From: a virus
Taxonomy: Duplodnaviria > Caudoviricetes
Length of the DNA stretch: 37,036 nt
Strand: one strand, 5' to 3'
Virus record (IMG/VR): IMGVR_UViG_3300005077_000056
Coordinates: 1-37,036 of that record
Shown: piece after piece, positions 1 to 37,036 of the stretch
Layout: the number at the start of each line of letters is the position of its first letter
How positions within the stretch are numbered: the stretch's first letter is position 1
Notes under the pieces: generated by a model
The model's input: only the letters and a program-made list of their open reading frames with translations
The model's database searches: none
Told to the model about the DNA's origin: nothing
Made by a program: the position numbers and the translations under genes

Positions 1-384
1 GAGCGGCTGCAACTCCAGCTTAAGTCGTTAAACGAAATTCATAAGATTTGCGTTGAAGACCGTGGAAAATTGAGAGGTGAATTAAAAGCGGCGTGGCGGG
101 TGGTAAATACCTATTTGCGTGGGGAATACCCATTACTACACGACGCTGTCTTCACTCTCGGGCGAATGTACGAACAAAAAAAGGCCGAGGCCGAGCGGCT
201 GCGGAAAAAAATTGAAGGAACGAAAGCCGAACACGATTATGATGCTGGCCTATTGAACGACTATGGCGGGGGAGATGTCAACTGGTGGCATGATTATCTC
301 CGCTCCGAACTGGAAAAATGCAATGAATACTGGCGAGCCCGGCATGAGGAAAACGATGAGACCCGGAATGATATGTCCTGTTGA
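1..384 (+). CDS. Hypothetical phage protein, 5'-truncated
   Basis: Frame 1 is open from position 1 (ERLQLQLKSLNE...) through the listed 70..384 ORF; helical/coiled-coil composition. Confidence 0.6.
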   Translation, partial: ERLQLQLKSLNEIHKICVEDRGKLRGELKAAWRVVNTYLRGEYPLLHDAVFTLGRMYEQKKAEAERLRKKIEGTKAEHDYDAGLLNDYGGGDVNWWHDYLRSELEKCNEYWRARHEENDETRNDMSC

Positions 385-544
385 TAGAGGGGGATGCGGA
401 AAACGGCTGGAATGGGACGACGGAGCGTTCTGCAAGAGCTGCATGAACAGGGGCCTTTTTGAGCGCCTGGAAAAAATGGGAATCAAAACGATTACCAAGA
501 ATGATAATCCGTTCACGGGTGATCGATCGAATGGGGAGGAGTGA
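356..544 (+). CDS. Small zinc-ribbon-like protein
   Basis: GAGG at 346-349 then ATG 356; CPVDRGGC...CKSC Cys pattern; stop overlaps next start (GTGA). Confidence 0.55.
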   Translation: MRPGMICPVDRGGCGKRLEWDDGAFCKSCMNRGLFERLEKMGIKTITKNDNPFTGDRSNGEE

Positions 545-771
545 TGCTGCAGAAATCCATCAATCCCGAAAAAATGTCGAAGTGGCTGGTCGAATTCGAG
601 GAGCTGGCCGGTCGAAGCGCGATAGTCGCCCTGGCGTTTCACCATTACGGCAAAAACGAAATCACCCTAATCGAGGCCCTGCTCAAGTCGGTGTCGATGC
701 TGTGCGACTACGTTGATCACATCGAAACCACCATCGGATACGGGAGCACATTTACGGAAAAAAAGAATTGA
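541..771 (+). CDS. Hypothetical protein (76 aa)
   Basis: GGGGAGG SD immediately upstream; coupled to previous stop; GC3-rich codons. Confidence 0.65.
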   Translation: MMLQKSINPEKMSKWLVEFEELAGRSAIVALAFHHYGKNEITLIEALLKSVSMLCDYVDHIETTIGYGSTFTEKKN

Positions 772-802
772 CGGAATGTGAGGTTTCCGTTAATCATAAT
801 CT

Positions 803-879
803 ACGGGACCAGGATCCCGGAACGGGCAACCCTCCGGCAGCCCCTCTTATGCTGGGTCAGGTCCTGGTTCCGTTTCTTT
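803..879 (+). ncRNA. Candidate structured RNA (three-way junction) or terminator-like element
   Basis: ACGGGACCAGGA (803-814) pairs with TCCTGGTTCCGT (862-873, one G-U), enclosing two hairpins (817-837, 838-854), followed by TTTCTTT. Confidence 0.4.
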
Positions 880-892
880 GAACAAAAAAACC

Positions 893-921
893 TTGACATC
901 CGGGTTCGGTCGCGGGAAAAT
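893..921 (+). promoter_or_regulatory. Putative sigma70-type promoter upstream of the replication module
   Basis: TTGACA (893-898), 17 nt spacer, GAAAAT (916-921), A-tract upstream. Confidence 0.45.
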
Positions 922-1071
922 GCGATATGCTCAACAGGACAAGACAGCATTGCCAAAATTTAAGAAGGCCCAGGAACCCCTCCCCGGTAACGGATGGGGC
1001 GGCTTGTCCCCGCAGCATGTTCCTGGGCCTTCTTATTTTTTGGAGGCGACGATTATGAACGGGGTGGGGCG

Positions 1072-1860
1072 ATGAAGGATCAGCCTGGGAAAAATCCGAC
1101 CATCCGCTGGTACTACAAAGATTGGCTGGCCGACAAGAAACTGCAACGGGCATCGCCCAGTAGCCGGGGAATCTGGATGAACCTGCTGATGCACATGGTC
1201 GACTGCAGCCTCGATGGTGACGACTGCCAGGAGGGCATCCTTGAAGACCTGACGATCATTGAGCTGATGAGTTTGGGTAGCTGCACCGAAGACCAGGCAT
1301 GGAGTTTTCTCGATGAGGCGTTGAAGCATCAATTCTGCGATGTTCAGCTGAATGAAAACGTGACGTTCACGATAATGTCACGCCGATTGTCACGGGATAT
1401 TCAAGCAAAAAAACAGAGATTGTCACGGGATAGTCACGCAAGAGAACAGAACAGAAAAAGAAAACAAAAACAAAGAGATAGAGAGAAGAAGAAAAATAGT
1501 CACGCAGATGTCACGGACGATGTCACGGGCTTGTCACGGCCTATTTCCAGGTCCTTATCCAAGTCCTTATCCAAGTCCGTTCAAAAACAAACCCAAAAGA
1601 AAACCCCCCTCCCCCCCCTTTGGGGGCCGGATCCGGCTCAAAAGAAATACGCCTTGGACCACGGCGTCGCCGAGCAGCATTTCGATGAGTTCGCCGCGTC
1701 GTTTGTCGACTACCACATCAGCCGCGGCAACAAGATGCTGGATTGGGGCCGTGCCTGGCAGACCTTCTGCCGGAATGCGGTCGAATACAGCAAACAATAC
1801 CTGGACCCGAAACGGAAAACCAAAATCCCCGTCAAGGATCTGCCGGATTTTACCAACTGA
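1072..1860 (+). CDS. Phage replication initiator / replisome organiser (YdaU/DUF1376-like N-terminus)
   Basis: N-terminal PTIRWYYKDWLAD...SRGIWMNLLMHM pattern; central low-complexity linker carrying DNA iterons; C-terminal FVDYH...DWGRAWQTFCRN helical domain; directly upstream of DnaB. Start moved to ATG 1072. Confidence 0.75.
   Translation: MKDQPGKNPTIRWYYKDWLADKKLQRASPSSRGIWMNLLMHMVDCSLDGDDCQEGILEDLTIIELMSLGSCTEDQAWSFLDEALKHQFCDVQLNENVTFTIMSRRLSRDIQAKKQRLSRDSHAREQNRKRKQKQRDREKKKNSHADVTDDVTGLSRPISRSLSKSLSKSVQKQTQKKTPLPPLWGPDPAQKKYALDHGVAEQHFDEFAASFVDYHISRGNKMLDWGRAWQTFCRNAVEYSKQYLDPKRKTKIPVKDLPDFTN
1359..1578. repeat. Iteron array, probable replication origin within the initiator gene
   Basis: GTCACG at 1377, 1389, 1422, 1433, 1499, 1510, 1522, 1533 plus an inverted copy at 1359; A-rich tract 1441-1496; GTCCTTATCCAA tandem repeat 1551-1578. 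Confidence 0.8.
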
Positions 1861-2000
1861 CGCGGCCGGAGATCGTCATGGCGGGGCGATCGCAACATGG
1901 TCAATAGGCAGGCATGGGCAACACGCAAAAACCCAGTAAAACGAACGAGGCGAAACCACAGAGGCATCGGCCTTGAAGCCATTGGCTTCCGGGAGGAGAC

Positions 2001-3317
2001 ATGCAGAACAACGTGGAGGTCGAGCTTTCGGTTTTGACCAGCATCCTGTGCTTCCCGCACGACGCCCGGTTTTTCTGCTCGGTCCTCGATCCGGAGGATT
2101 TCAGCGGCAAGCTGCGCCAGGGCGCCTTCAAGGCGATGTGCCGATGCACCGAGGAGCATGGCCAGGTGATCACCGCAATCCTTTCAGGACACTTTGAGAT
2201 AAACCTTGCCAAGTTCTTGAAACAAATCACATATTCAGAGTCCGTCTCCACGAATCCAAAAGCTCATGTGCAGGAGCTTTACCGTTGCCGGCTGGCGCGG
2301 GACATGGAGGTCATCGGCCGGCAGATGGCAAAGGACGCCGGGGAGAAGAAAAACACCGACGAGCTGTATGCCGATTACCAGCAACGCCTGGCCAGGCTGG
2401 AGACCTCCCACACCCTGGTGATGTCGCCGCTGTCGGAGATCATCGAAAAAACCATCGAGCAGGACGAGATGACCTGCAAGGTGGTCCAGGCCGGCGGGCG
2501 CCCCGGCATCCCCTCCGGCCTCGCCGAGCAGGACGAGCTTTTGTGCGGCTTCCGTCCGACCGATTTCGTGATCACCGCGGCCAGGCCCGGCATGGGCAAG
2601 ACCGCCCTGATGCTCTCCGAGGCCATTCACCTGGCCGGCATGGGGATCCCCGTGGGCCTGTTTTCCCTGGAGATGGGCGCCACCCAGCTGGCGCAGCGGA
2701 TGATCTCGGCGCACTCGGGGATCTCGTTTGCGGTCATCCGGGACGGCAGCCTGCGGGGGGACGATTGGATCGGCTACACCGAAGCCGCCGGCAAGGTGCA
2801 CGGTCTGCCGATCCACATCACCGACGCCCCTTCGGCCGACATGAACAAGATCGCGCAGACGGCGCGGCAGGCGATCCGGGACCAGGGGATCCGGATCCTG
2901 TACATCGATTACCTGCAGCTGATCCGGACCCGGCAGGACGTCAAGCGCTGGGAGCAGGTGAGCGAGCTGACGCGCCGGCTGAAGGAGCTGGCTAAAGAGC
3001 TGCAGATCCCGGTGGTGGCCCTCGCTCAACTGAACCGGGACTGCGAGCAACGCATCAACAAGCGGCCGATCCTGGCCGACCTGCGCGAATCCGGGTCGAT
3101 CGAGCAGGACGCCGACGTCGTCCGGTTCATTTATCGCCACGCACAGTATGACCGGGAGATGCCGTCTCTGATCCGGCATGTCACCGAGATCGACGTCAAG
3201 AAGCACCGCAACGGACGCACCGGAACCTGCAAGGTCGGGTTCTGGACCGAGACCCAGCGCTGGGGCGACATCGACAACACCACCAGCGTGCAATACAACG
3301 ATTACATCAGGTCGTAA
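2001..3317 (+). CDS. dnaB: Replicative DNA helicase
   Basis: Walker A AARPGMGKT, FSLEM, IDYLQL, AQLNR and DLRESGSIEQDAD motifs; SD GGAGG upstream. Confidence 0.97.
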   Translation: MQNNVEVELSVLTSILCFPHDARFFCSVLDPEDFSGKLRQGAFKAMCRCTEEHGQVITAILSGHFEINLAKFLKQITYSESVSTNPKAHVQELYRCRLARDMEVIGRQMAKDAGEKKNTDELYADYQQRLARLETSHTLVMSPLSEIIEKTIEQDEMTCKVVQAGGRPGIPSGLAEQDELLCGFRPTDFVITAARPGMGKTALMLSEAIHLAGMGIPVGLFSLEMGATQLAQRMISAHSGISFAVIRDGSLRGDDWIGYTEAAGKVHGLPIHITDAPSADMNKIAQTARQAIRDQGIRILYIDYLQLIRTRQDVKRWEQVSELTRRLKELAKELQIPVVALAQLNRDCEQRINKRPILADLRESGSIEQDADVVRFIYRHAQYDREMPSLIRHVTEIDVKKHRNGRTGTCKVGFWTETQRWGDIDNTTSVQYNDYIRS

Positions 3318-3361
3318 CCACCCAACAGCGGACGGCGCGACCGCCGTCGGAAAGGAGCAGC

Positions 3362-3712
3362 ATGATCACAGACGAGAAGGAATTCAGCTTGCGCAACCAC
3401 GACCAGGCCGTCGAGATGTTCGACCTGGCGGCGCAGAAGGCATTCAAGAACATGCTGGACCCGAACACCTCCAGCGACCAGGTCCGCGAAGTGTTCCTGC
3501 GGATGCGCTTCAAGCCGGACCCGGACACCGGCATGGTGACCACCGAGGTGAGCGCCGGCTCCAAGCTGGCGCCGCAGAGGTGCTTTCGGGAGAAGATCAT
3601 CATCGGCTTCGAGGGCGGCAGGTACACGGCCCGCCGGATCAAACAACATCAGCCGCAGCTGCCGCTGGGCGAAGTGATCCGGGTCGGCGGCGCGGGGAAG
3701 GGAGACGCCTAA
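3362..3712 (+). CDS. Conserved phage protein (first of a widespread replication-region gene pair)
   Basis: FD...KAFKNMLDPNT...MRFKP...SKLAP pattern; SD AAGGAG; TAATG overlap with next gene. Confidence 0.75.
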   Translation: MITDEKEFSLRNHDQAVEMFDLAAQKAFKNMLDPNTSSDQVREVFLRMRFKPDPDTGMVTTEVSAGSKLAPQRCFREKIIIGFEGGRYTARRIKQHQPQLPLGEVIRVGGAGKGDA

Positions 3713-4452
3713 TGAACATCATTACGGAAACCATCAACTGGTTGCAGAATCTTCGCCAGGACAGGATCGTCGAGGTGAACGGTCTGAAATACACCGACAG
3801 AAACCTGTGCGAGCTGGAACCCGTGAAGCCCCCGCCGCACCCGACGATCGAGCACGTTCTGACCCTGACCGGGCTGATCGACTACATCCTGCTAGACCCC
3901 GACGAGCAGTACTACCCCGCTTTCGTTTTGATCGAAAGCTACAAGCGGGTCTCCTACGTCACGACGCCGTACGGGGACACCAAAAGCCGGTACGTTCTGG
4001 CCAGGGCAGAGCACTCGTCCTGGTACAACTTCGACGGGTCCGAGCGCGGCGGCATCAATGCCCCGGTTGAAACGGCGATCGTCACGTTGCTGACCTGCTT
4101 CGAGCCATCGGAAGACCGGGAACACCTGCTGGACCTGATCAGCAACATCAGGGTCGACGACGAGACCCGGATCGAGGACGACGGGCTGACCCAGCGGGTG
4201 GCGGTCAAGACCGGGGTCACCACCGTCGAGTCGGTCACCCTATCGCGGCTGGTGACCCTCCGGCCGAGGGTGACGTTCCCCGAGATCGATCAGCCAAACA
4301 TCGTTTACGCCGTGCGGCTGAAACAGGAAGGCGAGCGCTCTGTGCGGGTCAGGCTGCAGCCGCAGGAGGATTTCGGCTGGCACGGGGATGTGGTCGATGC
4401 CATTCTGAAATATCTGAACGTGAACGGGGTGACGCAAAAAATCATCCGGTAA
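3712..4452 (+). CDS. Conserved phage protein (second of the pair)
   Basis: True start ATG 3712 overlaps previous stop; TLTGLIDYI, DDGLTQRVAVKTGV and LRPRVTFPEIDQP motifs typical of this hypothetical family. Confidence 0.8.
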   Translation: MNIITETINWLQNLRQDRIVEVNGLKYTDRNLCELEPVKPPPHPTIEHVLTLTGLIDYILLDPDEQYYPAFVLIESYKRVSYVTTPYGDTKSRYVLARAEHSSWYNFDGSERGGINAPVETAIVTLLTCFEPSEDREHLLDLISNIRVDDETRIEDDGLTQRVAVKTGVTTVESVTLSRLVTLRPRVTFPEIDQPNIVYAVRLKQEGERSVRVRLQPQEDFGWHGDVVDAILKYLNVNGVTQKIIR

Positions 4453-4460
4453 AAATGGGC

Positions 4461-4488
4461 TTGACATTTCCCGGATCCATGCTACGAT
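4461..4488 (+). promoter_or_regulatory. Strong sigma70-type promoter for the accessory gene cluster
   Basis: TTGACA (4461-4466), 16 nt spacer, extended -10 TGcTACGAT (4480-4488); intergenic. Confidence 0.7.
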
Positions 4489-4493
4489 CCATG

Positions 4494-4582
4494 CACACCC
4501 CACCGCCAGATCGGTGTGTGTGTCTCCTCGGGCGGGGGGCTTGGCCGCCTCCCGCCCAACTCCCGCCCACCGGAGGACCGCC
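4494..4582 (+). promoter_or_regulatory. Structured 5' leader with two hairpins and an anti-SD segment
   Basis: Hairpin 4494-4522; 11-bp stem 4530-4540/4547-4557; duplicated CTCCCGCCC; GTGTGTGTCTCCT at 4516-4528 complementary to the downstream start motif. Confidence 0.5.
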
Positions 4583-4795
4583 GTGGCCATCGACGACGGG
4601 CAAAAGAAAAAGACCCTCCGCACGATCGGAAAGTTCGCCGCCTTCCGCAGGGATCCAAAACGCTTCGAGGTTTTCCGCAGGTCGTTCATGGCCCTGTCCC
4701 GTCGTCCCGGCAGGCTCCGCTCGCCGGACAAGGGTGAGACCATGCGGTCGGCCGACAAAGGCGCCGCGTTCCGGCGCGAAAGGAGATTTTCCTGA
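4583..4795 (+). CDS. Small basic hypothetical protein (70 aa)
   Basis: GGAGG 4572-4576, GTG 4583; TGATG overlap with next gene. Confidence 0.55.
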   Translation: MAIDDGQKKKTLRTIGKFAAFRRDPKRFEVFRRSFMALSRRPGRLRSPDKGETMRSADKGAAFRRERRFS

Positions 4796-4983
4796 TGGGA
4801 CTTCCAGCGTGGCTGACATTCGGACGGCTGAAGTACGGCAGGGTGGAGGACGATGAGGAGGAGGAGTCTGAAATCCTTCCGGAGGCCCGGCGCCGCAAGA
4901 AATCCCTGCGCAAGCTCAAGTACGTCCGGCACGGCCAGCAGAAAAAGAAAAAAATGCTGATGGACGAGATCGGGGACATCTGA
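4795..4983 (+). CDS. Small protein with acidic and basic blocks
   Basis: Coupled start; EDDEEEESE followed by K/R-rich tracts; GC3-rich codons. Confidence 0.6.
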   Translation: MGLPAWLTFGRLKYGRVEDDEEEESEILPEARRRKKSLRKLKYVRHGQQKKKKMLMDEIGDI

Positions 4984-5003
4984 CCCCGCGGGGGAGACAC
5001 GCC

Positions 5004-5336
5004 ATGAGGTGGATGATTCTGGCAGCGGTTGCCTCCCTGGCAGCCGCCGCGATCATCGGGCATTGCGGCCGATCCGGCGCCGAACCCTACCGCATCGAAC
5101 AAATCGAAATCGAATTCGTAAAACTTTGCCAGGAGCAGGTGCTGCTGGAGGTGAAAGCCGGCCGCCAGGGCGGCGTTCTGGACCTGGAGGACCGGGCCCG
5201 GTACGTCGAGGTCCTGCGCAACCAGGAGGCGCTGGCCGATCTCTACATGCGTCTGATGAAGGAGGAGCTGACATGCCTGACGATTATGAGGGCGATTACC
5301 ACCGGAAGGACTCCGGGGGTTTCCGCAAAACATTGA
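5004..5336 (+). CDS. Secreted or membrane-anchored hypothetical protein
   Basis: N-terminal hydrophobic segment MRWMILAAVASLAAAAIIGHC; start sits in the repeat motif. Confidence 0.65.
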   Translation: MRWMILAAVASLAAAAIIGHCGRSGAEPYRIEQIEIEFVKLCQEQVLLEVKAGRQGGVLDLEDRARYVEVLRNQEALADLYMRLMKEELTCLTIMRAITTGRTPGVSAKH

Positions 5337-5446
5337 GGCACGTTTACGGGTTCATCAACCGCATCAGCCGTCGAGACAAGCCGACCCGGAAAAAGCGCAC
5401 GATGCTCGCACGGCAGTCCACGGGGGTCGCCGGGGCCCGCGGGTGA
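5273..5446 (+). CDS. Small basic hypothetical protein (57 aa)
   Basis: GGAGGAG SD 5261-5267, ATG 5273; TGATG coupling to the next ORF; 64-nt overlap with the previous gene. Confidence 0.45.
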   Translation: MPDDYEGDYHRKDSGGFRKTLRHVYGFINRISRRDKPTRKKRTMLARQSTGVAGARG

Positions 5447-5619
5447 TGGAAAGCAGTTTCGAGCTGACGGTGGAGTGCGCCTTCTGCGAGGCCCTGCTGT
5501 CCCTGAAGGTCAACACCGTGATCGGCGCGGCCACCAGGCTGCCCAGGTGCCCGGCCTGCAATCAGCTTCTGCTGCTCGAGTACGAGGTGCTCCTGATCGA
5601 AAAGGGGCCAGGTGGCTGA
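5446..5619 (+). CDS. Zinc-ribbon protein (57 aa; absent from the ORF track)
   Basis: Manual translation MESSFELTVECAFCEALLSLKVNTVIGAATRLPRCPACNQLLLLEYEVLLIEKGPGG with two CxxC pairs. Confidence 0.7.
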   Translation: MESSFELTVECAFCEALLSLKVNTVIGAATRLPRCPACNQLLLLEYEVLLIEKGPGG

Positions 5620-5809
5620 CATCCGGAAGGCACTGCTGCTTTGCGTTCTGGCCGCGGCCCTGATCGCTGCGGCCCTGGTGGTGCTGTTCCTCAAGCTGAT
5701 AGGAGAGGACGATGGCTACATGGTTCAAGACGGCGGCCGCCGGCCTGGTGATCGTGATCGGGCTGGTGGGATCGATATGGGGGCTGCCGAAGGTCTTCAC
5801 CACGGTTGA
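5612..5809 (+). CDS. Small membrane protein
   Basis: Long hydrophobic helix ALLLCVLAAALIAAALVVLFL; 3' part overlaps next gene. Confidence 0.45.
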   Translation: MADIRKALLLCVLAAALIAAALVVLFLKLIGEDDGYMVQDGGRRPGDRDRAGGIDMGAAEGLHHG

Positions 5810-6077
5810 ACGGCACGAGATCGACCAGGAGACCATCAAGAGCGAGCTGGCCGGCATGGGCGCCGAGCTGGCCGGGGTCAGCCTGAACCAGCAGGCCGAG
5901 GGCAGCCGCAATCAGATCCGGTGGCTGCAGCAGGAGCTGTACGAGATCGAAAAACAATACGGCACCGACCCCTCCAGGATGCCCCCGGAGGTCCGCAGGA
6001 GATACCTGGAGCTGATCCAGCAGCTGGAGGACGAGCGCCGGTTTTACAATGACATCCGCACCAAGCTCAAAAAGTGA
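5712..6077 (+). CDS. Membrane-anchored coiled-coil protein
   Basis: GGAGAGG SD; N-terminal TM helix then heptad-rich charged region. Confidence 0.7.
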   Translation: MATWFKTAAAGLVIVIGLVGSIWGLPKVFTTVERHEIDQETIKSELAGMGAELAGVSLNQQAEGSRNQIRWLQQELYEIEKQYGTDPSRMPPEVRRRYLELIQQLEDERRFYNDIRTKLKK

Positions 6078-6113
6078 AATATGTCAATCAGTATAAACAT
6101 TTGAGAGGTGCAA

Positions 6114-6314
6114 ATGCTGTCGATCAAACAATGGTTCGGCCTGGAGGACGAGTTCGGCGGCCTGAAGCTCCTGCGTCTTCTGACCACCGAAACCGAGGCC
6201 GTCAGCTTCGCCTTTTCCCCGATGGGGATCGGGCTGTTCGTCTGGCGCCGGGCCAAGCTGCAGGATGCCTGGGTGGTGCGCACCGACGCCTATCACCTGG
6301 TGGGCGTGTCGTGA
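6114..6314 (+). CDS. Hypothetical protein (66 aa)
   Basis: GAGG SD 6105-6108, ATG 6114; GTGA overlap with next ORF. Confidence 0.6.
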   Translation: MLSIKQWFGLEDEFGGLKLLRLLTTETEAVSFAFSPMGIGLFVWRRAKLQDAWVVRTDAYHLVGVS

Positions 6315-6499
6315 AAATCAAGTGCCGATTCTGCGGGTGGGAGACCACCGCCTGGGCCAAAAACAAGAAAGGCAAGCCCAGGCACGGCTACGACCGCCTC
6401 ATGCGGCATGTGGAGCTGCACCACCCAGAAATGCTAACGAAGGTGCAAGCCTATTGCGAACAGGGGGTCGAGGAGCCCCCGGAGGGAGACACGCCATGA
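6311..6499 (+). CDS. C2H2-like zinc-finger protein (62 aa)
   Basis: GTG 6311 coupled start; CRFC...HVELHH; ATGA overlap with next gene. Confidence 0.6.
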   Translation: MKIKCRFCGWETTAWAKNKKGKPRHGYDRLMRHVELHHPEMLTKVQAYCEQGVEEPPEGDTP

Positions 6500-6786
6500 G
6501 GAGGTGCGAGGTGAAAGTTATTAAAAAAATGCGGGATGAGGTCGTTCGATTCGCCGAGGCGATGGAACTCGTTCTGGCCGCCAACGATCACAAGTCCGGC
6601 TGGGGGGACCTCAAGCCGACAGAGATTCTGGTCCGGCTCAAGATGGAGCTGAAGGAGCTGGAGGAAAGCCTGATAGACCAGGATCCGGAAGAGGCCATGC
6701 ACGAGGCCGTGGACATCGCCAACTTCGCGATGTTCCTCTGGACCAACCTGCACTTCGGGGAGACACGCCATGGAGCTGACGCCTGA
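6496..6786 (+). CDS. MazG-like all-alpha NTP pyrophosphohydrolase
   Basis: ELKELEE...HEAVDIANFAMF acidic metal-binding pattern; start in the repeat motif. Confidence 0.65.
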   Translation: MRRCEVKVIKKMRDEVVRFAEAMELVLAANDHKSGWGDLKPTEILVRLKMELKELEESLIDQDPEEAMHEAVDIANFAMFLWTNLHFGETRHGADA

Positions 6787-6976
6787 AAACAAGCTGCACA
6801 TCGATTCCCTGCCGTACCCCCACCTGCTGCGGCACCTGCGCTTCGCCCCGGACGGCGACCCTTGGTTCCAGGGAGAGACCGGGGCCTATTGGCTCGAACG
6901 GATGAACGAGCTGCGAACCCAGGGGGCCGACCATGTCGGAGCCTCCAAAACCATCGGGTGGGATCCACCCGCATGA
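6770..6976 (+). CDS. Conserved small phage protein
   Basis: Start in repeat motif; LLRHLRFAP.GDPWFQGETG.YW pattern. Confidence 0.75.
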   Translation: MELTPENKLHIDSLPYPHLLRHLRFAPDGDPWFQGETGAYWLERMNELRTQGADHVGASKTIGWDPPA

Positions 6977-7002
6977 GATTCTACAGCAAAGGAGACACGC
7001 AC

Positions 7003-7401
7003 ATGGACCTGCGACCCATGCTCGACAAGATCTCGATGCTCGAAGGCAGCCTGCCCAACACCACCCGATCCGAGGTCATCCACTCCCGCTGCATGTTGAT
7101 GATGGCCGAGGTCACGGTCAAGCAGCTGATCGTCGTGGCCGAGGTCGCCGACCAGATCCGGAAGATCGCCGCCAACCTCCCAAACGACCCCCTGGCAAAA
7201 GCCGAAATGGCGGCCCCCAGGAAACCAACCCAAACCCCTCCCCCAGGAGGGGGAACCCCAAAACCCACCGACACCCAGGAGAAGGTCCAGGACCCCAAGC
7301 CGGCCGAAAAAAAACTTGACACCTTGTCCGGCAACGTGTCTACTAACCAAGAAAGTCTGGCAGGGCTGGCCGAATTCGACCTGCCCGCGAAATCAAAATA
7401 G
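7003..7401 (+). CDS. Hypothetical protein with Pro/Lys-rich tail
   Basis: AAGGAG SD within the variant repeat, ATG 7003. Confidence 0.65.
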   Translation: MDLRPMLDKISMLEGSLPNTTRSEVIHSRCMLMMAEVTVKQLIVVAEVADQIRKIAANLPNDPLAKAEMAAPRKPTQTPPPGGGTPKPTDTQEKVQDPKPAEKKLDTLSGNVSTNQESLAGLAEFDLPAKSK

Positions 7402-7410
7402 GACCTCACC

Positions 7411-8019
7411 GTGGACAGAAGATGCAAAATCGATTGGGCCTGGGTGAAGCCTCTGTTCCGCGCCGGCTACAGCCTGCGCATGATCAGGGCAAAGTACGCC
7501 GAGGCTCACCACGGCATCCCCGTCTCGATCGAAGCCATCCGCTCGCACGCCAAGAAGGAGGGCTGGAAAAAAGACCTCACCAAAGACATCGGTGCGGCGG
7601 TCGATCGGAAGCTGGCCGAGGCCTCGATAACGGACAAAACGGACGATGCGGCCGCGGCCCCTGCGACCGACGCCGAGTTCGTCGACGCGGCCGCCAAGCT
7701 GGCCACGGGCGTGGTTCTGACCCACCGCAGCGACGGCCTGCAGCTGCGCAACCTGGTCAAAGCCCTGGCCACCGAGCTGGCCCTCAAGGACAAGGAGCCC
7801 AGGGTGGTCGGAAGGGGTCAGACCCAGCAGGTCGTGATGGTCCGGTCCCCTCTCAAGGACCGGGCCCAGGCCGTCAAAAATCTCGCCTACGCCCTGAATT
7901 GCGCGGTCACGATCGAGCGCAAAAGCTACAACCTGGATCGGGCAGAGGGTGGTCTCGACGGCGTGTTCCTGATCCGATCGAACATCCCCGAGCCGGATCC
8001 CCTGCCGGAAGACATCTGA
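7411..8019 (+). CDS. terS: Terminase small subunit (HTH N-terminus)
   Basis: IDW...FRAGYSLRMI...AIRSHAKKEGWKKDL HTH-type N-terminus; position upstream of TerL. Confidence 0.7.
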   Translation: MDRRCKIDWAWVKPLFRAGYSLRMIRAKYAEAHHGIPVSIEAIRSHAKKEGWKKDLTKDIGAAVDRKLAEASITDKTDDAAAAPATDAEFVDAAAKLATGVVLTHRSDGLQLRNLVKALATELALKDKEPRVVGRGQTQQVVMVRSPLKDRAQAVKNLAYALNCAVTIERKSYNLDRAEGGLDGVFLIRSNIPEPDPLPEDI

Positions 8020-8029
8020 AGGAGGAACC

Positions 8030-8332
8030 ATGGACCTATCTGTAAAGACCCTTGCCGGAAACTGCGAACAGCTCAAGGCGCTGGTCAGCCCTGGGCAGAT
8101 CTTCGCCGACGCAACCGATCCGATCTCCGAGATGCGGGCAATAGTCACCCTCGGGGTCAGGGGAATCAACGTAAATGTCTTCGTTGATTCAGATTTCGCT
8201 CACCCCATGCAATGGATGGTGAGCTATCGGGACCTGGCGGCCGCCGCCCTTCGGGAAGCTGCCCAGCCAAAAACGCCCGAGCCGGTGAAGCCTGAACCCA
8301 AGCCGGCGAAGCCCAAGAAGAAAAAGGGATGA
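8030..8332 (+). CDS. Hypothetical protein between terminase genes
   Basis: AAGGAGG SD; ATGA overlap with terL; Pro/Lys-rich C-terminus. Confidence 0.7.
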   Translation: MDLSVKTLAGNCEQLKALVSPGQIFADATDPISEMRAIVTLGVRGINVNVFVDSDFAHPMQWMVSYRDLAAAALREAAQPKTPEPVKPEPKPAKPKKKKG

Positions 8333-9903
8333 TCGTACAATCTTCGGCCGGCGAAGAGATCGTCGTCGACTACGATCCGCAGCCGAAGCAAGTGCTGCTG
8401 CACAGGTCGCCGGCCAACGACATCCTGTTCGGCGGGGCGGCCGGCCCCGGAAAAAGCAGGGCCCTGCGGATGGAGGGGCTGATCTGGTGCCTGCGCGTCC
8501 CGCAGCTGCAGGTCTACCTGTTTCGCCGGACCTACCCCGAGCTGGAAGAGAACCACATCATCAACTCGCTGCGCGAATTCCCCCAGCAGGCCGGCAGCTA
8601 CAACGATCAGAAAAAGCGCTGGCAGTTCCACAATGGGTCGATCCTGTATTTCCGGCATTGCCACCACGAAAAGAACGTGTTCGCCTACCAGGGCGCCGAG
8701 ATCCACCTGCTGCTGATCGACGAGACCACCACCTTCACCCAGTTCATCATCGACTACCTTTACGGACGCGTCCGGTGCCCGCTGGACATCCCGGACAAGT
8801 ACCGGCACAAGATCCCAGGCGCGATCAACGCCAGCAACCCCGGCAACGTGGGGCACGAGTACGTCAAGCAACGCTGGGTCAAGTACGCGAAAGCCTACGA
8901 GCTGCGCCGGGCGCCGCTGGACAAGGACAACCCCGAGGCCCCGCCGTTCGTGCGGCAGTACATCCCCGGCCTGCTGGAAGACAACCCGCACCTGATGCGC
9001 ACCGATCCGGGCTACGTCACCCGGCTAAACGCCCTGCCCGAGCCCTACCGCACAGCCTACAAGACCGGCAACTGGGACATTTTCATGGGGCAGGTCTTCC
9101 TGTTTTCCGAGCGCCACCATGTGATCAAGCCGTGCCCGATCCCGGAGGGGGCGCCGCTTTACATGACGTTCGATTGGGGGTTCGGCAAGCCCTATTCGGT
9201 CGGCTTTTGGTTCGTGGACTCCGACAACCGGCTCTACCGATTCAGCGAGATCTACGGGCAGATGCGCGGGGCCGAAGTGGACACCGGCGTCCGGCAGACC
9301 GACGAGGTGATCGCGGACAAGATCATCGAGCGCGAAACGGAGCTGGGCCTGCGGGACGCCGACGGCCGGCTGAAGAGAGGCATCGCCATCGAGCGCCTCT
9401 GCGATCCGACCTGCTTCAACAAAAAGCCCGATTACAAAGGCGGCGGGCAGGGGCCCTCCACCGCGGAGGTCTTCGCGGCCAAAGGCCTTGACATGACGCC
9501 CGGAGATGCCAGCCGGTTGCTCAAAATAAGGCAGTTCCACGAGCGGCTGCGCATCAAGGTCGACCCGGACGGCCACGAGCGGATGCCGATGATGGTCGTG
9601 TTCGATACCTGTGTGGACTTCATCCGCACCATCCCGTTGCTGCAGGCCGACCCCAACCGGCCCGAGGACGTCGACACCAAGCTCGAAGACCATTGCTACG
9701 ACGAGGCGGCCCTGGTATGCATGGCTCGGCCGATCTCCTTGGATCCAAGGCAGGTGGCCGAGGACATCCGGATAGAAGCGGAGCGCCAGCGCCGGCTCGA
9801 TCTGGACGAGTCCTCGCAGGCCGCCTGGTCGGAGGTCGACGCGATCCGGGCAAAGCTCGACCAGGTCGCCGGTTTGCTGGAGGAGGATTGGGAAAAGATC
9901 TGA
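8329..9903 (+). CDS. terL: Terminase large subunit
   Basis: Walker A GGAAGPGKS, Walker B LLLIDE, ASNPG coupling motif, nuclease FDWG and EDHCYDE. Confidence 0.95.
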   Translation: MIVQSSAGEEIVVDYDPQPKQVLLHRSPANDILFGGAAGPGKSRALRMEGLIWCLRVPQLQVYLFRRTYPELEENHIINSLREFPQQAGSYNDQKKRWQFHNGSILYFRHCHHEKNVFAYQGAEIHLLLIDETTTFTQFIIDYLYGRVRCPLDIPDKYRHKIPGAINASNPGNVGHEYVKQRWVKYAKAYELRRAPLDKDNPEAPPFVRQYIPGLLEDNPHLMRTDPGYVTRLNALPEPYRTAYKTGNWDIFMGQVFLFSERHHVIKPCPIPEGAPLYMTFDWGFGKPYSVGFWFVDSDNRLYRFSEIYGQMRGAEVDTGVRQTDEVIADKIIERETELGLRDADGRLKRGIAIERLCDPTCFNKKPDYKGGGQGPSTAEVFAAKGLDMTPGDASRLLKIRQFHERLRIKVDPDGHERMPMMVVFDTCVDFIRTIPLLQADPNRPEDVDTKLEDHCYDEAALVCMARPISLDPRQVAEDIRIEAERQRRLDLDESSQAAWSEVDAIRAKLDQVAGLLEEDWEKI

Positions 9904-9936
9904 AAGGATCACTTGACATTTGGAGGGAGGTCGAAA

Positions 9937-10191
9937 ATGCAACTTGACAACCTGGCATCATACGGTGTATTGCTTTTCGTGATCGTTTTCATCGCCGGCC
10001 TTTGGATATGGGACAAGGTCCGGTTCGATCGTCGAGAGAGAGACTTCCTAAACCGATTCATGGCACGCAATTTCCTGGAGTACACCTCCGGGTCCAGCCG
10101 GATGGCGCCGAAGCCCACGGTGCAGCAGGGCATCGACCGCATCCTGGAGGAGATCCAGGAGGACCAGGAGGCCGCCGTCCGGATCAGATAG
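9937..10191 (+). CDS. Small single-TM protein
   Basis: GGAGG 9926-9930, ATG 9937; TM YGVLLFVIVFIAGLWIW. Confidence 0.7.
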   Translation: MQLDNLASYGVLLFVIVFIAGLWIWDKVRFDRRERDFLNRFMARNFLEYTSGSSRMAPKPTVQQGIDRILEEIQEDQEAAVRIR

Positions 10192-10199
10192 GAGGTCAC

Positions 10200-10376
10200 A
10201 TGCCCGCCAAGGTAAGACCGACCGGCAAGGGAACCTACCGGGTCACCACCCCTGGTGGCGTCAAATCCAAGGGCACCACCCTGCGCAAGGCCAAGGCCCA
10301 GCAACGCCTGCTGAACGCCATTGAACACAACCCCGATTTCACGCCCCGCGGGAAACGCAAGCGCAGGAGGATGTGA
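10200..10376 (+). CDS. Small highly basic protein (possible core/DNA-binding)
   Basis: GGAGG 10191-10195, ATG 10200; MPAKVRPTGKGTYRVTTPGG...AKAQQRLLNAIEH; stop overlaps portal start. Confidence 0.7.
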   Translation: MPAKVRPTGKGTYRVTTPGGVKSKGTTLRKAKAQQRLLNAIEHNPDFTPRGKRKRRRM

Positions 10377-12577
10377 TGGCGAAGCACACCGACGAGCAAC
10401 TGGTGAGGATCGCCGACAACCTGTTCGACCGCTTGAAGGATCCGACCATCAACCTGCGGGAACGGACCTGGTATCGCAACATCCTCTACTACATCGGCGA
10501 GCAATGGATCGAGTGGCTGATAGCCACCGGCACCTTTCGACGCATCAAGCCCTCCGAGTTCGCCCCCACCCCGGTCACCAACATCATCCGCGACCACATC
10601 CGATCGATGAAGGCGCTGATCCTGAACAAGGACTTCGCGGTCAAGGTCTGGCCGAATTCGATGGACCAGGAGGACAAGGACGCGGCGAAGATCGGCGAGT
10701 TCCTGCTGCAGCACATGGACTCGGAGAACGACGAGGAGTTCATCGACGAGACCGAAAAGGTGACCATCTGGATGCTGCTGTGCGGGATCGGGCTGATGCG
10801 GGTGGTGCCCGTGGTGGCCGACAAGGATTGGGGCCTGGACCCCAAGACCGGCGAGCCGTTGAGCAAGAGCCAGGTGCTGTCCATGGCCTGGTCTCCCTTC
10901 AACTATGCCGTCAGCCCGTACGGGGACAGCCAGAAAAGCAAGCCCTACATCGGCATCAAAAGCCTGCGGCGCAAGGAGTGGATCGAGGACACCTTCCGGA
11001 TCAAGGTCCGGGCCGAGCAGACCCACGAGCCCATCATCAACTACGAGCGCAAGCTGGCCAAGCTGGTGTCGGCCGTCTCGCCCTGGAAGGGGCGCGACCT
11101 GGAAAACATGAACGAGTACGAGTTCGACACCGAGGAGCTGTGCATCCTGCGCGAGCTGGAGTTCCGGCCCACCAAGGACATGCCCTCCGGCCGGTATGTG
11201 GGCCTGGTCGGAGACCAGAAGGTCTTCGACTATCCCCGCCTGCCGATCCCGGTGCAGAACGAGGACCGGGTCAAGTGGGATTATTCCGTCACCGATTACA
11301 AGGGGCACTATGTGCCCGGACGGTACTGGCCGGACACCTCGATCGACGATCTGATCTCCCCGCAGAACAGCCTGAACGAAATCGACCAGGACCTCAACAT
11401 GAACCGCAAGAGCCTGGCCCGACCGATCGTGGTGCTCTCCAGCGACGCCAACGTCAAGCGGGTCACCAACTGGGGCCAGCACCTGCTGGTGATCAAGTAC
11501 GACCCTTACACCTCGGCCGGCGTCCGGCCCGTGATCCAGCCGGGCGTTCCCTACCCGCAGCAGGTCCTGGAGGAAAGGGCAATTCACCGCGGCGCAGCCC
11601 AAGACGCCGCCGGAGATCCCAAGAACGTGCTGCGCGGCTCCGCTCCGACCAGCTCGGCCTCCGGCATCATGGTCGACATCCTTCGCGACGCAGCGGAACA
11701 GGGTCATTTTCCCGACATCCTCCGGTTTTACCGATCCCACAAGCGCACCTACCGAAAACGACTGCTGCTGGCCCAGGAGCTTTACACCGACGAGCGAATG
11801 CTGAAGATCTCCGGCCGCGGTCACGGGGTGGAGGTCCGGTCGTTCACCGCCGCGGATCTCAAGGACAACACCGACGTCCGGCTCGAGCTGTCCTCGGGGG
11901 TCGCCTCCACCAGGGTGGGGCAAACGCAGATGATGCTGCAGATGACCCAGGCCGGATTTTTCAACCTGGACACGCCGATCGACCCCGAGTTCCGCGACGA
12001 GCTGCTCAAGCGCATGGGGCTGTCCGGGTTCAAGGACAAGCTGAACACCGACGTCGAGCGGGCGCGGGAGGAGAACCAGCGCCTGGCGATGACCGACGAG
12101 GACGGCATGACCCTGGCCGAGTACGAAGACGGCAACGGCAACCCGGTGGAGACCCGCGTGATCGAGAACCTGTTCATCAGCATGGCCCTGCCGACCCCGA
12201 TGGACCCGACCACCGGGCAGCCGATGATCGACCCCGCCACCGGCCAGCCGCTGCAGGCCGAGCCCATCGTGATCAGCGACGACCCGCTGTTCGGGTTCGA
12301 CAATCACGCGGTCCACTACGAGGTCCACCGCAAGTTCATTTTGAGCAGCGAGTTCAAGGCCCTGCCCCAGGAGGTGCAGGAGGTGGGCATCGCGCACACC
12401 CTGGAGCACAAAAAGATGATGGAGATCGAGATCTTCGCGGCGCAGCAGAACGCAGCCATGGCGGCCGCCGGGGCCCAGCCGTCGCAGCCACCCCTGGCGG
12501 GGGTCGAGCTGCCGGCCGACACGGGTCCGGGGTCCGGGGCCGGGTCTCCGAACATGGTGCAGGGTCAGTACCAATAA
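10376..12577 (+). CDS. Portal protein (podovirus-type)
   Basis: About 733 aa after terL; YYIGEQW, TNIIR, DLISPQNSLNE and SASGIMV...EQ portal-like segments; GGAGG SD. Confidence 0.88.
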   Translation: MAKHTDEQLVRIADNLFDRLKDPTINLRERTWYRNILYYIGEQWIEWLIATGTFRRIKPSEFAPTPVTNIIRDHIRSMKALILNKDFAVKVWPNSMDQEDKDAAKIGEFLLQHMDSENDEEFIDETEKVTIWMLLCGIGLMRVVPVVADKDWGLDPKTGEPLSKSQVLSMAWSPFNYAVSPYGDSQKSKPYIGIKSLRRKEWIEDTFRIKVRAEQTHEPIINYERKLAKLVSAVSPWKGRDLENMNEYEFDTEELCILRELEFRPTKDMPSGRYVGLVGDQKVFDYPRLPIPVQNEDRVKWDYSVTDYKGHYVPGRYWPDTSIDDLISPQNSLNEIDQDLNMNRKSLARPIVVLSSDANVKRVTNWGQHLLVIKYDPYTSAGVRPVIQPGVPYPQQVLEERAIHRGAAQDAAGDPKNVLRGSAPTSSASGIMVDILRDAAEQGHFPDILRFYRSHKRTYRKRLLLAQELYTDERMLKISGRGHGVEVRSFTAADLKDNTDVRLELSSGVASTRVGQTQMMLQMTQAGFFNLDTPIDPEFRDELLKRMGLSGFKDKLNTDVERAREENQRLAMTDEDGMTLAEYEDGNGNPVETRVIENLFISMALPTPMDPTTGQPMIDPATGQPLQAEPIVISDDPLFGFDNHAVHYEVHRKFILSSEFKALPQEVQEVGIAHTLEHKKMMEIEIFAAQQNAAMAAAGAQPSQPPLAGVELPADTGPGSGAGSPNMVQGQYQ

Positions 12578-12581
12578 CCGC

Positions 12582-12611
12582 TTGACAAAAGCTCAACCAT
12601 CACATTAGCAT
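12582..12611 (+). promoter_or_regulatory. Putative promoter for head genes
   Basis: TTGACA (12582-12587), 18 nt spacer, TAGCAT (12606-12611); intergenic. Confidence 0.45.
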
Positions 12612-12621
12612 GGAGGCTGTC

Positions 12622-12966
12622 ATGGCGATGAACCTTGTGGACATGGCAAGACCGAAAACGATGCGGGACCTCGCGGTCGCGACGGATCCTCCCAATTACC
12701 ACGAGCCGCGATACCCGTACGGGCTCAAGCTCGACCTGTGCGAGGAGGAGCTGAAAAAGCTGGGCCTGGACGCCGACGACTTCATTCTGGACGAGGACGT
12801 CATGGTCTACGCCAAAGCCAAGATCTGCCGGACCAGCAAGAGCGAGTATCAATGCGAGGACGGCGAGATTAAATCCAATCAAACCGTGGAATTGCAGGTG
12901 ACCCACCTGCAGCTGATACCCGCGGCCGCCGGAAGCCTGCGGGAGCTGTTCAAGATGGTGAAGTAG
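12622..12966 (+). CDS. Capsid staple/cement protein (epsilon15 gp10-like)
   Basis: YPYGLKLDL.EEELKKLGL...AKIC..S...VELQVTHL resembles the epsilon15 gp10 YPWGLRITL...VELQITD pattern as recalled; GGAGG SD. Confidence 0.75.
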   Translation: MAMNLVDMARPKTMRDLAVATDPPNYHEPRYPYGLKLDLCEEELKKLGLDADDFILDEDVMVYAKAKICRTSKSEYQCEDGEIKSNQTVELQVTHLQLIPAAAGSLRELFKMVK

Positions 12967-13032
12967 CAAACACAATGATGCCCGTCCGCGCCGGCGATCC
13001 AGCCGTCGCAGCCGAGGCCCGAGGAGGTCAAA

Positions 13033-13857
13033 ATGAACGATGTGATCGACAAGACCCAACAGAACGTCGAGAAGCCGGCAGCCGGCGACAAGCCGCCTGC
13101 TTCCGGCAAAGAGATCGACGCCGGGTCGCCGAAGTCCGGAAAGGCAGAGGCAGCGCAGCAGATCATCGACGGGATCCTCTCCAAGCACGAGTTGCAGTCG
13201 CCGGAGGACCTCGGGAAATTCCTCGATGACCTGGTCGGGCTGAAGAGCAAGGTCGGAGATCACGACATCGACGAGCTGCTCGAAAGCCGCGACACCCTGA
13301 TCCAGTACCACACCCAATGGGCTGCGCAGGAGGAAAAGCGCAAGAGGGAGGCCGAGACGCCGGAGGAAACGGTCGAGCGGCTTTCCAAGGAGCTGAAAAA
13401 GAGAGACGACCTCGCCGCCAGGCAGAAGGCAGCCGAGCGAGAGGCCAGGGAGAACGACAAGCTGCTGTCCCAGTTCAACACCTTCGTGTCCCGCGAGGTC
13501 AAGGGGTTGGACGACCTGGGCCAGCACCTCAAGCCCTGGCTGATCAAGTACCTGGGGGTCAACAATCCGATCCACGACCACGATCTGTCCGACCGGGAAG
13601 GCATCAAGAAGCTGGTGCTGGACGCGGCGAAGGAGATGGCCGAGATGGAAAAGGCGATCCTCAAAAAGCACGGCATCGCCGTCGACGGGGCCCCGGCCGC
13701 CAGAAAGCCGGAAGCCTCGGGAACGCCGAAGGTGGCGACGGACGGCGAGTCGGTCAGCGACGCCTTGGCGGCAGCCTCTCCACAGATCAAGAACCTCAAA
13801 CAAGCCAGGAGGAGCGCAGCCGACTTCCTGCGCAGCCGCTTGCAGGGCGGCAGGTGA
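13033..13857 (+). CDS. Capsid scaffolding protein
   Basis: Charged, helical protein immediately upstream of the capsid gene; GAGGAGG SD. Confidence 0.75.
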   Translation: MNDVIDKTQQNVEKPAAGDKPPASGKEIDAGSPKSGKAEAAQQIIDGILSKHELQSPEDLGKFLDDLVGLKSKVGDHDIDELLESRDTLIQYHTQWAAQEEKRKREAETPEETVERLSKELKKRDDLAARQKAAEREARENDKLLSQFNTFVSREVKGLDDLGQHLKPWLIKYLGVNNPIHDHDLSDREGIKKLVLDAAKEMAEMEKAILKKHGIAVDGAPAARKPEASGTPKVATDGESVSDALAAASPQIKNLKQARRSAADFLRSRLQGGR

Positions 13858-13888
13858 GGCGCGACTCCATCCAACATAAGGAGCAGCC

Positions 13889-15202
13889 ATGCCGGACTAT
13901 CATGACCTAACCGCCATTGCCGACACCCTGAAGATCGTCTACGGGGAGGGAATTGCGAACCAATTCCCGGACGAGCAGATCACCTACAACCAGTTCCCCG
14001 TCTCCGACCGCAAGCCGAAGGGTCTCGGCTATCAGTTCTCCATCCGCTACGCCCGCGCCCAGGGCGTCGGCGCCAGGAAGGAATCAGCCATCCTGCCCGA
14101 GCCCCTGGCCGGCAAGTACGACAAATCGACCATTTTGCCGAGATACGCCTACGGGTCCCTGCGGATGACGGGCCCGGCGATCGAGGCCGCCAAGGGGGAC
14201 ATCGCAGCGTTCGTGGACGGGCTGGCCGACTCGGTCGACGACATCTACGAATCCCTGGTCAACGACCTCAACCGGATGAGCTGGGGCGACGGCTTCGGCC
14301 TGATCGCGACGATGAGCGCCGCGGTGACACCCAGCACGACCACCCCCTGGACCGTCACCTGCGACAACGACCTGGGCGTCATGCGGGCGGTGGAAGGAAT
14401 GATCATCGACTTCTACGCCGCCGCCGGCGCGATCGACCAGAACGTGGTTTCACAGCGGATCGTCTCTGTGGACCCGATCGCCAAGACCATCACCTTCGAG
14501 ACGCTGACCACCGACTACCAGGCCCAGCACCCGATCGTGGCCGCGAGAACCTACACCATCGCCGCAGCCGCGATCCCGACCCTCTCGCAGATCGTCCGCT
14601 ACGGCGCTCGGGAGGCGGCCCACGCCACAACCAACACGCCCATCGAAATCACGGGCCTCGACGGCATTTACGACGACGGCACCCTGCTGGCCACCTTCCA
14701 GGGCATCCTGGTCGCCAGCTACCCGAAGTGGCAAGCGAACATCCTGGCCAACTCGGGCGTCGACCGCGAGCTGTCCATCGACCTGCTGCTGCAGGGAGTG
14801 GACGTCATGCGCACCGCCGCCAAGAAAAAGCCCGGCATGATGAGGATGGGCCTGGGCCAGCGCCGCAAGTACGCCAACCTGCTCCTGCCCGATGTGCGCT
14901 TCGCGCCCGCGGAGCTGATGGGCGGCTACGAGGTGCTGACCTTCTCGGCCGGGGACGGGTCGATCAAGATGCTCATCGATCCGATGTGTACCCCCGGCAA
15001 CATCTACCTCGAGCCCGACGGCACCATCATGAAGTACGAGATGATGCCGATCGGCTGGGGCAACCTCGACCAGCAGATCCACCAGCGGGCGGGTTACGAC
15101 GAGTGGGACCAGTTCCTGCGGATCTACACCAACCTGGGGTGCGAGCAACGCAACAGCCTGGTCAAGATCACCGACCTGGTCGAGCCTTCACTCTACACCT
15201 GA
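13889..15202 (+). CDS. Major capsid protein
   Basis: 437 aa after scaffold; TAAGGAG SD; strongly biased codons; LKIVY, ARKE..ILP, DLNRMSWGDGFG, EITGL, NLGCEQRN segments fit an HK97-fold capsid. Confidence 0.88.
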   Translation: MPDYHDLTAIADTLKIVYGEGIANQFPDEQITYNQFPVSDRKPKGLGYQFSIRYARAQGVGARKESAILPEPLAGKYDKSTILPRYAYGSLRMTGPAIEAAKGDIAAFVDGLADSVDDIYESLVNDLNRMSWGDGFGLIATMSAAVTPSTTTPWTVTCDNDLGVMRAVEGMIIDFYAAAGAIDQNVVSQRIVSVDPIAKTITFETLTTDYQAQHPIVAARTYTIAAAAIPTLSQIVRYGAREAAHATTNTPIEITGLDGIYDDGTLLATFQGILVASYPKWQANILANSGVDRELSIDLLLQGVDVMRTAAKKKPGMMRMGLGQRRKYANLLLPDVRFAPAELMGGYEVLTFSAGDGSIKMLIDPMCTPGNIYLEPDGTIMKYEMMPIGWGNLDQQIHQRAGYDEWDQFLRIYTNLGCEQRNSLVKITDLVEPSLYT

Positions 15203-15209
15203 TGACCGT

Positions 15210-15250
15210 GCGCCGGCGGGGCACAGGCTGCGGCCTCCCACCGCCGGCGC
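15210..15250 (+). other. Strong GC-rich hairpin after the capsid gene (no U-tract)
   Basis: GCGCCGGCGG (15210-15219) pairs with CCGCCGGCGC (15241-15250); inner AGGC/GCCT stem. Confidence 0.6.
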
Positions 15251-15313
15251 CTTCCAACCGATCTCCAGTATCCTGCATTTTGCAGGGGATCCACTATGAA
15301 AGGGGAGGTTACC

Positions 15314-15919
15314 ATGATCAAAGACCGAAACATCGCCGGCAAGGTGATCCGGGAGTTCATCCCGGTGCAGGGCATGGCGGGCTGGGACGCCACGCAGGTG
15401 GCATCGCTGGGCGCCGGGGCCCTGATCTACCAGGAGGCCCTGGCGGCCGCGCAGCTGGCCGGGGCGCAGATCGGCGCCGCAGGGGACGAGCTTTACCACC
15501 TGTGGAAGATCCCGTACGCCCTGGACCGGGACTACCCGATCCAGATGCGGATCCTTTTCAGCACCAGCTCGGCCGACGCGGACACCCCGGATTGGCTGGC
15601 CACCATGAAAGGCCTCGCCCTGGGGCAGGCATTGAGCGACTCCAAGACCACCCCGGACGCCACCTTCACCTTCGCGGCCAAGGCCCTGCTGGCGGTCGCC
15701 AACGCCCTGAACGCCACCAACTGGGTCAAGGTGGATGCGCCGATCTTCGCCGCGGGCGACCTGTTCGCCATGGTCGCCGTGGAGTGCAACGGCCTGGGCG
15801 GCGCCGCCGCTAACGAGCTGACGCTGTGGGGCATCGAGGTCGCCTACACCGCCAAGCGCACCACCCTCAACAACGAACGGGAAACCACCGAGCCGGCGCT
15901 GTCCAACACGCTGGCGTGA
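15314..15919 (+). CDS. Probable capsid decoration / minor virion protein
   Basis: Follows MCP; Ala-rich beta-type sequence; GGAGG SD before ATG 15314. Confidence 0.65.
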   Translation: MIKDRNIAGKVIREFIPVQGMAGWDATQVASLGAGALIYQEALAAAQLAGAQIGAAGDELYHLWKIPYALDRDYPIQMRILFSTSSADADTPDWLATMKGLALGQALSDSKTTPDATFTFAAKALLAVANALNATNWVKVDAPIFAAGDLFAMVAVECNGLGGAAANELTLWGIEVAYTAKRTTLNNERETTEPALSNTLA

Positions 15920-15937
15920 TCGACGGCAAGTTTCCGT

Positions 15938-16768
15938 ATGGTAAAAAAGGGACTACCCAAAATCAGGATCGTCTGCGGCACGGGCAGGTCCGGGTCGTGG
16001 GCATGGTATCGGATCCTGCAGGCACAAGAAGGGGTGGAGGCCTCCCACGAGGGCATACCGCTGCCGTGGGAGGTCGACCCCTGCACGTATTACTATCTGA
16101 TGATGCGGGCGATGATCGCCTGGCAGGGGAGACCGATTTGGGTGAACAGCAGTTTCGTGTGGATCAATTACACGGGACTGCTGATGAAAAACTTCGACGA
16201 CCCCAGGATGGTCTGCATCCAGCGCCCGAAGGAGCAGATGGTGGCGTCGTTTCTCAAGCATTGGCCGGAGGAGAACTTCTGGACCGACCCGGAATCGCCG
16301 AGCTGGGACGGGCAGTTTCCCAAGGTCGGATGGTCCAACCCGAACCCGGACGAATTAAGCCTGCTCTGGCCAAAGTACGACCTGCCCAAACGGGAGGCCA
16401 TCGCCGCCTATTACGATGACTATTGCGACAAGGCAGACTTCTGGCGCCGGAGGCTGCCGAACAATTTCATGGTGATAGGACTCGACGAGGCGATGAACAC
16501 CCGCGGCGGGCAGCAGAGGATCTTCGAGTTTCTCGGCATCGAGGACCCGAACTATTTTGTCGGGGTCAAGCTCAACCAGGAAGGCGCCCACCACGGGATC
16601 CTCTACCGGGAGGGAGATGATGTACTCGGCACCGGCAGGATTTATGAAAGCCCTGAAATCTTTGGACCCGAGACTCGGGTGTCACTACAACCAGGACATG
16701 GAGAGGTTTGTCGTGACCTTCAAGCGGGCCTTTGGCGAGCCGATCCCCCTGTTTCCGGTGGAGACTGA
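15938..16768 (+). CDS. Sulfotransferase-family protein (P-loop fold)
   Basis: 5'-PSB-like loop VCGTGRSGS followed by SHE; 3'-PB-like MVCIQRPKEQMVASF; C-terminal RIFEFLGI. Confidence 0.75.
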   Translation: MVKKGLPKIRIVCGTGRSGSWAWYRILQAQEGVEASHEGIPLPWEVDPCTYYYLMMRAMIAWQGRPIWVNSSFVWINYTGLLMKNFDDPRMVCIQRPKEQMVASFLKHWPEENFWTDPESPSWDGQFPKVGWSNPNPDELSLLWPKYDLPKREAIAAYYDDYCDKADFWRRRLPNNFMVIGLDEAMNTRGGQQRIFEFLGIEDPNYFVGVKLNQEGAHHGILYREGDDVLGTGRIYESPEIFGPETRVSLQPGHGEVCRDLQAGLWRADPPVSGGD

Positions 16769-17081
16769 ACAGGGGGGATTCCGGAGGCCGGCAGACCGCG
16801 ACATCCAGTTCCTGCGGCAATGGGACATGGAGAACATGACCCTGTCCGAGCGGCTCGACCGGACCACCAGCTACATGGAAAAGAGCCGCGAGCAGATCAG
16901 GCGCCGGCATCGGGAGAACATCCTGGGAATGACGCGGGACGACAAGATCCAGCTGATGCAGAAGTTCGGCCGGCTGATGGGGCCGGGAAAATTTAACTCG
17001 GCATTTCGCCGAATCACCCCGAAGCCGAGGGGCGAAACCTTTGATGTGATCGACAGGCGTTTTCACGCATCTGCACCATGA
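16620..17081 (+). CDS. Conserved hypothetical virion-module protein
   Basis: GGAGG 16609-16613, ATG 16620; FMKALKSLDPRLGCHYN...RFVV pattern. Confidence 0.7.
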   Translation: MYSAPAGFMKALKSLDPRLGCHYNQDMERFVVTFKRAFGEPIPLFPVETEQGGFRRPADRDIQFLRQWDMENMTLSERLDRTTSYMEKSREQIRRRHRENILGMTRDDKIQLMQKFGRLMGPGKFNSAFRRITPKPRGETFDVIDRRFHASAP

Positions 17082-17115
17082 GTGCTATGCCTGGAAAACA
17101 AAAAGGGAGGTCATC

Positions 17116-17880
17116 ATGGCGATTGTGATTTGGAACCCGACGGATGAGCGGTTCGAGGCGCAGTACATCGGAGAGTTCGTGGAGATCCTGCCAGGCCAGA
17201 AGATCAAGGTCGACGACGCCAGGGGCAAGGCCCTGCTCAACACCCTGGCTCCGCGGGGGCTGACCTCGCTGGAGTACGGGGACGAGGGGGACGTCGAAAA
17301 GCGCAAGGGGGACAAGGCCCGCCAGCGGAACTTCGAGTTCAAGAAATTGCAGGTCATCCGCTACAACCAGCAGAACGAGGAGCAGAGGCAGAACAACCGC
17401 CCCTACCTCACCCCTCCGGCGCAGATCAAGCAATACGCCCTGGACGTCGGGATCAAGCTGACCGAGCCGTACAGCTTCAAGGACGAAGAGGTCACCGAGA
17501 TCTCCAACCTGCGCAAGGACAAGTCCGACCAAAAGCGCTACATCCAGGAGCTGGAGGAGCAGAACAAGGCCCAGGCCGCGCAGATCTCCGATCTCGCCTC
17601 CAAGGTGGACAAGCTGATCACCATGGTGGAAGCCAGGGCGGCCGCCGGCGCCAAGGTCGAGGTCGATCCCGAAACGAAAAAAACCGTCGACCTGCAGCTC
17701 ATCCGGGACCAGCTGAATTACAAGAACGTCAACCGATTGCATCTGAAGGGATGGGTCGCTCGGAACTGGGAAAAGATTCAGGCTGCCCCCCCCGAGATCC
17801 AGGACGAGATCCACCAGAAGTGGATCGACCTGATGAACATGCCGTTCCCCGAAGAGCGGCCGGAGGTGGAGGCAGCGTGA
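17116..17880 (+). CDS. Hypothetical structural/assembly protein with coiled coil
   Basis: GGAGG SD; 254 aa; GC3-rich codons. Confidence 0.75.
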   Translation: MAIVIWNPTDERFEAQYIGEFVEILPGQKIKVDDARGKALLNTLAPRGLTSLEYGDEGDVEKRKGDKARQRNFEFKKLQVIRYNQQNEEQRQNNRPYLTPPAQIKQYALDVGIKLTEPYSFKDEEVTEISNLRKDKSDQKRYIQELEEQNKAQAAQISDLASKVDKLITMVEARAAAGAKVEVDPETKKTVDLQLIRDQLNYKNVNRLHLKGWVARNWEKIQAAPPEIQDEIHQKWIDLMNMPFPEERPEVEAA

Positions 17881-17893
17881 TCAAGGGGAGATC

Positions 17894-18787
17894 ATGCCTA
17901 CCACATACCTTGGCACCTACTATAACTGCTATGCCATCCTGGAGCAGGTCCGGCTCGGCATAAGCGAGTATTCCGAGGGGCTCGTCCGCGGTCTCGTGCC
18001 GGGCACCCACCACAACAAGCAGATCATCAACGAGATCAACAAGGCCCAGCTATACATTTACGCCATCGTGCGCAAGCGTATGCCGGGCTTTTTCATCTCG
18101 AGGGCCGACATCGTCGGGGTCAACTCGGTCTACGCCCTGCCGTGGGACTACGGGTCGAACATCGTCTTCAAGACCGACCAGAAGCTGCCGGTCCACCCGA
18201 TCAACGTCGACCAGCTCAAGACCGCGAACCAATCCGGGACCGACCGCCGCTACTACCAGCGGGGGCAGAGCTTCGTGCTGGACAAGGACGGCATCACCAA
18301 GACCTATGAGCTGTGGTACTACCGCAAGCCGCGCCGGATCCACATGGGCCGGTTCGCGGCCGGCGGCACCGGCACCTGCACCCTGTCCCAGGACGCGCAG
18401 CGGGTCGACGACTACTACAACGGCATGATCGTGGAGTCGGTGGACGGCGATTGGCACGACCCCATCTCCGACTACACCGCAGCCAGGGCGGCCACCCTGA
18501 CCAACGCCGCCCAGGTGGTCGTCGCCGACGCCTGGTACGGCATCGTCCCGGAACTGCCGGATTTCTTCCAGGACCTGATCTCCGAGCGGGCCATCCTGAC
18601 CCTCAAGAAAATCTCCCCGATCGTCAAGGAAAAACCCAAGGCCGACGATTATCAGCTATTCGAAGACCAGCTGGCGGCCAGGATCCGCGACCACATGGAC
18701 ATCGCGCCGGACGTCGATTGGGAGCAGGTTTTCGGGGATTTCGGACCACGGCAGCCGAGCTACTTCGGCATCCACTACGAGAACTGA
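17894..18787 (+). CDS. Probable head-tail adaptor (tail tubular A-like)
   Basis: ILEQVR...INEINKAQ N-terminal helices, YALPWDY, YYRKP, PELPDFFQDLI; position before the nozzle gene. Confidence 0.7.
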   Translation: MPTTYLGTYYNCYAILEQVRLGISEYSEGLVRGLVPGTHHNKQIINEINKAQLYIYAIVRKRMPGFFISRADIVGVNSVYALPWDYGSNIVFKTDQKLPVHPINVDQLKTANQSGTDRRYYQRGQSFVLDKDGITKTYELWYYRKPRRIHMGRFAAGGTGTCTLSQDAQRVDDYYNGMIVESVDGDWHDPISDYTAARAATLTNAAQVVVADAWYGIVPELPDFFQDLISERAILTLKKISPIVKEKPKADDYQLFEDQLAARIRDHMDIAPDVDWEQVFGDFGPRQPSYFGIHYEN

Positions 18788-18791
18788 CGCC

Positions 18792-21209
18792 ATGCTGCGA
18801 CCTCTTACAGACTCCAGGACCGCACCGTTCACCGGAGGGGCGATCACCTACCGGGAGAAAGCCCTGCTGCCGTTCGGCGCCTTCAGCTGGATCCAGAACA
18901 TGCGCAGCCGCGGGCCCGGCTTTTACCGGCGCCTGGGGCAGCGCCGGCTGCACACGGTGGCCGACGGCACCAACGAGGTGCTCAACCTCTACGAGTACAT
19001 CAAGAGCCGGGTGACCGAACAGCGCTTTTATGCGCAGATGGACGACGGCGACCTGCTGGAGGCGACCAACCTGCCGCCGGCGGTGACCACGGGAGCGTTC
19101 GGGTCCGCGGCGCACGCCGGCTCGGTCGGGCAGATCCCGGCCAGCTTCGCGACCATCGTCGACCTGCTGCTCTACTCCAACGGGGTGGACCAGCATCAGA
19201 TCTACGGGGGGAGCAACAGCTATGTCGAAAATTTTATCGTTTGGGACGGGTCTGCGGCCCTGTCGAACGTGCCGACCGAGGGGCGTGACTACTCTGTCGA
19301 GGTTTCTGACGGTCGTGCTGCCACCGTTGCTGTGCTTGATGCTCTTGATACTTTTGCTAACAATGAGTGCATTTTCATTGGTGTACCGATAAAGTTCAAG
19401 AGCGTCACGGTCACGGTTTCGTTGCCCAACGGCAGCGCCTCGGTGCTTTCGGGCTATTACCGCAAGAACGACAACACCTGGGCCGCGCTTTCCGGGTTCT
19501 CCGACGGGACCACCTCGGGCGGGGCGACCCTGGCGCAGAACGGGACGATCAGCTGGACCGTGCCCTCGGATTGGAAAGAGAACTACATGTTCAGCCAGAA
19601 CAAGTTCTGGATCCGGCTGCAGGTCTCGGCGCAGCTGGACGCCGAGGTCGAGGTCTCCTCGGTGACGTATGATTCGGATTTCCAAGACATCGTGAACATT
19701 TGGGACGGCATACCTCAAGAAGTGGTTGAGGTACGTTTGGAGATCTCGGACAATTACGAAACGCACCCCGGCAACGCCGCCGACATGGGCAGCTTCGCGG
19801 CCGGCAACAAGTGCTACCTTTTTTGCACCGATCCGATCGAAGGGATTTATGCGGACCCCGGCGCGACGCCAAACGCAATAGGAGTCTCTCTCTCGACGCT
19901 CCGGTATTGGGACGGGACCGCATTTTCCACGGTCGGCACCGCCGTGGACGATTCAGCCGGTCTGTCGCGGGCCGGCTGGATCACCTTCCCGCGCCAGCTC
20001 ACCACCCCTCCGCAGCCCCGGCAGTTTCAGGGGAGCCAGTATTACAGCTACATTTACGAGCTGACCTGGGACACCGCTTTTTCGGCCGACACCGTGGTGG
20101 ACTTCACGGTCATGCCGTATTTCGACATCGACGAGCTGGGCGACAGCTACACCTGTTGCGCCTGGAAGGACCTCGCCTGCTACACCTTCACCCTGTTCGG
20201 GTCGTACATCTACGTCGCCAAGGCCGGCAGCCCGATGGTCCTGAACGGCGACAATTTCGGGATCCTCAAGGCCGGCGACGGCAGGGCGAACCGGATCGTG
20301 GGAATGCGAAAGTTCCACAACGAGCTGATGGTCTGGCAGGAGGAAAAGGGTGTGGAGGGCGGCTGCGTGACCCTGTTCGAGGGCTACAGCCCGCAGACCT
20401 TCGGCAAGCTGATCCTGTCGAGCCAGATCGGCGCCTTCAATGCCAAGTGCATGGTGGTGGTCGACGGCGTGCTGACCAGCACCAGGACCGACGAGTCGGT
20501 CAAAACCATCGCATTCTGGCTGTCGCGATACGGGCTGTGCGCATCGGACGGCCGGACGGTGCAGATCATCAGCGACGACATCCAGAACTACTGGGATCCC
20601 AAGCAACCCGAGAGCATCCGCAGGGGCTACGACCACAAGCATTGGCTGGCCTACGACAGCTCGGACAACGTCCTGCGGATGGGGCTGGTGACCGGGGACG
20701 GGGCCACCGAGCCGAACGTGTTCCCGGTTTTCGACCTTGCCGAGCGGGCGTTCTGCTTCGACACGCCGGCCCAGGAGATCGGCTGCATGACCGAGATCTC
20801 GGCCGGCAGCGGGGACACCATCGTCCTGCAGGTCGGGGGAGGGGTGGACGACGGCACGGTCTATCAGCTGAACCACGGGACCCTGGACGTCGACCAGCCG
20901 ATCGATTCCTACTGCGACAGCGAGTTCTCCCTGGCCGGGCAGATCATCCAGATACAGGAGATCCACGTGCGGGCGAAAGCCCAGGTGACCGGCGATGTGG
21001 ACCTGTCCATCTACCGCAACGGCATCCTGGATTTCACCCTGCCGCTGTCCATGATCCCCGCCACCCCCAGCGAGGACTTTGTCCGGCACCTGATCCCCGT
21101 GAACGTCACCGACCACCACATCAGCATCCGGCTGCGCAACGGGAACCGGGACGAGGACATCATCCTGGTCGACATGGGCCTGCGCAGCTTCATTCAGGAG
21201 ATGGCATGA
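18792..21209 (+). CDS. Probable tail nozzle (tail tubular B / DNA stabilisation-like beta-propeller) with inserted beta domains
   Basis: FTGG N-terminus, QNM...RRLG, SNGVD, FWLSRYGLCASDG, ISDDI propeller-type motifs; 805 aa. Confidence 0.7.
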   Translation: MLRPLTDSRTAPFTGGAITYREKALLPFGAFSWIQNMRSRGPGFYRRLGQRRLHTVADGTNEVLNLYEYIKSRVTEQRFYAQMDDGDLLEATNLPPAVTTGAFGSAAHAGSVGQIPASFATIVDLLLYSNGVDQHQIYGGSNSYVENFIVWDGSAALSNVPTEGRDYSVEVSDGRAATVAVLDALDTFANNECIFIGVPIKFKSVTVTVSLPNGSASVLSGYYRKNDNTWAALSGFSDGTTSGGATLAQNGTISWTVPSDWKENYMFSQNKFWIRLQVSAQLDAEVEVSSVTYDSDFQDIVNIWDGIPQEVVEVRLEISDNYETHPGNAADMGSFAAGNKCYLFCTDPIEGIYADPGATPNAIGVSLSTLRYWDGTAFSTVGTAVDDSAGLSRAGWITFPRQLTTPPQPRQFQGSQYYSYIYELTWDTAFSADTVVDFTVMPYFDIDELGDSYTCCAWKDLACYTFTLFGSYIYVAKAGSPMVLNGDNFGILKAGDGRANRIVGMRKFHNELMVWQEEKGVEGGCVTLFEGYSPQTFGKLILSSQIGAFNAKCMVVVDGVLTSTRTDESVKTIAFWLSRYGLCASDGRTVQIISDDIQNYWDPKQPESIRRGYDHKHWLAYDSSDNVLRMGLVTGDGATEPNVFPVFDLAERAFCFDTPAQEIGCMTEISAGSGDTIVLQVGGGVDDGTVYQLNHGTLDVDQPIDSYCDSEFSLAGQIIQIQEIHVRAKAQVTGDVDLSIYRNGILDFTLPLSMIPATPSEDFVRHLIPVNVTDHHISIRLRNGNRDEDIILVDMGLRSFIQEMA

Positions 21210-21361
21210 AAGACGCGACCAAGCCGTGGAAAAGGAAATTTCACCAGGTGACCGACCGGCAGAATACCGGCGAGAGGCGGGATGTGATCGAGCGACCGAA
21301 GCACGGCTGGACCATCAAGGAGGATAAAAATGCCCGTACACATCGCGGAAAAAGCGATTGA
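21206..21361 (+). CDS. Small basic hypothetical protein (51 aa)
   Basis: ATGA coupling to the nozzle stop; fills the gap to the next gene. Confidence 0.45.
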   Translation: MKDATKPWKRKFHQVTDRQNTGERRDVIERPKHGWTIKEDKNARTHRGKSD

Positions 21362-21671
21362 GCAGAGCAGTTATGAGATCTCTGCCAACTGGGTGGACGA
21401 GAACGGGGACGCCGTCGATCCCGACACCCTGGCCTGGACCCTGCACGACGGCGACGGGCGGGTGGTCAACAGCAGGTCCTCGGTGGCGATCGGGGCCCCG
21501 GTGGCGAACACCGTGATCCTCCTGGAGGGCGCTGACCTGGCGGTCGCCGGCAACTCGGCCATCCGCAGATACGTCCTCTTCGAGGGGACCTTCACCTCGG
21601 TGGTCCACGGGGCCGGCAAGCCTCTGCGGGACCAGGTCAGCTTCGACATCCTGCCTTTGGTAAAGATATGA
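21330..21671 (+). CDS. Small beta-sandwich tail-associated protein
   Basis: AAGGAGG SD; DENGDAVDP..LAWTL pattern seen at tail-fibre attachment domains. Confidence 0.7.
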   Translation: MPVHIAEKAIEQSSYEISANWVDENGDAVDPDTLAWTLHDGDGRVVNSRSSVAIGAPVANTVILLEGADLAVAGNSAIRRYVLFEGTFTSVVHGAGKPLRDQVSFDILPLVKI

Positions 21672-24199
21672 GCATCGTGCAGCGCAAATGGTTGGATTAC
21701 GACACGCAATGGCTGGACGGGTTCCGTTACCGGGTCCCGTTCTACCACCTTCCGTTTGCGGTCTATGAACTGTCGGACGGCGGCGCGGAGGTCTCCGACA
21801 TCCCGGTTCTGATCACCATCGGCTCATCGGTCGGAGACGGCGAAAAACGCGACACGCGCCTGGGGTTCGTTTTCGACGAGATCGGATCCAATTTCAAAAA
21901 GATGGCGGTCACCACCGAAGACGGGGTCTCGCAGCAGTATGTGTGCGTGGTTCAATGGGACGCGGCGGCCGGGGAGGGATTCGTCTGGTTCAAGGCGCCG
22001 ACGATGGGCAGGTTCATCGGCAGCCAGAGGGTGGAACGAAAGTTCTATCTGTATTTCGACGGCCTGGCGGCCGACAATGACAGCTACGTCGGCGAGCCCG
22101 GCGACACCCCCAGCGACAACGTCTGGTCGGATTATTTGTGGGGATTTTTTTTGCAGGAGGAACCCCAGGACCTCGTCCGGAACCTGGTCAATTTCGTGGA
22201 CGGCACCAACGATGGAAGGTTTCATGACGGCGCCGGCAGCAGTCAGGCCGATTTCGATTATGTGAATTTGGGCGGCGGCATCAAAAAATCCGTAGAGCTG
22301 ACGGCGGCAGACAATCAATACATCGACTTCGCCGCCGGAGGAGACTATTACCCGCAGGATGCGATCACCCTGTTCGCCCTGCAGGACCTCGGGACCCGAT
22401 CGGCGAACATGCGGCTGTTTTATTACGGGGGGGCGGCCGGCGCCGACCGGATTTGGGAGATGGGCATCAACTCTTCATCCCATTGGTTCGCCGGTTTTTA
22501 CAATAACAACGTCTCGGTCGCCACCGTGACCGACACCGGCGATGTGATCGGCGACGGCATCGCGTTTTTGACCGCGTCTTACAACGGCGGCAGCGCACTT
22601 GGCGACATCACTTTGCACCTGAACGGGGCCCCCGTGGTCGAGTCGACCCCTACCGGCGCCGCAGTCGGCAACCCGGCGTCGCCCCCACAGCAACCCTATA
22701 TCGGGACCAGGGCCGGAGGGTCGATGTGGTGGGATGGCAAAGTGGCGTTTGCGGCCTGCGCGGCGATCGGGGTGGACAAAAACTACGTCGCCGTGATGAA
22801 CCGCTCGCTCACCAACGCGTTGTGGATCTTTCAGGATGTGGAGCAGAAACCGCAGCCGCTGCGGTATCGGATCCCGGTCGCCATCAAGCCGGACAACGTC
22901 GACAGCGACCAAACGGCGGTGAATGTGAAGATATTCCTGCATGACAGCGCAGGGGTCGACGACCAGGATGTCAGCTCGATCTTCGACACCCTGAAAACCC
23001 CCCACGCCGGCCGGAAGATCCGCATCACGGCAGAGGACGGGATCAGCATCCTTCCCGCGGAGATCATCTACTGGGACGAGGTCGACAAGTTCGCCGTGTT
23101 GAGCGTGAAGATCTATCAGATCAGCGCCACCGACGGGGCTCATTTTTTCATCTACTACGACGACAACGCGACCGAGTGCGGCGAGACGGTCTACCATTCG
23201 GACTTCGCCTCCAGCCCGGTGGCGGCCCAGGAAACCCGGATGCTTTACCGCGTTTCCAAGCAGAAGCCGAACTTTCCGGGGGCCATTGCGATCCAGGCGA
23301 CCAACAGCGGATGGGACGGCATGGACGGGGTCCAGAGCCTGGTCAACCTGGACGAAGACGACCTCGGGGTGGACGCCGACCTGGGGCCCTACCTGTCGAT
23401 CGACTACACCGGCGGCGACAACGAGTACATCCGGTTTCCGGATCGGTCGATATACGACCGAACCTCGACCGATCAATTCACGGTGGAGATGCTGGTGCGC
23501 CTGCCCAACGAGCTGACCGCGCAGATCCGGATCTTTGCCAAACGGGATTCGGCCGGCACCAACGTGGGCTACGAGGTCCAGGTGGATGCGACACGGGACA
23601 CCTTCCGGCTGGCAATGGACACCGGACCTTCGATCTGCGTCGCGGACATGATCACTACCGACGTCGACGACGGCAACTGGCATCATGTCGTTGTCACCTA
23701 CGACGGGTCGGATACCAACACGGGGATCAAGCTGTACCTGGACGGCGCCGACGACACGCGCCTGCCGATCGCCACCGACAATTTTCCGCTGGCCGCCTCG
23801 ATGGCCAATGCGATCCCGGTCGACATCGGCGCCCGGAACGGGACCCAGGTCAACCCGACCGCGCTGGATGTGATCGAGGTTTCCTGGACCGCCTCCGAGA
23901 AGGATGCCGACTACGTCAAGATGCAGTACCACAACCTGTTCGACGGCCTGCTGCGGTTCGACGCCGTGGAATACCTGGAGGATTTCACGCTGGCGCCGGC
24001 TGTCTTGTCCTTCACGGCGCTGCCGGCGTTCTGGATCGGAGTCCCGACGGTATTCATCCTTCCGGAAACCGGCGAGCTGAAGTTTTTGCCCGGAATGCAC
24101 ACCGCGGTGGTGGGTGGAAAACGCGTGTTCATCGGCGACGCCTGGGGGGCGAAGCCGAAAATCCTCGCATCGGAGGGGGCCCTGCCGCACCTGACATGA
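21668..24199 (+). CDS. Tail fibre/receptor-binding protein with two DUF2341-like plus LamG-like units
   Basis: Two related units (FRYRVP...TTEDGVS...WFKAP...FYLYFD and LRYRIP...TAEDGIS...SVKI...FFIYYD), each followed by a LamG-like domain (DGNWHHVVVTYDG...KLYLDG). Confidence 0.75.
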   Translation: MSIVQRKWLDYDTQWLDGFRYRVPFYHLPFAVYELSDGGAEVSDIPVLITIGSSVGDGEKRDTRLGFVFDEIGSNFKKMAVTTEDGVSQQYVCVVQWDAAAGEGFVWFKAPTMGRFIGSQRVERKFYLYFDGLAADNDSYVGEPGDTPSDNVWSDYLWGFFLQEEPQDLVRNLVNFVDGTNDGRFHDGAGSSQADFDYVNLGGGIKKSVELTAADNQYIDFAAGGDYYPQDAITLFALQDLGTRSANMRLFYYGGAAGADRIWEMGINSSSHWFAGFYNNNVSVATVTDTGDVIGDGIAFLTASYNGGSALGDITLHLNGAPVVESTPTGAAVGNPASPPQQPYIGTRAGGSMWWDGKVAFAACAAIGVDKNYVAVMNRSLTNALWIFQDVEQKPQPLRYRIPVAIKPDNVDSDQTAVNVKIFLHDSAGVDDQDVSSIFDTLKTPHAGRKIRITAEDGISILPAEIIYWDEVDKFAVLSVKIYQISATDGAHFFIYYDDNATECGETVYHSDFASSPVAAQETRMLYRVSKQKPNFPGAIAIQATNSGWDGMDGVQSLVNLDEDDLGVDADLGPYLSIDYTGGDNEYIRFPDRSIYDRTSTDQFTVEMLVRLPNELTAQIRIFAKRDSAGTNVGYEVQVDATRDTFRLAMDTGPSICVADMITTDVDDGNWHHVVVTYDGSDTNTGIKLYLDGADDTRLPIATDNFPLAASMANAIPVDIGARNGTQVNPTALDVIEVSWTASEKDADYVKMQYHNLFDGLLRFDAVEYLEDFTLAPAVLSFTALPAFWIGVPTVFILPETGELKFLPGMHTAVVGGKRVFIGDAWGAKPKILASEGALPHLT

Positions 24200-25635
24200 T
24201 AGGATCGAAACCGAAAATTATCCTCGCCGACGCCGGATCCCCGAAGATCCTGTCGGCCACGGGCCTGCAGGCGCCCATGCGGCAGCCCCTGCACGCACGG
24301 CACAGGCTGACTCGCAGCATTCAATTTGTGCCCGGCGAGCATCGTTATCCGATCATATTGGCGCACCAGGCGCAAAGCCTGAAATACGTGCTCGGCTCGC
24401 ACACGGCGATCACGCAGATCATCGTGCTGCACACGGCCGAAACCATCAAGCTGGTCCCCGGCATTCACAGCGCCAACATTTTGTTTAACACATTCAACAC
24501 CGACAAAAGCGACACCTCCGGCCGCATGGTGTATTTCGGCAATCGAGTGACCGGGGCAATCGACGCGCTCGAAGTCGGATGCCAGACCACCAAGGTGCTT
24601 CTCGGCAACGCCGTGGATGGCGTCGTGGACAAAGTGTATTATGAGTTTGAGGTGGTCAAGAATCTCGTCGGAGCCGTTCCTCGGGGCATCAGCGTCGGCA
24701 TCGGCAACGATTTCTATCTGACCGGCGCCAGCATGATCGGCAGCTACGATTCGCAGGGCAACTATCAGGGCGGGTCCGGCGGCGATACCTTCACCGACGG
24801 TGATGTCGTCAGGGTAGCCTGGGAACTGGGCGACATGGATTCCGGAAGCGGCGGGGTGAAAAAGTGGAATGTGTGGTTCGCCATTAACGGAGGCTCCTGG
24901 GTGGGCGGTGGAGACCCGGCGCTGGGAACCTCTCCGCTGGTGATATTGGGCCTTTACGCTCCGCACGCAATTCGCATCAGCTTCGAGGTCCCCTTCGCGA
25001 ATCCCGACGCCTCCGAAATCCTGCTGCTGGAAGACTCGGGCGACCATAATTATTCGGCGCCGGCCGGGTTCACCGCACTCGGCAGCAGTCCGAGATACGA
25101 TACCGTCCTGCGCGACACCGACATGAGCGCCTACCCGAGCGGCTACACGCTTGCAGGCTCTGTGACCTCCACCTCGCTCGCTCCAAATTACACTTATCGA
25201 TGCGTCATTCCCGCGGCCAGCCTGTCGAACGGCCCGGCCAGCCAGGTCGCTGCGCTGCCCATAATCGTCGCGGGCGGTGCCCCTGTGATCACCGAGATGT
25301 GGATCGGCCACAAGGGGGCGGGCAGTTACGATTTCGACGGCAGCCAGGTGCAGATCCGCTGGTGGAAGGGGCACGCGAAGCTGTATCCATCCGGCCCCAC
25401 TTTTTGGGCCGAGGATTGGTCCGACATCACCTCCTTTGCTTTCGATCACACCAAGGACCTGGTCATCAGCTGGTATCAGCAAACCACGCCGCAAGTTTAC
25501 AGAAGCGTCGCCCCAGGCGGCAACGGTTTTGTGCGAAGATCCGGAAATTTCGCAGGGACGACATCCGGCGCAGGGTTTTCGCCGTTTGTCGGAAACTACT
25601 TTGCCGGCATAAGAGAACTTGCACTCATTGCATGA
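24196..25635 (+). CDS. Tail fibre/receptor-binding protein with SPRY-like domain
   Basis: True start ATG 24196 (ATGA overlap); KVYYEFEV...VGIG...GDVVRVAWEL...VWFAING.W..GGDPA...YSAPAGF SPRY-type pattern. Confidence 0.7.
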   Translation: MIGSKPKIILADAGSPKILSATGLQAPMRQPLHARHRLTRSIQFVPGEHRYPIILAHQAQSLKYVLGSHTAITQIIVLHTAETIKLVPGIHSANILFNTFNTDKSDTSGRMVYFGNRVTGAIDALEVGCQTTKVLLGNAVDGVVDKVYYEFEVVKNLVGAVPRGISVGIGNDFYLTGASMIGSYDSQGNYQGGSGGDTFTDGDVVRVAWELGDMDSGSGGVKKWNVWFAINGGSWVGGGDPALGTSPLVILGLYAPHAIRISFEVPFANPDASEILLLEDSGDHNYSAPAGFTALGSSPRYDTVLRDTDMSAYPSGYTLAGSVTSTSLAPNYTYRCVIPAASLSNGPASQVAALPIIVAGGAPVITEMWIGHKGAGSYDFDGSQVQIRWWKGHAKLYPSGPTFWAEDWSDITSFAFDHTKDLVISWYQQTTPQVYRSVAPGGNGFVRRSGNFAGTTSGAGFSPFVGNYFAGIRELALIA

Positions 25636-25643
25636 GGTGAAAA

Positions 25644-26072
25644 ATGGCAGACATCATCTACGACAAGTTCATTCAGCGGCTGCACCAGGGGGAGATCGAC
25701 CTTGAGGCCGACGTCATCAAAATCGCCCTGCTCAAGAACACCCACACGCCGGACCAGACCGACGACGACTTCGCCGATGTCAGCGCAGACGAGAACCCGG
25801 CCGGGTCGGGCTACACGGCGGGCGGCGAAACCCTGGCCAACGTGCTGGTCACCGAGGCCGGCGGCGGGGTGATCAAGATCGATGCCGACGACCCCGTGTG
25901 GGCTTCCCTCACGGCGACCAATCTTCGCTATGCGGTGATCTACGACGACACCCACGCCAGCGACGCCCTGATCTATCTGTTCGATTTCGGGGCAGACAAG
26001 AACCCGAATGCGGAGCCGTTCACAATTCAATTCGACAGCAACGGGATCTTCACCGCGGAGCAGGGCGCCTGA
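25644..26072 (+). CDS. Conserved tail-associated protein
   Basis: IDLEADVIKIALL...GYTAGG.TL...DADDPVW...YAVIYDDT...FDFG family pattern. Confidence 0.75.
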   Translation: MADIIYDKFIQRLHQGEIDLEADVIKIALLKNTHTPDQTDDDFADVSADENPAGSGYTAGGETLANVLVTEAGGGVIKIDADDPVWASLTATNLRYAVIYDDTHASDALIYLFDFGADKNPNAEPFTIQFDSNGIFTAEQGA

Positions 26073-27331
26073 TGGTCAGCAGCATCAAAAATGCGAGGGA
26101 CACCGCGGTCGGCCGGGAAAGCGGCAAACGCTTGTATGTGTCGCCCAAGGAATACCAGGACCAGATCCGCAGGGGCACCATCAAGGGATTCGACCAAGGT
26201 GCGCAGCCCTGGTCGGAGTTCGAGAAGCCCTACTGGGAAGACTCGTACGAGGAGATGGAATATTTCATGTGGAATTGGCCGGGATTCGCGCCGTGGCGCT
26301 GGAATTTCAACTTCGACAATCCCTCCATTCCGACCAATTTGCAGGGCAGCCTGGGGGGCACCGACTTTTTGGTTTGCGATTGTTTCACCCTTGGTGGATT
26401 CTGCCCCGGAGACACGCGGTGCATCGCCATGGATTGCACCTATCCGATTGTCGGGGTCCAGTTTTCGCAGCGATGGGCCGAGCGGGAATTCTCGGTCGAG
26501 ATCCAGAATGAACAGACTATCTGCATAACAGCCACCGAGGACGCCTCGCTGGGGGTCGAACTGGACATCTACATGCAGCTGCCGAGCGGAAACATCTGCG
26601 TCGAAGAGGACCTGTTGATCGGGACGGCGTCCGATTGCGAGGATTGCGACACCGCCGATCCAATGGAGGCCGGTCCCGACAATCCAACGGTGGTGGTCGA
26701 CGGCACCAATTACCGCATCGACGTCATCAATGGCGTCGGGCCGTTTACCTGGGTTGTGACGGCGCTCGACAGCGCCGATGTCAGCCTGCAATGGGCCATC
26801 GGGGACCGCCGCTACAATTACCTGAACGTGGTTGACGGGTGCGGATCGATCAGCGTCACGGTGACCGACAGCTGCGGCACGATCGTGGTGCTTTTTTTCT
26901 ATTCGGATGACGGAATCTGGCAGGAGTGCGAAGGATACCAAACGGGCGGCAACTGCTTCGATGATTCGCCGGTCGATTGCCCCCTTTTTTTTATTTTCGG
27001 TGGCTACCTGTTGGACGCTACTGAAGACAATGAACATCGATTCAGCTTCGGCGACCGGATTTGGCGATACAGGCGGCCGGTGACGGCGTCGTCTTGTAAT
27101 GATATCGGCCTGCCATATTGCTGCGAAGACACGAGTCCGGATTGCAGTCCCAATCCTCCCTGTTTTGGCATTTTCGATTTTTCAGCACCTTTTACTTGTT
27201 CGTTATACGGCTATCCGGATGTGGAAGCCCCCTGCTACAACCCGTGCGGAGGCAAGGGGGCGACGGGACGATGCGGGATCAGCCACCCGGCCGGAGATGG
27301 CATAAGCCTCGAATTCTACAGGTGCGATTGA
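26072..27331 (+). CDS. Cysteine-rich virion-module protein (419 aa, 24 Cys)
   Basis: TGATG coupling at both ends; Ig-like GVGPFTW...ISVTVTDSCG segment; Cys-dense C-terminus. Confidence 0.75.
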   Translation: MVSSIKNARDTAVGRESGKRLYVSPKEYQDQIRRGTIKGFDQGAQPWSEFEKPYWEDSYEEMEYFMWNWPGFAPWRWNFNFDNPSIPTNLQGSLGGTDFLVCDCFTLGGFCPGDTRCIAMDCTYPIVGVQFSQRWAEREFSVEIQNEQTICITATEDASLGVELDIYMQLPSGNICVEEDLLIGTASDCEDCDTADPMEAGPDNPTVVVDGTNYRIDVINGVGPFTWVVTALDSADVSLQWAIGDRRYNYLNVVDGCGSISVTVTDSCGTIVVLFFYSDDGIWQECEGYQTGGNCFDDSPVDCPLFFIFGGYLLDATEDNEHRFSFGDRIWRYRRPVTASSCNDIGLPYCCEDTSPDCSPNPPCFGIFDFSAPFTCSLYGYPDVEAPCYNPCGGKGATGRCGISHPAGDGISLEFYRCD

Positions 27332-27906
27332 TGGATGCGAAAAAGGAAAAGCCAGACCGCATTCCAACCGAGCTGGAGATCGAAACTTACGAGCAGCAGA
27401 TGCAGGCGTTTTCGTGGAGCTTTCAGCAGGATGTGGTCAGTTTTTTGCGCTCGCTGCACAACAAGGGGATTGACATCAACTGGGCGATCCGGTGCATCCT
27501 GGTGAAGCAAAAGACGATAATATACGACCGCAGGGACAGGGTGAAGGCGAGGACCGAGTGGGAACGCAACGCCCCCAAGTGCCCACAATGCGGCCAGACG
27601 ATGTATATTATGAGGGTAAACGACCGTCCCGCCACGATGGTGGGCGGCAAGTACCAATCGCAATGGCTGTGCCCGAACCAACCGGCGCAGGGCAGGGTGG
27701 CGAAATCCTGCGGTTACACCGAGTTCAGCAAGCGCAGCGTCGAGGAGTGGTTCAAGAAGCTGCGGATCGATATATCCACCGTCAAAAAGATGAGGCATCC
27801 TTATTTGCGAAATCCAGCCGTGGATTTCGTGGCGACGCTGTCGGATCCGGATGCCATGAATGAACTCAACCCGGAATTGAACAGCGGCGAAAACAAGGAG
27901 GAGTGA
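27331..27906 (+). CDS. Zinc-ribbon-containing protein
   Basis: ATG 27331 coupled start; CPQCG...WLCPN...SCGY. Confidence 0.7.
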   Translation: MDAKKEKPDRIPTELEIETYEQQMQAFSWSFQQDVVSFLRSLHNKGIDINWAIRCILVKQKTIIYDRRDRVKARTEWERNAPKCPQCGQTMYIMRVNDRPATMVGGKYQSQWLCPNQPAQGRVAKSCGYTEFSKRSVEEWFKKLRIDISTVKKMRHPYLRNPAVDFVATLSDPDAMNELNPELNSGENKEE

Positions 27907-27907
27907 G

Positions 27908-28432
27908 ATGCCGTTCGGAGCTGGTTACAAATACCCGTGGGAGACGCCGGCCCAGGCAAGAGCCAGGACCAAGGGAGAGACCACCACCGTCACGCCGGGA
28001 ACCACGACCGTGGAGGAAACCTGGTCACCCGTGGGCCAGGCGCCGACCAGGCCGACGATCCCGACGCTGGAGACTCCGGCGTTCGACGAGCGCGAGGTTT
28101 CGAAAATCGCCGCCAGGGAGGCCGCGCCGAGCATCCGGCGTTTGCGGGATGTCACCGCCAGGGCGATCGGGCAGAATTTGGAAAACCCGAACGTCCGCAG
28201 GATGACCGTGCGGGAGGCCCTGCAGGGATTCGGGTCCGGCCTGGGGTCCATTTTGAGCGGCGCTCAAAGAGCCGCGGTGCAACAGTACATGCCGAGGTAC
28301 GAGGCATCGGTGTCGGCGGCGCAAACGCAATTCGGAGCCAACGTGGAGTCTCTGGCGCAGGAATACAACAACCTGTGGAACCAGTTTCTGCGCTCCGGCA
28401 CCACCAAAAGAGTCACGACCAGCACCACATAG
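27908..28432 (+). CDS. Probable internal virion (ejection) protein
   Basis: AAGGAGGAG SD; Ala/Gly/Gln-rich helical sequence in the position of podovirus ejection genes. Confidence 0.6.
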   Translation: MPFGAGYKYPWETPAQARARTKGETTTVTPGTTTVEETWSPVGQAPTRPTIPTLETPAFDEREVSKIAAREAAPSIRRLRDVTARAIGQNLENPNVRRMTVREALQGFGSGLGSILSGAQRAAVQQYMPRYEASVSAAQTQFGANVESLAQEYNNLWNQFLRSGTTKRVTTSTT

Positions 28433-28441
28433 GAGGTCGCC

Positions 28442-29722
28442 ATGGCAACGGGTGAGCGCAAGACCCTCAAGGACATCTATTACCCGAGCGAATATGGATC
28501 GTGGGGGGAATTCGAGGAATACGACGAGGACCCCCTCGAGGCCGCCCGGCCCGGAGAGATGGACGTCCGTTTTTACCCAGGCACCGGAGAGCCCGCCGAG
28601 GAGGTCTGGAAGACCATCCCGCAGCGGCTGGAATCTTTCATCGAGCCCTCGGAGAGCTTCGTGCGGACGCCGGAGGGCAAGGTCACCAGGGACCTGGGCG
28701 AGAAGGGGGAGGTGGTCCACAAGGTCGACCCGGAGATACAGGCGCGGATGGACGAGCCCTGGCTGGCGCAGCTGGACGCGGACATCGCCACCGTCCGCAA
28801 CGTGGATCCCCAGGACCCGCGTTTGAGCGAGGAAACCCGCCGCCAGGTGAAGGAGGCTCAAGACAGAATCCAGGCAGTCGCCTCCGCGGCGCCCCGCAGC
28901 CGGCCGACGGGGATGGTCCAACTGCCGACCGAGGAGAATCGTGAAAACTTTGTGAATTTCGCGATACAGGAACGATTCGGGGGCGTCGACCCGCGCCTGC
29001 GCAACCCGATCGAAGAAGTCCGCAGCCTGGGCGAAGATTACTGGCGCGACGTTCACGAGCGGCAACGAAGAGCCGCGGGAGGCGGCGGCCTGCATTGGGA
29101 TGTCATGGACGACAAAGAGAAAGAAAAAACGCTGAAGTCGATGATGACGTTTGACATCGACACCAGGGAGATTGACATCAAAAACCAGGTGGCAATGCTG
29201 GAGTCAATGATCGGGCGATACGACACCGATACACAACGCGCAAAAGCCAAAATGGAGGAGTTCGTCCGGCGCGGTGAACAAGAATTCAAGGAGCAGATCA
29301 AGCGCACCCGCGAGGCGAAGGAATCGGCCCGCAAGGCAGTCCTCTCCCTGGGCTCCGACCTGACCAAGGCGCAGCAGGAATTGGCCGAGGCCAGGACCGA
29401 GCACCTGGGCGCAACCGATGACACCCGTCCCGAAATCGAACAGCGGATAAAGGACATCCAGACCAGGATCGAGGACATCCGCGGGCAGCTCGGGGAGGCC
29501 AGGGTGGAGGCCACCAAAACGGAATACCCGCAGCCGGAACAGGGCGCACCCAAGGAAAAGAAGCCGGCGCAGCAGGCGGGCAACCTTCCCACCCAACAGG
29601 AGATCCAGGCGCTGATCGACGAGCTGACGCAGCAATACGGCAAAAAACCTACCAGGTCCCAGTTGATAGCCGAGATGCGCAGCCGGGGGATGACGGTGGA
29701 TTACCAAAACCCCGAACCGTAA
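28442..29722 (+). CDS. Probable internal virion (ejection) protein, coiled coil
   Basis: GGAGG SD; charged helical 426 aa protein before the giant gene. Confidence 0.6.
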   Translation: MATGERKTLKDIYYPSEYGSWGEFEEYDEDPLEAARPGEMDVRFYPGTGEPAEEVWKTIPQRLESFIEPSESFVRTPEGKVTRDLGEKGEVVHKVDPEIQARMDEPWLAQLDADIATVRNVDPQDPRLSEETRRQVKEAQDRIQAVASAAPRSRPTGMVQLPTEENRENFVNFAIQERFGGVDPRLRNPIEEVRSLGEDYWRDVHERQRRAAGGGGLHWDVMDDKEKEKTLKSMMTFDIDTREIDIKNQVAMLESMIGRYDTDTQRAKAKMEEFVRRGEQEFKEQIKRTREAKESARKAVLSLGSDLTKAQQELAEARTEHLGATDDTRPEIEQRIKDIQTRIEDIRGQLGEARVEATKTEYPQPEQGAPKEKKPAQQAGNLPTQQEIQALIDELTQQYGKKPTRSQLIAEMRSRGMTVDYQNPEP

Positions 29723-29738
29723 ATTGGAGCATGGGAAA

Positions 29739-32700
29739 ATGCCCAATATTCTTGACTACTACGGATTCAAGTTCGAGGACGACGAGCCCGAGGTTCCGAG
29801 CGAACCACAAGCACCCGCCGCGCAACCCTCGCGGAACGTCCTGGACTACTACGGATTCCAGCTGGACGACCCCGACTTCGATCCGGAGGGCGGCGATTAC
29901 GACTACAAGTCGGCCAACCAATACGGCATCACGCCGGACGAGACCGGGCACTACCCCTCCCGCAACCCCGTGACCGGGCAGATACTCAAGGGACGCGCCC
30001 ATCCCACCTGGGCCCTGACCGAGCAGACCGAACTGGACTCCGGCTACGAGATCTTCCAGGGCGAGGACGGCAAGTACTACAGCCGAAAGAACGTGATGGC
30101 CGGCCCGAAATTCGAGCCGGCGACGGTCCTGGACCTCTACGGGTTCAAGTTCGAGGACGACCCCAACCGCCAGATGGTGCGCCGCAACCTGCCTGAAAAA
30201 CTGCTCCACATGGGCAAGCGGATCAATATGGCCCTGCCGCAGGTGGTCAGGGGACTCGCCGTGTATGAGCAGGCCCGTGCGATGCAGCACCGCAAGCTGA
30301 TGCTGGAGGAGGTGCTGGGCCCGAACGCCACCGAGGAGATGCGCGAGCGGGTGATGCGAGAATCCCAGCAGGATTACGAGCGGGCGAAACGGGTCGAGGC
30401 GACGGTTCCGGACATCCCCGAGAAAGCCTTCGAGGGGGGAGTCATGGGCGTCATCGAGGACGCCCTGGTCGGCCTGGCGCAATTCGCTCCGGTGATGGCG
30501 GTCACTCCGTTCTCGCCGGGCGCCAGCTATTTCATCACCACCGCGATGATTGCCGGGGACAAATACCGGGAACTGAAACAGGAGGGCAAATCCGACGACG
30601 TCGCCTGGAAAGCCAGCAACATGAGCGGCCTGCTCCAGGCCGGAGCGGAGGTGGCCGGCAATGCGGTACAGCTTTCGCAGCTGGGCAAAATTTTGAATGT
30701 AACCCTGAAGGAGCCCGGCAAGATCGTCGCCAAAAAGATGGCGGTGCCTCTCACGCGCAGGGTGGTGGACGGCATCTGGAAAAACGCCGCGACCGAGGGA
30801 ATAGAGGAGATCCAGCAAAAGATGCTCGATGTGATCCCCTCGGTGTGGGCGAACGATCCCAGCGTGCAGGACGACGTCGGCCGGTGGGCAGACGAGGTCC
30901 TCACCGCCTGGAAGGACCCGAAGTTCATCAAGGAAGCTCTTTACGAAGGACTCGTCGGAGCCGTCGGGGGCGCGATTCTGCCGGTGGGCGCCGGGATGGT
31001 ACAGCTCCCGTTCGAGAAAACCAGGGCCAAAAGGGGCGGGGACATCGCCGAGGCCGCCTTCGGAAAAGACGTCTCCGGCAAGCTCAACGATGCCGCCAAG
31101 GTGCTGGTCAACGAAGCGGCCCACGGCAGGATCGACAGGGACGGCGCCGAGCGCCTGGCGAACGAGCTGCAGGCCGCAGGCGCCGAGCAGAGCCCGATTC
31201 TGCAGGATCTGAATCGGTTGCTGGCCGGCGAGCCGATCGAGAACCTTCCGGTGCGGGCAGAGGAGATCGTCGGAGAAGAAGCCGCCGCGGCGCCGGCCGC
31301 CATCGGGGAAGAGGCCGCCATCTCGGTGGAAGGTCAGGGGGGCGAGATCGAGGGGGTCTCCGAAACCTTCGCCGGAATGCTCACCCCCGAGGACGCAGGG
31401 GCGATCGTCGAGGCCGAATCCACGCCCGAACGCCAGGGGATCCAGAGGATCGCCGCCGCCCTCGGCCTCAAGGTCACCTTCTACAAAGCCCCGACACAGT
31501 CCACGGCTGACAACGTGAACGGCTTCTACCACAAGGAACGCGGCCGGGTCTACATCAACGAGACCGCTGTCAACCCCGCCCTGGTGGTCCTGGGGCACGA
31601 GTCGTTCCACCGGCTGGAAAGAGAGGACCCGGAGCTTTTCAAGAGAGTGATCGACCTGACCCAGCAGACCGCCGCGAACTTCGACCAGTACGTCGAGGGC
31701 CTGAACAAGGACCGCCGGGCCGCCGGCCTGCGGGAGTTCGACATAACCAAAGAGGACGACCGCCGGCAGCTGGTGGCCGAGTTCGGCGCGGACATCGTCG
31801 GCCAGCAATTCGCCGACCCGAAGTTCTGGCGCCGGCTCAACAAGATCGACCCAACCATGGCCCAGCGCATCGCCCAGGTGGTCAGCGACATCATCGAGGC
31901 GCTCAAGCGGGTTTTCCGACGGCAGAACCTGGTGGCTCCCGCCGAACTGGAACGGGTCCAGGAGGAGATTGCGAAGGTCTACGGGGAACGCGTCGTGCGG
32001 GCCGAGAGACGCAGGGTCGAACGCCGCAAGAAAAAGGTCCCGGTTGCCGAGGAACGCCGCAAGGCCGAGCGCAGGATGCCGGAAACCAAGCAGGAAACCG
32101 AAACCCTGCTGGAGATGGAGGCCGAAGAGTTGGCCCGCCGGCTGGGTCATGCCAGGGCAGAGGGCGCCCCCACCGATGCGATATACGAGGACCACATCGA
32201 AACGCAGAAACAGCTCATCCGCGGCCTCGCCCAGGCCGCATTCGTGGATCCGCAGATGGGCATCAAAAGCAAAATCCCTTGGCTGCGGCTCAAAGCGCTG
32301 GAAAGCGAAATGCCGGTGGAACAGCGCAAGTGGAAGGTCTTCTTCGATCTGGACAATTTCAGCTGGTACAACGACGTCCTGGGGCATAACATCGGCGACA
32401 AAATCATAGAGGTCGTCGGAAAAGTGTTCCAGATGCACGCCGTTGATCCGTACCGCATCGGCGGCGAGGAGCTGGTGGATGTCCTCGACACCCGTGAACA
32501 AGCTGAAAGGGTGGCTAAAAAAATCAGAAACATCATCGAAAATCATCTCTACCTCCAAGCTAATATTCACGAATCTGTCACGACCAAGGATAATGTATTT
32601 TACAAGGGGGGGGACGTTTACATCTCCCACGGCATAGGAGTCAGCTATGGCATCGACCAAGACATCGACAACGCCGACAAAAAACTCCTCGCAGAAAAGA

Positions 32701-35700
32701 AAAGACGGGAAAAAGAGGGACTCCGCAGTCCCAAGGGTGCGATCCCTGTCCGAGTCCGTAAGCGACCTGCCCCTGCTGAAGCGGGCTTTAGACCTGAAAT
32801 CCTTCCGAGTAATTTGGGAGAAATAGCCAACCTCTCGGTCAAAAACGTCAAGCCCTGGCCGGAGGATTTTCCGCTGGTGCAGACCCTGACCTCGGTCGCC
32901 TGGATGAGGGCCCACCCCCTCTATCAGGACGCGAAAAACGGGGATGTCGGGGCAGCCCTGGAGATCGGCGAGGAGATCATCGGGCGCAAGCCGGACCTGG
33001 CCCGGCAACTCGCGGAGAGCTATCCCGAAGCCCTGCTGGTGCCCGTGGTGGCAGAGGAGGCGCAGGGACGGAATGCGATCCCTCTCGGAATGGCGTTCGC
33101 CCTCGAGCAGGCCACCGGACTGCCGATCCACGAGGGGATCGTCCAGGTCAACCTGACCGGGCACACCGGGGCGTCCGCGATCCATCGGTTCCTGTCGAGA
33201 GCCGTGTTCAGCGGCCCCGTCGAAACCGGTAGGGAATACGTCCTGGTGGACGATGCGGTCACGATGGGAGGCACCCTCTCCAGCCTGCGGCATTACATCG
33301 AAAACGAAGGCGGCATCGTGCGGGCGGTGGTCACCGCCGGCGCCGCCAAGGACAGCACGCAGCTGGCCCCGAGGGCCGCCACACTACAAAAACTGGAGGA
33401 AAAGCATGGCATCAAAACGACCGAAAAGATACTCCAACAGCTCGGCATCACCGGCAGGGCCCATGCTCTTACCGAGGGAGAAATCAACTGGATTCTATCC
33501 TTCGCCAATCTTGACAACCTCCGGAGTCGACTCGTTGAGGAAATTCGCGAGCGAGGCGCTCAAGCAGATGCGGAGCTTGCGGAAGCCGAAAGACAGCGAC
33601 TGAAAAGAAAGCGCAAAGCCGTCGTCCCTCTGCCGGCAAGGCCCGTTCCGGCGCCGGTCAAGGCCCCGTCCCTGGAGGCGATGGTGACCGACCGGATCGT
33701 GTCGGCGTACGCCCGCAACTATGCCGATGCTCCCGGATTCGTGCGGACGCTGCGCAGGGGCATAGGACAAAAGGCCTGGGAGAGCATGAGCCGGGAGGAG
33801 CAAATCGCCGAGGCCCGCCAGTACGTCGAGGCCGACATCGAGCAGGCCAAAAGAGAGATCGGCGACCGGAACCCGGTCGACTACCTGATGGACCGGGCGC
33901 TGGACCCCCTGGACCCGGCCAATGAGTTCTACGCCGAGATCCTGCGCCGGCAGGGAGCCAGGGTGGTCGCCGGCGAAGCCGTGGAGCTGTCGGAGGGCCT
34001 GCGGGACATGCTCGCCCTGACGGCCGAGCCGGTCGAACTGCTGGACGCCAGCACCGACGAGCGCTTCAAGGCGTGGGTGGCGCAGCAGGAAAAGACCAGG
34101 GACCCGGAGCGCCACCGCCGCATGGTCGAATCGTTCGGCCCGGACATCCTGCCGATCGGCCAGGCCGGCGATCCGGAGGTCGTCGCATCGGTCAAAGAGC
34201 GGGAATGGACGGTCGATTTCAATCAAACCGCATTCGGGATAGTGAACAATCGGATCAGCCGGGAGCTGGATGTGTTCGAGCAGCTGTTCGGCCCCAGCAA
34301 GCTGGTTCAGGAGTTCCCTGGAAAAGAAGTCGAAGGCAAAAGACCGTTGACCCGGTCGATCACGCCCTATCATTTACTGCAGGAGATATACCGGGTGATC
34401 GACGAGGGCCAGGTGCGGGAGATCCTCAACCGATCGATCGACCCCATGGAGCTGGCCAAATCCAGGGGGTTCAAGGGTGAGCAGGCCGCGAACTTCGTCA
34501 AAAAAGTGAAGATGATGCGCACGGGCAGTCTGTATATGCCGTCGGAGGAGAAGGGTGGGGAGCTGTTGTCGGAAAACGCCAAGGCCGGCGCCAGCGCCGA
34601 CTTTTTGCTGGCCACCTGTCATCCGACCGAGGAATGCGTGGTGTGCTACGCCGCAAGAACCATGATCCGGCAGACTCCTATCGAAAAAGCATTCCGCAAC
34701 ACTTTTCACATTCTTGTCGACCCGATCGGGTGGGCAGAACGGGTGGCCGCCGAGGTGTCCAGGGCCGGCGGCGTTGGTGTGCACAGCAAGGTCGCCCTGC
34801 CGTTCATCCGGCTGCAGGGATCGGGGGACCTCACCACGACCGAGCAGCTGGCCGCATACAACCATTTGGCGAAGCTGACCGACCGGCCGATCCAGATATT
34901 CAGCCGGCACCACGATATGCTGCGTCAGCTCAAGGGAACGCAGAACGCCCCGTTTTTGAAAATGGGCAGCGTCGACATGATGCTGTTCGAGCACCTGGGG
35001 ATCGACTACCTGATCGCGAACCAGCACAAGCACGGCATCGCCAACGCCTATCTCGTGTTCGATCCGACAACCGACAACCCCATCATCACCGAGCTGTCAA
35101 AAGCGAGGGCGCTCGGGCTGACGCTGTCGGTTCGCCCGAAATACCACGACATGATCGAGGACCTGGCTGCCCGCCAGCGGGGCTGCCCGTGCGACGCGCA
35201 GGAACGGGCCATGTATTCCAGCTGCCGGCAATGCGCGGGCTCCAATGCCGGGTGCTTCACCGCCTTCGCCGAAATGGTCACCACCAAGACCGGCCGGCTG
35301 GTGTACGCCAACGATCCCAAACGCCCGCGGGGCACAAAACCCGTTCTGCGGTTTTTGGCCGGAGTGCCGGAACGGGCCGGCTTCGACGCCGACACGCAGC
35401 TCTGGATGGAGACGGCGGTCAGGGTCATCCGGCAGGGCATAAAGCACGCCCAGCTGAACATCAGAAACTTCACCGGCCCGGTCATCCGGGACACGCAGGG
35501 ACCGAACATCGGGAAGATCAACCCGAAGAAGGTCAAAAAGTGGCAGGCGGCCTACAAGGCCGGCGAGCTTGCCGATCACATCATCGTGAAGGACGTCCGC
35601 TGGGAGAACAGTACTGAAAAGATCGACCCTATCGAGGACCTGAAAGACCTCGACAGCTACGACAAGCGGATCAATAGCTCGGCGGTCAAGATGGCCAGGG

Positions 35701-36827
35701 CCCACATCGAGAACCTGCGGCTGCAGGAGAAGGTCGCCAGGATGGGCAAGTTCATCCTGCCCGGCGGCAGAATCCAGCCGGGGGTGGCGTTCAAGGACGG
35801 CACGCGGCTGGCCGACGCCTCCCTGATCTCCGATGAAGACGCCAAAGACGCGGCTTTTTCGGTCAAGCCGTCCGACAAATACCAGGTCGGCAAACAAGCC
35901 GGGCCCGCGGTGTATGTGCATCGCCACTACGAAAGCCTGCTGCCCAAGGTGGACGAGGCGAAGCGCTACATCGGCAGGTGGCAATACGAGGTGGTCAAGC
36001 ACAACGCCGAAACCGGCAACTTTTCATTCATTCAATCCCCGGACTTCGACACGGCAGACGAGCCCATCGTCGGCGACGCCCTGCTGGTGAGGCCGGACGG
36101 CAGCACGAAGATCATCCGGCAAGCGGACGACCCGTGGATCTACCACCACAAATGGATGATGGTCGACGAGAGCTACGAGGGCTTCAGCTATCACGATTCC
36201 CGGCTGCGCAGCGAGGCGTGGGACGGCTTGTCAGGAGTGGACCGCACCCGCATCGGCAAGAAGTCCTACTGGGAAAAACACATCGCCTCCAGGATCCCCC
36301 CGGTGGAGTCCATTCGCCTGCAAAAACAGCTGTTCGCCAACGGGGAGGTCGCGGCCGCCAACCGAACCGCCAGGAGCGGAGGAGCCGTGGGCGAGAACGC
36401 CATCGTCATCCGCACGGTGCTGCAGATGGCGAAAGACGACCCCTCCCTGCTGGAGGAGGGCGTGCTGGATTTCGGCGCCGGCGTGCCCGATTCGACCGGC
36501 AAGCTGCGCCATGTCGAAAAGCTCAAGGCGGCCGGGTTCACCGAGGTGGCCGCCCATGAATTCGGGAAAAACTTCGATGCGCGGGTCCACGATCAGACCG
36601 CCCTGCAGCGCCAGCACCGGCTGGTGTACGCCTCCAACGTCCTGAACGTCCAAAGCTCCCTGGACATGTTCGACGCGACCCTCAAGCAACTGGTCGACGC
36701 CACCGCGGACGAGAACGGCCGGCTGGTGGTCAACGCCGGCGTCCAACAAGCGCGACGTCCGCTACAGCATCAAGTTCCGGGCAGACCGAATCGTCATGGA
36801 AGACCGCCAATTCCGGCTGTGGTTTGA
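29739..36827 (+). CDS. Giant polyvalent virion protein (metallopeptidase, GGDEF, PRTase, gp88-like Fe-S, methyltransferase)
   Basis: HESFH 31596-31610; DLDNF..YND..GH..GD and GGEEL 32460-32474; YVLVDDAVTMGGT from 33237; TCHPTEECVVCYA near 34617 and IRLQGSGD; DFGAG 36468-36482. Start set at ATG 29739; the last 30 or so codons are probably out of frame. Confidence 0.88.
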   Translation: MPNILDYYGFKFEDDEPEVPSEPQAPAAQPSRNVLDYYGFQLDDPDFDPEGGDYDYKSANQYGITPDETGHYPSRNPVTGQILKGRAHPTWALTEQTELDSGYEIFQGEDGKYYSRKNVMAGPKFEPATVLDLYGFKFEDDPNRQMVRRNLPEKLLHMGKRINMALPQVVRGLAVYEQARAMQHRKLMLEEVLGPNATEEMRERVMRESQQDYERAKRVEATVPDIPEKAFEGGVMGVIEDALVGLAQFAPVMAVTPFSPGASYFITTAMIAGDKYRELKQEGKSDDVAWKASNMSGLLQAGAEVAGNAVQLSQLGKILNVTLKEPGKIVAKKMAVPLTRRVVDGIWKNAATEGIEEIQQKMLDVIPSVWANDPSVQDDVGRWADEVLTAWKDPKFIKEALYEGLVGAVGGAILPVGAGMVQLPFEKTRAKRGGDIAEAAFGKDVSGKLNDAAKVLVNEAAHGRIDRDGAERLANELQAAGAEQSPILQDLNRLLAGEPIENLPVRAEEIVGEEAAAAPAAIGEEAAISVEGQGGEIEGVSETFAGMLTPEDAGAIVEAESTPERQGIQRIAAALGLKVTFYKAPTQSTADNVNGFYHKERGRVYINETAVNPALVVLGHESFHRLEREDPELFKRVIDLTQQTAANFDQYVEGLNKDRRAAGLREFDITKEDDRRQLVAEFGADIVGQQFADPKFWRRLNKIDPTMAQRIAQVVSDIIEALKRVFRRQNLVAPAELERVQEEIAKVYGERVVRAERRRVERRKKKVPVAEERRKAERRMPETKQETETLLEMEAEELARRLGHARAEGAPTDAIYEDHIETQKQLIRGLAQAAFVDPQMGIKSKIPWLRLKALESEMPVEQRKWKVFFDLDNFSWYNDVLGHNIGDKIIEVVGKVFQMHAVDPYRIGGEELVDVLDTREQAERVAKKIRNIIENHLYLQANIHESVTTKDNVFYKGGDVYISHGIGVSYGIDQDIDNADKKLLAEKKRREKEGLRSPKGAIPVRVRKRPAPAEAGFRPEILPSNLGEIANLSVKNVKPWPEDFPLVQTLTSVAWMRAHPLYQDAKNGDVGAALEIGEEIIGRKPDLARQLAESYPEALLVPVVAEEAQGRNAIPLGMAFALEQATGLPIHEGIVQVNLTGHTGASAIHRFLSRAVFSGPVETGREYVLVDDAVTMGGTLSSLRHYIENEGGIVRAVVTAGAAKDSTQLAPRAATLQKLEEKHGIKTTEKILQQLGITGRAHALTEGEINWILSFANLDNLRSRLVEEIRERGAQADAELAEAERQRLKRKRKAVVPLPARPVPAPVKAPSLEAMVTDRIVSAYARNYADAPGFVRTLRRGIGQKAWESMSREEQIAEARQYVEADIEQAKREIGDRNPVDYLMDRALDPLDPANEFYAEILRRQGARVVAGEAVELSEGLRDMLALTAEPVELLDASTDERFKAWVAQQEKTRDPERHRRMVESFGPDILPIGQAGDPEVVASVKEREWTVDFNQTAFGIVNNRISRELDVFEQLFGPSKLVQEFPGKEVEGKRPLTRSITPYHLLQEIYRVIDEGQVREILNRSIDPMELAKSRGFKGEQAANFVKKVKMMRTGSLYMPSEEKGGELLSENAKAGASADFLLATCHPTEECVVCYAARTMIRQTPIEKAFRNTFHILVDPIGWAERVAAEVSRAGGVGVHSKVALPFIRLQGSGDLTTTEQLAAYNHLAKLTDRPIQIFSRHHDMLRQLKGTQNAPFLKMGSVDMMLFEHLGIDYLIANQHKHGIANAYLVFDPTTDNPIITELSKARALGLTLSVRPKYHDMIEDLAARQRGCPCDAQERAMYSSCRQCAGSNAGCFTAFAEMVTTKTGRLVYANDPKRPRGTKPVLRFLAGVPERAGFDADTQLWMETAVRVIRQGIKHAQLNIRNFTGPVIRDTQGPNIGKINPKKVKKWQAAYKAGELADHIIVKDVRWENSTEKIDPIEDLKDLDSYDKRINSSAVKMARAHIENLRLQEKVARMGKFILPGGRIQPGVAFKDGTRLADASLISDEDAKDAAFSVKPSDKYQVGKQAGPAVYVHRHYESLLPKVDEAKRYIGRWQYEVVKHNAETGNFSFIQSPDFDTADEPIVGDALLVRPDGSTKIIRQADDPWIYHHKWMMVDESYEGFSYHDSRLRSEAWDGLSGVDRTRIGKKSYWEKHIASRIPPVESIRLQKQLFANGEVAAANRTARSGGAVGENAIVIRTVLQMAKDDPSLLEEGVLDFGAGVPDSTGKLRHVEKLKAAGFTEVAAHEFGKNFDARVHDQTALQRQHRLVYASNVLNVQSSLDMFDATLKQLVDATADENGRLVVNAGVQQARRPLQHQVPGRPNRHGRPPIPAVV

Positions 36828-37036
36828 AGATTCAAAAGTCGTGAACCAAAACGGCACACCGAAGATCGTTTACCACGGCACGAGCTACGACGTCGAGGAG
36901 TTCGGCGGCCGCCACGCCCCCGCGGACCTGCCCAGGCTCGGGTGGCATTACTTTACCGAGAACGCCAAGATGGCAGAAAAATTCTCGGTTAGCGGAGAGC
37001 CGCTGCCCAAAACCTACGACGGCCGCCGGCGCCCGG
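36736..37036 (+). CDS. ADP-ribosyltransferase-like (ART-PolyVal-type) domain in the +1 frame, 3'-truncated
   Basis: Manual translation PASNKRDVRYSIK...FRLWFEDSKVVNQNGTPKIVYHGT...GWHYFTENAKMAEKF; frame open from 36646 to window end. Confidence 0.8.

What the first reader, a model, noticed from the sequence alone, without database searches (positions are those of the whole stretch)
4461..4582. Leader RNA carries the antisense of the repeated ribosome-binding motif of downstream genes
Seen: right after the best promoter in the window, the leader contains GTGTGTGTCTCCT (4516-4528). This can form 13 contiguous pairs (one G-U) with AGGAGACACGCAC (6990-7002) and 10 or more pairs with GGAGACACGC at the starts 5004, 6496 and 6770. 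The segment is partly hidden in hairpin 4494-4522, and its TCCTCGG end can pair with the first gene's own SD (CCGGAGGA 4570-4577). A duplicated CTCCCGCCC (4549-4557, 4560-4568) offers two alternative partners for the G-rich arm 4530-4540. Inference: a switchable leader or processed sRNA that co-ordinately silences translation of several genes through a shared address. I do not know of this being described, but cannot confirm novelty.
Basis: partly seen in the sequence, partly recalled or inferred. Interest (0 to 1): 0.8.

Follow-up and report, generated by a model that had tools for sequence, protein, structure and literature searches.

The report
Phage leader RNA mirroring early RBSs
A short two-hairpin stretch behind a predicted promoter of an uncultured phage is complementary to the ribosome-binding signature of five of the phage's own genes, and related phages carry a different signature with a matching different complement at the same place, so it is likely an RNA that turns those genes down together, though its expression is untested.

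Summary
The window is a 37-kb phage contig. Behind a sigma70-like promoter (4461-4488) lies a predicted hairpin-linker-hairpin leader.

At the same syntenic spot, relatives G001/G006 carry CCTCCTCTC and use GAGAGGAGG at early starts. A Desulfatibacillum prophage (G043) carries GGCACCCCCCTC and uses GGGGGTGCCATG. Each leader pairs mainly with its own phage's early starts.

Against: GGAGACAC is a common phage RBS; relatives L152/L153 lack the leader; G043's support is weaker; with accessibility only 2 of the 5 targets rank in the window's top 12 helices; the 'switch' duplication is not conserved; no RNA data were listed.

Best reading: an RBS-occluding antisense leader RNA with c4-like logic, not a c4 member, with no Rfam match. 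The scan noted similar elements in at least five other genomes; my seven literature searches found no tested example. New variant of a known kind.

The parts
4461..4488 (+). Predicted sigma70-type promoter TTGACA-16-TG-TACGAT, overlapping a 9-nt direct repeat at 4474 and 4486
   Evidence: 10 of 12, TG extension. Promoter-like hexamers at the same place in G001/G006 (read by eye) and G043
4495..4582 (+). Non-coding leader / candidate antisense RNA (5' end inferred from promoter spacing, 3' end unknown; no U-tract)
   Evidence: no Rfam match at gathering score
4494..4522 (+). Hairpin 1; hides the 5' half of the seed
   Evidence: G006 keeps the stem base after an internal deletion relative to G001
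4514..4529 (+). Seed complementary to the GGAGACAC(GC) address; 4523-4529 predicted mostly unpaired (0.35-0.93)
4530..4557 (+). Hairpin 2, 11-bp G/C-rich stem; an equivalent stem in G001/G006 (10 bp), L151 (13 bp) and G043
4560..4568 (+). Second CTCCCGCCC copy, alternative partner of the G-rich arm (not conserved)
   Evidence: P about 0.09
4570..4577 (+). Own SD of the first ORF (GTG at 4583); can pair with the linker
   Evidence: P about 0.27
1993..2005 (+). Predicted target: SD and start codon of the DnaB-like helicase gene (2001-3317), 13 bp with 2 G-U
3700..3708 (+). Weaker possible target: RBS of the phrog_1029 gene, 9 bp, -13.8 kcal/mol
4991..5002 (+). Predicted target: RBS of ORF 5004-5336 (12 bp); its L151 homologue keeps the motif
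6484..6494 (+). Predicted target: RBS of ORF 6496-6786 (phrog_18269), 11 bp
6757..6768 (+). Predicted target: RBS of ORF 6770-6976, 12 bp
6990..7004 (+). Predicted target: RBS of ORF 7003-7401 (15 bp); its L151 homologue keeps the motif
3712..4452 (+). phrog_1029 gene: upstream synteny marker in the window, G001, G006 and G043
4795..4983 (+). Small basic gene of unknown function: downstream synteny marker in G001, G006, L151; also in L152/L153, which lack the leader
26408..26417 (+). Motif copy that is not at a convincing start (inside a predicted coding region)

Best explanation
The stretch 4495-4582 is likely transcribed from the predicted promoter at 4461 as a two-hairpin RNA whose seed is complementary to the extended ribosome-binding signature of five phage genes (DnaB and four small genes), and it would pair there to block ribosome loading and turn those genes down together. 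Shown by sequence: the complementarity, its restriction to pre-terminase genes, the conserved position, and the lineage-matched change of seed and address. Inferred: transcription; nucleation at the exposed UCUCCUC, then opening of hairpin 1 to reach 11-15 bp over SD, spacer and sometimes AUG; repression rather than another effect; and action on separately transcribed genes. Targets lie upstream of the leader in the window, G001 and G006, and in the divergent operon in G006 and G043, which points to action in trans. There is no intrinsic terminator, so the active form would be either the intact 5' leader or a piece trimmed back to hairpin 2. The promoter lies between the replication module and the packaging genes, so the likeliest role is damping replication and other early or middle proteins when this transcript is made; a lysogen-maintenance role is the alternative timing.
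For: (1) Cross-matrix with whole leaders, helix <= -15 kcal/mol. Window early starts: 5 of 16 with the own leader, 1 of 16 with each other leader. G001 early: 5 of 10 own, 0 of 10 window leader, 2 of 10 G043 leader. G006 early: 9 of 21 own, 4 of 21 window, 2 of 21 G043. G043 early: 4 of 22 own, 1 of 22 window, 0 of 22 G001 or G006. L151: 5 of 9 window leader, 0 of 9 others. Late starts with the own leader: 1 of 22, 2 of 21, 1 of 9. (2) Dinucleotide-shuffled leaders reached the summed best-four energy in 1 of 300 (window), 0 of 300 (G001), 0 of 300 (G006), 2 of 1000 (G043) and 0 of 300 (L151 with the window leader). Random 14-mers forced to contain an anti-SD core reached 5 hits in 0 of 600. 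(3) G001 tested a position fixed beforehand: AGAGGAGG occurs 5 times on its 28-kb coding strand, all at early or middle starts, and its complement once, in the leader; 5 of the top 6 of 470 accessibility-weighted helices are those starts. (4) A promoter + anti-SD core + strong stem descriptor over 264 loci (2.9 Mb, redundant) gave 17 rows: the window, 11 copies of G001/G006, 3 copies of G043 and 2 unrelated loci. (5) The own SD lacks the extended address, so cis pairing does not explain the extension.
Against: GGAGACAC is a common phage RBS: 21 of 119 loci selected for holding GTGTCTCC have it at two or more starts. G006 has it at 2 starts with no separate complement in the sequence held. L152/L153 keep the basic gene and a promoter but not the leader. 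16 other Desulfobacterota and 7 viral phrog_1029 loci show no such leader. G043's seed sits in the hairpin-2 loop, not the linker; its match appeared only after I added the leftward operon; and by count it is not significant (86 of 1000 shuffles). The window's count statistic is also modest (11 of 300). The G001 seed is close to a generic anti-SD and also hits 4 of 22 window late starts. In the window the C-rich tail gives stronger predicted helices with coding regions than the seed gives with starts, and two coding-region sites (30331, 26408) pair with the seed about as well as the starts do. Start lists were partly hand-curated after I knew the motif, and the -15 threshold was my choice (-17 gave the same pattern). 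Only three independent lineages; L151's seed is cut off by the contig end.
Confidence: 0.62

Rival explanations
1. The element is only a cis-acting 5' leader that controls its own first gene by hiding or exposing its SD; matches to other starts are a by-product of any anti-SD.
For: Linker-to-own-SD pairing has P about 0.27 and the alternative fold is within 1.8 kcal/mol. One G001 fold pairs the linker with its own SD, and G043's own SD is in a stem. No intrinsic terminator.
Against: The complementarity runs beyond the SD core into spacer bases the own RBS lacks (own-site helix only 5 bp). Generic anti-SD 14-mers reached the observed count in 0 of 600 trials. Addresses switch with lineage.
Confidence: 0.15
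2. The complement is a relic or inverted copy of one of the phage's own ribosome-binding sites (a lost leftward gene or a recombination cassette), so it follows the lineage's RBS dialect without any RNA pairing function.
For: It explains lineage matching without selection for pairing. On the minus strand G043's copy differs from a real start by one base at the start codon, and G001 has an ATG 12 nt after the core opening a 56-codon frame. GGAGACAC is common in phages.
Against: No conserved leftward start: the window has only CTG at 14 nt and GTG at 20 nt (real spacing 5-8 nt), and G006 has lost the ATG. No minus-strand promoter pattern within 250 nt in any of the four. The copy lies between or within conserved hairpins right behind a plus-strand promoter.
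Confidence: 0.13
3. The repeated motif is a site for a phage protein (a RegA- or RegB-like translational repressor or nuclease, or a DNA-binding protein), and the leader copy is an inverted DNA site.
For: T4 shuts off early mRNAs through proteins acting at SD motifs (PMC3014915, passages). A conserved basic small protein lies just downstream.
Against: Mismatches between seed and targets fall mostly at G-U-tolerant positions, which suits RNA pairing. G043 has the leader but no match to the basic protein, and L152 has the protein without the leader. No family could be assigned to the protein.
Confidence: 0.07
4. The pairing is real but runs the other way: early mRNAs act as triggers that open the leader and release its own SD, or the leader stabilises or activates its partners.
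For: The seed competes with the own SD in the window and in one G001 fold.
Against: The duplexes cover the targets' SD and up to the AUG, the geometry of repression. In G043 the own SD is hidden by a different segment from the seed.
Confidence: 0.03

Closest known systems
c4 antisense RNA of phages P1/P7 (P4 CI RNA recalled as similar, not read here)
   Same: Phage RNA cut from a larger transcript that pairs at a ribosome-binding site of its own phage; specificity changes between sister phages by matched changes in RNA and target (PMC5320573 passages; PMC12197685 passages).
   Different: c4 has three stem-loops and two loop seeds, is matured by RNase P and targets the antirepressor message. 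Here there are two side-by-side hairpins, one seed, five or more dispersed targets including replication genes, and no Rfam match.
StxS, the PR' leader sRNA of Shiga-toxin phages
   Same: Short RNA from the 5' end of the transcript that follows the replication region, repressing a message of its own operon (PMC7547250, abstract and section list).
   Different: StxS ends at the intrinsic terminator tR' under Q control, binds Hfq and targets stx1AB and host rpoS. No U-tract follows hairpin 2 here, no Q was identified, and the predicted targets are a set of phage starts sharing a motif.
Start Associated Sequences (SAS) of Cluster K mycobacteriophages
   Same: Asymmetric repeat in the RBS position with conserved bases that do not pair with 16S rRNA; the authors leave an RNA or protein partner open, and a supplement legend notes one site on the complementary strand in three genomes (PMC3203893 passages).
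   Different: Different sequence and host. No partner RNA is named in the passages I read. I did not test whether their complementary-strand copy lies behind a promoter, and I did not open the supplementary figures.
B11 sRNA of Mycobacterium abscessus
   Same: Represses many genes by pairing with complementary RBS sequences (PMC10470900, abstract).
   Different: A stand-alone chromosomal sRNA acting on host genes, not a phage leader with a lineage-specific address.
T4 RegB and RegA
   Same: Co-ordinated shut-off of early phage mRNAs at translation initiation regions (PMC3014915 passages).
   Different: Protein-based; no antisense RNA.

Membership tests
c4 antisense RNA | Match to an Rfam covariance model | tested here: not met
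   No gathering-score hit in the window or 7 relative loci; no C4 family among sub-threshold hits
c4 antisense RNA | Three stem-loops (P1-P3) | tested here: not met
   Two adjacent hairpins with a linker predicted; feature from PMC5320573
c4 antisense RNA | Two loop seeds a' and b' pairing two nearby target boxes | tested here: not met
   One seed in the window, G001 and G006; G043 has CCCTCG twice, which is inconclusive
c4 antisense RNA | Maturation by RNase P | not testable with these tools
   No RNA data listed
c4 antisense RNA | Target is the antirepressor message | tested here: not met
   Targets are DnaB and unnamed small genes; no antirepressor family among 42 window proteins scanned; the contig is 65% complete
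c4 antisense RNA | Occludes an RBS with phage-specific matched specificity | tested here: met
   By prediction only: cross-matrix
PR' leader sRNA (StxS type) | Promoter between replication region and packaging genes | tested here: met
   Gene order; same order in G001 and G043
PR' leader sRNA (StxS type) | Intrinsic terminator just downstream, read through by Q | tested here: not met
   No plus-strand terminator near 4530-4600; no U-tract after hairpin 2 in four phages; no Q family among the proteins scanned
PR' leader sRNA (StxS type) | Hfq binding and RNase E processing | not testable with these tools
   Needs experiment
Start Associated Sequences | Repeated asymmetric motif in RBS position extending beyond the SD core | tested here: met
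   5 of 6 GGAGACA copies at starts in the window; 5 of 5 in L151
Start Associated Sequences | Cluster K consensus sequence | tested here: not met
   Motif differs from the consensus given in PMC3203893

The most novel reading that the evidence does not exclude
Many phages run an undescribed RNA-addressed translational regulon. A short structured RNA from a strong promoter carries the complement of a private RBS signature written into replication and other early genes, shuts them off as a set, and co-evolves with the signature so that sister phages do not read each other's address. That would be a general RNA-based early-to-late or immunity switch, and could explain orphan start-associated repeats such as those of Cluster K mycobacteriophages.
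Probability: 0.3. Interest if true: 0.87.

Novelty: new variant of a known kind. Interest (0 to 1): 0.7.

Why it matters
The tested phage antisense RNAs in the review passages I read act on one message each (c4, sar, OOP), and set-wise early shut-off is known from proteins (T4 RegB and RegA). A phage RNA that addresses many of its own genes, including the replicative helicase or initiator, through a private RBS signature would be a new layer of phage developmental control. It gives a direct test for the open question of what start-associated repeats are for. It also supplies three natural seed/address pairs that can be swapped in simple reporter assays.

Tried and rejected
Close relatives: an exact leader pattern in viral contigs gave 0 hits; the single-protein phrog_1029 scan gave none; the basic protein found nothing by word search, in genome contigs, in 41 terminase-related records or in GenBank phages. 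blastn of the leader against phages gave only a 21-nt chance match.

RNA data: no RNA holder listed.

Rfam: sot2652 scored 20.8 bits against a gathering score of 61 and was rejected.

Pattern scans: 46 and 73 loci mostly returned reverse strands of ordinary RBSs or chance matches, and served as controls. The loose k-mer detector (part B; output cut) was too noisy to use.

Address-free scan: 2 of 576 promoter-proximal stretches in control loci had two or more RBS helices and none had three. It recovered only 2 of 4 known elements (it missed the window and G001), so it cannot show absence.

Desulfobacterota searches added no further informative locus.

ORF 4583 as a paralogue of the basic protein: hhalign probability 1.3%, rejected. 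The Atlas gave no lead for the basic protein.

Integrase: no phrog_1 match in the window, G001 or G006, so a temperate lifestyle is shown only for G043.

Four G043 start coordinates were off by one; they were corrected with the same result. PMC5737381 was seen only as a search listing. I opened no supplementary files; the SAS figures of PMC3203893 may bear on the comparison.

Full report
Setting. The held genome is the window itself, a 37,036-base phage contig, estimated 65% complete. PHROG matches give a replication initiator (1072-1860, weak), DnaB helicase (2001-3317), phrog_997 and phrog_1029 (3362-4452), a run of small unnamed genes (4583-7401), terminase (8329), portal (10373) and major head protein (13889). 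Capsid relatives at 50-67% identity lie in 4 of 401 genomes of the order of a Desulfatibacillum MAG, so the host is probably a Desulfobacterota; this is inference.

Observation. The promoter at 4461-4488 ties with 893 and 12582 at 10 of 12 consensus bases and alone has a TG extension. The leader folds as hairpin 4494-4522, a linker, and hairpin 4530-4557. GGAGACA occurs 6 times on the coding strand, 5 at starts, and its complement once, in the leader. The motif alone is not remarkable: 21 of 119 phage loci picked for holding GTGTCTCC carry GGAGACAC at two or more starts. The claim therefore rests on the same-strand complement behind a promoter, and on relatives.

Relatives. A terminase search gave 80 loci. 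Of these, L032 (record G001) also carried a phrog_1029 homologue and a homologue of the basic gene 4795-4983. Between those two genes lies a promoter-like site, a hairpin, GCCTCCTCTCG and a 10-bp G/C stem. In G001's 28 kb, AGAGGAGG occurs 5 times on the coding strand, all at early or middle starts (phrog_997, phrog_1029 and three downstream), never in the 14 kb of late genes; its complement occurs once, in the leader, and GGAGACAC is absent.

G006 and L155 are close to G001. They have the same seed, with hairpin 1 shortened by an internal deletion that keeps the stem base. They add the start of a DnaD-like replication gene and two leftward-operon starts, one RecT-like.

L151 is the closest relative. 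It has GGAGACA at 5 of 5 occurrences at starts; two are on homologues of the window's 5004 and 7003 genes and three on other genes. The contig begins exactly at a 13-bp hairpin-2 equivalent, so its seed cannot be read.

G043 is an integrase-bearing prophage. After its phrog_1029 gene it has a promoter and two hairpins. Its hairpin-2 loop pairs 14 and 11 bp with the first two starts of the leftward operon. I looked at that operon only after the rightward genes showed no repeated match.

L152/L153 keep the basic gene and a promoter but have no leader there. 16 other Desulfobacterota and 7 viral phrog_1029 loci show at most a single hairpin or a tRNA-like stretch.

Specificity tests. With whole leaders and a -15 kcal/mol helix threshold, own-leader hits were 5 of 16 (window early), 5 of 10 (G001), 9 of 21 (G006), 4 of 22 (G043), and 5 of 9 for L151 with the window leader. 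Foreign leaders gave 0-1 of 16, 0-2 of 10, 2-4 of 21, 0-1 of 22 and 0 of 9. Late starts gave 1 of 22, 2 of 21 and 1 of 9. Shuffled leaders matched the summed best-four energy in 1 of 300, 0 of 300, 0 of 300, 2 of 1000 and 0 of 300 trials; by count the window scored 11 of 300 and G043 86 of 1000. Random 14-mers with an anti-SD core reached the window's 5 hits in 0 of 600, and G001's 4 hits in 2 and 15 of 600.

With accessibility, 5 of the top 6 of 470 helices in G001 and the top 4 of 136 in L155 are the starts. In the window only 2 of the top 12 of 962 are targets, because the C-rich tail pairs with G-rich coding sequence. Start lists were partly hand-curated after the motif was known, and own-gene starts were left out. 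G006 and L155 are not independent of G001, so there are three lineages. G006 also has 2 GGAGACAC starts with no separate complement in the sequence held.

Mechanism. Shown: complementarity over SD, spacer and sometimes AUG; conserved position; lineage-matched seeds. Inferred: transcription from 4461, nucleation at the exposed 4523-4529 (unpaired 0.35-0.93), opening of hairpin 1, and ribosome occlusion. Targets upstream of the leader and in divergent operons point to action in trans; four window targets also lie downstream, probably on the same transcript. No U-tract follows hairpin 2 in four phages, so a free RNA would need processing or another kind of termination. A relic leftward RBS is the main non-functional rival: no start is conserved at usable spacing and no minus-strand promoter pattern was found, which weakens it without excluding it. 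Timing is open. The promoter's place before the packaging genes suggests an early-to-late damping of replication proteins; lysogen control is possible, but an integrase was found only in G043.

Comparison. It is predicted to work like c4 of P1/P7 (RBS occlusion with matched specificity; passages of PMC5320573 and PMC12197685) but fails c4's structural and target features and has no Rfam match. Its position resembles StxS (abstract of PMC7547250) without a tR'-like terminator. The repeated starts resemble Cluster K SAS, whose partner was left open (passages of PMC3203893). B11 (abstract) and T4 RegB/RegA (passages) are functional analogues. Seven literature searches (listings read, six papers opened in part) showed no tested phage RNA that addresses many own genes by a shared RBS signature; the library lacks most subscription journals. 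Earlier notes of this scan describe similar elements in at least five other genomes; I did not check them, and none is a sequence relative. An unrelated AT-rich phage among my control loci shows the same logic with three seeds (L094).

Verdict. The feature is real and the three-lineage co-variation supports it. A multi-target RBS-blocking leader RNA is the most likely reading (0.62), but expression and effect are untested. New variant of a known kind; interest 0.70.

Noticed in passing
L094, minus strand 8066-7930: Unrelated AT-rich phage: a TTGACA/TATAAT promoter followed by about 100 nt with three near-copies of a TGTG(T/C)CTCC seed complementary to the starts of following genes (15 bp with one, 11 bp with another). 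Looks like an independent case of the same logic. The locus was selected by a pattern containing that seed.
   Followed up: partly
window 4474-4494: Direct repeat GATCCATGC at 4474 and 4486, 12 bases apart, straddling the -10 box; possible operator; not seen in G001, G006 or G043.
   Followed up: partly
L032 3700-6980: About 3 kb of many short degenerate repeats built on GCGAGCCA and AGAAAACC units between the small genes and the terminase small subunit; unexplained.
   Followed up: no
L243 1370-1570 (G043 prophage leftward leader): About 200-nt G/C-rich untranslated leader after the leftward promoter, ahead of the two genes carrying the G043 address; no Rfam match.
   Followed up: partly
L152 630-762: Promoter, about 100 nt and a hairpin with a U-tract before the replication gene; contains a weak TCCTTTTC complement to that phage's commonest RBS AAAAGGAG.
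   Followed up: no
window 29724-36827: 2,367-aa protein with a GGDEF-like domain at residues 872-995 (Pfam PF00990, E 3.6e-9) and several unnamed PHROG matches.
   Followed up: no
window 4795-4983: Small K/R-rich protein with a conserved C-terminal MDEI motif; 7 hits in 1.8 billion representatives (6 full-length, one a stretch in a 1,081-aa protein); no family or fold lead.
   Followed up: partly
L246 and L249, just after the phrog_1029 stop: tRNA-like stretches directly after phrog_1029 in two Desulfobacterota prophage loci, judged by eye.
   Followed up: no
L032 3394-3450: Two in-frame starts 39 bases apart in one small gene, each with a full GAGAGGAGGC address; kept in L155.
   Followed up: no
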